In this document: positions 1 to 64,000 of the stretch, piece by piece
How the letters are laid out: every line of letters starts with the position of its first letter
Numbering within the stretch: position 1 is the stretch's first letter
NCBI GenBank assembly: GCA_963743335.1
Contig: CAVUPI010000004.1
Span: 191,976 to 255,975, forward strand
Source of the DNA: an uncultured Acidobacteriota bacterium
Lineage (GTDB): Bacteria; Acidobacteriota; Terriglobia; Acidiferrales; UBA7541
Reading direction: 5' to 3'
Length of the DNA: 64,000 nucleotides
Translations under genes and position numbers: made by a program
The notes under the pieces: generated by a model
The model's input: only the letters and a program-made list of their open reading frames with translations
Database searches by the model: none
Told to the model about the DNA's origin: nothing

Positions 1-99
1 ATTGCGATAACGTCCCCGAATGAATCGAATGCGTGACGCGAACTCCAGCTTCCAACCTCGTGTCGAGTTGGGACACCGTGGCTACGTGTGCGCTTTTCC

Positions 100-2682
100 T
101 CATTGGCTCGTAGCCGCTTTGTGTCCCGACCAGGGCCAAAACGTCACTCCAAATGACGTTGTCACATCCGTCTGCCTCGTCGGCGAAATCACCGGAAAAT
201 CCCAAGTCTCGTATTGGACCGAACCAGACAGACTCAAGCTCGAAGTCACCCAAGCCGACGCGCTCGCGCCTGCGTCGGTGATGGTTCCGCCGTTGGGAAT
301 GAATCCTTTGCTGACTTTTTCGTGCCGGAAATTCAGTTGCACGTTGTCCTTGGGCGTAAACCAATACGTTGCCCACGCATCTGCCCCTTGCCCTTGCCGT
401 CCGACCCAACTTCCGATCAAATCCCCTCCGTTGGCGTATCCGCTCACAAATCGAGAGTTGTAGTAAAAGAAACCGTGTTGTAGCGATGGCTGCATCGCTG
501 GCGGGTCGGTATAAAGGCCTTCCGCGCGGAAATCGAGCTTCGGGATTTTGGGAATGCGCGGCATGTAAATTCCGGCTACCACCGCCGCCTTATTCCAATT
601 GCGCCACGGGCTGATTTCGTCGTCCGTGAAGGCGTCTCCATACAGTGTCAGCCAGTTGCGCACCTTGGGGAATCGATACGTAAAGTCAAATCCTCCTCTG
701 CGATCCCCCGGATCGCTTGAGGTGCCCGGAGCGCCGTTCCCGACAGAGAAAATCGATTGGCCGAATCGGTGGAGAGTCATTGGAACACCCGCTCCGGCAA
801 AAATAGTGGTGATGCCCATGCCCATTTCGAAATTCGGAGTGGGTTTGAGGCTGATCTTCCAGCCGTCGAGGAACGGCTGATCGCTGAGCGGCTGAGTCCA
901 GGAGCCGGTGAGGCCCTTGAGGGCGCTGTTAACCCAATTTTGACCCGCTAGCCGCCCCAAGAAGAATTGGATCCGAATGGGACCCGCCACGCGCAAGATG
1001 CCGGGCAACGTGAAGGGCGACACCCGGTTGATTTCGAACATTTCGATCGGCGCGGCATTATTGCTGAACAACATCGGCCCGCTCTGGTCGGGTCCCCACC
1101 ACTGTTCTTGTTTCCCGAACGTGAAGGCCCAGTTGTCGAACTGAATTCCCGCATAGCCGTCGAGCAAATCGGCTTGGCTGATTGACGGGATCGAAGCGTC
1201 CGGCGGCACAGGCGGGGTCGGGCCGCCCGGAGGCACCACCTGGAGAAGTTGGACCTGTTGAATTACCGTGCGTGCGGAAAGCGGAAGCGCGGTCGCCCAA
1301 GGCGCGTATTGATACTCGACGCGGGCGTAGCCTACCAGCGGCCCGTCGGTCGCCCATCCGGAGCCACCCGCAATCGCGTTCGCTCCCTCCTCGTACGGCC
1401 GGCCGTAGTCATCCACGATCGTCTGACCGAAATCGTACTTCGCGCCATCGCTCAGCGGCTGCCCACTGATCCCCGTGACGCGCGAGTAGACCGACTCCAC
1501 GCGCGCATTGCGATTCGTGCCGCCGCCGAGAGAATTCAGTTCCGTGGCGAACTCCTTGTTCAAGTCGCGAAGAATGCGGCTCGCGGTCGCAGGACTGGTC
1601 GGATCCTCGGTAATCCTGTCGCTCGCATCGCTGATCAAACGCGCGCATTCCATCCGAGTCCATGGACGTTGCCCCAGGAAACCCTCGGGGAGATACCCGA
1701 GCGCCTCCAATCGCTCCAGAGCCGGATAAATCCAACTGTCGAGCGGAACGTACGGCGAGCCCATATTCTTCGGCTGAAACGGATGGTCGCTGAGAAGCGT
1801 GTCCTTCCAACTCGTCCATTCGCCTCCGCCCAGCGTCGGGTCGTGATACTTGCCGTAGACCAATTCTCCGTCGAGCCAGCCAATCGCGCTGCCCACGAGC
1901 ACGTCCGAGGGGAAGTGCTGCTTGCCTTCGACACGAGCCGCGCCAATGGCAGCTGCGGCTCCGTAAGCGAGTAGTTGCGACAAAGGTCCCGGGTATTCGT
2001 GACTCAGCACGCTTGCAACCGACCATGCGACCGCCGCGTGATCGGACGGAAACGAATCGCCGCCGCTCTCAAAGTCGCCGTTGTGGTCCCCTTGAAACGG
2101 GCGATTCCTGCCAGTCGCGTATTTAAGGGCAGTCGCCACGGCGTAGCTATCCACCGCCGCCTCTCCGGCGAGCAATCCCGCCTCTCGCGCATGATCGTTG
2201 TGGGTAAAGTGGCCCCACAGATAGAGAGCGCCCGTGCCACCCGCAAGGGCCGCAATTCCGTAGTTCGAGAAACTTACGTAGCGATTTTGCGTCTTCGGCG
2301 TGTTCGAGATGTGCAAGCTCACGTCTCGGTCGGTTGCGATCAGGCCCGCCGCCAATCCACCCAGCGGCACGAGCCAAATGCTGTCCTGCGCCCGGATTCG
2401 AGCCGGGCTCGTCCAAATCGCTTCCTGATCTTTGATGATGTGTTTCACCACGGACATTCCCAGCGCGTTGTTGTAGTCACCCGGCCCCGGGTCGGGATCC
2501 GGCAACTTCGTTGTGGTATCGGCAGCGCTATTTCCCGCGTTATGAGGATCGTTGCGCGGTGCCGGCGCCTCCTGCGACGCTGGGCTCTGGGCGCGGCAAG
2601 TCGGGCTCAACCCCGCGGCGACTGTAATCACGCAAGACGCAAACATCAGCCCTCTCCAGATCCTCACCCTGGCCGATCGCAT
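100..2682 (-). CDS. Secreted PAP2-family phosphatase fused to a Wzi-like capsule-assembly domain (860 aa)
   Basis: ORF 100..3081(-) trimmed to the ATG at 2682, which gives MRSARVRIWRGLMFASCVITVAAGLSPTCRAQS, a signal peptide. The 133 aa upstream are Arg-rich read-through overlapping the previous gene. All three PAP2 motifs are present: KYATGRNRP (Kx6RP), PSDH and RVEGKQHFPSD (Rx5Hx3D). The C-terminal ~500 aa resemble the Wzi family (YPALERLEALGYLPEGFLGQRPWTRMECARL). The start overlaps the upstream stop (TGATG). Confidence 0.7.
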   Translation of the reverse strand: MRSARVRIWRGLMFASCVITVAAGLSPTCRAQSPASQEAPAPRNDPHNAGNSAADTTTKLPDPDPGPGDYNNALGMSVVKHIIKDQEAIWTSPARIRAQDSIWLVPLGGLAAGLIATDRDVSLHISNTPKTQNRYVSFSNYGIAALAGGTGALYLWGHFTHNDHAREAGLLAGEAAVDSYAVATALKYATGRNRPFQGDHNGDFESGGDSFPSDHAAVAWSVASVLSHEYPGPLSQLLAYGAAAAIGAARVEGKQHFPSDVLVGSAIGWLDGELVYGKYHDPTLGGGEWTSWKDTLLSDHPFQPKNMGSPYVPLDSWIYPALERLEALGYLPEGFLGQRPWTRMECARLISDASDRITEDPTSPATASRILRDLNKEFATELNSLGGGTNRNARVESVYSRVTGISGQPLSDGAKYDFGQTIVDDYGRPYEEGANAIAGGSGWATDGPLVGYARVEYQYAPWATALPLSARTVIQQVQLLQVVPPGGPTPPVPPDASIPSISQADLLDGYAGIQFDNWAFTFGKQEQWWGPDQSGPMLFSNNAAPIEMFEINRVSPFTLPGILRVAGPIRIQFFLGRLAGQNWVNSALKGLTGSWTQPLSDQPFLDGWKISLKPTPNFEMGMGITTIFAGAGVPMTLHRFGQSIFSVGNGAPGTSSDPGDRRGGFDFTYRFPKVRNWLTLYGDAFTDDEISPWRNWNKAAVVAGIYMPRIPKIPKLDFRAEGLYTDPPAMQPSLQHGFFYYNSRFVSGYANGGDLIGSWVGRQGQGADAWATYWFTPKDNVQLNFRHEKVSKGFIPNGGTITDAGASASAWVTSSLSLSGSVQYETWDFPVISPTRQTDVTTSFGVTFWPWSGHKAATSQ

Positions 2683-5600
2683 CAGTAGTGCGTGGCGATG
2701 AACACCGTGCTCACGACAGACGAAGCGACTGACGCCGCTGTAAACAGGTTCGCCCATTGCACGCCGCCACCAATCGTTTTCTCCGGTACGACCACGGTGT
2801 CTCCGGGCTGGAGCGTTGCCCCCAGCGCGCTTCCGGTCCACAAGCTCTCTTTCTGACCGATCACCGAGCCGTCCGCCCGAATCACGAAGATCGCTTTTCG
2901 ATTCGCGGTGGTCGTTGGTCCGCCAGCCTGTTCCAGATACCACTTGGCGCTCTTGCCGGGTCGGTAGGAAACGGCCGTGGGGTTGAACACTTGCCCGGTC
3001 ACCATCACGTAGTCTGGCCGCTTCGGAACGAAGAGCGTGTCGCCGGCTCGGACATCGATGTCGGCCACGCTGTTTTTCCATCGGTCGATTCGAGATGAAA
3101 TGCGAATCGCCACGCGACCGACGGGCTCATTCGTAGTTAGTTCCGTCAAGGTCGTCTGATACTGCCCAAGAGCCATTTCCTTGGCCTGTTTCTGAGCCGG
3201 CGTCGTGTCAGGCAGGTTCTGCAGGCTGCCCTCGGCGTCTTTCACACGCAGGATGAGTTTGTCCTGCTCTGTGGCCTCGAGTTCGCGCACTTGGACGCGC
3301 TCCAAAATCGTGCCGTATGGGTAGGCATCCGGCAAAAAGCCCCCCGCTCGCTCTATGACGGAACTCAATCGCTCGCCCGGGCGAATCCCGTACGTGCCCG
3401 GATGCTTCACTTCACCCTTGAGCGTGATGGTTGCGCCTAGGTCATCCCAGTTGGAGAGCTGGCGGATCGTAACCACGTCGCCGTTGTGCAGCACCTCATT
3501 CGATTTCGGATCGTCCGACATCGCTGCCGAGATCAGGATCGGCTCATGCTGCCCGTTCAGTTGAGTGGGATTCGACCATTGGTAATGGGTCAGATCTCCC
3601 ATTTCAGTGTCTGCGCTGGGCTGCAGCCCGCCTCCCACTCGGATCAGGTCGGCGACAGTCATGTTTGTGGTCAATGGGTAGCGGCCCGGCTTGCCGACGG
3701 CACCCTCGATGTAAACAGTTGCGGGTTGCTCGGCGTCAGGACTCTTGTGCACGAGCAAACGGTCGCGGGGCTCAAGCAGCAGATTCTGCGTGGGGTCGCC
3801 GTTGAGAGCCGCGCTCAGGCTGACGCTGAAAATCTTCGCCTGCCCGTCGGGCAGATATCGAAATACTTGGGCATCCTCGGCCTCCGCATCCGGAGCCAAT
3901 CCACCCGCCAAATGAACGGCGTCCGCAACGTGAATCTGCCCGGACGTCTGATACGTTCCCGGTCCGCGCACGTCTCCCAGGACCGAAACGGTCGGTGGAT
4001 TCTGGAAATCGAATCGGCTGAAGACTCGAACCGTATCCATCGCGTCGAGAACCGGCGCTTGCGACGGATTGGCCAGTGCTTCTTGCAGATCGAAACTTTG
4101 GACCGTAGGGTGAAAATCGGGAGCGTTCAGACGGATGATTTCGGCATATTCCAGAGAAGGCTCGGGCAGGAGATCCTTGAACGACGAAATCAAGTCCGTC
4201 ACGCGCATGCCCGCGTGGTACGAATATCGCCCGGGCCGAATGACGTGGCCCTCCAAATAGACCGCGTCCTCGTTTCCCTGCGTGATCGGGAATACGCGTA
4301 TGCGGTCGCCGTCCTGAACTTTGAACGACTCAAGCTGCTTGGTCGCGGCCGCATCGTCGTCTGAAGCAGGGATATCCAGGCTCAGCATCGTCTGCTTTTC
4401 ATGGGCGATTGTCCGCTGCACTTCGATATGGCGAAGCGTTGCGGTTGGCAATAAGCCTCCCGCTAGCTCAAGCACGCCTGCCAGGTTCGTCTCATCTTTC
4501 ACTTCGTAGATTGCCGGACGGCGAACCATGCCTTCGACCGTTACTTGCGGCCCGATCGGCGGGACCATCACGCTGTCGCCGTCTTCCAGGCGCAGCATGT
4601 CCGATCGCACGCCGTGAAGGAGCAAGTCGTAGAGATCCACGGTCTGGACGACCTGACTTCCGCGGAGGTGCTTGACGATTCGCAGCGAACCTCGCGGCGT
4701 AGGGCCGCCGGCGGCGAACAGCGCGTTCAGAGGAGTCGACAACGAACTGATGTCGTAGGCGCCAGGATTCTCAACGTCGCCCACCACGTACACTCGGATC
4801 GTTCGCAGCCGAGCGAGGGAAACCGCAACGGAGACATCGCGAAACTGCGTGCGCAGTTCCTGCTGGACATTTTGCTGCACATCCGCGAGGCTCTTGCCAC
4901 TAACCAGCAGTGGGCCAACCTCTGGCAGGCTGACACGTCCTTCCCGATCCACCGACCGATAAAAGCGTCGCGATACGCTGCCCCAAAGGTCGATGGCCAA
5001 GCCATCGCCCGGCCCAACCACGTAGTCGGGACCCGCCGGAAGATCCATCGGTATGAAGTACGGGTTCTGCGAATTGTTACTGAACACGCTCATGCCAAAC
5101 CGCTTCGGCTCGGTAGGGCGCGGCGACGCCTGCAGATACATGTCGTAAAGGGACGGAATGTCCTCATACGGACTCGGCCGCCGGATCATCTCAACCGGCT
5201 CCAATGACGCTTGGTTCTGGTCACGAACCGGCGGCCGATAGCCGGGAAAAGGAGAGTTGTAATATCCCGGCGACCCCATGCCCTGTCCATTCATCTGGCC
5301 CATCGGATTCATTTCGAACGGGTTTATGTCAGTCTGTTGGATGGACGGCCCAAAATCCTCTCCCCCACCGAGGTATTGGCTCAACATGCTGCTTTGGGAA
5401 CCACCGAACCCACCGCCCATCGAGCCCATTGAAGAGTCGCCGCCCTCGCTTTGAAGACCCTGAAGCAGCTGCGACGACGAGGTGCCGCCGAGACCGCCCT
5501 CGCCCTGTCCACCGAACATGTCCATCGAGCCAAGCGAGCCACCGCCCGAAAACGCCGAAAGGCCGTCTTCCGACGCTCCCGTTTGCATGAGCATCGTGCG

Positions 5601-6332
5601 CTGAAGCATGTCGTTGCCGCCGCTCGGCGGCGCGATTGGGGGATTCAACTGATCGGGCGCTCCTAGACTAGGCGGCAAGCCTTGCATGGTTCCCGAAGGA
5701 ATTCCCTGGTACTGAAATGGAGCTCCCTGGCGTTGTTGCTGCTGTACTTGCTGTTGTTGCGGCTGCTGACAGCTCGACTGGTCCCCTTCGGCGCATTTTT
5801 TGGCCTTTGTAAGCTTGTCCTGTGCATCAGACGCAGCCTGCGCCCTCGCTTGCTCTTCTTCCTGAGAGATCCATTTCACCCGCTCTTGCACCAGTAGCTC
5901 TTGTTCTTTCCCGAGTTCCGAGTCGGGATTAACCGTGGGCACGAGATATCCGTAGTGTTGCAGCAAAGTCGTTGCCACAGCGCGAAACCGGACGTCGTTG
6001 TCAAGCCGCTCGAAGATCGCATCCTCGGTTAAGTCCGATTCGCGGATTACTTGCCCGAGGTTGGTCGCATCTTGAGCAACCCAGCGCTTCAGCTCGACCA
6101 TCAGGCCCGGGTTCTGCACCAACACGGCCTTGATCTCGGCGGAAGATGCCGCCACCTGGCTCAGGTTGTCTTGCGCAAGCGCCGGACTGGAAACCGGAGG
6201 TCGGCGCTCGGTTTGTGCAACCGTCGTCGCCGGCAACAAGAAGAGTCCGAGGAGTACCCACAACAGTCCCAGCCGCCGGCGAAGTATTCCCTGATCGGAC
6301 CCAGTTTTTCGGGTCCGCAGCTCGCGAATCAT
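2682..6332 (-). CDS. Giant Wza-like polysaccharide export protein (Poly_export domain plus multiple SLBB repeats), 1216 aa
   Basis: N-terminal signal/TM segment LGLLWVLLGLFLLPATTVAQ. Poly_export-like segment PGDGLAIDLWG...VSLPEVGPLLVSGKSLADVQ...VYVVGDVENPGAY. This is followed by repeated soluble-ligand-binding beta-grasp-like units (..GDxV.VP....V.V.G.V..PG.Y..). C-terminal hydrophobic helix WANLFTAASVASSVVSTVFIATHY. ATGA overlap with the upstream gene at 6329-6332. Confidence 0.8.
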   Translation of the reverse strand: MIRELRTRKTGSDQGILRRRLGLLWVLLGLFLLPATTVAQTERRPPVSSPALAQDNLSQVAASSAEIKAVLVQNPGLMVELKRWVAQDATNLGQVIRESDLTEDAIFERLDNDVRFRAVATTLLQHYGYLVPTVNPDSELGKEQELLVQERVKWISQEEEQARAQAASDAQDKLTKAKKCAEGDQSSCQQPQQQQVQQQQRQGAPFQYQGIPSGTMQGLPPSLGAPDQLNPPIAPPSGGNDMLQRTMLMQTGASEDGLSAFSGGGSLGSMDMFGGQGEGGLGGTSSSQLLQGLQSEGGDSSMGSMGGGFGGSQSSMLSQYLGGGEDFGPSIQQTDINPFEMNPMGQMNGQGMGSPGYYNSPFPGYRPPVRDQNQASLEPVEMIRRPSPYEDIPSLYDMYLQASPRPTEPKRFGMSVFSNNSQNPYFIPMDLPAGPDYVVGPGDGLAIDLWGSVSRRFYRSVDREGRVSLPEVGPLLVSGKSLADVQQNVQQELRTQFRDVSVAVSLARLRTIRVYVVGDVENPGAYDISSLSTPLNALFAAGGPTPRGSLRIVKHLRGSQVVQTVDLYDLLLHGVRSDMLRLEDGDSVMVPPIGPQVTVEGMVRRPAIYEVKDETNLAGVLELAGGLLPTATLRHIEVQRTIAHEKQTMLSLDIPASDDDAAATKQLESFKVQDGDRIRVFPITQGNEDAVYLEGHVIRPGRYSYHAGMRVTDLISSFKDLLPEPSLEYAEIIRLNAPDFHPTVQSFDLQEALANPSQAPVLDAMDTVRVFSRFDFQNPPTVSVLGDVRGPGTYQTSGQIHVADAVHLAGGLAPDAEAEDAQVFRYLPDGQAKIFSVSLSAALNGDPTQNLLLEPRDRLLVHKSPDAEQPATVYIEGAVGKPGRYPLTTNMTVADLIRVGGGLQPSADTEMGDLTHYQWSNPTQLNGQHEPILISAAMSDDPKSNEVLHNGDVVTIRQLSNWDDLGATITLKGEVKHPGTYGIRPGERLSSVIERAGGFLPDAYPYGTILERVQVRELEATEQDKLILRVKDAEGSLQNLPDTTPAQKQAKEMALGQYQTTLTELTTNEPVGRVAIRISSRIDRWKNSVADIDVRAGDTLFVPKRPDYVMVTGQVFNPTAVSYRPGKSAKWYLEQAGGPTTTANRKAIFVIRADGSVIGQKESLWTGSALGATLQPGDTVVVPEKTIGGGVQWANLFTAASVASSVVSTVFIATHY

Positions 6333-6706
6333 TGAAGCCTCTCAAAGGACTGCAGTTTTCCTCGAAGCGCGCCCAGCACGCCCGCTTCCGATGCCTCAAT
6401 CTGATTCGATTCGATCCGCAGGGAAGCCCAATAAAAGACGGTGCTGTTTCGATCCGCCGAAATCGCAATCACCTTTATGTGGGGATGCTCCTGAAGGATT
6501 GCCTCGCAGAATGTTGGCAGGCGCTTCGATTTGTCGAGCGATACGATGAGGAAGTCCGGACGGCTCTGCTCCACGGCGGACGTGATTTCCGAATCCTTGT
6601 CGACCTCGCCCACAATCTCAATGTCCGGTTGGTCCGATATGGTCGCCATCACGAGTTCTCGAATCAATCGCGGTCGGTTTGCAACGAGCACTCGAATTGG
6701 GCTCAT
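6329..6706 (-). CDS. Stand-alone receiver-like (CheY-fold) protein with a degenerate acidic pocket
   Basis: 125 aa. IRVLVANRPRLIRELV...PDFLIVSLDKS...IKVIAISAD follows the receiver-domain pattern, but the N-terminal DD pair is replaced by AN. AGGAGG lies 6 nt upstream of the ATG at 6706. The stop overlaps the wza-like start. Confidence 0.6.
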   Translation of the reverse strand: MSPIRVLVANRPRLIRELVMATISDQPDIEIVGEVDKDSEITSAVEQSRPDFLIVSLDKSKRLPTFCEAILQEHPHIKVIAISADRNSTVFYWASLRIESNQIEASEAGVLGALRGKLQSFERLQ

Positions 6707-6914
6707 CGATCGCCTCCTGCATCGGCCGAAGCCCCATGAGTATCCGGGCTTTTGCTCTGCCGCGAACAGGCTGAATTTGGATTGAAAAGAGAGGGGGGTG
6801 CAAATCCGGGTTAGAGGAAATTACGTTCGGGTTAAGTAATCTTCAATGATCTATCAACCCCGTAATCTTACCTACGCAGTTCTACTTAGACAAACTGAGG
6901 GAATTACCTGAGGC

Positions 6915-7559
6915 CTATGCTTCGAGTCGATCGATCTCGCAAGCATCCCGAATGCCGGACCGGTCTTCAGCCCCGACCTTGCGGAGGATTCGGTGAATAT
7001 GACTCTTGATGGTCTGTTCCGAGACGCTCAATTCCGCGGCGATTTCCTTGTTGGTGAGACCGCGCCCAACCAGCGGCACCAACTGCTGTTCCCGTCGCGT
7101 CAGGCCGAAAGGCGTTCGTCGTCGTGTCCGAGCCTCGGCCTTTAGCGACGACACGGACTCAAACAGCACGCGCATGAGGCGTCCGGGGCAGACCGCTTCG
7201 CCACGGGCGACCCCGCGGACTGCCGCGATTACGTCTGCCGCAGCCGCCTCCTGTAGCACATAGCCGAGAACTCCATGCCGCACTGCCTCCAGGAAATCCC
7301 TCGGATCATCCTGCATCGCGACTAATATCCATCCGGGCCGCTCACAACTCACCGGATTTCCACCGAGGCTCTCGACCACGCACTTCAACGAATCCGACAC
7401 CCAGACCCCCGCTTTCGCTCTGCCCGCCGGGTGCCCCTCAGCGCTGGGCCGCTCGGATGCCACGACCGTGAATTCCCGCTTCTGCGTGAGGATTCGCGCG
7501 ATCGACTCCCGCAGTAGGCGGTTACTCGATACGATGGTTACCGACGTCTTTTCTTCCAT
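6915..7559 (-). CDS. LuxR/NarL-family transcriptional regulator with a degenerate (pseudo-)receiver domain
   Basis: C-terminal HTH LTRREQQLVPLVGRGLTNKEIAAELSVSEQTIKSHIHRILRKVG. The N-terminus aligns to NarL-type receivers, but DD is replaced by SS (VTIVSSNRLL) and the conserved Lys by Gln (GYVLQE). The ORF-track start (TTG at 7601) was trimmed to the ATG at 7559 (MEEKTSV). The start remains uncertain. Confidence 0.75.
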   Translation of the reverse strand: MEEKTSVTIVSSNRLLRESIARILTQKREFTVVASERPSAEGHPAGRAKAGVWVSDSLKCVVESLGGNPVSCERPGWILVAMQDDPRDFLEAVRHGVLGYVLQEAAAADVIAAVRGVARGEAVCPGRLMRVLFESVSSLKAEARTRRRTPFGLTRREQQLVPLVGRGLTNKEIAAELSVSEQTIKSHIHRILRKVGAEDRSGIRDACEIDRLEA

Positions 7560-8144
7560 CAGCAATGCCCGTTTTTTTAATCGCCGACTGCGCTTGCCCA
7601 AGAGTGAATCATTACAGCGAGCAGCTTACAGGTAAAGTACTATTTTGTAACGGTACCATGCATCGCGCACATTTCTCGTTAGTTCCGTCTCTGAACTGCG
7701 AGCCCACTCGAAGCAGCACCCGATTTGATACATCATTACTGACGGTCCCATTTGTGAATTCTGCGTATTGGCGACCCCACTCGCGTACCGCGGAGTTTAT
7801 CTCAGGCTGTCTGCAGTCTCGGCCGTAGGCCTGGCCTCGAACCGACACCGTTCGCCGACCCCAATCGCTTTGGAGTCGGCCCCCCGCTCGGAAATGGGTC
7901 CACTCTCCTGATGGAACTCATCGACCGTCTGCCTTTTTTCCGTGATCCCCTCGCAGTTGGGCGACCTTCGCCCGCTATGGAGAGCAGGCCATAAGCGCTT
8001 CAGCCTGTCAGTAGGTCACAAAAGACCATGTCTGGCTACTAGGTGCATGCCAGCACCTACGCACAGCGGAACGCGATGGAGACGGTTTCAATCGGTGCAA
8101 ATGCACGGAGTCGGAAAACCAACGGTATTTAGATGCATAGGTTT

Positions 8145-8219
8145 TGGTAGGGGCGGTGGGGATCGGACCCACGACCTTCGGCTTAAAAGGCCGCTGCTCT
8201 ACCACTGAGCTACGCCCCT
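8145..8219 (-). tRNA. tRNA-Lys (anticodon UUU), CCA encoded
   Basis: The reverse complement folds as a 75-nt cloverleaf. Acceptor AGGGGCG/CGCCCCT; D arm GCTC-AGTGGTA-GAGC; anticodon arm GCGGC-CTTTTAA-GCCGA; variable loop AGGTC; T arm GTGGG-TCCGATC-CCCAC; discriminator A; CCA. Two oddities: C instead of U at T-loop position 55, and a G27-A43 mismatch. Confidence 0.85.
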
Positions 8220-8549
8220 GCAAAGCGGTCACATCATCTTACACGAAGTAAGAGTTCTTCGACATTCACGGCGTCGCGAAACCTCGATCGTTCCATCTCT
8301 AGCGGGTCGGCTGACGGTTGCACCGCAGTCGAGATCTTGCCTCTTTGGAAACCATAGGGTGTTTCCCGTACGTTCCGTACAGCAAATACCCTAGAGCGGC
8401 CGGGTGCGCGCATGTGTTAATCAAGGGCATTTAATATGGCGTCTATGTCTCTAACTATGTAATTGAAAACGCAGCATCTTCTGCGAGCATATCCAAGCGC
8501 AGAGACAGAGCAGCCCCTTGCCCTCAATTTTCGTTCGTCCGGAGAATGC

Positions 8550-14867
<6,318 letters not shown>

Positions 14868-14934
14868 GGGAAAAAATGCTGTGTCTCATGGCACCGCAAA
14901 CGCGGTTTCGGGTTGGCAAGATGGGAGGAGTCGC

Positions 14935-16044
14935 ATGAGGGAACAGGACAAGGTCAACATCCTGATGGTGGATGATCAGCCTGCCAAGCTGCTCAGTTAC
15001 GAAGCAATTCTAGGCGAGCTTGGCGAGAACCTCATCAAGGCGAACTCCGGCCGCGAGGCGCTGGAATATTTGCTCAAATCGGACATCGCGGTCGTCCTGA
15101 TGGACGTCAGCATGCCCGAGATCGACGGCTTCGAGCTCGCCGAAATGATCCGGCAGCATCCTCGCTTCCAGACCACCGCGATCATTTTCATTTCGGCCGT
15201 CCATCTGACCGACCTCGATCGCCTGAAGGGATACGAACGCGGCGCGGTTGATTACATCTCCGTCCCCGTAATTCCCGAGCTGTTGCGCGCCAAGGTGAGC
15301 ATCTTTGCCGAGCTTCATCGCAAGACCAACCAGCTCAAAGTGCTCAATCGCGAATTGCGGCATCTCTCGGGCAGCCTGATCGCCGCGCAGGACGAAGAGC
15401 GCCGCCGCATCGCTCGCGACCTACACGACGGCCTCGGCCAGGATCTGGCGGCCGCGAAAATGATCGCGGATAGCGTGTTCAGCCAGGACCACATCGCGAA
15501 TCCCACCAAGCAGGCGCTCTCCGACGTGAGTTCGCTGATCGAGCGCGCGATTCAGGAGGTGCGCAGCATCTCCTACCTGCTGCATCCTCCGCTACTCGAC
15601 GAAGTCGGGCTTCCCTCGGCACTGCAGTGGTATCTCGAAGGCGTCACGAAGCGCACCGGCATCGAAACGTCTCTCGAAGCAAAACCGACGGATTTCCCGC
15701 GGCTTTCGCCGGAGCTCGAAACAACGGTCTTCCGCATCGTGCAGGAGGCGCTCACCAACGTCTTCCGCCATTCAGGGGCCCGGAACGCGTGGGTGAGCCT
15801 CACGAAGGACGAGCAACAGGTGATCGGCACCGTCCGCGACGATGGCAAAGGCATCTCGGATCGCACGGCGGAATTTCAACCGGATAGCATCGGCGTCGGA
15901 ATCGGCGGGATGAGGCAGCGCGTGAAAGAATTCGGCGGCGAACTGCTGATACGGAATGCCAATCCGGGGACGGTGCTCGAAGTCGTGATCCCACTCACTT
16001 CTACGGCGGCGCGCTTCGAAGCATCGCCCGCCACGATGGGATAG
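14935..16044 (+). CDS. Receiver-domain-fused HisKA_3-type histidine kinase (REC - coiled coil - HisKA_3 - HATPase_c)
   Basis: Start trimmed to the ATG at 14935, preceded by GGGAGGAG. REC: NILMVDDQP...VVLMDVSMPEIDG...ISAV. HisKA_3 H-box: EERRRIARDLHDGLGQDL. ATPase: EALTNVFRHSGA...DDGKG...GVGIGGMRQR. Confidence 0.85.
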   Translation: MREQDKVNILMVDDQPAKLLSYEAILGELGENLIKANSGREALEYLLKSDIAVVLMDVSMPEIDGFELAEMIRQHPRFQTTAIIFISAVHLTDLDRLKGYERGAVDYISVPVIPELLRAKVSIFAELHRKTNQLKVLNRELRHLSGSLIAAQDEERRRIARDLHDGLGQDLAAAKMIADSVFSQDHIANPTKQALSDVSSLIERAIQEVRSISYLLHPPLLDEVGLPSALQWYLEGVTKRTGIETSLEAKPTDFPRLSPELETTVFRIVQEALTNVFRHSGARNAWVSLTKDEQQVIGTVRDDGKGISDRTAEFQPDSIGVGIGGMRQRVKEFGGELLIRNANPGTVLEVVIPLTSTAARFEASPATMG

Positions 16045-16085
16045 CGCCGTGATTGTTGGAATGCCCTTCAACTTCTCCGCAAACT

Positions 16086-16355
16086 CTAGCGGCTCCCGCC
16101 GTAGTTCTTCTTGAGAATCGCAACCACAATCAACAACAGCGCCACCAGGCGCACCAGATAAATCCACGGGCTCCCTTCATTCGGCTTCTGGAAGAACAGC
16201 AACGCGATCCGGTCCACCGCCTGGATGAAAAAGAAAGCAGCGAACGAGAGGAAGAGGACGTCGCGCGTGCTTCTCCAGAATTTCAGGAAAAACAGGGCGG
16301 CCGTCACCGAGGCCGTCGCAATCACACCGAGCAGAAATCCTTCCAGTGGTGTCAT
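16086..16355 (-). CDS. Small 3-TM membrane protein (DUF5985-like by recollection), paralog of the upstream gene
   Basis: Trimmed to the internal ATG at 16355 (MTPLEGFLLGVIATASVTAALFFLKFW...). Three hydrophobic helices are present. ATGA overlap with the stop of the 16352..16609 gene. Confidence 0.6.
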   Translation of the reverse strand: MTPLEGFLLGVIATASVTAALFFLKFWRSTRDVLFLSFAAFFFIQAVDRIALLFFQKPNEGSPWIYLVRLVALLLIVVAILKKNYGGSR

Positions 16356-16609
16356 TGGCTTTCCCAGATCAGGCCGTAGAGCAGCATGGCCATCGAGATA
16401 GTGGTCGCACAAAGCCGGTAAGGAAAAAGATCGACCGCCGGAAGCACAATCAGATCGACAAATACGAGGGCGCCCGTGATGGCCAGCCCCGCGAAGCAGA
16501 GTCCGCTCCAGAGCAGCAGTTTTCTCCTCCCTCGCGCATATCCCCGCAGCAGCAGGATCGCGCACAGCAGGCTGGTGAGGGATTCCAGGATGTAAACGAT
16601 TTGTGCCAT
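16352..16609 (-). CDS. Small 3-TM membrane protein (DUF5985-like by recollection)
   Basis: 85 aa: MAQIVYILESLTSLLCAILLLRGY...LWSGLCFAGLAITGALVFVDLIVLP...ISMAMLLYGLIWE. It starts 1 nt after the stop of the 16611..17006 gene. Confidence 0.6.
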   Translation of the reverse strand: MAQIVYILESLTSLLCAILLLRGYARGRRKLLLWSGLCFAGLAITGALVFVDLIVLPAVDLFPYRLCATTISMAMLLYGLIWESQ

Positions 16610-16610
16610 G

Positions 16611-17006
16611 TCACTCTCTTTCCTTCTTGAAGCGAAAAGCGCGCGCGAAATCCCGGACGGCCAAAGGCGCTTTCGAATGAATCATCGTCGAGATTCGAAC
16701 CACTTGTTTGCGGTACGTGGCGTCGACCAGTTCGATGATCCGGTCTCTCTCGGGCGATTTTGAGTCGTAGTAATACTGCTCCGCGGGTCCCGGGAAGGTT
16801 ACGACGAGTTCTTCTCGAGTCATATCCTGCAGGAGGGCGCGCGCCGCGTCGCGCTCGGTATACAGCCGCTTGGCCAGATCTTCCGCAGACCACTTGGATG
16901 GCCGGCTATTCCACAGCAGTAGCAATGCCTCGAGATGGGGCACGCTGTCGATCTTGTCGGCGATGAACCGATAGACTTCCGGCTCTTGTTGATTCTCTTG
17001 CGTCAC
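16611..17006 (-). CDS. Hypothetical cytoplasmic protein (131 aa), first gene of a three-gene module
   Basis: ATG ORF with coding-like composition and no TM segment. It is tightly packed with the two membrane-protein genes downstream. No family was recognised. Confidence 0.5.
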   Translation of the reverse strand: MTQENQQEPEVYRFIADKIDSVPHLEALLLLWNSRPSKWSAEDLAKRLYTERDAARALLQDMTREELVVTFPGPAEQYYYDSKSPERDRIIELVDATYRKQVVRISTMIHSKAPLAVRDFARAFRFKKERE

Positions 17007-17141
17007 TGCCCGAGTCCCGGCAACAGGATGGTGATTCCCCCACGCAGGTTAACATACGCATTTGCGGATTTCCGGGCGAATCAGGACAAATTCGCGCGCG
17101 ATTTTCCCGGAATGTAACGAAGAAAAACTTTGTAACGGGGT

Positions 17142-17507
17142 TCAGTCCGCAGGCGCCTCGCCGAGCTTCGGCACGCCGCGCCCGCCCTTGCGTTTCCAGA
17201 CGTAATCCTTCCGCACCTTTTCCTGGTGCTTTTTCGCTTGCACCAGGATTTCGGCGAAAGCCGTCTTGGCCGCACCGAGCACGTCGGCGCCATGTCCCGT
17301 GGCGTGCAGCTTTCCTGTGGGCAATGCGAGATGCAGCGAAAAATCGAAGCCGGTTTTTCGCGGCGCCTCTTCCATCGACGCGTGCAGTTGCAACGAATCC
17401 GGCTGGTAGTGTTTCAGCAGCCGGTCCAGCTTTGAGACTTGGTGCGCAAATTCCGTTTCAATTGCCTCGCGAAAGCGGAGTTCGATTTGACTGTATGTGA
17501 TTTTCAT
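17142..17507 (-). CDS. HPF/RaiA-like ribosome-associated protein (tentative)
   Basis: 121 aa. MKITYSQIELRFREAIETEF...LHLALPTGKLHATGHGADVLGAAKTAFAEILVQAKKHQEKVRKD parallels the E. coli HPF pattern (..[38 protein letters not shown]). Recognised by eye only. Confidence 0.5.
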   Translation of the reverse strand: MKITYSQIELRFREAIETEFAHQVSKLDRLLKHYQPDSLQLHASMEEAPRKTGFDFSLHLALPTGKLHATGHGADVLGAAKTAFAEILVQAKKHQEKVRKDYVWKRKGGRGVPKLGEAPAD

Positions 17508-17711
17508 GTGAGCGCCTCGTGTTCATCTAGTGGCGGCCTGAAGGGGCAGACGCTTGCGGCAATTCCAGAATAGCCCTTGGTGTGGGCGGTTGCAACCGTC
17601 GATTCCCTTCCATTGCAGGGGGCCCGGCGCGCCAAGATACCCAGTGCCCCCGATTGACACTCCCGCGGCAGGCGTCATACGCTCGTCAGGATTCAAGCGT
17701 GCAATCGATCG

Positions 17712-18647
17712 TTGCCTCCATCCGACAAATCCCGCAAAGCTGCTGCCGAGCCCGGATCGGGCCGCATCCTCGTCGGCCCGGCTGGGTGGTCCTACTCCGA
17801 CTGGAACGGCATCCTGTACCCCTCGCCGCGCCCGCGTGGCTTTCACGAGGCAACGTACCTCGCCGAATTCTTCGACACGATCGAAATCAACACGTCCTTC
17901 TATAATCCGCTTCGGCCCGAACTCGCCACCCAATGGCTCGACCGCGTCTCCGCGAATCCGCGCTTCCTTTTCACCGCTAAGCTCTGGCAGAAATTCACGC
18001 ACGAAGAAGACGCAACCGCTGAGGATGTAAAGACCGTCCGCGCCGGCTTCGATCCGCTGCACCGCGCCGGACATCTGGGCGCGGTCCTGCTGCAATTTCC
18101 TTTTTCGTTTCACAACACGCCCGAAAATCTCGCGCGGCTCACCCGCATTCTTTCCGACTTTGGCGAATATCCGCTGGTCGTCGAAGTGCGCCATTCGTCC
18201 TGGGCGCAGCCCGAGTTCTATCATTTCCTCCACGAACGCCACGCCGGAATCTGCAACATCGACCAGCCGATCATCGGCCGCTCGATCAAGCCGGGCGAAC
18301 GCGCCACATCCGCGATCGGCTACGTCCGCCTGCACGGCCGCCGCCACGACACGTGGTTCAGCGACGATCCTGAGCTTCCCAGCCACGAACGCTACAACTA
18401 TCTCTACAGCGAAGAAGAACTCGAGCCCTGGGCGCAACGCATCCGCCACATCGCAGCACACGCGGAGACGACCTTCGTTGTCACCAACAATCACTACGAA
18501 GCCAAGGGCGTCGTAAACGCGCTCCAGCTGATCCATTTGCTCGACGGCAGTAAAGTGAAGGTTCCCGAAACGCTCCGCCACCACTACCCGCAGCTCGAAT
18601 CCATCGCCGACGCTCCGCCGCAAGAGCCCATGCTCTTTCCCACGTAG
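17712..18647 (+). CDS. DUF72 (UPF0759) family protein
   Basis: ILVGPAGWSYSDWNGILYP....FFDTIEINTSFY...LLQFPFSF...VEVRHSSW is the characteristic DUF72 pattern. TTG at 17712 is the only in-frame start near the conserved N-terminus. Confidence 0.8.
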   Translation: MPPSDKSRKAAAEPGSGRILVGPAGWSYSDWNGILYPSPRPRGFHEATYLAEFFDTIEINTSFYNPLRPELATQWLDRVSANPRFLFTAKLWQKFTHEEDATAEDVKTVRAGFDPLHRAGHLGAVLLQFPFSFHNTPENLARLTRILSDFGEYPLVVEVRHSSWAQPEFYHFLHERHAGICNIDQPIIGRSIKPGERATSAIGYVRLHGRRHDTWFSDDPELPSHERYNYLYSEEELEPWAQRIRHIAAHAETTFVVTNNHYEAKGVVNALQLIHLLDGSKVKVPETLRHHYPQLESIADAPPQEPMLFPT

Positions 18648-18745
18648 TCAGGAGAGCTTCCGCCGCAGCCTCGCGCGCCAAGCCGAGCGGGCACACGTAT
18701 CCTGTGGCGCGTGTCAGAGCCGGTTTTCAGAGGGAAAAGTGACAG

Positions 18746-19222
18746 CTACTTCTTGAAGAGATCTTCGAAGGCCTTGCGTGCGTCGTTGGGCCGTGCGGCG
18801 GTCGTTGCGACCGGAGCAGCGCTCGCGTAATTCACTGGCGACGTATCTTTTTCGATCGTGACCCGAAAATCGAAAAACTTGCAATCGTTCTTCGCGTCCT
18901 TCTTCGCAACCCTCTCCGTGATCGGTTCCGTGCATTCGAACTGCTTCCCCGTATCGAAATGCACGCATTGCTTGCACGAATGCAGCTCGAACTGGCAGCG
19001 CGGGCACTGCGAATTGAGGTCGAAGCCCGGAGCCAGCACCGCGCCGCAGTTCGAACACCTCGCCCGCGACACCGTACCGACCATTCGCGGCGTCCGCGGC
19101 CCCAGCATATCCTGCTTGGGACGCGGCGGCTGCGGCGGCCGATCGGCGCGCTCCGCCCGCTCGCGCTTCTTATCTTCCGCTTCGCGGTCGCTATAACCCC
19201 TTTGCCTATACTTCCGCTCCAT
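18746..19222 (-). CDS. Hypothetical zinc-ribbon protein with a Lys/Arg/Glu-rich N-terminus
   Basis: 158 aa. AGGAGG lies upstream of the ATG. Cys pairs: CSNCG..CPRC..CKQC..C. Confidence 0.6.
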   Translation of the reverse strand: MERKYRQRGYSDREAEDKKRERAERADRPPQPPRPKQDMLGPRTPRMVGTVSRARCSNCGAVLAPGFDLNSQCPRCQFELHSCKQCVHFDTGKQFECTEPITERVAKKDAKNDCKFFDFRVTIEKDTSPVNYASAAPVATTAARPNDARKAFEDLFKK

Positions 19223-19347
19223 GAATACCTCCTGGCGGGATTGATTCCATCATACTCTGAAACATGGCCTATCCATCCTGTTCTTCGCCGCCCGTGTGAC
19301 AGGGTAATGAATTCTCGTCGGCGCTTTCATTTCGTGATTGGGCTCGT

Positions 19348-20787
19348 TCACGAGAGAGAGGCCTGCGTTCGCTTTGCCCAAACCTTTGAAAGCCCTTCGA
19401 ACGCCACATCCGCCTGCACGAATTTTCTCGGTTCGCCGAAACTCGCGAGCGTCTCTTCGGCTGCCAGATAACCGCTGCGCACCGCACCTTCCATCGTGGC
19501 CGGCCATCCGGTGCGTGTCCAATCGCCCGCGAGAAACATGCCCGCCACCCCGGTTTTCTGCGCCGGGCGCCACTGGTCGACTCCCGGCTCAGGCGAAAAC
19601 GTCGCGTGGACTTCCTTGATCACCGTCGCTTTTTCGAGCTTCGCATCGCGGGTCCCGGGAAGCACTTCCTCGAGTTCCCGCCGGCAGAGGTCGATGATGT
19701 CCTGCCGCGACCGCGGCACCAGGTCATATGACGCGCTAATCACGAGCTGAAGGTACTGGCCTTTTGGCGGCCCGTCGCCGTTCGTGCCCGCATGCGCGTA
19801 CAGCAGCGACTTATTGAAAATCCACTGCGTCGTATGATCCAGCAGCGCCAGAAATGGCTCCTTCATCACCACGCGGTCAAACCACAAGTGCACGCCCGTA
19901 ATCGGCGACGTCCGGATGTGCTGCAGGCCGGCCAGCATCCCGCCTTCTTCGCCCATCGCCGCGGGCAGCATTCCCAGCAGGACGTCGTGCGGCACCGCCG
20001 CCACGCACGCATCCGCCGCAATCTCGGTCCCGTCTTCGAGCACGGCGCCGGCAAACCGGTTCTCACGGACGCGAATTTCCCGCACTCCGCAGCGAAGCCT
20101 TACTTCTCCGCCCTTGCGCACGATGGCGTCGCGGCAACCCTCATGCAGCTCGCCCAGCGGCACGGAAGGAATCCCGACGCGATATCCGCCGCGGCTCCCG
20201 AGAAACGCCTTCCAGAAAACGTCGATGCCGTATCGCGCGTCCATCCGCGAAAGCTCTTCGTCCAGCGCGCTCACCAATACGACGCGCCAGAACCGCTCGA
20301 TCGCGTCCGGCGTCTGCCGCATTCGATGCAGCCAGTCGAGCATCGTGACGCCGTCGCTCTTGGGCGGCTTCCCGCCGGCCCGCGCGATCGCCATCAGCGC
20401 CTTGGCGATGCCAGCCTTATCCGCAAGCCCCAGCGCCCCGAAACCCAGGAACGACGGCGCCATGTGCAGCGGCGGCGGCAGCATCGAAGCCTGGATCGTC
20501 GACCGGTGGCCTTCGCGATCCGCGAAATACAGCCGGTCGTAGAACCGGATCTTCCCGTCCGCGCCCGCGCGCCGGTAAAAGTCGGCGAGGTTCGTGCAGC
20601 ACCCGAGCGTCACGTGCTGGCAATTGTCGACTTCGCTGCCGTCGGGCAGCGTATAGGAAGTGGCTCGTCCGCCCAGGTGTGGACGCTTTTCGAAAAGCCG
20701 GACTTTGAGTCCCGATTCAGCCAGCGCGACGGCGCAGGCCAAACCCGCCAGACCGCCGCCGATCACCAGAACGCTTTGCGAGGACAT
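19348..20787 (-). CDS. hpnE: Hydroxysqualene dehydroxylase HpnE (FAD-dependent amine-oxidase fold)
   Basis: N-terminal dinucleotide-binding motif VLVIGGGLAGLACAVALAESG..V.LFE. It lies immediately downstream of the squalene-synthase-like genes in the hopanoid operon. Confidence 0.85.
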   Translation of the reverse strand: MSSQSVLVIGGGLAGLACAVALAESGLKVRLFEKRPHLGGRATSYTLPDGSEVDNCQHVTLGCCTNLADFYRRAGADGKIRFYDRLYFADREGHRSTIQASMLPPPLHMAPSFLGFGALGLADKAGIAKALMAIARAGGKPPKSDGVTMLDWLHRMRQTPDAIERFWRVVLVSALDEELSRMDARYGIDVFWKAFLGSRGGYRVGIPSVPLGELHEGCRDAIVRKGGEVRLRCGVREIRVRENRFAGAVLEDGTEIAADACVAAVPHDVLLGMLPAAMGEEGGMLAGLQHIRTSPITGVHLWFDRVVMKEPFLALLDHTTQWIFNKSLLYAHAGTNGDGPPKGQYLQLVISASYDLVPRSRQDIIDLCRRELEEVLPGTRDAKLEKATVIKEVHATFSPEPGVDQWRPAQKTGVAGMFLAGDWTRTGWPATMEGAVRSGYLAAEETLASFGEPRKFVQADVAFEGLSKVWAKRTQASLS

Positions 20788-22654
20788 CCCTTTTCCACCC
20801 GATGCGTGCGGTCAGTAGATACTGGACTTTCTCGGTGCTCGACAGGGACACGCGAGAGGAAAACACGTCGAAGCCGCGCTCTTCGATGCGCGCGAGCAGC
20901 GTGCTGTACGTCCGGATCAGCGCCGCGAGAGTTGCCCGGCTGTCCGCATCCACCTGATTCACGAGCGGCGCGCCTTCTTCATAGAGCCGCCACGCCCGTT
21001 CCGATTCGAACGCCAGCAGATCGCGCAGCCCCGCCGTGAGCGGCCCTCGTAGGTCGGCCGAAGCACACCCGAAACGTTGGATGTCCTCATCCGGCAGGTA
21101 GATGCGGCCCATCTCGAAATCGGCCCGCACGTCGCGCAAGATGTTCGTCAACTGGAACGCAAGCCCGAGCCGCTCGGCCAGGTCCGGCGAGCGCGGATCG
21201 CGGAAGCCGAAAACATACAGGCACGTCAGCCCTACCGTGCCCGCCACCCGGTAGCAATATTCAGAGAGCCGGTCAAATGTCGCATACGACGAGACCGTCA
21301 GGTCCATCTCCGCGCCCGAGACCAAATCGTGGAAGTAGCGCGTCGGAATCTCGAATCGCGCGATCGTATCGGCAAGCGCCGGCAGAACCGGATGTCCGAC
21401 GGTGTTACCCCCCGCCGCTTCGTCCAGCTTGGCGCGCCATTGCGCCAGCCCTCGGCGCTTCGATTCGAGGTCGCCCGGCTCGTCCGACACGTCGTCCACC
21501 AACCGCATGAAAGCGTACAGCGCGCAAAGGGCATCGCGCTTCGGCTTGGGCAGTCCGAAGAACGCGAGATAAAAGCTGCTGCGCGACGCGCGCGTGATCC
21601 GGTTGCATTCCGCATAGGACGCTCTTACCGCTCCGGTATCCGTCGGCGATCGCATCGTATGAACGCCCGACGGAATAGCGCCGTGCGAACTCTCGCCGGA
21701 TGCCGTAATCCGCGAAGCGCCGCTCGCACCGTCGTCGGAGCCCCTACCCGTGAACGCTCGCCGCGCGAGCGCCCCGCCCAGCAATCCCAGTTGCCTGAAT
21801 TTCGAAATGGACGGGCGTCGCTCGAGCGTGTTGTACCCCGATTGCTCGATCGCATCCAGTACGGCCAAGCCGCCGCGGCTGAACATCTCGATATCGACGC
21901 GTAGCGCCCCTTCCAGCCGCTCCGCCAGCGGCAGGCCCGCGGCAAACAATTCCCGCGTCCGCGCGATCAGCGACTTCATCAGCGTGACGTAACGCTCGTC
22001 AAAGTGGCGCCCGGTAATATCAGCCTCGGTCAAACCGTGCGCAGCCAAAGCGTCGAGCGGGATGTAAACGCGTCCCTTTTCGAGGTCGCGCGAAACGTCC
22101 TGCCAGAAATTCGCCAGCTGCAGCGCCGTGCACGTAAAATCCGATAGCCGCTGTCGCTCCGCGTCGCGATAGCCGCAAAGATACAGCACCAACCGCCCGA
22201 CGGGATTCGCCGAATAGACGCAATATCCCAGCACGTCGTCCCACGTGGCGTAGCGGCGCACCACTTGATCATGGCGGAACGCGCGCAGCAAATTGCTGAA
22301 CGGCTCGACCGGAATATCCTTCGCGCGAATCGTCTCCCGCAGCGCGATCAACACCGGATGCGAAGGCCGCCGCCCCGGCTCGTAGATCAGCCGAAGCTCT
22401 TCCTCCCAAGCGTCGAGCAATTCCAGCGCCCGGGCGCGATCCAGCACCTCATCGCCCAGATCATCCGACCAGCGGCAATACGCATACACGTTGTAGAAAT
22501 GCTGGTGGAGATGCCGGGGCAGCAGCCACGAAACCACGCTGAAATTCTCGTAGTGGTGCGTCGCGAGCCAGCGCGTATAGCGCTGGGCCTCCTCCGCCGC
22601 GCATCCTTGCGCGGGGAGATTGCGCGCAATCTCCAATTCAGGTGTTGGCAGCAT
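20717..22654 (-). CDS. hpnCD: Fused HpnC-HpnD: hydroxysqualene synthase plus presqualene diphosphate synthase, two squalene/phytoene-synthase domains (645 aa)
   Basis: The N-terminal domain has HHYENFSVVSWLLP...YAYCRWSDDLGDE (HpnC-like). A Gly/Ser-rich linker of ~35 aa follows. The C-terminal domain has SSFYLAFFGLPKPKRDALCALYAFMRLVDDVSDE (HpnD-like). This is a single uninterrupted frame. The last 71 nt overlap hpnE. Confidence 0.85.
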   Translation of the reverse strand: MLPTPELEIARNLPAQGCAAEEAQRYTRWLATHHYENFSVVSWLLPRHLHQHFYNVYAYCRWSDDLGDEVLDRARALELLDAWEEELRLIYEPGRRPSHPVLIALRETIRAKDIPVEPFSNLLRAFRHDQVVRRYATWDDVLGYCVYSANPVGRLVLYLCGYRDAERQRLSDFTCTALQLANFWQDVSRDLEKGRVYIPLDALAAHGLTEADITGRHFDERYVTLMKSLIARTRELFAAGLPLAERLEGALRVDIEMFSRGGLAVLDAIEQSGYNTLERRPSISKFRQLGLLGGALARRAFTGRGSDDGASGASRITASGESSHGAIPSGVHTMRSPTDTGAVRASYAECNRITRASRSSFYLAFFGLPKPKRDALCALYAFMRLVDDVSDEPGDLESKRRGLAQWRAKLDEAAGGNTVGHPVLPALADTIARFEIPTRYFHDLVSGAEMDLTVSSYATFDRLSEYCYRVAGTVGLTCLYVFGFRDPRSPDLAERLGLAFQLTNILRDVRADFEMGRIYLPDEDIQRFGCASADLRGPLTAGLRDLLAFESERAWRLYEEGAPLVNQVDADSRATLAALIRTYSTLLARIEERGFDVFSSRVSLSSTEKVQYLLTARIGWKRDVLAKRSGDRRRSGGFGLRRRAG

Positions 22655-22678
22655 GAAACCTAACGCCGGGGACAGCGC

Positions 22679-23740
22679 TCAGGGGATGACGGCTGTCTTC
22701 AACTCGCCGTTCCGGTTCTTCATATGCTCGAAGACGCGAGGAAGGTCCGCGAGCGGCACTTCGCCGGTAATGAAATCGCGAGCGCGAATCTCGCCGCGCG
22801 CGATCGTGTCGAGAGCCTCGCGGATAAACCGCGGCGTGTGATGGAACGTCGATTTGATCGTGATCTCGGAATAGTGCAGCGCCCACGGATCGATCTTCAC
22901 TTCCGTTCCCTTCGCGCAACCCGCGAAGAGATTCACCGTGCCGCCCTTGCGGACCATTTCGAGCGCCCACTGCCAGGTAATCGGCTGGCCGGCCGCTTCG
23001 ATCACGGCATCCGCGCCGCGTCCGCCTTCGGTCAGCTCCCTCACCCGGCTTACCGGGTTATCGATCTCGGAGACGTCAAACGCCGCATGCGCTCCAAACC
23101 GCTCGGCCGCCTGCTTGCGCACCGCGCGCCGCGCCACCGCGATCACGCGCACCTTGCGCTGCGAAAGAATCCGTATGAATTCGAGTCCGATCGGCCCGCA
23201 GCCGATCACCACCACCGTATCGCCTGCCTTGATGCCGGTCTCGTGAATTCCGCGCAGCACGCACGCCAGCGGCTCGACCATCGCCGCGTCGAGGAACGAC
23301 ATCCCGTCGGGAATCTCCAGCATGTTCTCGCGGACGATGCGTCCGGGAATGCGAATGTATTCCGCGTACGCGCCGTTATTGAAAAGAAGGTCTTCGCAGA
23401 GGTTCGGCTGGCCCTTCTTGCAGTAGAAACAGACGTTGCACGGCGCCGAATTCGCCGGCACCACGCGCATTCCCTTGTGAACGCCTCCGTTCACCTTGCG
23501 GCCCTGATCCTCAATGATTCCCGCGCATTCGTGCCCAAAGAGCGCCGGCGGCTGAATCATGCGCGCGTGAAATCCCTGCTTCCAAACTTTGAGATCCGTG
23601 CCGCACGTGAGCGCCACCGACACCCGCACCAGCACTTCGTCGTCGGCAATCTGCGGCTTTTCGACGCGCTCGATCTTCACATCTTCGCGGCCGTACAACA
23701 CTGCCGCGGTCATGTGCCCGTTTCTATCTGCCTCTCTCAT
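22679..23740 (-). CDS. Zn-dependent medium-chain dehydrogenase/reductase (sorbitol/threonine dehydrogenase-like)
   Basis: Catalytic-Zn ligands CGTD...GHE. Structural Zn site CNVCFYCKKGQPNLC. NAD(P) site GCGPIG. The ATG at 23740 overlaps the upstream stop (ATGA). An alternative ATG lies at 23713. Confidence 0.85.
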   Translation of the reverse strand: MREADRNGHMTAAVLYGREDVKIERVEKPQIADDEVLVRVSVALTCGTDLKVWKQGFHARMIQPPALFGHECAGIIEDQGRKVNGGVHKGMRVVPANSAPCNVCFYCKKGQPNLCEDLLFNNGAYAEYIRIPGRIVRENMLEIPDGMSFLDAAMVEPLACVLRGIHETGIKAGDTVVVIGCGPIGLEFIRILSQRKVRVIAVARRAVRKQAAERFGAHAAFDVSEIDNPVSRVRELTEGGRGADAVIEAAGQPITWQWALEMVRKGGTVNLFAGCAKGTEVKIDPWALHYSEITIKSTFHHTPRFIREALDTIARGEIRARDFITGEVPLADLPRVFEHMKNRNGELKTAVIP

Positions 23741-24843
23741 CCGTGCGTGATCACCACTTTCAAGGTATCGTCCTTCGGCCGCGCCGCAAGTTCGAGTGCG
23801 TCCGCGATGCGCTCCAGCGGGAAGCGGTGCGAGATTATCTCGCGCACCGGCAAACGTCGTTCGAAAACGAGCGCGGCGGACTCGGCCTGATCGTCCACCG
23901 AAGCGCTATAACTTCCCAGAATCTCTTTCTCTTCGATTCCCACGGCAGCCGCGGGAAAGTCGATTTGCAGCACCGGATCGTTATGAGCAAACAGTAACAC
24001 GCGCCCGCCCGGTCGCGCGAGAGCCAGGGCCTCGGGCACCAATGACGGGTTGGGCACGGCCAGCAGCACGGCGTCCGCGCCTCGTCCTTCGGTTCGCCGG
24101 CGCATTTCCTCGAGCAAGTTCGTCTTCGCCGGATCGAACGATTCCTTCGCCCCGAAGCGAACGCTCGCGGCGCGGCGCCCTGCCATCGGGTCGCTCGAAT
24201 ACACGATCGCGCCTTCGTGCGCGGCCAGCATCGTCAAAAGCATTCCAATCGGTCCCTGCCCGATCGCGAGAATCGTCTCGCCCGCGGCCACGCGCGCCTT
24301 GCGAATCGCTTTTAGCGCCGTGTTCACTGGCTCGACGAAGGTCGCCTCCTCGAAACTCACATCGGCCGGCAGCGCAATCATTCCGCGCTCCACGATCCAC
24401 GGCATCGCCCGCACGTACTCCGCGAATCCGCCGCCGTTCGGGTCGAAGCCCGCCGTCAGGCCCGTCTTCTTGTAGCCCGCGCACTGCGAGAAAAGTTTTC
24501 GCTCGCAATAGAAGCAGCTGCCGCACGGGATGTGGTGGAAGCTCACCACGCGATCGCCCGCCTTGAATTTCTTTACGCCCCGTCCCACGCGGACAACGGT
24601 TCCCGCGAGCTCGTGGCCCAGAATCTGCGGCGGCGCGATGAAGCCATGATGGATCTTCTTGATGTCGGTCCCGCAGATGCCGCACGCCGCCACGCGAAAC
24701 AGCAATTCTCCTTCGCCGATCTCTGGAATCGGAACCTGCTCGACCACCACGCGGCCCTTGCCGCGATACACGCCCGCGCGCATCTGTCCGCCGCCGCTTC
24801 GCGACGTTTCGTGCGATCCGATGTCGATGACGGTGTGGCTCAT
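23737..24843 (-). CDS. Zn-dependent medium-chain dehydrogenase/reductase (second paralog)
   Basis: Catalytic-Zn ligands CGICGTD...GHE. Structural Zn site CGSCFYCERKLFSQC. NAD(P) site GQGPIG. The ATG at 24843 overlaps the hpnG-like stop (ATGA). An alternative ATG at 24783 gives MRAGVYRG. Confidence 0.85.
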   Translation of the reverse strand: MSHTVIDIGSHETSRSGGGQMRAGVYRGKGRVVVEQVPIPEIGEGELLFRVAACGICGTDIKKIHHGFIAPPQILGHELAGTVVRVGRGVKKFKAGDRVVSFHHIPCGSCFYCERKLFSQCAGYKKTGLTAGFDPNGGGFAEYVRAMPWIVERGMIALPADVSFEEATFVEPVNTALKAIRKARVAAGETILAIGQGPIGMLLTMLAAHEGAIVYSSDPMAGRRAASVRFGAKESFDPAKTNLLEEMRRRTEGRGADAVLLAVPNPSLVPEALALARPGGRVLLFAHNDPVLQIDFPAAAVGIEEKEILGSYSASVDDQAESAALVFERRLPVREIISHRFPLERIADALELAARPKDDTLKVVITHG

Positions 24844-25601
24844 ATCGCGAGCGCCTCGGATTTGGCGACTTCAGGGAGAGGATCGAGCGTCACGCGCTGA
24901 GCGTACGCATCGAGGAAATGGGCCAGCGCCGTCGCGGCTCGTTCGCTTTCCTGAGCCAGCCGAATCAATCCGCCAATTCGATGCGGCCGTGCCGCGAGCT
25001 GCCGCAAAACCCTCGGCACGCTCACCACTCCGCGCTCGTTGAACGTCCGATCGAAATCGAGCGGAAGATCCGACTCGGCGCCGTCGCTGATCGCGCGAAT
25101 CGCCACGGCCGGAATGTCCTGGTGTGACGCAGCAGCCAGGATGTAAAGGCTCTCCATATCCACCGCGTCGCCGGAAAAGCCCAGGGTCTTCTTCTCCTGC
25201 GCCGTTGAAACCACGCGATCGGAAACGAGAAATTTCTCGACAACCTTGGCGCCGCAATCGCCCGCGCGCGAAATCAAGTTCGCGTCGCTCCTCATCAATC
25301 TCGTCCCGGCAACGTCTCCCACGGTCCGCGCCGCGAGGACCGCGCTCGGACGATATTCCGGCTTCAGCGCACCCGCGAGCCCGGATACGATGCAAACATC
25401 CGGCGCCTGATCGAACGCCTGTCGCAGGCTCTGCTGCACCGCGAAGCGTCCCGCGCCCGTTACGATGACTTGCACGTCCACCGACCCAACCTTTGCACGG
25501 TACGCCTGGTCCCACGCATCAACAGACACACGCTGAAACCGCCGCATCTTGCGCCACGGCGCGAACTCGTTCTCGAGTGCGAATGTGACCAGTATTCTCA
25601 T
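24840..25601 (-). CDS. hpnG: PNP/MTAN-family nucleosidase, probable hopanoid-associated HpnG (adenosylhopane nucleosidase)
   Basis: MRILVTFALENE...GDAVDMESLYILAAA...AIRAISD is typical of the phosphorylase/nucleosidase family 1. It sits between hpnA and the rest of the hopanoid operon. Trimmed from the TTG at 25613 to the ATG at 25601. Confidence 0.65.
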   Translation of the reverse strand: MRILVTFALENEFAPWRKMRRFQRVSVDAWDQAYRAKVGSVDVQVIVTGAGRFAVQQSLRQAFDQAPDVCIVSGLAGALKPEYRPSAVLAARTVGDVAGTRLMRSDANLISRAGDCGAKVVEKFLVSDRVVSTAQEKKTLGFSGDAVDMESLYILAAASHQDIPAVAIRAISDGAESDLPLDFDRTFNERGVVSVPRVLRQLAARPHRIGGLIRLAQESERAATALAHFLDAYAQRVTLDPLPEVAKSEALAI

Positions 25602-25616
25602 TTGCAGTCGCAAAAC

Positions 25617-26648
25617 CTATGCCGCGGCCGCGCTCTCGATCGCCTTCGATGGAGAGCTTCCGCGGACGTATCCATGCTGCTCGTACCACCGGACGGCGCG
25701 TTCCAGCGCCGCTTCCACGGAGCCCGGCTTGTAGCCCAACTCGCGTTCCGCCTTGTCGCTCGCCACGAACATCTTGTAGCGTGACATCTTCACGCCTTCG
25801 ACCGGAATCTGCGGCTCGCGCCCGGCCAGCCGCGAAAACCATTCGTCCGCGTATCCGGCGGCCAGCGCAAAGGCATGCGGCAGCCGCACGCGCGGCGCGC
25901 GACGCCCCGCAATCGGCGCCAGCGCCTCCAGTATCTCTTTCAATGTCATGTTGCGGCAGCCGAGAATATAGCGTTCGCCGATCCGGCCTTTCTCCGCCGC
26001 AAGCAAATGTCCCGCCGCCACGTCCTCCACGGCCACCACATTCAGTCCCGTGTCGACATATGCCGGCATTTTGCCATTCAGAAAATCGACGATAATCCGT
26101 CCCGTCGGCGTCGGCTTCCAATCGCCCGGGCCGACAGGCGCCGTCGGATTCACGATCACCACCGGCACGCCCGCGCCCGCCGCTTTGATCGCTTCAATCT
26201 CCGCCAGAAATTTTGAACGCTTGTAGTGCCCGATCATTTGATCGAGGCTCGCCGGCATTTCTTCGTTCGGCAGCGTGCCGTCGCGTCCCGGCACCGCAAT
26301 CGTCGCCACGGTGCTCGTGTAAACGATTCGCTCCACGCCCGCCTGCGCGGCCGATTCAAAAAGCCGCTTCGTGCCTTCGACGTTGCTCTCGTAAATTTCC
26401 TCGGGAACCTTCGTCCACAACCGGTAATCCGCGGCCACGTGGTACACGCGACGCACGCCCTTCATGGCCCGGTCAAGCGAAAGTGCGTCCCGGAGATCGC
26501 CTTCGACGCGTTCCACCGCCAGCCCTTCGAGCGCCTGCATCTTGCTCGACGGCCGCACGAGCACACGAACGCGATTGCCCGCTGCAACGAGTTGCCGCGC
26601 GACGTGGCTTCCTACAAAGCCCGTCGAGCCGGTTACAAGCGTGGTCAT
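25617..26648 (-). CDS. hpnA: NAD-dependent epimerase/dehydratase, hopanoid-associated HpnA-like
   Basis: Starts MTTLVTGSTGFVGSHVARQL (Rossmann motif GxxGxxG). It has the YxxxK-type SDR layout (YKRSK) and lies directly downstream of shc. Confidence 0.75.
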   Translation of the reverse strand: MTTLVTGSTGFVGSHVARQLVAAGNRVRVLVRPSSKMQALEGLAVERVEGDLRDALSLDRAMKGVRRVYHVAADYRLWTKVPEEIYESNVEGTKRLFESAAQAGVERIVYTSTVATIAVPGRDGTLPNEEMPASLDQMIGHYKRSKFLAEIEAIKAAGAGVPVVIVNPTAPVGPGDWKPTPTGRIIVDFLNGKMPAYVDTGLNVVAVEDVAAGHLLAAEKGRIGERYILGCRNMTLKEILEALAPIAGRRAPRVRLPHAFALAAGYADEWFSRLAGREPQIPVEGVKMSRYKMFVASDKAERELGYKPGSVEAALERAVRWYEQHGYVRGSSPSKAIESAAAA

Positions 26649-26688
26649 AGAGTCTGGAAAACCCGAGACGTGGCGGGAGTCTTCATCA

Positions 26689-28734
26689 TTACCCCCAAAA
26701 GCCGTTTGCGTGCTCGATCTCTTCGGGGCGGATCTGGATGCCCTTAAATCGTTCCGCGTTCCTACGCAGATTATCGTAGCGCGCCAGTGCGTAGAGTGGA
26801 AAGGAGTTTCGATACAAGTGATATTTCAGATAGAACACTTGCGGAAAACCTGTGCCGGTGAACTCGCTCTCATCCCACGTGCCGTCCTGATTCTGATGCG
26901 CAACGAGCCAATCGACCGCGCGTTTCACGGCGGGATCGTCAACCGACGCCGCGCTATCCACCGCCAGCAATCCGATCAGTCCCCAAGCCGTCTGCGACGC
27001 GGTGCTCTTCCCTTTGCCCTTCAGCGCCGGATCGTAGTACGACAGCACCGTTTCGCCGAATCCGCCGTCCGCATTTTGCACCGAACGCAGCCATTGCGCC
27101 GCCTTGCGACCCTCCGGCAACGCGCCAAGCCCAATCGCTTCGAGCGCCCGCAGCACTCCGCTCGTTCCGTAGACGTAATTCACGCCCCAGCGCCCGAACC
27201 ACGCGCCCTCGGCTTCCTGCTCGCGCCGCAGAAACGCCCTGGCACGTTCGATCACGGGGTGCGTCGACGGCCATCCCAGTTGCCCGAGGCACTCAATCGC
27301 CCGCGCCGTCACGTCCGCCGTCGAGGGATCGAGCATCGCATTGTGATCGGCAAACGGAATGTGGTTCAGGAACTGCTGGTTGTTCTCGTGGTCGAACGCG
27401 CCCCAACCCCCGTCGCCGTTCTGCATGCTCAGCAGCCACGCAAGGCCGCGGCGTACGGAAGCGCGCAGCCGCTCAGGCTCCGGATCGGCCACGCGGCTCA
27501 ATCCCATCAGCACGAACGCGGTATCGTCCACATCGGGGTAAAAATCGTTGCGAAACTCGAATGCCCAGCCGCCCGGCGCCGCCTTGCGATTCTTCACCTG
27601 CCAGTCGCCGGGCCCGAGAATCTGATTCGAGACGAGCCATCGCGACGCAGCCACCAGCGACGGATGCGCCGGATTGAGCCCCGCTTCTTCGAGCGACACC
27701 ATCGCGATCGCCGTGTCCCACAGCGGCGAAATGCACGGCTGCACGCGCAGCCTGTCCTCGTCTTCAATCTCGTATCGCGCCAGGAACCCGATCTCGCGCG
27801 CCACCAGCGGGTCGGACGTATCGCCGCCCTCCGCCAGCATCGCAAAAATCGAATTCATCATCGCGGGATAGATGGTTGCCAGACCTTCGCTGCGCTCCAG
27901 CCGTTCGAGCATCCACTTGCGGGCGCGCGCCATCGCCACTTTGCGAAATGGCTTCCACGGGAGGCTCTCGTAGAGCTTCACGCTGCGACCGATCGCCAGG
28001 AAAAGGTTCTTCCACGAGACAACCTGCTTGTCCCACGCGAGAGACTGCGGCATCGCTCCCGGCTGCTTAAACAGCTCGTCGACCGTGACTCCCTTGGGCA
28101 GCGTCCACCCCGGCTTTTGCGCGTAGATCAGCGTCAACGGAATCACGATGCCGCGCGTCCACGACGACATTTCGTACAAATTCAGCGGGAACCATTCCGG
28201 CAACAGCATCAGCTCGGGCGGAATCGTGGGCACCATCCTCCAATCGATCGCGCCAACCATTGCCAGGTAGAAGCGCACGTAGGAATTTGTGGCCTCAAGC
28301 CCGCCGAGTTCATGAATCCTGTTCTTGGCTCGTTCCAGATGCGGCGCCGTCGCCGGATCACCCGCCAGGCGCAGCGCGACCCACGCCTTCACGGTCGCGT
28401 TCAGTTCCGAAGGCCCACCGTAGAAGATGTTCCAGCCGCCGTCCGGAAGCTGCCGGTCGCGGATGTACTTTGCCAGCTTCGCGGTTTTCTCGGATTTCAG
28501 TTCGCCTAGGATCTGCAGATAGAGGATGTAGTCCGATTCGAGCGTAGTATCGGCTTCCAGCTCGCCCCACCAGTACCCCGCCGGGTTTTGCGCCGACAGG
28601 AACCAATCGATCCCCCGCCGAATGGCTTCGGCAATCGGGGATTCCGTCTCCCGGCTTCGAACAGTTGCTTGCCCCGCGTCGCTTCCACCGCTCACGCGGA
28701 GTTGTGCCTCCGGTGTCATCAAGCCCTCAGACAT
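26689..28734 (-). CDS. shc: Squalene-hopene cyclase
   Basis: Catalytic DxDD motif in YPDVDDTAFVLMGL. Repeated QW motifs (e.g. QNGDGGWGAF, QNADGGFGE, QNQDGTWDE). Length is 681 aa. Confidence 0.95.
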   Translation of the reverse strand: MSEGLMTPEAQLRVSGGSDAGQATVRSRETESPIAEAIRRGIDWFLSAQNPAGYWWGELEADTTLESDYILYLQILGELKSEKTAKLAKYIRDRQLPDGGWNIFYGGPSELNATVKAWVALRLAGDPATAPHLERAKNRIHELGGLEATNSYVRFYLAMVGAIDWRMVPTIPPELMLLPEWFPLNLYEMSSWTRGIVIPLTLIYAQKPGWTLPKGVTVDELFKQPGAMPQSLAWDKQVVSWKNLFLAIGRSVKLYESLPWKPFRKVAMARARKWMLERLERSEGLATIYPAMMNSIFAMLAEGGDTSDPLVAREIGFLARYEIEDEDRLRVQPCISPLWDTAIAMVSLEEAGLNPAHPSLVAASRWLVSNQILGPGDWQVKNRKAAPGGWAFEFRNDFYPDVDDTAFVLMGLSRVADPEPERLRASVRRGLAWLLSMQNGDGGWGAFDHENNQQFLNHIPFADHNAMLDPSTADVTARAIECLGQLGWPSTHPVIERARAFLRREQEAEGAWFGRWGVNYVYGTSGVLRALEAIGLGALPEGRKAAQWLRSVQNADGGFGETVLSYYDPALKGKGKSTASQTAWGLIGLLAVDSAASVDDPAVKRAVDWLVAHQNQDGTWDESEFTGTGFPQVFYLKYHLYRNSFPLYALARYDNLRRNAERFKGIQIRPEEIEHANGFWG

Positions 28735-28984
28735 AACCTAAGATCGCTCATTAAAAAAAACGGTTCGGCCGCGCTACGCCCATCATGTCGCCCTACCGGA
28801 TAGAGGAATGCACACAATCTATCGACAATACAGGCACTTACAGGCTAACCCCTGTCCATTATCTTTCGTATCGGAGCCAGGGTCAACCGAAAACACTGCC
28901 TTGGAATCCGGCTAGCCTATACCTTAGGATGTCCATCCCGGGTTAGGGGCTGCCTGCGATTTCCCCTTCGCCGCCCGTTCTCTG

Positions 28985-30028
28985 TTACGTCGTTCGGCCG
29001 CCACCGGGAGACCGCAATTCGAGCTTCCGCACCCGTTCGGCAAGTTCCGGTAGCCGAGCAAACCACGCGTACTGGCGCTTGAATTTTTCGAGGCTCCTCG
29101 CCGGCGTGCCCCACACCACCTCGCCGCCATGAATCGTCTTGCCCGTGGGTATGCCCGCCTGCGCGCCTACAACGGCCCCATCTTCGAGCGTGCAATGGTC
29201 GGCGACCCCCACCTGCCCCCCGAGGATCACGTTCTTGCCCAACGTGCTGCTGCCCGAAACCCCGGTTTGCGCCGCCAGCACGGAGTGTTCGCCAATCTGG
29301 ACGTTGTGCGCCACCTGCACGAGATTATCGATCTTCACGCCGTTGCCCACCTGCGTCGTTTCGAGCGACCCGCGATCGATCGCGCTGTTCGCGCCGATCT
29401 CGACGTCATCGCCGACCTCCACGCTCCCGGCCTGCGGAAATTTCCAGTGCCGCCCTTCGCCAAAAACGTATCCGAATCCGTCCGCGCCAATCACCGCGCC
29501 GGAATGAACTTCGACGCGGTCTCCCAGCTTTGCGCCCGCATACAGGGTCACGCGCGGATGAAGCCTGCAGCTCTCGCCCACGCGGGCGCCCCGCCCCAAG
29601 AAACAAAACGCCTCGACGATGCTCGCTTCGCCGATACTCGCCCCGTCCTCAATCACCACGTACGGCCCGACAAACGCGCTAGGCGCTACCTTCGCGCTCG
29701 CCGCAACAATCGCCGTCGGATGCACGCTGGGACGCGGCGCAGCCTCCTTTGTCAGCAGCGCCGCCGCTTTCGCAAACGCCAGCTTGGGCTCGCGCACCTC
29801 AAGCACCGTCTTTCCGGCGATACGCATTTCCATCCCCGCAATTACGCAGACCGCTGCCGAACCAACCGCGCGGTCCTGATGCCGCGCCGAGTCGACATAA
29901 ATTAAATCCTCGGCGCGCGCACATTCGGGGCTCGCGACTCCCGTCACCTGCGCACCGGCATCTCCGTGGAGTTGCGCCCCGAGATGTTTTGCCAGTTCAC
30001 CGGCAGTGCAGGTCGCAGTGCGAGTCAT
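28985..30028 (-). CDS. lpxD: UDP-3-O-acylglucosamine N-acyltransferase
   Basis: Aligns by eye to E. coli LpxD: GADGFGY....W.K.PQ.G.V.IGD.VEIGA...IDRG.L..T.IG.GV.IDN..Q.AHNV.IG. It has left-handed beta-helix hexapeptide repeats. Trimmed to the ATG at 30028, which has AAGGAG 8 nt upstream. Confidence 0.9.
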
Positions 30029-30082
30029 CGTCAAATCTCCTTTGCAAATCCTCGGCGAAGCGCGCCCTGTGCGAATGGCGGG

Positions 30083-30988
30083 CTAGAAGCGGTAGATGGG
30101 ATCTTCCCCGGACGGCCGCGTCTTCCACCGCTTGTGCACCCAGAGCCATTGATCGGGATACTTCCGAACGTAATCCTCGACCACGCGCATGAATCTCTGC
30201 GTGGTCTCCTTCACGTCCTGCTCTTCGTCTCCAGTGCGCGCAAGCTCCACGGCCGGCTCAAAGCGCAGCCGATACTTTCGTCTCTGCCAGTCCCACGACA
30301 AAAATCCGGGCACCACTGCCGCATCCGTGCGCAGCGCCAGCCGCGCTAGCCCCGATGTCGTCGATGCGGGAATCCCGAAAAAATCGACGAACACTCCCTC
30401 TTCGATCGTCGTGTTGTGGTCCGCCAGAATTCCAACGGTTCCGCCATCCGCGAGCACTTTCAGGATCGAGCGCGCCGACCGGTTTTTCTCGATCGGCCGA
30501 TTCCCGGTGCGGCAGCGGTACGCATTGATCAGCGCATCCACGCGCCGGTTGGCAATCGGCCGCACCAGGAAGTGCAGCGGATGCCCGTACAGCGCCTGCG
30601 CGAAAGGCGCGAGTTCCCAAGCGCTCATGTGCCCCGTGAGAAAAAGCACGCCTTTGCCGCGCCGCCGCGCCACATCGAAATTCTCGAATCCATCCAGCAG
30701 GACGATCCGCTCGACATTCTCCCGCGTGTATTTCGGAAACTGCGAAAACTCGCCCGCCATCCACCCGATTTGCCGGATCATCCCGCGCGCCACTTTCCGG
30801 CGCTGCGCCTCGCTCCAATCGGGAAATGCCAAATGCAGATTGAACATCGCCGCACGTCGCAGCGGCGTGCGAATCGCGTACGCGGCTGCGGCAAAACTCG
30901 CTCCGGCCCAACGCGCGGCCGGCCTCGGCAGCAGTCCCATCAATTTCAGTCCGCTCCAGGCTGTGGCGTACTCGAGCCATTCCCGCAT
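30083..30988 (-). CDS. Lipid A biosynthesis (LpxL/HtrB-family) acyltransferase
   Basis: 301 aa with the family layout: N-terminal hydrophobic anchor, GKGVLFLTGHMSAWE (HX4D/E-type acyltransferase motif region), and C-terminal YPDQWLWVHKRWK. Confidence 0.75.
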   Translation of the reverse strand: MREWLEYATAWSGLKLMGLLPRPAARWAGASFAAAAYAIRTPLRRAAMFNLHLAFPDWSEAQRRKVARGMIRQIGWMAGEFSQFPKYTRENVERIVLLDGFENFDVARRRGKGVLFLTGHMSAWELAPFAQALYGHPLHFLVRPIANRRVDALINAYRCRTGNRPIEKNRSARSILKVLADGGTVGILADHNTTIEEGVFVDFFGIPASTTSGLARLALRTDAAVVPGFLSWDWQRRKYRLRFEPAVELARTGDEEQDVKETTQRFMRVVEDYVRKYPDQWLWVHKRWKTRPSGEDPIYRF

Positions 30989-31097
30989 CGCGAGCCATTA
31001 TGCGGGAGGCTCGATGTCGAAGCCAGAGGCTGAAACGAATCTCGAATTTCACCAACGCCCGCACAATCTCTCGCCTGCGGTGCTAGACTGACAAACT

Positions 31098-32801
31098 TTG
31101 AGCAATCATTCGCCAACGCGCTCTACATGGCTGCGTCCCGCGCCGATCGCAGCCGCCATTGCGAGCTTCTTCTGCCTCTTCGGAAACCTCGGCGCGATCG
31201 GCCTCGTCGGGCCCGACGAGCCGCGCTACGTCTGGATCGCACGCGCCATGGCCGAAACCGGCGACTGGGTCACGCCGCGCCTCTACGGTCAGCCGTGGTT
31301 CGAAAAGCCCATCCTCTACTATTGGGCCGCCGCTATAGGCTTCCGCCTGCACCTCACAGCGGAATGGGCCGCGCGCTTGCCGTCCGCCGTCGCGGCTCTT
31401 CTCGCAGCAATCGCGATCGGCTGGCTCGGCTGGAAACACTACGGTGGCGCCATCCGCTCGGATACCCCAGCGCCGGGCCTGCTCGCGCGCACTCCGGCGC
31501 TTCTCGCTCCGCTCCTTTTCTCCACGAGCGTCGCCGCCATCGGTTTCGCCCGGGCGGGCACTCCGGACATGCTCTTCAGCTCGTGCCTCACACTCGCAAT
31601 GGCTAGCGCCGCCTACATTCTTCATCGCAACGGCGCGCTGCGAGCGAATCGCGATCCGCTCTCGAATCCCGCGACGGGCGACTTCTGGCCGCTCCTCGCC
31701 TTTGGCGTATTCCTGGGCGCAGCGGTACTCGCGAAAGGCCCCGCGGGTGTTCTTTTGGCCGGCGGATCGCTCGGGCTCTGGGCCCTCGCAACGCGCAAGT
31801 GGCGCGCCGTATTCCGCCTCGCGCATCCGGTGGCGATCGTCGCGTGCCTCGTGGTCGCGATCCCTTGGTACGCGCTCTGTGCCTTGCGCAATCCCGATTT
31901 CCTGCGCGTCTTCATCCTGCAGCACAATTTCGAGCGCTACCTCACGCCGATGTTCCGCCATCAGCAGCCATTCTGGTTCTTCATCCCGATCGTCTTTCTG
32001 GCGCTGCTTCCGTGGACCGTCTTGTTCTGGCCCGCCGCATTCGAAGGACTTCGGCTCTGGCGCGAAAAAAGCTGGCACAGCTCGCCCGGCTTTTTCTTCG
32101 CCTGTTGGGCCGTCTTTCCCGTTCTGTTCTTCAGCCTTTCGGAGTCCAAACTGCCGAGCTACATTCTTCCGTCGATTCCCGCCATCGCGCTGCTTTGCGC
32201 GATCGGCACGGCCCGCGCCGCGAACCGCAACGCGCCCATTCTGACGTTTCTCGCCGGCGGCATCGGCCTCACGCTTTTTGTCCTCGGCATCGCCGCCGTC
32301 ATCGCGACCCATCGCATCCCGTGGGAGGCTCTCAACTTTCAGTACACTCCGGAATTCGTCGCAATCGTCAGCCGCATGGCGCTCGTTTTTGTGGTGGTCG
32401 TCGTGCTGTTCGTCTTCGCGCCGGCGCTTCAGGGGAGATTCGACTACACGATCGCTCTATGTGCTCTCTTCATCGCACTGATCGTCGAGACGGCCAATCT
32501 CACTCTTCTCCCAACGCTCGATCGCCTCTATTCGGCGAGGCCCCACGCCGCGCTGATGCACAACGATCTGCATCCCGACCGCATCTTCACCTACAAACTC
32601 AGCCGCAGCTGGAACTGGGGATTGGCGTTCTATTTCCACCGCGAGCTTCCCGAATGGTCGCCACGGGATCCCAACGCCGCGCTGGCACTCACGACGCCCG
32701 CCGGCCTCGCCGAAATTCGAAAGCTCGGCAGATTCCAGGGCACGCTCGAGGAGCCTTACGTCGGCGTCCTCTACGTCCCGATCAATCAGGCGCCACGCTA
32801 A
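31098..32801 (+). CDS. GT39/ArnT-like polytopic glycosyltransferase
   Basis: GPDEPRYVWIARAMAETGDWVTPRLYGQPWFEKPILYYW is the ArnT/PMT-family first-loop signature. At least 10 hydrophobic helices are present. TTG is the only early in-frame start. Confidence 0.8.
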   Translation: MSNHSPTRSTWLRPAPIAAAIASFFCLFGNLGAIGLVGPDEPRYVWIARAMAETGDWVTPRLYGQPWFEKPILYYWAAAIGFRLHLTAEWAARLPSAVAALLAAIAIGWLGWKHYGGAIRSDTPAPGLLARTPALLAPLLFSTSVAAIGFARAGTPDMLFSSCLTLAMASAAYILHRNGALRANRDPLSNPATGDFWPLLAFGVFLGAAVLAKGPAGVLLAGGSLGLWALATRKWRAVFRLAHPVAIVACLVVAIPWYALCALRNPDFLRVFILQHNFERYLTPMFRHQQPFWFFIPIVFLALLPWTVLFWPAAFEGLRLWREKSWHSSPGFFFACWAVFPVLFFSLSESKLPSYILPSIPAIALLCAIGTARAANRNAPILTFLAGGIGLTLFVLGIAAVIATHRIPWEALNFQYTPEFVAIVSRMALVFVVVVVLFVFAPALQGRFDYTIALCALFIALIVETANLTLLPTLDRLYSARPHAALMHNDLHPDRIFTYKLSRSWNWGLAFYFHRELPEWSPRDPNAALALTTPAGLAEIRKLGRFQGTLEEPYVGVLYVPINQAPR

Positions 32802-33721
32802 TTCTGGGATGTCGGTGGAATATTGAGCAGGAAAAAACTGATCACTTGGTTTTCGTACGCTCTGCGATCGTCGTCTGACAAATCCCGGTACGTCGATTTC
32901 ACGCGCAGCATCTGTTTCGGATCGGGCGATTTCAGGAAAAGCTGCAAACCCTCATCCGCAAGCGCGGGACGATCGCTCGCCAGTATGAACAACTTGGGAA
33001 TGCCCTTTGTCGCGGCCAGCCGCGTGGTGACAGGCGGCTCGTTTCTAAACGGATAGTTGTACATTCGAAACGCGAAATCGACAAAGCGGTCCACGTCCGG
33101 GATCGCCTGCAGCCCTGAATTTTTCACCTGCATCCGCACCATGTCGCGCGGATCGGCGTAAGGATCCTCCACCGCAAACGCAGCCACTCGCTTGTCACTC
33201 GCCGCCACTTCCAGCACGGCGTACGCGCCCATGTCCGTGCCCCACAGTCCGAAATGCTGCGGGTCCACGTCGTCGCGGCTCCCAAGGCTTTGCATGGCCG
33301 CGCGCAGCTCGCCTGTCTCGCGATACCCCAGCGTGGTCACGCCCGGCACCGTCCCGTGCCCCACGAAATTGAAAAGGAAGACGTTGAACTGGTGCTCCTG
33401 CAACGCCGTCACCAGGGTCAGGACGTCACTTTCCTGCGCCCCGTATCCATGGCACACGATCACTGTCGGCGCGCCCCGCAACCCCGGGAAAAACAACCCG
33501 TCGCGATCTGGCTCTCGGGCGATCGGAAACGAAACGACCATCGGATGCCCCATCATCACGTTCACATCTATATTTGCCGGATTGCGCGTGGGGTGAACGA
33601 TTTGGTACACCAGGAAACCCGCAATCGACGCCACCGAAACCAAGGCGAACAAAAGCAGCGCCAAAAGTCCGGAAATCACCTTGGCGAGGCGCGAGGAGCG
33701 CAGTTCAAAGGAGATGGCCAT
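32798..33721 (-). CDS. Membrane-anchored alpha/beta-hydrolase-fold protein
   Basis: N-terminal TM helix, then VIVCHGYGAQ (oxyanion region). The nucleophile-elbow position reads GLWGTDMGA, with Asp where Ser is usual. The stop codon overlaps the convergent GT39 stop by 4 nt. Confidence 0.65.
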   Translation of the reverse strand: MAISFELRSSRLAKVISGLLALLLFALVSVASIAGFLVYQIVHPTRNPANIDVNVMMGHPMVVSFPIAREPDRDGLFFPGLRGAPTVIVCHGYGAQESDVLTLVTALQEHQFNVFLFNFVGHGTVPGVTTLGYRETGELRAAMQSLGSRDDVDPQHFGLWGTDMGAYAVLEVAASDKRVAAFAVEDPYADPRDMVRMQVKNSGLQAIPDVDRFVDFAFRMYNYPFRNEPPVTTRLAATKGIPKLFILASDRPALADEGLQLFLKSPDPKQMLRVKSTYRDLSDDDRRAYENQVISFFLLNIPPTSQN

Positions 33722-33877
33722 CCGGTAATCGTGGGGGGCTAAGAGGATGCCCCGGCGCGACGTATGTTAGCGCGGTTCCTTTCGGACGTAGTTTCTCATA
33801 CTGTTCGCCCCGAATAGCGCCGGTTGGGTTCTAAGCGTCCCAAAGCTATAATAGCGTTTGAACGGCACCCGTCTCTC

Positions 33878-34810
33878 ATGCAGATCGTCGACCTCCGCAC
33901 CTTACAATCACGGTCGCTCGAAGGCCTGTTCCAGGAGGAAGCCCGTCACTGGCGGGACGAGCTCCATTGGGATTACCGGGCCTCCATCGACCTCATCCGT
34001 AGGTTCATCGACTCCCGCGCTCTAGGCGGCTACGCGGCGCTCGAAAACGACGTCCCTGTCGGGTACGGCTTTTACGTCCTCGAAGATCGCAAAGGACTGA
34101 TCGGCGGTCTGTTCGTTTCCCCACGCTGCAACCAGACGCCCGTCACGCAGGCCCTGCTGGGCGAAATGCTCGGCGCGCTTCGCGGCACGCCGCGCCTCGA
34201 GCGGATCGAAGCGCAGTTGATGCCCTTTGGCAGCGAACTCGATCCCGCATTTCTCTCGCAGCATTTCCGCCTTCATCCGCGCCAGTTCATGCTTCTGCCG
34301 CTCGCCGATGCGATCCTGTGCGGCAAGACTCTCTCAAGCGGATTGCGCATCGAGCCTTGGAGCGATCGCGCCTTCGAGTCCGCCGCCCGCCTGATTCAGC
34401 TCGCCTATGCCGATCACGTCGACGGCCAGATCAACGACCAGTACCGCAGCGAAACGGGCAGCCTGAAATTCCTGCGCAATATCGTGCTCTTGCCCGGCTG
34501 CGGGCAGTTTCTGCCGGAGGCCTCGTTCCTCGTTCGCCCGGCGACGGGCGACCGTCTCGTCGGCATGATCCTCACGTCGACAGTCGCCGAAGGCGTAGGC
34601 CACACCACGCAGGTCTGCGTCATGCCCGGCTATCAGGGCCACGGTATCGGCCGCCAGTTGATGGAACACTCGATCCAGGCCCTCCGCCGCCGCCATTACG
34701 ATTCGCTCTCGCTCACCGTAACCGCCATCAACAAACACGCGGTCGACCTATACGAGCATCTGGGCTTTCGCACGCTAAAAACATTCGCGGCAGGCGTCTG
34801 GGAGCAGTAG
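33878..34810 (+). CDS. GNAT-family N-acetyltransferase
   Basis: Acetyl-CoA motif VCVMPGYQGHGIGRQLMEHSI...LTVTAINKHAVDLYEHLGFR. Trimmed from the TTG at 33824 to the ATG at 33878. Confidence 0.75.
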   Translation: MQIVDLRTLQSRSLEGLFQEEARHWRDELHWDYRASIDLIRRFIDSRALGGYAALENDVPVGYGFYVLEDRKGLIGGLFVSPRCNQTPVTQALLGEMLGALRGTPRLERIEAQLMPFGSELDPAFLSQHFRLHPRQFMLLPLADAILCGKTLSSGLRIEPWSDRAFESAARLIQLAYADHVDGQINDQYRSETGSLKFLRNIVLLPGCGQFLPEASFLVRPATGDRLVGMILTSTVAEGVGHTTQVCVMPGYQGHGIGRQLMEHSIQALRRRHYDSLSLTVTAINKHAVDLYEHLGFRTLKTFAAGVWEQ

Positions 34811-34821
34811 CGGAGGGTTAG

Positions 34822-34855
34822 GGTTTAAACGTAGCGCCGGGTTCTTTAGCCCGGA
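34822..34855 (+). repeat. Interspersed repeat family C (GGTTTAAACGTAGCGCCGGGTTCTTYAGCCCGGA), copy 1
   Basis: 33/34 identical to 49704..49737 in the same orientation. It contains a CCGGG/CCCGG hairpin. Confidence 0.7.
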
Positions 34856-34984
34856 AGTTCTCCGGCATGCGCGAACCAACTCCAACCCCGCCGCGCGCCG
34901 TCAATCCCCAAGCCGCGCCAGCGGATCGTGCCGCGCCATCTCCACGATCGCGCGCAGATTGTCATGCGGGGAAATGTCGCAACC

Positions 34985-35449
34985 TCACTTCTTAACGCGG
35001 TCCTTCAACAGTCCCTTCAACTCGTCCATGAATTCCTTCACATCTTTGAAATCGAGATACACGGACGCGAACCGCACATAAGCAACCTTATCGTGCCTCT
35101 TCAACCGCGCCATCAGCAACTCGCCAATCTCCGTAGTCGTGCGCTCCCGTTCGGTCGCCTCGCTGACGAACGCCTCCGCCTCATCCACAATCGATTCCAG
35201 CTTGCTCACCGCCACGGGACGTTTCTCGCACGCCTTGAGCAATCCCTGTAAAATTTTCTGCCGCTCGAATTTCTCGCGCCGCCCGTCCTTCTTGATTACC
35301 ATGTACGGAATCTCGTCGATCCGCTCGTACGTGGTAAACCGACGCCCGCATTTCAGGCATTCGCGCCGCCGCCTGATCAGATCGCCCGTTTTCGCCTCGC
35401 GCGAGTCGATCACCTTGTCGTCGAGATGCGTGCAAAAAGGACACCTCAC
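34985..35449 (-). CDS. nrdR: Transcriptional repressor NrdR
   Basis: (V)RCPFCTHLDDKVIDSR...RRRRECLKCGRRFTTYE zinc ribbon plus ATP-cone (VIKKDGRREKFERQKIL...). The GTG start at 35449 overlaps the upstream stop (GTGA). The 658-aa ORF in the track is an over-extension. Confidence 0.9.
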   Translation of the reverse strand: MRCPFCTHLDDKVIDSREAKTGDLIRRRRECLKCGRRFTTYERIDEIPYMVIKKDGRREKFERQKILQGLLKACEKRPVAVSKLESIVDEAEAFVSEATERERTTTEIGELLMARLKRHDKVAYVRFASVYLDFKDVKEFMDELKGLLKDRVKK

Positions 35450-36585
35450 CGCAGCAGCTCCTTCCCGGCAGACGCCGAATCCGACGCGTGCTCGGCCTCG
35501 GCCAGCAACTCCTCTTCGCCCGCTTTCTCTTCCGCCTGCGCCATGCGCCGCAGATCTCCCATCGACCAGCCTTCTCGGAACAGCAACGGCAGCCCCACGA
35601 TGCAGCACGACGCGAACCCCACAAGCCAAAGGATGATCGCCACCGTTGCTGCGGGCTCCTTTTCTACTCCAAGCACCAGCGTCAGCACAAGAAACGTCGC
35701 GAGTTGCGCGCCGCCGCCAACGCCCGGCAGCTGGACCGCCGAGCCCACCAGCGTAAACGCCAGCACGAGGATCACCGCGCCAACGCTCAGCTGCGCGAGC
35801 CTCCCGCCAAACGCATGCGTCACCAGCTCGTACACGACGGCCACGAGCGCCCAATGAATCCCCGTATAGCCCGCAAGCGCGCCAAGATCTTCCCAGGTGC
35901 GGATGCCCTGCAAGCCCTCGATGAATCCCTCGAGCAACAGCACCACTTTGCCGCGCCAGCCATGCCTCCACTTGCTGTCGTGAAGTTTTTTCGCCAGCCA
36001 TCCCGCGCCGTGATACCGAAAATAAACGAGAAACGCGATCGCCGCCACGAGCGCCACCAGAAGCAGCGCCCCCGTCGATCGCGCGATCCTCACGATCGAC
36101 GCTCCGGCCGGCCCCTCCACCGTGTGTCCCGCCAGCGAACCGTGCTGCAGCATCAGCAGCGCGCAACCCGCCAGCACCAGCGTCGCCACCGCGTCCGAAA
36201 TCCGCTCCAGCACGTACACGCCAAACATTCCGGGTATCGACAGCGAATCCTTCCGCGCGATCAGCACGGGACGAATCGGTTCTCCCGCGCGACCCAGCAA
36301 AAACGTGCACGTGAATCCCATCAGCGTCGCGCCATACACGTTCCAAAATCGCGACGGCCCGAGCCACCTGCAGAATCGCATCCATCGCAGCGCCCGGATC
36401 GCGAAACACACGTAGATCACTACGGCTCCGAGGACCAGAAAGGAAACCCGGGAATGCCGCAGCGAAGCCGCAACCATCCCCCAGCGAAAACCCTCGAGTG
36501 TGATCGAATTCCGAAATTTGTAAGCGAAATAACCGACAGCGGCGAGCGCAACAACAAGCAGCAAATACCTTCGCGACTTTTTCAT
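35446..36585 (-). CDS. UPF0104 / lysylphosphatidylglycerol-synthase-TM-region-like (flippase-like) membrane protein
   Basis: About 8 hydrophobic helices. It shows the RALRWMRF..LG......Y.ATLMGF......GRAGEPIRP pattern typical of the family. Trimmed to the ATG at 36585 (MKKSRRY). Confidence 0.7.
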   Translation of the reverse strand: MKKSRRYLLLVVALAAVGYFAYKFRNSITLEGFRWGMVAASLRHSRVSFLVLGAVVIYVCFAIRALRWMRFCRWLGPSRFWNVYGATLMGFTCTFLLGRAGEPIRPVLIARKDSLSIPGMFGVYVLERISDAVATLVLAGCALLMLQHGSLAGHTVEGPAGASIVRIARSTGALLLVALVAAIAFLVYFRYHGAGWLAKKLHDSKWRHGWRGKVVLLLEGFIEGLQGIRTWEDLGALAGYTGIHWALVAVVYELVTHAFGGRLAQLSVGAVILVLAFTLVGSAVQLPGVGGGAQLATFLVLTLVLGVEKEPAATVAIILWLVGFASCCIVGLPLLFREGWSMGDLRRMAQAEEKAGEEELLAEAEHASDSASAGKELLR

Positions 36586-36685
36586 CGTCTGGCTCGACCC
36601 TAGCAGCAACTTTCCGAAGGGTCAAGGCGCGACCCGCCGCGGCCTCGGGGATGATTTTGTACGGAGCGTGCGAGTCGTCGCTGGA

Positions 36686-36879
36686 GGCGCGAGCCGACCG
36701 GGGTTTGGAGGCGGAATGTACCTCAGTGTTAGCGCAAGCCGACCGCAGTTTGGAGGCGAAATCTTTTCGGTCGAGGCGCAGGACGTCCGACTCGCCGCCT
36801 GCATGCACATTGGCGCAAGCGCAAGCCGACCGCAGTCTGGAGGCGAAATCTCTTCGGTGGAAGCGCAGGCCTTCAGGCC
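36686..36879 (+). repeat. Three direct copies of a ~52-nt intergenic repeat plus a GGCCTTCAGGCC palindrome
   Basis: D2 (36731..36782) and D3 (36818..36869) match at 48/52 nt (AGCGCAAGCCGACCGCAGTYTGGAGGCGAAATCTYTTCGGT..). D1 (36686..36717) is a partial, more divergent copy. Confidence 0.7.
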
Positions 36880-37083
36880 TGCGAAAAGCTCGCATTAACG
36901 AGAGGGCTTCAGCCCCGGGAAGTCGCCTCTGACTTTGCCTTTGATTTTCCGGGTCCCCCATCCTCGGTTCGTGAGGGTGGGGCCTTCGCGACGCGCATCC
37001 CGCTCTAAAACGCTCCGATATCTCCGCCTGTGCAGTTCCCGCAAATCAGGTTATCCTGTTTGTGCCTTCGAAAGGGTCCGCCG

Positions 37084-39189
37084 GTGCGGAAATTCGAACT
37101 CGTCCTCCTGATTCACGCCCATCAGCCTGTCGGTAATTTTGATGACGTAGTCGAACGCGCCTACGCAACCTCCTATCTCCCTTTCATCGAGGTCCTCGCG
37201 CGCCACCCCTCGATCCGCGCCGGCCTCCATTATTCCGGTCCGCTTCTCGAGTGGATCGAACGCGCGCATCCGGAATATTTCGACGTTCTCCGCGCCCTCG
37301 TGCGTTCCGGCCAGATCGAAATCGTCAGCGGCGGCTTCTACGAACCCATCCTGATCTCGATCCCCCACGAAGACCGACGCGAACAAATTGCCCGCCTTTC
37401 CGCTTACATCGAAAAGCATTTTGGCGTTCGTCCTCGCGGCGCGTGGCTCACCGAGCGCGTCTGGGAGCCCGAGATCCCTTCTTCGCTCGCTCCCGCCAGC
37501 ATCGACTACACGCTCGTCGACGACAATCATTTCCTCGGCGCCGGCTTCGAGATCGAGCAACTCTACGGCTACGCGCTCGCAGAAGATCTCGGGCACACGG
37601 TGAAAGTGATCCCCGGCCTGCAATCGCTCCGCTACCTGATTCCCTTTCGCGAAGTCAGCGAAACCGCCGACTTTCTGCGCACCGCCGCGGGCAAGCATCC
37701 CGGCGGATTCGCGGCGATGGGCGACGACCTCGAAAAATTTGGCGTCTGGCCCGGCACCTACGAACACTGCTACACCAACGGCTGGCTTGAGCGCTTCTTC
37801 GTCATGCTCGAACAATCCTCCGACTGGCTCGCGCTCGCCACTCCATCGGACGCCGTCTCGTCCCGTCCGCCCTTTGCCCGCGCCGAACTCCCCACCGCGT
37901 CCTACACCGAAATGATGGAGTGGTCGCTCCCGACGCCGGCGCGCATCCGCTACCACGATCTCGTCGAGGAATTCGCAGCGCGTCCCGACGCGCTTCCCTT
38001 CCTTCGCGGCGGCATCTGGCGCGGCTTTTTCGCCAAGTACGGCGAATCGAACCTGCTGCACAAGAAAATGCTGCACGTCTCGAAACAGGTCCGCGATCTC
38101 GCCCCCAGCCGCCGTCGCGACCAGACCTTCATCGCCTCGCGCGACGAAGCCACCATCCTTCTGCTGCGCGGCCAGTGCAACGACGCTTACTGGCATGGTA
38201 TTTTCGGCGGCCTCTATTCGCCGCACCTGCGCACCGCCGTCTGGCGCTCGCTTGCCGAAGCCGAAACGCTCGCGGACTTGCTAACGCACCGCAAGCATCA
38301 GTACACCAGCGTCGAGCGCCTCGATTTCGACGCCGACGGCCGGGAGGAGATCTATTTCACCTCAGACCGCTACGCGGCCCTGCTCAAACCCGACGACGGC
38401 GCCACTCTTTCCGCGCTCGATTTTCGCCCGGCCAACGTCACGCTGATCAATTCGCTCATGCGCCGGCCCGAATCCTATCACGCGAAGATCCGCAATCTCT
38501 CGACCGCGGAATCTCAGGCCGTGCATACGATTCACGATCAGGTCCGCACCAAGGAAGAGGGCCTCGATCGCTGGCTCATTTACGATCGCTGGCCGCGCCA
38601 CGCCTTCCGCGTCCTGCTTTTCGGCCTGAGCAAGACGCAGCAGGATTATGCCGCCATCCACCTCGAAGAGGATGCCGCGCTCGCAGCCGGCCGCTACCGC
38701 GTCGCCGACGTATCCGAATCGCGAGCCGCACTCGCCTCCGAAGACTCCGCCGACTGGCCGCTCGAAAAAACTCTGTCGTTCGCGCCCACGCAAGACGGTT
38801 TTGAAATCGTCTGCGATCTCGTCCTTCGCCGCACCGCGCGCGGCGCCGCCTCCGTCAACCTCGGCATCGAGGCCGTCGTCAACTTTCTCGCGCCCTCCGC
38901 GCCCGACCGCTATTTCGAATCCGAGGGCCGCCGCTTCCCGCTCCGCTGGTCCGCCGCGATTCCCGGCCAGGAACTCCGCATCGTCGACGAATGGCAGGCC
39001 GCCGCCGTCTCGCTCCAAGCTTCCAACGCCCGCCAGTTCTGGATCGCTCCGATCGAAACGGTCTCCGAATCCGAAGACGGCTTCGAGCGCATCTACCAGG
39101 GCTCGCAGATCCTGGCGGTCTGGCCAGTCGAGCTAGCCCCCGACTCCGAATTCCGCGCCCAGCTAAAGCTAACCGCCACCCGCCTCTAA
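37084..39189 (+). CDS. Glycoside hydrolase family 57 alpha-glucan-active enzyme (amylase / 4-alpha-glucanotransferase-like)
   Basis: LVLLIHAHQPVGNFDDVVERAYATSYLPFIEVL...HYSGPLLEWIE and WLTERVWEP are GH57 signatures. The likely GTG start is at 37084. The track start at 37030 adds 18 non-conserved aa. Confidence 0.85.
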   Translation: MRKFELVLLIHAHQPVGNFDDVVERAYATSYLPFIEVLARHPSIRAGLHYSGPLLEWIERAHPEYFDVLRALVRSGQIEIVSGGFYEPILISIPHEDRREQIARLSAYIEKHFGVRPRGAWLTERVWEPEIPSSLAPASIDYTLVDDNHFLGAGFEIEQLYGYALAEDLGHTVKVIPGLQSLRYLIPFREVSETADFLRTAAGKHPGGFAAMGDDLEKFGVWPGTYEHCYTNGWLERFFVMLEQSSDWLALATPSDAVSSRPPFARAELPTASYTEMMEWSLPTPARIRYHDLVEEFAARPDALPFLRGGIWRGFFAKYGESNLLHKKMLHVSKQVRDLAPSRRRDQTFIASRDEATILLLRGQCNDAYWHGIFGGLYSPHLRTAVWRSLAEAETLADLLTHRKHQYTSVERLDFDADGREEIYFTSDRYAALLKPDDGATLSALDFRPANVTLINSLMRRPESYHAKIRNLSTAESQAVHTIHDQVRTKEEGLDRWLIYDRWPRHAFRVLLFGLSKTQQDYAAIHLEEDAALAAGRYRVADVSESRAALASEDSADWPLEKTLSFAPTQDGFEIVCDLVLRRTARGAASVNLGIEAVVNFLAPSAPDRYFESEGRRFPLRWSAAIPGQELRIVDEWQAAAVSLQASNARQFWIAPIETVSESEDGFERIYQGSQILAVWPVELAPDSEFRAQLKLTATRL

Positions 39190-39241
39190 CCAATCGCAGG
39201 GAAAACTGCTAGATTACTGTCGTACCGGGAGGAAAACACTC

Positions 39242-39415
39242 GTGTCCGTCTCGCAAGAACTCCTAGAAATTCTCGTCTGCCCGCTGTGCAGAACGCCAGT
39301 CAAGCTGACACCCAACCAGCAGGGCCTGAAATGCGCCACCTGCCATCGCGTCTATCCAATCCGCTCGGACATCCCCGTGATGCTGGTCGACGAAGCGACA
39401 ATCGAAAAGGAATAG
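39242..39415 (+). CDS. Trm112/YcaR-like (UPF0434) small zinc-ribbon protein, 57 aa; not in the ORF track
   Basis: GTG start 9 nt after GGGAGG. Translation: VSVSQELLEILVCPLCRTPVKLTPNQQGLKCATCHRVYPIRSDIPVMLVDEATIEKE. It matches the YcaR pattern LLEI.ACP.C...L........L.C......YP.RDGIPV.L..EA. Confidence 0.7.
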   Translation: MSVSQELLEILVCPLCRTPVKLTPNQQGLKCATCHRVYPIRSDIPVMLVDEATIEKE

Positions 39416-39437
39416 CTAATTCGCAGCTTGAAGTCGC

Positions 39438-39454
39438 GGAGTGCGGCGGCTCGC
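39438..39454 (+). repeat. Interspersed repeat family A core (GGAGTGCGGCGGCTCGC), copy 1
   Basis: 17/17 identical to 42585..42601. At the second site it forms a GCGGCGG-CTC-GCCGCCGC hairpin. Confidence 0.55.
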
Positions 39455-39537
39455 TTCGCCTCTTCCTGCTTTTCTCAGCGTACTCTGCGTCTCTGCGGTG
39501 ATCCTTATTCTTTGGGGTTTTCCTGTCGGCGGCTGCG

Positions 39538-40005
39538 TCAATACGGCGGGAACGTAATCGACTGATCCTTGAAGTTCACCCACAAGTGGACTTCCTTCGT
39601 GGCATTCATCTTGACTTCATCGCCGTCGGGAAACGGCGCGTAAGGACTCACCTCGATATCGATATCCGTAGCCGAACCGTTCTTCACGTGTTCGGGGCGT
39701 CCCAGCCGGTAGCTCTTCACCGGCCCGTAATATCCGTTCGGGCCCCAGTCTTCCGTGAAATCCTTGAACGAGTACGACGCGGACGGCTTCCATAGCTGGT
39801 ACGCATGCTGCAGATCACCCTTGCTCACGGCGTCCATCAGCCGATGTGCGGTAGCCACTTCGCGGTGATAGACGAACGGATACCATAGATACGCCGGAAA
39901 CACGGCCATGAACACTGCGATCGTCACGATCACGCCCGCGATTCGGATTAGATAGCGCCGCAGTTTTGACGGAGGATGATCGATGGGCGATTCGAAAAGT
40001 GCCAC
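39538..40005 (-). CDS. Hypothetical membrane-anchored protein (155 aa)
   Basis: GTG start. One N-terminal TM helix (IAGVIVTIAVFMAVFPAYLWYPF). It lies 30 nt downstream of the ABC-2 permease gene. No family was recognised. Confidence 0.5.
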   Translation of the reverse strand: MALFESPIDHPPSKLRRYLIRIAGVIVTIAVFMAVFPAYLWYPFVYHREVATAHRLMDAVSKGDLQHAYQLWKPSASYSFKDFTEDWGPNGYYGPVKSYRLGRPEHVKNGSATDIDIEVSPYAPFPDGDEVKMNATKEVHLWVNFKDQSITFPPY

Positions 40006-40035
40006 GAACGAGGACTCCCGCCCTGCATTCAGAAG

Positions 40036-41154
40036 TTAAAACTGGCGTTTGAACAGCGCGATACTGCCTGAAACCATCACCACCGAGAAGCCAACCAAGA
40101 CTAGCACGTCCTTGTAAATGCCTTCAATGCCGGTATTCTTCAGCGTCAGATCGTGCAGCGCATGCACCGTGTACGTGAACGGATCGATCACCGAAATCCA
40201 TCGCAGCCACGGCGGAAACGCCTCGACCGGATACACCGCACCCGACGGAAAAAAAAGCAGCATGTTCAGCACGCCGAAAATCGCGCGCGGCACCAGCGGA
40301 TCATCCACGCGCACCATCACCAGGAACATCAGGCTGATCATGGCAACCGACGCGCACAAAATCACCACCGCCAGATAAAACAGCCTCACCGGATCCCATA
40401 GCCCTTGAATACCCGCAATCAGCCCGCCGATGATGATCAGGCACATTCCCGCCATGAACGCCTTCGCCGTTCCCGCCCCGATCAATCCTCCGATCAATTC
40501 GGTTTTCGTGATCGGCGTCAGCAGATACCCTTCGTGTAGCCCCCTTGTCTTGTCGTCGATATACGTAATGCCCCCGCCAATCATCGCCGTGATGAAAATT
40601 CCCATCGCGGTCGATCCCGCCAGCAGGTATTTGATGTATTCGATGTAGGGATAAATCTCGACAATGTTCAGTTCTACCTGCGGGTCGAGGCGCGGAGACA
40701 CATCCGGCGTATTCAGCTCGGTCGTCATTTCCTGAATGCGCTCGAGCAGCGAGCTGGAAATGAACTGGTCGCTATTATCTTCGGTGAAGACGATCCGCGG
40801 ACGGTCCGCCTGGTAGTAGCGCCGCGAAAACTCCGGCGGAATATCGACCACTCCTCGAACGAATCCCTCCCGCAGATCGTTGATCGCCTCCGGCAGCGAG
40901 TTGTATTGCACGATGCGGAACGTCTCCGGCCCGGCCGCAATCCCGTCGAACATCTCCTGCACTCGCCGCGACTCGACCGAATGGTCCTGGTCCACTACCG
41001 CCAGCGCCACGCCCGTGATCTTTCCTCCAAACGCATAGCCGAGCACCACAAGCTGCACCAGAGGAAAAATCAGCGAGCTGATCATCAGTGCAGGGCTGCG
41101 AAAGAATTTCCGCATGTCCCGCTCGATCAAAGCCCCGACCCGGTAAAGTTTCAT
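40036..41154 (-). CDS. ABC-2-type transporter permease
   Basis: 372 aa with an N-terminal TM helix, a large extracytoplasmic loop and 5 C-terminal TM helices. It lies downstream of the DrrA-like ATPase. Confidence 0.8.
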   Translation of the reverse strand: MKLYRVGALIERDMRKFFRSPALMISSLIFPLVQLVVLGYAFGGKITGVALAVVDQDHSVESRRVQEMFDGIAAGPETFRIVQYNSLPEAINDLREGFVRGVVDIPPEFSRRYYQADRPRIVFTEDNSDQFISSSLLERIQEMTTELNTPDVSPRLDPQVELNIVEIYPYIEYIKYLLAGSTAMGIFITAMIGGGITYIDDKTRGLHEGYLLTPITKTELIGGLIGAGTAKAFMAGMCLIIIGGLIAGIQGLWDPVRLFYLAVVILCASVAMISLMFLVMVRVDDPLVPRAIFGVLNMLLFFPSGAVYPVEAFPPWLRWISVIDPFTYTVHALHDLTLKNTGIEGIYKDVLVLVGFSVVMVSGSIALFKRQF

Positions 41155-41572
41155 CGCTCGATATCCTTAACCGCCGCAGTCAGCCGTACGTGCATTCGCT
41201 CATTGATGGCGCTTCCGTCGTGCTCGTCACCCTGAGTCGAGTCGTCCCCGCCGCCCTGCGTTTAGCCGTTCGCTGTCGCCACGCCGGATTCTGTATCGGT
41301 CCATCTCCCTGCGTTACTGACCACCGGGCCAATTCCTTCGCCGTATGTAGCTCACCCCGCTTCCCCGGGGTGAGGCTTTCGGTGTTGCCGTTGCCGGACG
41401 CCGCGGGCCGCCGTTGCCCGCAGGCGCCCTCCTCAGGGGGTCGGACCTTCAGGTCCGACATAAGACGGCCGCGCGAAGCCTGCCTGTCGGCAGACAGGCG
41501 CATCCACTGCGCAGCCTCACCCGCAGCATGTACTCTCTTTCGGCGCCGGGCAGCGCACATCGAAATCCGCCC
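41155..41572. repeat. Intercistronic cluster of REP-like GC-rich hairpins (418 nt) between the ABC ATPase and permease genes
   Basis: Three hairpins are visible. 41351..41374 is CTCACCCC...GGGGTGAG. 41440..41459 is GTCGGACC-TTCA-GGTCCGAC. 41482..41499 is GCCTGTC-GGCA-GACAGGC. The only ORFs here are Arg-rich junk. Confidence 0.6.
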
Positions 41573-42553
41573 TTATCTCGAGAATGGAGTCAATTCACGC
41601 GCCGGCTTCTGCAACGCATCGCGCAGCCCGGTACCGGTGTAATGCAAAAACACGTCGTCAAGCGTCGTCGTCTGCACCAGCACTCGCTTCACGGTCACCT
41701 TTTTCGCGCGCGCCAGATCCATCAGCGCCGCCACCGTCGCCGGCCCATCGTTCGACGTGATGTGAACCATTTCCTCCCGCTGCGTCACTCCCGTTGCATG
41801 CGCCAGCCCGCGCAACTGCTCGATCCAGTCCGCCGGCTCGCCCCCGAATTCCGCCTCGACCACTTCGGTTCCCGGCACGCTATCTTTCAGCCTCGTCGGC
41901 GTATCGAGCGCCGCCAATTTCCCGTGATCGACAATCGCGATCCGGTCGCACAGCTTGTCCGCCTCGTCCATGTAATGCGTGGTCAGCAGAATCGTGAGCT
42001 CCGAGTGATCCCGCAGCTTCCGGATCATCTCCCACACGTTGGACCGCGACACCGGATCGAGCCCCGTCGTCGGCTCGTCCAAAAACATGATCTTCGGCGA
42101 ATGAACCAGCCCGCGCGCAATCTCGAGGCGCCGCCGCATGCCGCCCGAAAACGTCCGAACCAGCGCGTCGCGGAATTTCAGCAGCTCGACCGATTCGAGC
42201 AACCGGTCAATCAAAGCCTCGCGCTCGCTCGACGGCACGCCGTAGAGCTTCGCGTGAATCATCATGTTCTCTTGCGCCGTCAGCTCCGGGTCGGATGTGA
42301 ACGCCTGCGGAATCACGCCGAGTACGCCTCGAACGCCGTCCGCGTCCGTGCGAATGTCGTGCCCGCCGATGCGCGCCGTGCCTGACGTCGGCGGCGTCAG
42401 CGTCGTCATCATGCGGATCAGCGTCGTCTTCCCCGCCCCATTCGGCCCCAGCAGCCCGAAAATCTCCTGCTGCTCGACGTCAAAGCTGACGTCGTTGACC
42501 GCCGTGAAGTCCCCGAACTTTTTCACCAAATGATCGACTTCAATCGCCTTCAT
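41573..42553 (-). CDS. ABC transporter ATP-binding protein (DrrA/ABC-2 type)
   Basis: Walker A GPNGAGKTT, signature FSGGMRRRL, Walker B IMFLDEPTTGLD. GGGAG lies upstream of the ATG. Confidence 0.9.
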   Translation of the reverse strand: MKAIEVDHLVKKFGDFTAVNDVSFDVEQQEIFGLLGPNGAGKTTLIRMMTTLTPPTSGTARIGGHDIRTDADGVRGVLGVIPQAFTSDPELTAQENMMIHAKLYGVPSSEREALIDRLLESVELLKFRDALVRTFSGGMRRRLEIARGLVHSPKIMFLDEPTTGLDPVSRSNVWEMIRKLRDHSELTILLTTHYMDEADKLCDRIAIVDHGKLAALDTPTRLKDSVPGTEVVEAEFGGEPADWIEQLRGLAHATGVTQREEMVHITSNDGPATVAALMDLARAKKVTVKRVLVQTTTLDDVFLHYTGTGLRDALQKPARELTPFSR

Positions 42554-42860
42554 CGCAACTCCCGATCCCGCAGAAACCCGTTATGGAGTGCGGCGGCTCG
42601 CCGCCGCTGTTTGCCGTCTGGGCTTGCCCAGGCGTGCGGCAACCGCAAGCCATCGCCGCCGCTCACGCGCGGCTTGGCGTCCTGAATCGCGAGACCCAAA
42701 GCAGATCCCTCTCTGCGTCCCGCGCCCGCAAAATTCGCGGGAAGGCAAAAGCGCGCGGGACTCCGCTCGGGATGACAGAACGAAAGACGCGCGCATCGCG
42801 GCCGCGGCCAGATCCGCGCTCCCGTCTAGCCACCAACCACTCGCCACTAGCCACTTCTTT
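42554..42860. repeat. Intercistronic REP-like segment (307 nt) between the HlyD and ABC ATPase genes
   Basis: It contains the family A core (42585..42601) with its hairpin. It also contains CCACTCGCCACT (42837..42848), which recurs at 63884..63895. Confidence 0.5.
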
Positions 42861-43937
42861 CTACAGTCTCGCAAACCAATTCCTCGCCGGCGGCGGAGGC
42901 AACAGCACCGTCGCCGTCATTCCCGTAAACAATCTCCGCCCGTCGTTCGGCACCGACACCTTGATCGCAAACGTCTTGATGTCGCGCTTGGTCCGGCTCA
43001 CGTCGCGCTGCGTGGCGAAATCATTCTCGACGCCCTTGAAAAACACGGGCCCCTCGATCACCCTTCCCGAAGGCAATCGCACGCGAAGCACCTGCCCGAA
43101 CTGCACGTCGTCGATGTAGCTCTCTTCGACGTCCGCCTGCACCCAAAGGTGATCGACATCGACCACCACCACGATCGGCGAGCCCTGCGCCACCACCTCG
43201 CCCTGCTTCGCCACGCGCACGGACACGATTCCGTCGATCGGCGCATAAATTTTCGTGTAGCCGAGCTGCGTCGCCGTTTCCGCCTCGTTGGCCCGCGCCT
43301 GTTCGAGCTGCGCGATCGTCGTCGCGACCTCGCTCTGCCGCACGTCGACCTGCTTCCGGTTCGCTTGCGCCACATCGAACGCCGCCGCCTGCGCGTTCAC
43401 CGAATCCTCGAGCGACTTCACGTTCGCCTCCGATACGCGCAGCGTCGCCTCGGCATGGTCGCGGTCCTGCGCCGATTCCACGCCCGCATCAAAGAGGCTT
43501 TGCATGCGCTTGAAATCGGTCTGGTCGCGCCACAGGCTCGCCTTCGCCTGATCGAGCTGCGCGCGCTGCGAGGTCAGCGTCGCTTCCGCCTGCTTCAGCG
43601 ACGCGCCCGTCTGGTCGTCCGTCCACGTAAAATTGTGATTCGCTTCGTGCACCTGCGCTTCGAGGCTCGCTACGTTGGCTTTCGCCGCATCCAGGCTCGC
43701 TTCGAGCTCCTTCGGATCGAGCTCCGCGATCAACTGGCCCTTCTTCACTTCCGACCCTTCGTCGACAGTCAAATTCACGATCCGCCCCATAATCTGCGGG
43801 CTCACGATCACTTCATTCCCGTCGACGATTCCCGTCAGCGGAATCGCGCTCCCGCGCGGCGTCGTCAGGAGGTATGAAACGAGCGCGATCACAAAAACCG
43901 CCCCGATCAAAATGAACGGCTTGAGGTTCGTCTTCAT
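42861..43937 (-). CDS. HlyD-family membrane-fusion (periplasmic adaptor) protein
   Basis: N-terminal TM helix, biotinyl-lipoyl-like V.EG..VKKGQLIAELD, a long coiled coil, and C-terminal barrel-sandwich motifs (I.AP.DG.V). ATGA overlap with the tetR stop. Confidence 0.85.
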   Translation of the reverse strand: MKTNLKPFILIGAVFVIALVSYLLTTPRGSAIPLTGIVDGNEVIVSPQIMGRIVNLTVDEGSEVKKGQLIAELDPKELEASLDAAKANVASLEAQVHEANHNFTWTDDQTGASLKQAEATLTSQRAQLDQAKASLWRDQTDFKRMQSLFDAGVESAQDRDHAEATLRVSEANVKSLEDSVNAQAAAFDVAQANRKQVDVRQSEVATTIAQLEQARANEAETATQLGYTKIYAPIDGIVSVRVAKQGEVVAQGSPIVVVVDVDHLWVQADVEESYIDDVQFGQVLRVRLPSGRVIEGPVFFKGVENDFATQRDVSRTKRDIKTFAIKVSVPNDGRRLFTGMTATVLLPPPPARNWFARL

Positions 43938-44572
43938 CGGGCCTTCTCTCCCTGTATCGCGAGTCCGTGCTCGAGAAAATCCAGCAGCGCGCGTTTCCGC
44001 GCGGCCACCGCCTCCGGCGCCAGCAAATCCCGTCCGGCGACTCGGCCCAGCATCACGGCGGCGGCGAAATACGAAGTCGTCATCTGAATCGTGAGCATCG
44101 CGATCTGATCCGCATCCACGGTGCGAAACTCTCCCTGCGCGATCCCTTCTTCCACCGTCCGCGCAAACTCACGATGCAGCGGCCGGAACAGTTCCTTCAC
44201 CATCCCGCCGAATTCGGGACTCGACTCCATCGCCTGCCGCTGGACGAGCCGCGGATAGTTCGGATGCGCCGCGAGAAAATCGAAATATCCGTTCACGCAT
44301 TGAAAGAATCGCTCGCGCGGCGAAAGCTTCTTTTTCGTCGGCGCGAACACCGACGACCGCAACTGCCGCGTAAGATTTTCGAGCACCGCGCGATGCAGCC
44401 GGCGCTTGTCGCCGAAGTAGTAGTACAGCATCGCCTTGTTGGCATGAGCGGCCGTGGCGATCTCCTCTGTGCGCGCGCCTGCCAGGCCGCGCGCGGCAAA
44501 ATGGCTTTCGGCGGCGGCCAGAATTCGCCGCGCCGTTGCCGGGTCTTCAACTCTTCTACGTCCGCGCGCCAT
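43934..44572 (-). CDS. TetR/AcrR-family transcriptional regulator
   Basis: N-terminal HTH ILAAAESHFAARGLAGARTEEIATAAHANKAMLYYYFGDK. Confidence 0.85.
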   Translation of the reverse strand: MARGRRRVEDPATARRILAAAESHFAARGLAGARTEEIATAAHANKAMLYYYFGDKRRLHRAVLENLTRQLRSSVFAPTKKKLSPRERFFQCVNGYFDFLAAHPNYPRLVQRQAMESSPEFGGMVKELFRPLHREFARTVEEGIAQGEFRTVDADQIAMLTIQMTTSYFAAAVMLGRVAGRDLLAPEAVAARKRALLDFLEHGLAIQGEKAR

Positions 44573-44579
44573 GTTTATT

Positions 44580-45563
<984 letters not shown>

Positions 45564-45594
45564 GGTTCCTCCAGGAAGCGGGTCGATATTATTC

Positions 45595-45610
45595 AACTAA
45601 CTGGTTAGTT
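45595..45610. promoter_or_regulatory. Perfect 7-2-7 palindrome AACTAAC-TG-GTTAGTT, candidate TetR operator
   Basis: It lies 32 nt upstream of the AKR start codon, at the head of the AKR-tetR-hlyD-ABC-ABC2 gene string. Confidence 0.4.
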
Positions 45611-45804
45611 TAATGGGGATGGGATCGACTGTCAAGATCATGGAGTCTTTGCGCACACCTCATATATCGAGTGTCTCTTCTTAACTGATTACACACTCAG
45701 TACTATCGCCGACGGACGACTCGCAGCGTAGACTGCCTTTTCATGGGCGACTTTCAAACCCGATGGGCGGCGTACCGACGGACTCTTGAGAAGCGGGCGG
45801 CAGA

Positions 45805-45843
45805 CCACCCGGCCCAATGGGTGGCACTAATGTGCGTTTTTTT
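45805..45843 (+). terminator. Terminator-like tandem hairpins followed by a T7 tract, plus strand
   Basis: CCACCC-GGCCCAAT-GGGTGG (45805..45824), then GCAC-TAAT-GTGC (45824..45835), then G TTTTTTT (45837..45843). There is no annotated plus-strand gene upstream. Confidence 0.3.
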
Positions 45844-46080
45844 CCTTCCTTGCGGGAGTAAATACGACTTGCACGCTGTTCGACGAGCGTGTTCTACCTC
45901 ATTTCAGCATTCCACTCAAGATCTATGCGGTAGCCACGTCGTTTATCTGTGTCGGACTTGTTGCCCTCGCAGTGGTAGAAACCTTGCGTCGCAAGAAAAC
46001 GTCAACCTGACGCCCTTAAACCGGCTGCCCGCCTTCGACATTTTCTGCGCGCCCGGACTCTCGAACACTCGTCGCTCGCT

Positions 46081-47214
<1,134 letters not shown>

Positions 47215-47332
47215 AGTTCCGCAATCCCGTTTGCCAAATAAAGGTGGGTTTGTAGGGGCGCTGCTTGCCGCGCCCGATTTACGCAACGCGCCGAATTCGG
47301 CAGGGCCCTCATGACGCTCGCACGGCCGCGGA

Positions 47333-48244
47333 TCATAGAATCTTTTTCCCCAGCCCCGACAGCACCAATTCCACGCCCAGCGTCGCGGTCGTATTATGCA
47401 CATCGATCACCGGATTGATCTCGACCAGCTCGAGCGACACCAGCGCTTTCGTATCCGCGATCATCTCGAGCGCCAGATGCGCCTCGCGGTACGTCACGCC
47501 GCCGCGCACCGGCGTGCCCACTCCCGGCGCGTCCGTCGGATCGACAAAATCCATGTCGAGGCTCACCGCGACGCCCGCAGTGTCATCGTTCGCGAGGCGC
47601 AGCGCGTCCGACATCACTTCGCGCATGCCGCGCTCGTCGATATCGCGCATCGTGAAAATCCGCACGCCCGATTCCTTCACCAGCCGCCGCTCCTTCGCGT
47701 CGAGGTCGCGGATTCCGACCAGCACCACGTTGCGCGGCTCGACCATCGGCTTCAGCGGCGCGAGCCCGGTCAGCTCCGCCGGCCCGTAGCCCATGATCGA
47801 CGCGAGCGGCATCCCGTGCACGTTCCCCGAGGGCGACGATTCCGGCGTGTTCATGTCGCCGTGCGCGTCGAGCCAGATCATGCCGACGCGCTTCGAGTCC
47901 TTGTGATAATGCGTCGCCACGCCCGCCGCCGTCCCCACCGCGATGGAATGGTCGCCGCCCAGCACCAGCGGCATCATGTCTTCTTCCAGCGTCTTGCGCA
48001 CCACCTCGCCCAGGTCCTTGCACGCATCCGCGATTTCGCCGAGATACTTCGCGTTCTTCTCGCCGTAGTGCTGCTCTTCCGGCTGCCGCACGGGGATGTT
48101 GCCGATATCCTCGATCTGCCGCCCCAGTTGCTTCAGCCGCTGGTGCAGCCCCGCGACGCGCAGCGCAGACGGCCCCATGTCGACGCCGCGCCGGCTGGCC
48201 CCCAAGTCCATCGGCACCCCGATAATCCGAATCTTCTCCGCCAT
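47333..48244 (-). CDS. rocF: Arginase
   Basis: Mn-binding motifs GGDHSIAVG, DAHGDMNT and SLDMDFVDP. Confidence 0.9.
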   Translation of the reverse strand: MAEKIRIIGVPMDLGASRRGVDMGPSALRVAGLHQRLKQLGRQIEDIGNIPVRQPEEQHYGEKNAKYLGEIADACKDLGEVVRKTLEEDMMPLVLGGDHSIAVGTAAGVATHYHKDSKRVGMIWLDAHGDMNTPESSPSGNVHGMPLASIMGYGPAELTGLAPLKPMVEPRNVVLVGIRDLDAKERRLVKESGVRIFTMRDIDERGMREVMSDALRLANDDTAGVAVSLDMDFVDPTDAPGVGTPVRGGVTYREAHLALEMIADTKALVSLELVEINPVIDVHNTTATLGVELVLSGLGKKIL

Positions 48245-48283
48245 AAGTACGTTCGCCTATCACATCGCGCGAACAACACGCCG

Positions 48284-48325
48284 TTGTAGCGGCCGCCTTG
48301 CCTTTAGGCGGGCGCTTTTGACTTT
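48284..48325 (+). repeat. Interspersed repeat family B (TTGTAGCGGCCGCCTTGCYTTTAGGCGSGCGCTTTTGACTTT), copy 1
   Basis: 40/42 identical to 49800..49841 in the same orientation. It contains an internal CCGCCT-N7-AGGCGG hairpin. Confidence 0.75.
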
Positions 48326-48370
48326 CGGTTTGTCGCCAACTGGTCGCTATCCAGATCAGGCAATGCGGCA

Positions 48371-49690
48371 CTAAGGATAGACGCGATACAGCATGCGTGG
48401 GAAGGGAATCACTTCGCGGATGTGCTCCGTCCCGCAAATCCATGCGACCGTGCGTTCGAGCCCCAGCCCGAATCCCGCGTGCGGGACGCTCCCATACCGC
48501 CGCAAATCGAGGTACCACTGCAGCGATTCCTCGGGGATGCCCTGCTCGTGGATTCGCTTCAGCAGCGTTTCGTAGCTCGATTGGCGCTCGCCACCGCCGA
48601 TAATTTCGCCGTACCCCTCCGGCGCGATCATGTCGAAATTCAGCGCCAGCTCGGGACGCGCGGGATCGGCCTCCATGTAGAAAGCCTTCATCGCCGAGGG
48701 ATAGCGATGAATGATCACCGGCTTCTCGAAATTTTTCGAAAGCAGCGTCTCTTCGTCGCCGCCGAAGTCGTCGCCGAACTTTGCCGGGTTCCCGGCCTTC
48801 TGCAGCACGTCGATCGCCTCTTCGTAGGTGATGCGCGGAAACGGCGGCGCGATTTTCTCGAGCTTCGAAATATCACGCCCCAGCGCAGTCAATTCCCTGC
48901 TCCGGTTTTTCACCACCGATTGGACAATCGCGCTCACCAGCCCTTCGCCCAGCTCCATCATGTCCGCAAGGTGCGCGTACGACGCTTCGGGCTCGAGCAT
49001 CCAGAATTCGGTCAGGTGCCGCCGCGTCTTCGATTTCTCGGCGCGAAACGTCGGCCCGAACGTATACACCTTGCCCAGCGCCGCGGCCGTCGCCTCCGCA
49101 TACAACTGCCCCGACTGCGTCAGGTACGCCTTCTGATCGTCGATGTAATTCACTTCGAAAAGCGTGGTCGTGCCTTCGCAGGCGGCGGGAGTAAAGATGG
49201 GCGCGTCCGTCAGGATGTAGCCCTGATCGTCCATGTAATTGCGCGCCGCGCGAATGGCTTCCGCGCGAATGCGCAAAATCGACGCCTGCCGCGGCGTGCG
49301 AATCCACAAATGCCGCCGGTCGAGCAGGAAATCGACGCCGTGCTCCTTCAGTTGAATCGGATAAGGATCGGATTCCGGCACGCGCTGGACAATCTCGACC
49401 GCCGCGATGTGCATCTCGCAACCACCAGGCGCGCGAGGTTCGGCCTTGATCGCGCCCGCCACGATCACACTCGATTCCTGCGTCAATCCCTTGAGCGCGC
49501 CAAACGCCTCCGGATTCTCCTTCAGCGACACCACGCCCTGAATGATCCCCGTGCCGTCGCGAAAAATCGGAAACAACAGCTTCCCCGACTCGCGCAAGTT
49601 GTAAAGCCACCCGCGAATCACAACGGTCTGCCCGGCATACTCCGAGGCACGCTCAATCGTGATAACAGGGTTCACCGAGTTCGTATTCAT
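48371..49690 (-). CDS. asnS: Asparagine--tRNA ligase
   Basis: OB-fold N-terminus ([28 protein letters not shown]). Class II motifs ([18 protein letters not shown]; GFGLGLER). Trimmed to the ATG at 49690 (MNTNS), because the track N-terminus translates repeat family C. Confidence 0.9.
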
Positions 49691-49703
49691 CTCGTCAGTC
49701 AAA

Positions 49704-49737
49704 GGTTTAAACGTAGCGCCGGGTTCTTCAGCCCGGA
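49704..49737 (+). repeat. Interspersed repeat family C, copy 2
   Basis: 33/34 identical to 34822..34855. Confidence 0.7.
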
Positions 49738-49799
49738 TGTCGGGTGTCAATCACGGGTCCTGCGCACTTAATCGCCCCGACGACAGTTTCGCAAAGCCT

Positions 49800-49841
49800 T
49801 TGTAGCGGCCGCCTTGCTTTTAGGCGCGCGCTTTTGACTTT
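49800..49841 (+). repeat. Interspersed repeat family B, copy 2
   Basis: 40/42 identical to 48284..48325. Confidence 0.75.
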
Positions 49842-49864
49842 GACGTTTCAGCCCCGCAACCTCA

Positions 49865-50728
49865 TCACGGCCGATTCCACGCCTCAGGCGACGCCAACCC
49901 CTTCTTCTCCGCGTGCTCTTCCAATTTATCAAACGTCGCGCGAATCTGATCGAATCCAGGCCCGCCGCCAGGCTGATCTTTCAATTCCAACACCAGCGGC
50001 AACGGCTCCGCCAACCCGGCAAACGCCCCGAGCGCCGCATCCCAATCAATCGTGCCGGCGTACGGCAACAGGTGCTCATCCTTCTCGCCATGATTATCGT
50101 GAATGTGCGTGGTCGCGATACGCGCGCGCATCAGCTCGAAACTTTCCGCCATGTCCGCATCGAGATGCGCGTGCCCGATATCGAAACAAAACTTGAGATC
50201 GAGCCGCGTCTCTTTCACAAACTGCACCAGCGACGCAGGCGCGCCAAGCTCGTTCGGCGTGTTCTCGACCGCTATGGTCACGCCGCGCTGCTTGGCAAAC
50301 AGCGAAAGATGCTCGAGCGAGCTGAACGCCGCATCGTACTTGCGCGGATCGGCCTCCTGGCGGCCGGTCCCCAGGTGCTGGACCAGATAGCGGAACGGCA
50401 CCGTCTCGGCGACATCGATCGCGCGCTTCACTTCATCCACCGCGTCCACGCGGCGCACGCGCTCCGTCTCCGAAATCGAAATGGGAATCCCGCTGTCGCG
50501 CCCGGGCGAAGAATTACGCTCGGTGGGTGAATGCAACGATTGCAACTTGAGTCCGGTTTCCTCGAGCGTCCCCGCCAGCTCGCGGATCGCCTCCGGCGAC
50601 CGGTACGTGAAATGCGACGACGCGCAGAAAATCTCCACGCCGTGAATTCCGGCCCGCGCGATTTCCTGCAACAGCTCCCTGCTCAGCGGCTGATGAACAT
50701 ACCGGTACGTCGAAAGAATGCGTCGCAT
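49865..50728 (-). CDS. Sugar phosphate isomerase/epimerase (xylose-isomerase-like TIM barrel)
   Basis: 287 aa with the family pattern G..GVE.......F...........L...GL...S.H.P.......; ..IAVEN....; D.GH...; HIHDN. Confidence 0.75.
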   Translation of the reverse strand: MRRILSTYRYVHQPLSRELLQEIARAGIHGVEIFCASSHFTYRSPEAIRELAGTLEETGLKLQSLHSPTERNSSPGRDSGIPISISETERVRRVDAVDEVKRAIDVAETVPFRYLVQHLGTGRQEADPRKYDAAFSSLEHLSLFAKQRGVTIAVENTPNELGAPASLVQFVKETRLDLKFCFDIGHAHLDADMAESFELMRARIATTHIHDNHGEKDEHLLPYAGTIDWDAALGAFAGLAEPLPLVLELKDQPGGGPGFDQIRATFDKLEEHAEKKGLASPEAWNRP

Positions 50729-50845
50729 CCCACCCTCAGTGCAGCATCCATCACGCGCGAAGAATATCTATGGTCCGTGGAAATCGCCCCAACGTCAATA
50801 GCCGTCCCCGCGCAATTAGAGGACTTGCACAGCGAACGATGGAAG

Positions 50846-51049
50846 CTAGAAACGGCCGGAGAGAATCAGCAGGATGATAATCGCGCCGACGAGCAGCAAC
50901 GCGCCCATCCACAAAGGAAAACGCAGGCGGGAACCGCCGGGCGGTTCGAGAACATCCACTCCGGTTCCCTTGCGCGGCGGACGAGTGCCGCGGCTCGAAG
51001 CGGCCAGCGGCTCGGGCTCGACCGGATACTCGGTAAATTCGTACGGCAT
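50846..51049 (-). CDS. Possible small tail-anchored membrane protein (67 aa)
   Basis: ATG ORF in an otherwise empty gap. It has a C-terminal TM helix, LWMGALLLVGAIIILLILSG. No homology was recognised. Confidence 0.35.
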   Translation of the reverse strand: MPYEFTEYPVEPEPLAASSRGTRPPRKGTGVDVLEPPGGSRLRFPLWMGALLLVGAIIILLILSGRF

Positions 51050-51367
51050 GGGCGAATCTTAGCACCAGCGCACGTGCCGGTTCAATCAAGGGGCCTAGTG
51101 TCGAATCCCTGCCATGGAATCGGCCCGACTCAGCTCGCGGGCCCCAGATTCCAGGCGAGTGGCGCCAAAATTGGCTCTTCTTGGTCATTTCGAGGCCTTT
51201 TATCCTCCCGCTAGGCGCATCATGGATGCGCGTCTTATTGCAGCTTTTGCGGGCGGCGAAAGTGTTTTTCTCGACCTGGCCAAATCCGCGCCTCGTGAAA
51301 CTTTTCGTCGAGATTTAGTTGAATCCTCCGCGCGGCTGCCAGGATCAAAAGACCCGAGGAGACTTGA

Positions 51368-52369
51368 ATGTCTAAAGAGACGGCAAAGATCGTCCGCTTC
51401 CACGCCACCGGCGGGCCGGAAGTATTGAAAATTGAGGAAGAGCCGATTCCCGAACCGGGAAAAGGCGAAGTGCGGCTGCGCGTTCAGGCCATCGGGCTGA
51501 ACCGCGCGGAAGTCATGTTCCGCAAAGGGCAGTATCTCGAAACGCCCACCTTCCCGTCGAAGCTCGGGTACGAGGCGGCCGGCATCGTCGAAGCAGTCGG
51601 CCCGGATGTCGATAAAAAATGGATCGGCAAAAAAGTCAGCACAGTCCCCGCATTCGTGATGACTCAATACGGCGTGTACGGAGAAGTGGCGATCGCCCCT
51701 CTCAGCGCGGTCGCGGAGTATCCCGAGAAGCTCACACCGGAAGAAGGCACATCGATCTGGATGCAGTATCTAACGGCGTACGGCGCGCTGATCCTGCACG
51801 CCAAAATAACCAAAGGCGATTTCGTGATCATCACGGCGGCCAGCAGCAGCGTGGGACTTGCCGCGATCGAAATGGTGAACGCGGAAGGCGCGGTCAGCAT
51901 CGCGGCCACGCGAAAGTCGACGAAGAAAGACGCGCTGCGGAAACTCGGCGCGGCGCACGTGATCGCAACGGAAGACGAAGATTTTCTCGCGCGCGTAAAC
52001 GAAATCACCGGCGAGCAGGGCGCCCGCGTGATCTTCGATCCCATCGGCGGTAAAGGCGTCGAGTTGCTCGCGCAGGCCGCGGCTCTCGGCGGGACGATCT
52101 ACGAATACGGCGCGCTCGCGCCGGAGCCGACCCCGTTTCCGCTATTCACCGCGCTGGGCAAAGGACTCTCGATCCGCGGATACACGCTGCGCGAGGTGCT
52201 TTTCGACCCGAAGCTAAGGGAGACTGCGGAGAAGTACGTTTTCGATCGCGTGGCGGCGGGCAAGTTCAAGCCCGTGATCGACCGCGTGTTTCCGTTCTCG
52301 CAGATCGCCGAGGCACACCGCTACATGGAGTCGAACGCACAGCTCGGCAAAATCGTCGTGAAGGTTTAA
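51368..52369 (+). CDS. NADPH:quinone oxidoreductase / zeta-crystallin-like MDR
   Basis: GGPEVLKIEE.PIPEPGKGEVRLRVQAIGLNRAE...AASSSVGLAAI, with no structural Zn site. GAGGAG lies upstream of the ATG. Confidence 0.85.
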   Translation: MSKETAKIVRFHATGGPEVLKIEEEPIPEPGKGEVRLRVQAIGLNRAEVMFRKGQYLETPTFPSKLGYEAAGIVEAVGPDVDKKWIGKKVSTVPAFVMTQYGVYGEVAIAPLSAVAEYPEKLTPEEGTSIWMQYLTAYGALILHAKITKGDFVIITAASSSVGLAAIEMVNAEGAVSIAATRKSTKKDALRKLGAAHVIATEDEDFLARVNEITGEQGARVIFDPIGGKGVELLAQAAALGGTIYEYGALAPEPTPFPLFTALGKGLSIRGYTLREVLFDPKLRETAEKYVFDRVAAGKFKPVIDRVFPFSQIAEAHRYMESNAQLGKIVVKV

Positions 52370-52617
52370 CGGCCGCCGAGCCGTTTTCTTCGGCGCGACG
52401 TGCCGTTGGCGAGCCGGCTCGTTTCCGTCGAATTCGTGCACTCGGAGTTGACGACGAGTCCGGTTCCAGTCTGGACGCACAGGACGAGGTACCTGCCCGG
52501 GGCGCCGCCCGCCATTTCGCGGACCCGCGTCCGCGCCTCTTCGAGGCTTCCCGCCGTTCCGCGCCAGAGCACACGATCGACGGGCAGCATCTGAAAAATA
52601 TCGAAGGGATGATTCAT
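52366..52617 (-). CDS. Hypothetical small protein (83 aa)
   Basis: Trimmed to the ATG at 52617, preceded by GGGAGGA. No family was recognised. It overlaps the convergent quinone reductase stop by 4 nt. Confidence 0.4.
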   Translation of the reverse strand: MNHPFDIFQMLPVDRVLWRGTAGSLEEARTRVREMAGGAPGRYLVLCVQTGTGLVVNSECTNSTETSRLANGTSRRRKRLGGR

Positions 52618-53143
52618 GTTGTTCCTCCCGCCGAGCAGCGTTTGCGAATCCGGCAGCCGCCAAGTTCCTGGGCTTGTCCGATCGTGGCGAAGGCCGATAG
52701 CGCTGAACGCCATCCGTGTCGGTACGCTAGGGAACGTTTGAACGTGAGGCTTCGCACAGACGTCGGCCCTGCCGCGAGTGCGCCGTGCAACAGCATCCGT
52801 TGGGTGGATGGACTTTGCGGAGGATCTTGTGCCGTCAGGTTTCGGCGGGGTTTGGCGGTGCGCCTCGCCCTATCGGGGATTGGTCGTCTCGACATAGCGG
52901 CCCCCTGGCGATCGAGTCGATCTGATTTCGCAAGGAACCGTCGCCCGCGAGGAGTGGCGGAAAGATGCTAGAAGAGATACGGGCATTGTATCCCTTTCCG
53001 GCTGCGTGCGCTAGCGTACAATGTGAGGGGTATCGTGTGCTACGGGACTAAGGCATAGCGAAAATCCGGGGGCCATAGAACGTCTGCTAGCCTCGCTGAA
53101 AAATTACGGCGGATCTGAGAATGCCAGCGCGTTGGGGGTGTAA

Positions 53144-53166
53144 GGGGGCGGAACGTTCCCGCCCCC
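53144..53166 (-). terminator. Strong GC hairpin (8-bp all-G/C stem), probable transcription terminator
   Basis: GGGGGCGG-AACGTTC-CCGCCCCC lies 18 nt downstream of the stop of the 53184..53546 gene. Only a weak U tract (UUAC) follows. Confidence 0.4.
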
Positions 53167-53183
53167 CGATCAACGTGGATCGA

Positions 53184-53546
53184 TCAATTCCCTGAGGCGG
53201 TGGAAGAGCCAACAGTGATCGCTTCGGTCTTCCCTGCAAATTCAACCTGAGTGATCTGATTGTTGCTGGTCTCGACCTCGGTTGCCGCAGCCTTCTGGGG
53301 CAATTGAATCCAGTGGCACGGCGTCTGCGCGATCACTTTGCCGTCGTCGCTGACGATGTCGAGCGTGTTCTGGTCCGGATGGGCTTGGACCTTATAGGTG
53401 CCGGGCTTTATTTGAGTGTTACCAATTGTAGTGGCTTGGGAAGCTTCCCACTCGGCGCTGTAGGTTTTGGCGTTGCCAGCCCAGAGGGGTAGGGCTAGGA
53501 ACAAAACTGTAAGTCCACTGAGGAACTGCTTTGAACTCCGACGCAT
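53184..53546 (-). CDS. Secreted hypothetical protein (120 aa)
   Basis: AAGGAG RBS. Signal peptide MRRSSKQFLSGLTVLFLALPLWAGNA. Confidence 0.6.
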   Translation of the reverse strand: MRRSSKQFLSGLTVLFLALPLWAGNAKTYSAEWEASQATTIGNTQIKPGTYKVQAHPDQNTLDIVSDDGKVIAQTPCHWIQLPQKAAATEVETSNNQITQVEFAGKTEAITVGSSTASGN

Positions 53547-53847
53547 TAGGCAATCTCCTTTGATCGAACCGGGGAATTGAGTGCCGCGTCTGAGCTGAGA
53601 GCGTGAGGCTGAGTCTCAACACGAGCCGCAGGGCGCTCCCTTGGTTAGACGCACGCTAGATCGACTTGGATGGCGGTTTCTTTAGTTGGTCAGCAGGTGC
53701 AAGCAGGACAAAGACTTAGCGCCTCTGGGCTGCGGTTGCACGCTCGGGGCAAGCCGGGAGGCGAGCGGCGGAGCCCTTCGACGAACTCAGGAGAAGCGAC
53801 CTCCTGCACTCCATCGTTCGCGACTGCGCCGACGTGCGGTACGGGAG

Positions 53848-54726
53848 CTATGCGGCTTCGGAGAGGAACTCGACTTCGAAAGATGCCGGCACGAGGCCGA
53901 TGCCGGCGCCGCGAGCGAGCAGTTCGCGGACAGCGCGGCGTCCCTCTTCGCCGTAATCGAGCGTCCAGCGGTTCACGTACATGCCGACAAACTTGTCGGC
54001 GAGAACCGGATCCATATCGCGCGCGAACTGCAGCGCGTATTCGAGCGCGGATTCGCGGTGCTCGAGGGCGTAGCTGACGCTTTCGCGGATGATGCGCGCT
54101 ACCTGCCGGCCCATGTCGTTGCCGAGGCTGCGGCGAATCGCGTTGGCGCCGAGAGGCAGCGGAAGACCGGTCTGCTCCTGCCACCACTGGCCGAGATCGA
54201 CCACGCGATGCAATCCGATCTGCGAGAACATCAACTGGCCTTCATGAATGAGCAGGCCCGCTTCGACTTCCTTGTTGCGCACGGCGTCGAGAATCTTGTC
54301 GAACGGCATGGTGACGGTCTCGACGTTGGGCTCAAAGAGCTTCAGCGCGAGATAGGAAGTGGTGAGCGTGCCGGGAATGGCGATCTTGCGGCCCTTAAGG
54401 TCGTCTTTCTTGATCGGATGCGAAGAGATCACGATCGGGCCGTAGCCCTCGCCGAAGCTCGCGCCGCAATCGAGCAGCAGATACTTGTCGGCGACAAATG
54501 CGTAGCCGTAGAAGCTGACCGCCGTCACGTCGTAGGTCTCGGTGCGAGCCGCGTGGTTCAGCGTCTCGATGTCGCAGAGGATGTGATTGAACTTCACGCC
54601 CGGCAGGCGGACCTTGCCCGTGGCCAGCGCATAAAACATGAAGGCATCGTCACTGTCGGGCGAATGCGCTAGTTGTAGTGTGGTCGTCATCGGCGTCGCG
54701 GCGGGTGTCGACATTTTCTTGACCAT
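53848..54726 (-). CDS. MqnA/MqnD-family (periplasmic-binding-protein-fold, futalosine-pathway-like) protein
   Basis: LAHSPDSDDAFMFYAL..G.......F.......DIETLN resembles the MqnD/MqnA N-terminus. The start is ambiguous: ATG at 54726, 54714 or 54690. Confidence 0.65.
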   Translation of the reverse strand: MVKKMSTPAATPMTTTLQLAHSPDSDDAFMFYALATGKVRLPGVKFNHILCDIETLNHAARTETYDVTAVSFYGYAFVADKYLLLDCGASFGEGYGPIVISSHPIKKDDLKGRKIAIPGTLTTSYLALKLFEPNVETVTMPFDKILDAVRNKEVEAGLLIHEGQLMFSQIGLHRVVDLGQWWQEQTGLPLPLGANAIRRSLGNDMGRQVARIIRESVSYALEHRESALEYALQFARDMDPVLADKFVGMYVNRWTLDYGEEGRRAVRELLARGAGIGLVPASFEVEFLSEAA

Positions 54727-54918
54727 CCTGGCGTTCAGAAGAAACTCACGGCCAATCGATCCGGAGACACTTTCCATAACAGCTTTGTGGCCTGGAAACT
54801 GGAAACGGCGTCCGGAGTGTGTGCGCTTTCCTGTGTGAGTGCCGTAGTCTCGAACGAAGTGAAGGATACCATACGGCAACGCCACGGTACAGTGCGGCCG
54901 GGTGCGACCAACGAAGGT

Positions 54919-55665
54919 CTATTTGGTGCGTTCGGCGAGGACGTGAGGGAGCAGGAATTCCTGAAGCGCGCGGTGATCCTCGGAGGTGGCGTTGTCGAGC
55001 TGCAAGCCCATGCAGTCCTCGCCGCTCACGCGGACGACGCGCGCGCCAAAGCGCAAAGGCGGCTGTCCTGCGCGGATCCCCAGCTTGACCACCACGTTGG
55101 TACCCACGGGAAGCGCCTGCGAGGCGCGCACGAAGAGGCCGCCGAGGCTGATGTCGAGCGTGGTGCCGGTAATGCGCTTCGATTCGCATTCCAGAGCCAC
55201 GTTGCACTGCAACTTCACGCGATTGAATCGGCGCGCCTCGCGCTGGATCGAGTCCTCGGAGACGCGGATCAGGCGCAGGATGCGATGGCGCTCGATCGGC
55301 TTGAAGAGAAAAAAATTCACGCCGGCTTCGAACGCGCGTCCCAGCAGGGTGCGGTCTTCTTCGCCGGTGATCATGACGATGGGCGTTGAGCGGTTGAGGC
55401 CGGTGGCGCGTATCAGACGAACGAGTTCTATACCCTCGAGCTCGGGCATGCGCTCGTCGAGGAAGATCGCGTCGAATTTCTCGTGGACGAGGCGTGCCGC
55501 GGCCTGGCGGCTGTCCGTCATCGTGACGCAGTCCATTTCGGCTGCGGTAAGGATCTCGTGCATCAACTCGCACGCGGCGGCATCGTCGTCCACTACGAGA
55601 ACGTGATTGGGCCGCCGGGCAACGGCGGGTTCGGATTGGGGCGTTTTTGTTTGGAGTATCGTCAT
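54919..55665 (-). CDS. Response regulator with a PilZ output domain (REC-PilZ)
   Basis: Canonical receiver residues (VVDDD, FLDERMP, MITG, FKP). The PilZ c-di-GMP motifs RRFNR (RxxxR) and DISLGG (DxSxxG) are present. Trimmed to the ATG at 55665. Confidence 0.8.
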   Translation of the reverse strand: MTILQTKTPQSEPAVARRPNHVLVVDDDAAACELMHEILTAAEMDCVTMTDSRQAAARLVHEKFDAIFLDERMPELEGIELVRLIRATGLNRSTPIVMITGEEDRTLLGRAFEAGVNFFLFKPIERHRILRLIRVSEDSIQREARRFNRVKLQCNVALECESKRITGTTLDISLGGLFVRASQALPVGTNVVVKLGIRAGQPPLRFGARVVRVSGEDCMGLQLDNATSEDHRALQEFLLPHVLAERTK

Positions 55666-55669
55666 AAGA

Positions 55670-56062
55670 TTATGCGGCCGGCGGCGAATAGGCCGGCTGG
55701 CCGATCCAGCGGTCGAGCTGTTCGCGCAGCGCACGGAAGTCGATCGGTTTCGAAACGCAGCCATTGCAACCGGCGTTGAGCACGCGCTGGTGGTCGGTGA
55801 TCATGGCGTGCGCTGTGACAGCAATGATGGGAACGTTGCGCAGGCCCGCGTGATTGCGCATCCAGGTGGCAACCGCAAGCCCGTCGTCCGCGCCGAGCTG
55901 CACGTCGAGCAGCACCGCGTCGATTTCGCTATTTTGAAGCGCCGCGAACGATTGCTCCAGATTCTCCGCCGAAAGCACTTCGAATCCCTCCACTTCGAGC
56001 CAATCGGAGAGAAGTTCGCGATTGGGCTGGTTGTCCTCGACGATCAGAACGCGCGACTTCAC
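55670..56062 (-). CDS. Single-domain response regulator (CheY-like)
   Basis: The GTG start at 56062 overlaps the kinase stop (GTGA). Receiver residues: VLIVEDN...LLDVQL...AVTAH...SKP. Confidence 0.8.
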   Translation of the reverse strand: MKSRVLIVEDNQPNRELLSDWLEVEGFEVLSAENLEQSFAALQNSEIDAVLLDVQLGADDGLAVATWMRNHAGLRNVPIIAVTAHAMITDHQRVLNAGCNGCVSKPIDFRALREQLDRWIGQPAYSPPAA

Positions 56063-58398
56063 GATCGCACCTGCATCCCGGACAGCACGACGCGCTCCAA
56101 GCGTTTGAGAAGCGCGTCCTGCCAGGGCTCCTGCTTCTGAAAGAGCGCTTCGGAGTTCGCGCGAAGATAGTCTCGCTCCTGAGGAGTAAGGTCCTTGCTG
56201 GTCAATACGAAAACGGGGAGATTCGCGGTTCGGGGATCGCGGCGCCAATCCGCCAGCAATTGAAACCCGCTCACATCCGGCAGAATCAAGTCGAGGATGA
56301 CGAGCTCCGGCAGCGCGGCATCTATCTGCCTGAGAGCCTGCCCGCCGTCGGCGGCGGTGCGCACCGCAAAGCCGTTCTTCGAGAGAAGCTCGGCGATGAA
56401 CTCGCGCGTGGGATCGTCGTCCTCGATCACCAGAATCGAGCGATTGGCGATGGGACCGAGACGATTCAGACAGCGTCCGATGGCGCCGAGCAGGGTCGCT
56501 TTGTCGACGGGCTTCACGATGTACTCGTCGGCGCCGAGCAGCGCGCCGGTAGAAGGCTGGTCGACGATCGTCACGACAATGACCGGGATGGGAGCGGTGC
56601 GCGGATCGGACTTCAAATTCGAGAGAAGCTCCCAGCCGTTGATCGGCTTCATCACGATATCGATGGTGATCGCGGACGGTTGAAGCTCCGCGGCCACCTC
56701 GAGCGCACGTTCGGGTTCGCGGCAGACGGTGACGGAGTAGCCGGCGGAAGCGAGCTGCGTCTCGAGCAACTGCGCGGCGCTCGAATCATCCTCGACGACC
56801 AGGATGCGGGCCCCAGCGATCGAGCGAGCCAATCCAGATGCGGGCGCTTCCGGGCTCACAAATGTGGGAACGACGGGGAGCGTGAAGTGGAAACAGCTCC
56901 CGACGCCAACTTCGCTCTCGACGCCCAATTCCCCGCCGTGCAGCTGGACCAGGCGCTGCGTGATCGCCAAGCCCAGGCCCGTGCCTTCGACGGCTTTTTC
57001 GCTCTTGCGCAGCCGATAGAACGCGTCGAAGATGCGCTGCTGTTCTTCGGGAGGAATGCCGGGCCCTGAGTCGCGCACTTCGACGCGAACAAAGTCGCCA
57101 GTCCGCTTTGCCGTCAACTCGATCTTTCCACCCTCGGGCGTGAACTTGATGGCGTTTCCGATCAGGTTCATAAGTATCTGTTTCAAGCGCGTGGCATCGG
57201 CGCGAACGCTGAGGCCGGGCAAGGCGCGTTGCACCAGAATGTGGGACTTCTTGTCGGCCAGAGGACGCATCGTGTCCGCCACTTCCGCGAAAGACGTGGT
57301 GAGTGCAACGCTGTCGATCGCCAATTGAAGGCGGCCCGCCTCGATCTTGGACAGGTCCAAAATGTCGTTGATCAACGTGAGGAGATGCTTCCCGCCGGTG
57401 TGAATGTGTTTGACGTAGCGTTGCTGGCGTTCATTCAAGGGGCCGTAACGCTCTTCGGTCAAAAGGTCCGAGAATCCAAGGACTGCGTTCAGAGGCGTTC
57501 GCAGCTCGTGGCTCATCGTGGAGAGAAATTGATCCTTGAACTTCGCGGCGCGTTCGAGTTCTTCCTTGGCGCGAAGAAGATTTTGTGAATATGCCTCCAG
57601 CACGTCTTTCGCGGCTTGAAGCTCGGCCGTGCGTTCCTGTACGCGCAGCTCCAGTTGGTCGTGCGCTTTGCGTAATTCCTGCTCGTTGCGGTCGATCTGC
57701 GCCAGCATGTCGTTGAACGCGTCGATCAGGATCGACAATTCGCCGTGGTGCGGGATGGGGGTGGCGCGGATGGAATAATTCTTGTCGTGCGAAACGACGC
57801 CGGCAACCTGAGCCAAGTGAACGATTGGCTCGGCGACGGACCTGCGGAAGATGGACGAGACGAGAAGCGCCGCCAAGAGCGACACAAGCAGAACGACGCC
57901 GGCGATTCCCGCGTACCGGAGCAGGCGATGATTCAGCTCTTCCATGTCCGACCGGATGTAGACCGTCCCCGTCGGCTTGCCTTGAAACACGATCGAGCGG
58001 ACGAGCACGATCTCGTTGTTCTTCAGCAAGTGCATTTCGAGCTGACCTGGCGCTAGCGACGGCGGCGCCGGGACCGGATTGTTGCGGTCCCGCGAATAGG
58101 TGGCCAGGGGCCGGCCGTTTGGCCTGTAGATCACGGCGGACAAAATATCGGGTGCGGCTCGCAACGCCGACAGCGTGGTTTCCGCGGCTTGCGGGTCGTC
58201 GAACAGCAGGGCCGACGCGCTATTGGAGCCGATGATCTGGGCCTGCGTGGAAAGGTTTCGCACGATGGTCGCGCGGAACGTCACCGTGTCGTAGCCGATG
58301 AACGCCGCACACGCCAGCAACAGGGCCGCGCCGCTGACGAGCAGGTTCATCCACGTGAGCTTCTTCGCGATCGAGGCGTTTTGTGTCCGGCGCGGCAT
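56059..58398 (-). CDS. Membrane hybrid sensor histidine kinase (2 TM with a periplasmic sensor, HAMP, HisKA, HATPase_c, 2 x REC)
   Basis: TM1 LTWMNLLVSGAALLLACAAFIGY. A periplasmic segment of ~125 aa follows. TM2 AGIAGVVLLVSLLAALLVSSIF. HAMP region, then H-box [15 protein letters not shown] and G-box [12 protein letters not shown]. Two receivers: ILVVEDD.., ILVIEDDD... Confidence 0.9.
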   Translation of the reverse strand: MPRRTQNASIAKKLTWMNLLVSGAALLLACAAFIGYDTVTFRATIVRNLSTQAQIIGSNSASALLFDDPQAAETTLSALRAAPDILSAVIYRPNGRPLATYSRDRNNPVPAPPSLAPGQLEMHLLKNNEIVLVRSIVFQGKPTGTVYIRSDMEELNHRLLRYAGIAGVVLLVSLLAALLVSSIFRRSVAEPIVHLAQVAGVVSHDKNYSIRATPIPHHGELSILIDAFNDMLAQIDRNEQELRKAHDQLELRVQERTAELQAAKDVLEAYSQNLLRAKEELERAAKFKDQFLSTMSHELRTPLNAVLGFSDLLTEERYGPLNERQQRYVKHIHTGGKHLLTLINDILDLSKIEAGRLQLAIDSVALTTSFAEVADTMRPLADKKSHILVQRALPGLSVRADATRLKQILMNLIGNAIKFTPEGGKIELTAKRTGDFVRVEVRDSGPGIPPEEQQRIFDAFYRLRKSEKAVEGTGLGLAITQRLVQLHGGELGVESEVGVGSCFHFTLPVVPTFVSPEAPASGLARSIAGARILVVEDDSSAAQLLETQLASAGYSVTVCREPERALEVAAELQPSAITIDIVMKPINGWELLSNLKSDPRTAPIPVIVVTIVDQPSTGALLGADEYIVKPVDKATLLGAIGRCLNRLGPIANRSILVIEDDDPTREFIAELLSKNGFAVRTAADGGQALRQIDAALPELVILDLILPDVSGFQLLADWRRDPRTANLPVFVLTSKDLTPQERDYLRANSEALFQKQEPWQDALLKRLERVVLSGMQVRS

Positions 58399-59019
58399 CT
58401 AAAAATCCCCCGGACGATCTTTTCTCACGTTCGTGGCGACTTTGAGCAATTCGGAGCTCAGCGTGAGGCGGGCGTCCTGCGCGCTCGCGAGATTGACGTC
58501 GAAGCGGACGCGGTCTCCATCCAGGATGAAGCCGATCATGCCCCCGTGCTCTGAAAAGCCGGGAATGTCGCTCACGGTCAAGACGCTCGTCTTATCAAGG
58601 GCCGTGAGGACTTCCTTCAGATGGCCTTGTTCGGAAGAACTGATGAAGACGATGCGGCAGCTGTCGATTTCCTGCGGCTTCGAGATTCTCTTTGCCATCA
58701 CGCTCTTGCCGGCAATAGTCTCTCTGGCGAGAGTCGCGTCCAGGGTCGGCCCGAATGGATCGGCGCCGAGCACGCAGATTTCGAAAGCCTCACTTTTGTC
58801 CGGAGCATTCTGATCGGGCCACTCGACGAACCGGCCGAAGTTGTAGAGGTAGGCGGCCTTTACCTGGAATTCGTTGGCCTTGGGCTGCTGGGCCTGCGCG
58901 CGCCAATTGACGCCCGCGAGCAGAACGCAGGAGAGAATCGCCAGGAGCAACGAGACGTATCGCAGCGCTCGTGGAAGCGTCTTTCCGGCTCGAACGGACG
59001 TGGTGGGCGGGGTTGGCAT
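58399..59019 (-). CDS. YfiR-family (DUF4154) periplasmic protein
   Basis: Trimmed to the ATG at 59019 (TGATG overlap with the receptor stop). Signal/TM segment YVSLLLAILSCVLLAGV. The pattern VKAAYLYNFGRFVEWP....FEICVLG...CRIVFISSSE...VLTVSD...GGMIGF......FDVNL matches YfiR/DUF4154. Confidence 0.8.
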   Translation of the reverse strand: MPTPPTTSVRAGKTLPRALRYVSLLLAILSCVLLAGVNWRAQAQQPKANEFQVKAAYLYNFGRFVEWPDQNAPDKSEAFEICVLGADPFGPTLDATLARETIAGKSVMAKRISKPQEIDSCRIVFISSSEQGHLKEVLTALDKTSVLTVSDIPGFSEHGGMIGFILDGDRVRFDVNLASAQDARLTLSSELLKVATNVRKDRPGDF

Positions 59020-61166
59020 CACCTTCTCCACGTGATCTTTCCGAAGACGGTTCGCTTGATCCCCACGAGCGGGCCCGGATCGCCTCCGAATTCCACGTGA
59101 GACGGCTGCAAGAGATTTTGTCCGACGAGCGACAGCTCGAGACCCTCTCCCACGTGCCACCCCAACCGAAGGTCCGCCGTGCCGTACGAGCTCACGCCTT
59201 GCGCGGGAAGCGCGGCCGAATATCGAAACGTCTGGTCGAGTTCGAAATGTTTCGGCAGATTGAAAAACGACTGGAAAGCCACCATGCTGCTGGGGCTGGA
59301 ACCCAGGTAGGAACCGAGCAGACTCCCGGTGTCCGTGAAGCCGGTCTTGTCCCTCAACGACATGTGGAGATACGAATAGGAACCGCGCACCTGCCACCAA
59401 GGAGTGATTTTCCAGTCGGGAGCGATTTCAGCGCCCACCGTGTGGCCTTGGATGTCGTTGGCATAGGGCAGCGAGAAATAGAGATATACCGGGGACGCGG
59501 GCGGCTCCGGGGTCGGGCCGGGGATGGGGGCTTCGCCGAGGCCGATCGGGCCGTAACCCTGCAAGTTGTCGTAGCTATTGTAGAAAGCGGTGAAATCCAC
59601 GTACACGTTTCGATTGATCTGCGTGCGATAGCCCGCCTCGTAGGCGATGAGTTGCTCCGCCTTCAGCTTCGGATCGCCTTCAATCTGGAAATAGAGCGGT
59701 ATCCCCTCGTAGTATTCTTCGAAGATATCGAACTGGACGTCCTGATCGAGACGCGAAGGAGTGCGCACGGCGCGAGTCACGGCTGTCCAGAAGGACTGGC
59801 GGTCGGTCGGAGTCCACATCAGCCGGACGCTCGGCTGATAATCGAAGCCGCTGAAATTGTTGTGCTCGAGCTTCGTGCCGGCCGTGAGGGTCAGTTTGTC
59901 GCGCACGATCGGAAGCTCGTATTGGATGAAGCCGCTGTAGATGCTATCGACCTGTTTGGCGGGCAGGAAATTCACGCCTTGCGAGGTTTGGATAAAGTTG
60001 CTCGGGCTGATTCTGACGCCGAGGCCCCACGTTATTTCCTGGTCGTCGCTTACGCGCTGGTGCTGAATGTAGTCGACGTCGAAGGTGTCTCGCGTTTCGC
60101 CGAGTTCGAAGTCCTGCCGGTTGGTGCGGTCGAAATAGGTTTGGATCTGAATGTCGGAGCCCTCGCCCGTCGTGTGCTGCCAGCGCGCCAGCAGGTTCCC
60201 ACCGGAAAGGTAGCCGAAGCCCTGCTCCGCCGTCTCCGCCGGAGGATTGAACGAGCCGATCAGGATGCTTTCTCCGCTCTCCCCGCGATACAGATCGCCC
60301 TGTACCGTGAACGTGTCCTTCTGGCCGCTCTTCCAATCGGTGCGGAAACCCATCTGGCCCATTCGCCAATGATCGAATCCGTCGCCGTCGGGATGCTCTT
60401 CCTGGCCGCGAATGCCGCCCATGCCGTAGATGCGATAGTCGAAACTCTTCCCCGCGGTGCCACCATAGCGGAAGGCGCCCGTTCCCTGATCTACCGTTCC
60501 GCTGCCTGCGGTCGCGAGAACGCCGTGCGTGTCGTTCGCGCTCTTGGTGATGATGTTGATCACGCCATTGACGGCGTTGGAGCCCCAAATCGTGCCGCCG
60601 GGTCCGCGGATCACCTCGATGCGATCCACATCTTCGAGCATCACGTAGGGGATGTCCCAATAAACTCCCTCGAAGAGCGGTGTATAGACGCTTCGGCCGT
60701 CCACCAAAACGAGCAGGTCCTTTGAAAATTGGCCCGCAAACCCGCGGATCGAGACCGACCAATTATTCCCGTCGATCTGCGACACCTGCACGCCCGGCGC
60801 GAGACGCAGCGCCTCCGGAATGCTCGTGGCGCCGGAGCGCCGGATGTCTTCCTGCGTGATTACAAAAACCGCAGCCGGCGTCTTCATCACCTCTTGCGGA
60901 CCTTTAGAGACGGTGGTGACTTCGACGTTGCCGAGTTGCTCCAGACTCAGCTGAGCCAAGCTTTGCGGCCCGCTTGAGTCGCTTGGCAAGGCCTGGGCCC
61001 AACTTTTTTGGACCAGCCCTGCGAATGGGAGGAGAAAGAAAAAGAATAGGGCGTTTGCTGTTATGAGGCGCCGGACAACTGGGCTTCGGTACGGGCGAAG
61101 CGCAGTGCACACGTTGCCCGGCACTGCAGAAAGACGCACGCCCCCGCCGCTTGCTGACTCAGACAT
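59019..61166 (-). CDS. TonB-dependent outer-membrane receptor
   Basis: Plug domain LEQLGNVEVTTVSKGPQEVMKTPAAVFVITQEDIRRSGATSIPEALRLAPGVQV. The body is a beta-barrel ending in a C-terminal aromatic-rich strand (FGKITWRR). The start is uncertain; I use the ATG at 61166. Confidence 0.85.
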   Translation of the reverse strand: MSESASGGGVRLSAVPGNVCTALRPYRSPVVRRLITANALFFFFLLPFAGLVQKSWAQALPSDSSGPQSLAQLSLEQLGNVEVTTVSKGPQEVMKTPAAVFVITQEDIRRSGATSIPEALRLAPGVQVSQIDGNNWSVSIRGFAGQFSKDLLVLVDGRSVYTPLFEGVYWDIPYVMLEDVDRIEVIRGPGGTIWGSNAVNGVINIITKSANDTHGVLATAGSGTVDQGTGAFRYGGTAGKSFDYRIYGMGGIRGQEEHPDGDGFDHWRMGQMGFRTDWKSGQKDTFTVQGDLYRGESGESILIGSFNPPAETAEQGFGYLSGGNLLARWQHTTGEGSDIQIQTYFDRTNRQDFELGETRDTFDVDYIQHQRVSDDQEITWGLGVRISPSNFIQTSQGVNFLPAKQVDSIYSGFIQYELPIVRDKLTLTAGTKLEHNNFSGFDYQPSVRLMWTPTDRQSFWTAVTRAVRTPSRLDQDVQFDIFEEYYEGIPLYFQIEGDPKLKAEQLIAYEAGYRTQINRNVYVDFTAFYNSYDNLQGYGPIGLGEAPIPGPTPEPPASPVYLYFSLPYANDIQGHTVGAEIAPDWKITPWWQVRGSYSYLHMSLRDKTGFTDTGSLLGSYLGSSPSSMVAFQSFFNLPKHFELDQTFRYSAALPAQGVSSYGTADLRLGWHVGEGLELSLVGQNLLQPSHVEFGGDPGPLVGIKRTVFGKITWRR

Positions 61167-61477
61167 CGGACCTTTCGACGGGGCACCGAGGCAATTTCGA
61201 CGCAGGACGATTTCTCGCCGAGCGCCCCCAAGTAGACTCTGCACAGCCCAAACCTCCTACATCTTAAGGGGAGGTACTAGTCCCTATACTGCTGTTTATC
61301 AGAGGTACGAGTACGATGAGTTAATGTCTTGGTACTAAGGTAAACGCGGTAGGTGCTGGTGACCCGCGGGTGTGCCGCTTTCCTAGCGTTGCGGAACGCA
61401 AGTCCAGTAGAATGCGTTGCAGACGGCCGACCTGCCGGGAAAGTTTTCCCGCGTGATCTCGGAGAAGGAGAGTTCCC

Positions 61478-62650
61478 GTGCCATCGTTTCCCGGCGTGGA
61501 TTTCCTGGAGTTCGATTCCCTGTTGAACGACGAAGAGCGGCTCGCGCGGCAGACGGCGCGGAAGTTTGTCGACGAGCAGGTGCTGCCGATCATCGTGGAG
61601 CACGACCGCGCGGGGACGTTTCCGATGCAGCTCGTGCCGCAGATGGCGGAGCTGGGATTTTTCGGCGCGAGCCTGAAGGGATATGGCTGCGCGGAAATGT
61701 CGAATGTGGAATACGGGCTGGTGACGCAGGAACTCGAGCGCGGAGATTCGGGATTGCGGAGCTTCGTGTCGGTCCAATCGGCGCTGGTGATGTATCCAAT
61801 ACATGCGTTCGGATCGGACGCGCAGAAAGAGAAATGGCTGCCGCTGCTGCAGCAAGGAAAAGCGATCGGCTGCTTCGGGCTGACGGAGCCGGGGTTCGGA
61901 TCGAATCCGGGCGGGATGCTGACGCGGGCTGTGAAGAAGGACGGCGGGTACGTCCTCGACGGCGAGAAGATGTGGATCACGAACGGGTCGATCGCGGACG
62001 TCGCCGTGATCTGGGCGAAATGCGAAGACGGCAAGGTGCGCGGGTTTCTGGTCGAGAAAGGCGCGCCGGGATTCAAGGCGTGGGCGATTCATGGCAAGCA
62101 ATCGCTGCGGGCATCGGTAACGTCGGGGCTGGCGATGACCGGGTGCAAAATTCCGGCGGAGAATCTGCTGCCGGGCGTCGAGGGGCTCAAGGGACCGCTA
62201 TCGTGCCTCGACCAGGCGCGCTACGGGATTGGCTGGGGCGCGATCGGCGCGGCGATGGCCTGCTACGACACGGCGCTGAATTACGCGAAGCAGCGGAAGC
62301 AGTTTGCGGACAAGCCGATCGCGTCGCACCAGATGGTGCAGGAGAAGCTGGTCTGGATGATCACGGAGATCACCAAGGCGCAATTTCTGGCGATGCAGGT
62401 GGGGCAGCTGAAAGATAAGGGGCGCGTGCATCCGTCGCACATTTCGATGCTGAAGATGAACAACGTGTGGATGGCGCGGGAAACGGCGCGGCTGGCGCGC
62501 GAAATTCTCGGCGCGAACGGGATCGTGGATGATTACGGCGTGATGCGGCACATGAATAACCTCGAATCTGTCTATACGTACGAGGGCACGCACGACATCC
62601 ACAAACTGGTGATCGGCGAGCGGATTACGGGGATTGCGGCGTTCGTATGA
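61478..62650 (+). CDS. gcdH: Glutaryl-CoA dehydrogenase
   Basis: Collinear by eye with human GCDH (GYGCA..S.V.YGL...ELER.DSG.RS..SVQS.LVM.PI..GS..Q..K.LP.L..G...GCFGLTEP; YEGTHDIH.L..G..ITG). GTG start 5 nt after GGAGAAGGAGAG. Confidence 0.9.
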   Translation: MPSFPGVDFLEFDSLLNDEERLARQTARKFVDEQVLPIIVEHDRAGTFPMQLVPQMAELGFFGASLKGYGCAEMSNVEYGLVTQELERGDSGLRSFVSVQSALVMYPIHAFGSDAQKEKWLPLLQQGKAIGCFGLTEPGFGSNPGGMLTRAVKKDGGYVLDGEKMWITNGSIADVAVIWAKCEDGKVRGFLVEKGAPGFKAWAIHGKQSLRASVTSGLAMTGCKIPAENLLPGVEGLKGPLSCLDQARYGIGWGAIGAAMACYDTALNYAKQRKQFADKPIASHQMVQEKLVWMITEITKAQFLAMQVGQLKDKGRVHPSHISMLKMNNVWMARETARLAREILGANGIVDDYGVMRHMNNLESVYTYEGTHDIHKLVIGERITGIAAFV

Positions 62651-62791
62651 GCGGTATGCGGCTTAGGGAACGTTCCCCTTTCGCCGCGATGGATGGCGGA
62701 TCGCGGTTGAATTACAATCGTGGGATCATTTGTTCGGTCCTTTTTCGGATGTAGGTCTCGGCTCTAAATCACCTGAAATGCGGGAGCGTTC

Positions 62792-63781
62792 ATGGAACAG
62801 GAACTGAGTCTGGAATTTTTGCGCGTTGTCGAAGAGGCCGCGATCGCGTCGGCGCGGACCATGGGGCTTGGCGACGGCCATAAGTCCGATCAAGCCGCCG
62901 TCGAGGCCATGCGCAAGGAGATGGATACCGTCAGCATGGACGGGACGATCGTGATCGGCGAGGGCGAACGCGACAAGGCGCCGATGCTCTTCATTGGCGA
63001 ACACGTGGGCCTGGCCGCGCGCGACAGGAAGCACTTGTACCCCGCGGTGGATATTGCCGTCGATCCGCTCGAAGGGACGAACCTTTGCTCGAGCGGCGCA
63101 CCGAACGCGATTACGGTGCTCGCGGCGAGCGACAAAGGTGGGCTCCTCCACGCTCCCGACCTTTATATGGAGAAGATTATCGTGGGGCCCTTGTGCCGGG
63201 GCGCAGTCGATCTGGACGCCACTCCGGAGCACAACCTGAAAGCGATCGCCAAGCGGCTCGACCGCAAGGTGAAAGATTTGGTAGTGACCGTGCTCGAACG
63301 GCCGCGGCACGAAAAGCTGGTTCAGGATATTCGCAAGACTGGCGCGCGCGTCCGGCTGATCCAGGATGGCGACCTTTCGGCGGGCATCAGCGCGGCGGTT
63401 TCGGATATGGGCGTCCACGCGGTGATGGGAACCGGTGGCGCGCCTGAGGGCGTGTTGACCGCGGCGGCGTTGCGCTGCTTGAACGGGCAAATTCTCGGGC
63501 GGCTCGTGATCTCAAAGCCGGAACACAAAGAGCGCGCGGCGAAGATGGGAATCAAAGACCCGAAGCGGATTTACGATACGGCGGAGCTGGCGCCCGGCAA
63601 GAAAATCATCTTTGCCTGCACCGGCGTGACGCCCGGCGGGTTGTTGCGCGGCGTGCGGTTTTTCGGCGGCGGCACGCGAACGCAATCGTTGATCATGACG
63701 CTCGACGAGCGCGAGATTCGGTTCATCGATTCCGTGCACTTGGATAAGGGCGCGAACGACGTGCGCGTGCGGTTCTACTAG
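62792..63781 (+). CDS. glpX: Class II fructose-1,6-bisphosphatase
   Basis: [20 protein letters not shown]....D.AAV.AMR......[17 protein letters not shown] and DPLEGTN are GlpX signatures. Confidence 0.9.
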
Positions 63782-63838
63782 GACGAATCGTTCCGAGCAA
63801 TTCGTGGTGGAATTTTCGTCGCTCACCTTTTAGAATTC

Positions 63839-63863
63839 CGGAGGCGTTCGAGGCGCCTCCGGA
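63839..63863 (+). terminator. 9-bp GC-rich hairpin downstream of glpX, terminator-like
   Basis: CCGGAGGCG-TTCGAGG-CGCCTCCGG lies 58 nt after the glpX stop. No U tract follows. Confidence 0.35.
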
Positions 63864-64000
63864 CCCGCGGGAAGGGTTGAACCCACTCGCCACTGAAAAA
63901 CGAGCAGTAAGCCTTTATGCGGCCGGATTGCGGGTCATCGGCGAATTCATGCATGGAGGCTCTATGAAGCAGCTACCCGCATCTCCGAATCTTTCCCATC

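Follow-up and report, generated by a model that had tools for sequence, protein, structure and literature searches.

Two adjacent genes for zinc-dependent medium-chain dehydrogenases, MDR1 and MDR2, lie inside the hopanoid operon described here, which belongs to an acidobacterium (Terriglobia, Acidiferrales-like), and because the same pair accompanies hopanoid genes in well over 100 relatives, it plausibly modifies the hopanoid side chain. Our leading reading, held tentatively, is that the two enzymes may form a conserved module of Terriglobia hopanoid operons for redox tailoring of the C35 side chain. The association of the genes with the hopanoid cluster has already been published: they correspond in identity and position to ug1 and ug2 of Sinninghe Damsté et al. 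2017 (PMC5462960). Both were listed there as "genes of unknown function" in acidobacterial hopanoid clusters, ug1 in cluster C (hpnA-hpnG-ug1) and ug2 in cluster A (ug2-hpnC-hpnD-hpnE), and the ug2 product was described as an alcohol dehydrogenase of some 350 aa that binds Zn. New here are the linkage counts, the conservation of the MDRs relative to shc, the NAD/NADP signatures, the pair in Armatimonadetes, and the pairs and singletons away from hpn genes; the earlier paper contains neither the split into an NAD and an NADP type, nor the finding that ug1 and ug2 are adjacent in 100% of the loci counted, nor the occurrence beyond Acidobacteriota. Genes for the conversion of ribosylhopane to bacteriohopanetetrol (BHT) and for the origin of BHT side-chain isomers have been lacking for decades, and both bear on how hopanoid biomarkers from soils, peats and sediments are read. 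The Terriglobia, which rank with the most abundant bacteria of soil, produce hopanoids, and the MDR pair provides two concrete genes to study, although the value of the finding is limited by an association on record since 2017 and by a restricted distribution.

Gene order and coupling in the hopanoid operon

Within the window, i.e. the whole 64-kb stretch of DNA analyzed, open reading frames and family profiles gave the minus-strand gene order of the preliminary description. It begins with shc for squalene-hopene cyclase (26689-28734; TIGR01507, 760 bits; Pfam SQHop_cyclase_N/C) and hpnA for a hopanoid-associated SDR or "sugar epimerase" (25617-26648; TIGR03466, 478 bits, cutoff 368), and continues with a gene for an HpnG-like nucleosidase/phosphorylase (24840-25613; PNP_UDP_1), MDR1 (23737-24843; 368 aa) and MDR2 (22679-23740; 353 aa). 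These are followed by a fused hpnC-hpnD gene for hydroxysqualene synthase and presqualene diphosphate synthase (20717-22654; TIGR03464 at residues 31-296 and TIGR03465 at residues 354-615) and by hpnE for hydroxysqualene dehydroxylase (19348-20787; TIGR03467, 460 bits). A fused hpnCD, also seen here, is typical of subdivision 2 (PMC5462960). Past hpnE, a 158-aa conserved ORF (18746-19222, minus strand) keeps its synteny in Acidiferrales-like loci and has a weak Zn-ribbon as its sole family match.

As read from the sequence, shc and hpnA are separated by 40 nt, hpnA and the HpnG-like gene by 3 nt (TTG start) or 15 nt (ATG start), and MDR2 and hpnCD by 24 nt, while hpnCD and hpnE overlap. The ATGA overlaps described at the HpnG-like/MDR1 and MDR1/MDR2 junctions are present, with the start codons ambiguous between M1 and M21 in MDR1 and between M1 and M10 in MDR2. 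These apparent translational-coupling overlaps tie both MDR genes to the HpnG-like gene, and MDR1 and MDR2 are probably co-translated within the hopanoid operon. A scan of the region for promoters and terminators returned sites at chance level and, therefore, the idea of a single transcript rests on gene spacing. Because such sites do not exceed the chance number, a candidate sigma-70-like promoter upstream of shc (28858-28886, minus strand; TTGACC-17-GATAAT, 10 of 12 matches) is a lead only.

The gene upstream of MDR1 is hpnG-like, as described before. HpnG (TIGR03468) is its best NCBIfam family and the position is the right one, but the score of 108 bits is below the cutoff of 187; the gene product is, thus, a putative HpnG-like protein by position and best match and not a scored member of the HpnG family. 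Against TIGR03468, the corresponding ORFs of Terriglobales and Bryobacterales loci score 89-146 bits. An HpnG-like ORF lies directly upstream of MDR1 even at loci where tblastn had missed it, and of all proteins in the cluster the HpnG-like nucleosidase is conserved the least. As described before, hpnH was not found by tblastn in the 64-kb window. The window also contains a gene for an aldo-keto reductase (AKR) at 44580-45596, 20 kb away from the hopanoid cluster.

Catalytic sites, cofactor type and nearest relatives of MDR1 and MDR2

MDR1 and MDR2 share 33% identity, and both belong to the MDR superfamily with Pfam scores over the cutoffs (ADH_N 90.9 bits and ADH_zinc_N 60.1 bits for MDR1; 77.6 and 74.4 bits for MDR2). 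The catalytic, structural zinc and nucleotide-binding sites reported for both enzymes are indeed intact. In MDR1, they comprise C57/H77/E78/E171, C107/C110/C113/C121 and G195xGxxG200, all invariant in 168 MDR1-type sequences. In MDR2, they comprise C46, H70, E71 and E156, C101/C104/C107/C115 and G180xGxxG185; among 137 MDR2-type sequences, H70/E71/E156 and the structural cysteines are invariant and GxGxxG is conserved, the sole variation being at C46, which is present in 122 and replaced by Asp in 14.

Cofactor types were read from the sequence by rule of thumb. D218 at the end of beta-2 of MDR1, conserved in 166 of the 168 sequences, aligns with the Asp of the NAD-dependent L-threonine 3-dehydrogenase (TDH) 2dq4, and we predict that MDR1 is NAD(H)-dependent. 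Position 203 of MDR2 is G/V/A and is followed by K/R204 and R205 (133/137 sequences), a pattern that agrees with 1e3j, an NADP-dependent ketose reductase ("TARSPRR") with which MDR2 has the Ala/Arg NADP motif in common, and with the NADP-bound 4ejm; MDR2 is, accordingly by the same rule, predicted to be NADP(H)-dependent. The two enzymes thus appear to carry complementary signatures, NAD-type in MDR1 and NADP-type in MDR2, both of which are conserved.

The nearest characterized relatives (ketose reductase, sorbitol dehydrogenase (SDH), TDH, GatD and IolM) act on sugar alcohols or ketoses. TDH (TIGR00692/NF003808; 2dq4, 2dfv) is the best family for MDR1 and the second-best for MDR2 and has the structural zinc lobe in common with them, but the scores of 156 bits (MDR1) and 132 bits (MDR2) fall far short of the cutoff of 458, the kbl partner gene is missing here, and MDR1-type proteins carry an extra segment, "TAGFxPxGGGFAEY", relative to TDH. 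Similarly, the scyllo-inosose 3-dehydrogenase IolM (NF041097), an MDR acting on a cyclic polyol/ketone, is the top NCBIfam family for MDR2 (166 bits) and the second for MDR1 (154 bits), but its cutoff is 450 and an inositol catabolic context is missing here. MDR1 is under every NCBIfam equivalog cutoff, and the identities TDH, IolM, GatD and "HpnZ_proposed" phosphonate-associated ADH were rejected on curated cutoffs. The ketose reductase/SDH 1e3j and the mammalian SDHs 1pl6 and 3qe3 have the same MDR fold and Cys-His-Glu zinc site at about 30% identity. SDH is not known to have the structural zinc site that is present in MDR1 and MDR2. The substrates of SDH enzymes are free hexitols, attacked at C2. 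Of the polyol-binding residues of SDH (Ser/Thr after the catalytic Cys, Glu155 and the Arg298-Tyr299 motif), CG(T)D and Glu are kept in the MDRs; no curated SDH model passed. In MDR2, Phe-His-His aligns with Phe-Arg-Tyr of 1e3j, which suggests that polyols are not recognized in the classical way, and MDR1 has Ser-Tyr-Ser there.

The structural comparison covered MDR1, and the AF2 model of MDR2 (pLDDT 58, shallow alignment) was left out. The AF2 model of MDR1 (pLDDT 90, residues 1-17 predicted disordered) matched MDR structures with TM scores of 0.83-0.85 and 4ej6, 1e3j and TDHs as top Foldseek matches; this confirmed no more than a generic polyol/threonine-dehydrogenase-like MDR fold.

Linkage of the MDR pair to hopanoid genes

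Loci from species-representative genomes and metagenome contigs were picked solely by MDR1 similarity, in two collection scans that each covered the best 80 of more than 570 relatives, nearly all of them Terriglobia. Among the matches listed, and counting loci whose MDR1 is 49.5% identical or more, MDR2 adjoins MDR1 in 126/126 loci, hpnC/D lies at most 1.5 kb downstream in 92/98 and hpnA at most 1.8 kb upstream in 96/106. The linkage to hpn genes in other genomes, on which the preliminary description had made its proposal depend, thus holds in well over 100 independent loci among these matches. The arrangement is far beyond chance, and it persists between lineages whose proteins now share only about 50% identity. 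In the closest band, MDR1/MDR2 are 84/80% identical to their orthologues versus 74/73% for Shc/HpnE, and in the Terriglobales band 52/59% versus 48/47%; by this measure, both MDRs are conserved at least as well as Shc and HpnE. Moreover, the pair stays syntenic where the flanking lpxD and lipid A genes no longer do. Two loci (L170 and L171) considered as a distant hopanoid-linked clade were rejected as such, because their tblastn identities of 50-53% and 61-62% place them in the Terriglobales-like band.

The tightest partners of the pair are the squalene-synthesis genes hpnC/D (92/98 among the matches listed) and not hpnG/hpnH. This constancy raises the possibility that the MDRs serve together with HpnC/D/E in squalene synthesis or act on a squalene-derived alcohol, e.g. 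hydroxysqualene, and not on the C35 side chain. In line with this, the pair adjoins hpnC-hpnD-hpnE with no hpnA/hpnG directly upstream in Armatimonadetes metagenome-assembled genome(s) and at locus L103, it stays with hpnCDE at L059 and L062-L064, where hpnA and shc are elsewhere or absent, and ug2 was grouped with hpnCDE previously (PMC5462960). However, in other bacteria HpnC, HpnD and HpnE are established to complete their reactions with no added dehydrogenase (Pan et al. 2015, as cited in PMC5462960), hydrophilic polyols are the substrates of the nearest MDR relatives, and most loci, L063 with its distant hpnA among them, have an HpnG-like gene directly before MDR1. We consider a role in squalene metabolism improbable.

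The pair also occurs without neighboring hpn genes, in Planctomycetota-like loci (L086, L172), in a lineage with 70% GC (L169, L173) and at L096 and L119. Cyanobacterial relatives occur singly and away from hpn genes, and a threonine aldolase gene precedes the pair in Armatimonadetes. Contexts more distant than Terriglobia come from 11 contig look-ups, and linkage statistics outside Terriglobia are, therefore, anecdotal. Together with TDH and IolM as best family matches, these occurrences would fit a dehydrogenase unit for small molecules in general, with a polyol, an amino alcohol or similar as substrate, that has no direct hopanoid role and owes its place in the operon to shared regulation or history. 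Against this, all family scores are far under the equivalog cutoffs, adjacency to hpn genes is 92-100% across orders at about 50% identity among the matches listed while other flanking genes are lost, and the coupling overlaps connect the pair to the HpnG-like gene. We regard such a unit as rather unlikely, though as the strongest competitor of side-chain tailoring. A fusion of an NTP_transferase with an MDR (P0263) was considered as a TarI/TarJ-like, i.e. ribitol-phosphate, clue; no curated model supports this identity and it is a lead only.

Possible roles in the C35 side chain

The preliminary description proposed the MDRs as enzymes of the ribosylhopane-to-BHT step or of the side chain and stated that this step has no assigned enzyme. 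The latter agrees with the literature (PMC12583986, 2025; PMC13459092, 2026). The step is enzymatic (PMC12583986), oxidation to ribonylhopane is also without an assigned enzyme (PMC4263297), and hpnA has been proposed for the BHT step while no function was given to ug1/ug2 (PMC5462960); our literature search returned no paper giving these MDRs a function. Of the proposal itself, genes that are intact, apparently co-translated and hpn-linked stand, but a general reductase role does not, and hpnC/D as the tightest partner weakens the proposal. The accompanying claim that sorbitol/threonine-dehydrogenase-type MDRs catalyze exactly this chemistry overstates the match, because these enzymes oxidize a secondary alcohol (polyol C2, threonine C3) whereas aldose C1 reduction is classically carried out by aldo-keto reductases. 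Aldose reductases of that type reduce the open-chain C1 aldehyde to the polyol with NADPH and have a fold unrelated to MDRs.

To our knowledge, no such MDR is present in the published hpn clusters of the model producers Rhodopseudomonas, Methylobacterium, Burkholderia, Zymomonas and Streptomyces, which make BHT or aminotriol. Chloracidobacterium thermophilum makes BHT and BHT cyclitol ether and lacks ug2 (PMC5462960). For these two reasons, the pair can hardly be the general reductase. In addition, hopanoid-linked orthologues among the matches listed are confined to Terriglobia plus a small number of further soil lineages, one reduction does not need two enzymes, and two enzymes with opposite cofactor signatures are not explained by a single reduction. 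Thus, even though the genes directly follow the HpnG-like gene, MDR2 has an NADP-type signature and the step lacks an assigned enzyme (PMC12583986), it is very improbable that one MDR is the missing ribosylhopane-to-BHT reductase of hopanoid producers in general. The module is lineage-restricted and, because of this restricted distribution, does not solve the general BHT problem.

In the favored reading, redox tailoring of the C35 side chain, HpnH and the HpnG-like nucleosidase would make the ribose-derived C35 polyol side chain. The NAD-type MDR1 would then act as a dehydrogenase on a side-chain hydroxyl or lactol, and the NADPH-type MDR2 as a reductase in the cell, either of the open-chain ribosylhopane aldehyde, giving BHT, or of a keto intermediate. 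We infer these substrates and directions; the hopanoid pathway has no polyol other than the BHP side chain, which matches the polyol/ketose-acting relatives of the MDRs.

A more specific version appears doubtful at present: MDR1 and MDR2 would be a couple that first oxidizes and then reduces a secondary alcohol in the BHP side chain (e.g. C-34, "C2" of the ribitol-like terminus), or would branch ribosylhopane to ribonylhopane by oxidation and to BHT by reduction. If the pair is such a couple, Terriglobia would produce BHT stereoisomers, for example BHT-34R. Our search returned no paper tying BHT-34R to Acidobacteria. Reported producers of BHT-34R and BHT-x are Komagataeibacter, Methylocella palustris, Frankia, Ca. 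Brocadia and Ca. Scalindua, and the published BHT data on cultured Acidobacteria of subdivisions 1 and 3 come from Rohmer degradation, in which the stereochemistry of the side chain is lost. If either form is true, the genes would be the first genetic marker for the stereochemistry or redox state of BHP side chains, which serve as sedimentary biomarkers. In Bacillus, the NAD+ dehydrogenase IolG and the NADPH reductase IolW form a pair that makes scyllo-inositol, and both belong to the Gfo/Idh/MocA family and not to the MDRs. The likeness to MDR1 and MDR2 would, thus, be purely functional, with a putative NAD-type oxidizer and a putative NADP-type reducer encoded together.

The dehydrogenase pair in the hopanoid cluster

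A compact hopanoid cluster spans 19348-28734 on the minus strand. It comprises shc (26689-28734; TIGR01507, 760 bits), hpnA (25617-26648; TIGR03466, 478 bits, above the cutoff), a PNP_UDP_1 nucleosidase gene (24840-25613), the genes for two Zn-dependent medium-chain dehydrogenases (MDR), MDR1 (23737-24843, 368 aa) and MDR2 (22679-23740, 353 aa), a gene for a fused HpnC-HpnD protein (20717-22654) and hpnE (19348-20787). Stop and start codons overlap (ATGA) at the hpnG/MDR1 and MDR1/MDR2 junctions; the other intergenic gaps are 3-40 nt, and the hpnCD and hpnE coordinates overlap. By tblastn, hpnH was not found within the 64,000-nt window. In many relatives, hpnH (radical SAM plus DUF3463) sits between shc and hpnA (e.g. 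at 7013-8185 in locus L001), whereas here only 40 nt (26649-26688) separate these genes and the closest relatives, L002-L008, likewise lack hpnH there. Thus, hpnH has left this position in this sub-lineage and was relocated. The preliminary description was right about the cluster in every checkable detail, i.e. gene order, ATGA overlaps, zinc sites, GxGxxG motif and hpnH lying outside the window. One caveat concerns the nucleosidase: HpnG (TIGR03468) is its best family but, since it scores 108 bits where the cutoff is 187, the protein is HpnG-like and not a scored HpnG.

MAGs of the order Candidatus Acidiferrales (Acidobacteriota, class Terriglobia) supply the closest homologues among the matches listed, with identities of up to 97%. 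Sinninghe Damsté et al. 2017 described acidobacterial clusters C (hpnA-hpnG-ug1) and A (ug2-hpnC-hpnD-hpnE), with hpnC and hpnD fused in subdivision 2 and ug2 [quoted passage not shown]; ug1 and ug2 were left as genes of unknown function, and hpnA was proposed for the step from ribosylhopane to bacteriohopanetetrol (BHT) (PMC5462960). MDR1 is ug1 and MDR2 is ug2. The operon association of the pair is, therefore, already in the literature. Neither ug1 nor ug2 is mentioned in a 2025-2026 study of microsynteny around shc.

Linkage within and beyond Terriglobia

Loci were picked by MDR1 similarity alone and comprised 80 species-representative genome loci and 80 metagenome loci, i.e. the best 80 per collection of more than 570 relatives, together with individual contig look-ups; the cluster proteins of the window were mapped onto them by tblastn. 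Among the listed loci, linkage was counted where the MDR1 orthologue reached 49.5% identity or more (Acidiferrales-, Terriglobales- or Bryobacterales-like) and the contig was long enough for the neighbour in question. The linkage to hpn genes extends to these loci: MDR2 adjoins MDR1 in 126 of 126, hpnC/D lies within 1.5 kb downstream in 92 of 98 and hpnA within 1.8 kb upstream in 96 of 106. The gap between MDR1 and MDR2 has a median of 27 nt (tblastn estimate, all 147 adjacent pairs). An HpnG-like gene was detected in 75/106 loci, and an HMM check found the upstream ORFs overlooked by tblastn to be HpnG-like as well (89-146 bits). MDR1 and MDR2 are conserved at least as well as the core enzymes Shc and HpnE, both in the closest band (84% and 80% identity versus 74% and 73%) and in the Terriglobales band (52% and 59% versus 48% and 47%); within the cluster, conservation is lowest in the HpnG-like protein (46% falling to 28%). 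Some gene calls (library proteins P0196 and P0392; L171, 10001-11761) join part of MDR1 to MDR2. Because frameshifts break up the whole region in L171, these fusions are probably assembly artefacts, which the overlapping stop/start codons would make easy.

In a whole-library search, the nearest full-length subfamily members were 40-50% identical to MDR1 and shared with it an extra segment, YKxxGxTAGFxPxGGGFAEY. In Armatimonadetes MAGs, the order is threonine aldolase, MDR, MDR and, after ~1 kb, hpnC-hpnD-hpnE; in L103, MDR-MDR-hpnC-hpnD-hpnE follows a helicase gene. Thus, all across Terriglobia, and in one or more cases beyond, the pair is part of the hopanoid operon; hpnC/D is the hopanoid gene that most constantly neighbours it. 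From this neighbourhood, a role in connection with squalene synthesis could be read; MDR1 directly follows the HpnG-like gene, however, and we regard such a role as improbable. No hpn gene was found near the pair in the Planctomycetota-like L086 and L172, the 70%-GC lineage L169 and L173, L096 or L119, and in a large cyanobacterial clade, the MDR1-like gene occurs singly and without linkage to hpn genes. These mixed contexts mark the pair as an old functional unit. They would also suit a dehydrogenase pair unrelated to hopanoids and simply kept in the operon, a reading that we consider unlikely, if less so than one tied to squalene, given the conserved linkage in Terriglobia.

Neighbour sets differ among the pairs outside hopanoid clusters (L086, L172, L169, L173 and L096): a third MDR with enoyl-CoA hydratase and 3-hydroxyacyl-CoA dehydrogenase, QueF with a PUFA-type polyketide synthase, or a methyltransferase with a PEMT-like gene. 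Library protein P0263 joins a sugar-phosphate nucleotidyltransferase domain to an MDR with 36% identity to MDR1, a fusion which hints that neighbouring subfamilies may act on polyol/sugar phosphates bound for nucleotide activation.

Enzyme family and predicted cofactors

MDR1 and MDR2 are paralogues (33% identical). Each retains the Cys/His/Glu(+Glu) ligands of the catalytic zinc, the structural zinc loop with its four Cys and the GxGxxG motif. Both stay below every curated equivalog cutoff; for the best family matches, L-threonine 3-dehydrogenase (TDH), scyllo-inosose 3-dehydrogenase (IolM) and GatD, the scores are about one third of what the cutoffs demand. The closest proteins of known structure, judged by sequence and structure, are a putative dehydrogenase of Sinorhizobium (4ej6/4ejm), the whitefly NADP-dependent ketose reductase (1e3j), TDHs, sorbitol dehydrogenases (SDHs), YdjJ and AibC; the structure comparison rests on the confident MDR1 model (pLDDT 90, N-terminal 17 residues disordered), the poor MDR2 model being left out.

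In 166/168 MDR1 sequences, the second Rossmann strand ends with Asp218, which has as its aligned counterparts the NAD-binding Asp in TDH 2dq4 and an Ala in NADP-dependent 1e3j. At this position, MDR2 has a small residue followed by Lys/Arg-Arg (133/137), the same pattern as in 1e3j (TARSPRR) and NADP-bound 4ejm. By the usual rule for cofactor specificity in Rossmann folds, we infer that MDR1 uses NAD(H) and MDR2 NADP(H). This conserved dichotomy is a feature without earlier report. In cells, such pairing typically means one oxidising and one reducing enzyme.

A possible role in side-chain redox chemistry

MDRs of the SDH/TDH type ordinarily act by oxidising secondary alcohols, not by reducing an aldose at C1, and we know of no such MDR gene in the hpn clusters of model BHT producers. 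[quoted passage not shown] 2015 for cell-free ribosylhopane reduction (PMC12583986), while a 2026 review depicts the step as non-enzymatic (PMC13459092). The proposal of the preliminary description that MDR1 and MDR2 are candidates for this reductase survives only in a narrower form. The place of the pair immediately behind the HpnG-like gene, the stop/start overlaps, the NADP-type site of MDR2 and the sugar-alcohol chemistry of the nearest relatives favour a role on the C35 side chain. Against a reductase speak, besides the usual chemistry of such MDRs and the model clusters, the restriction of the pair to few lineages, its tightest linkage to hpnCDE, the presence of two enzymes with opposite cofactor types, more than a single reduction requires, and C. 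thermophilum, which produces BHT and BHT cyclitol ether without ug2 (PMC5462960). We therefore consider a universal ribosylhopane reductase very improbable.

The best-supported reading, which we put forward tentatively, is that MDR1 and MDR2 form a redox module that is restricted to certain lineages and acts on the C35 side chain. An NAD/NADPH couple is the classical route for epimerising a secondary alcohol, and epimerisation by the pair might connect with the unexplained BHT stereoisomers. The reduction of ribosylhopane or of a keto intermediate may fall to MDR2, and the oxidation of a hydroxyl or the lactol would fall to MDR1. Other redox products of the side chain likewise have no assigned enzyme, such as the ribonylhopane found in R. 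palustris mutants and in N. europaea (PMC4263297). With its function predicted, the pair is a real, well-conserved and testable lead.

Other genes in the window

Directly after hpnE lies a 158-aa ORF (18746-19222, minus strand) with a weak Zn-ribbon match only. Its synteny holds in nearly every Acidiferrales-like locus (55-96% identity), so this ORF may be an additional hopanoid-cluster gene. On the minus strand, lpxD and an LpxL-type lipid A acyltransferase gene (28985-30988) immediately precede shc, an order syntenic only in close, Acidiferrales-like relatives, while the MDR pair persists further; this proximity is of note, as hopanoid-lipid A conjugates occur in Bradyrhizobium. An aldo-keto reductase gene (YdjG-like, below the cutoff; 44580-45596, minus strand), of the class classically expected for aldose C1 reduction, lies ~20 kb from the cluster. 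On the plus strand, a 2134-aa hybrid histidine kinase (8463-14867) combines 11-12 tandem HAMP domains with GAF, HisKA/HATPase and three receiver domains; behind it lies a kinase of receiver plus HisKA_3 type (14881-16044).
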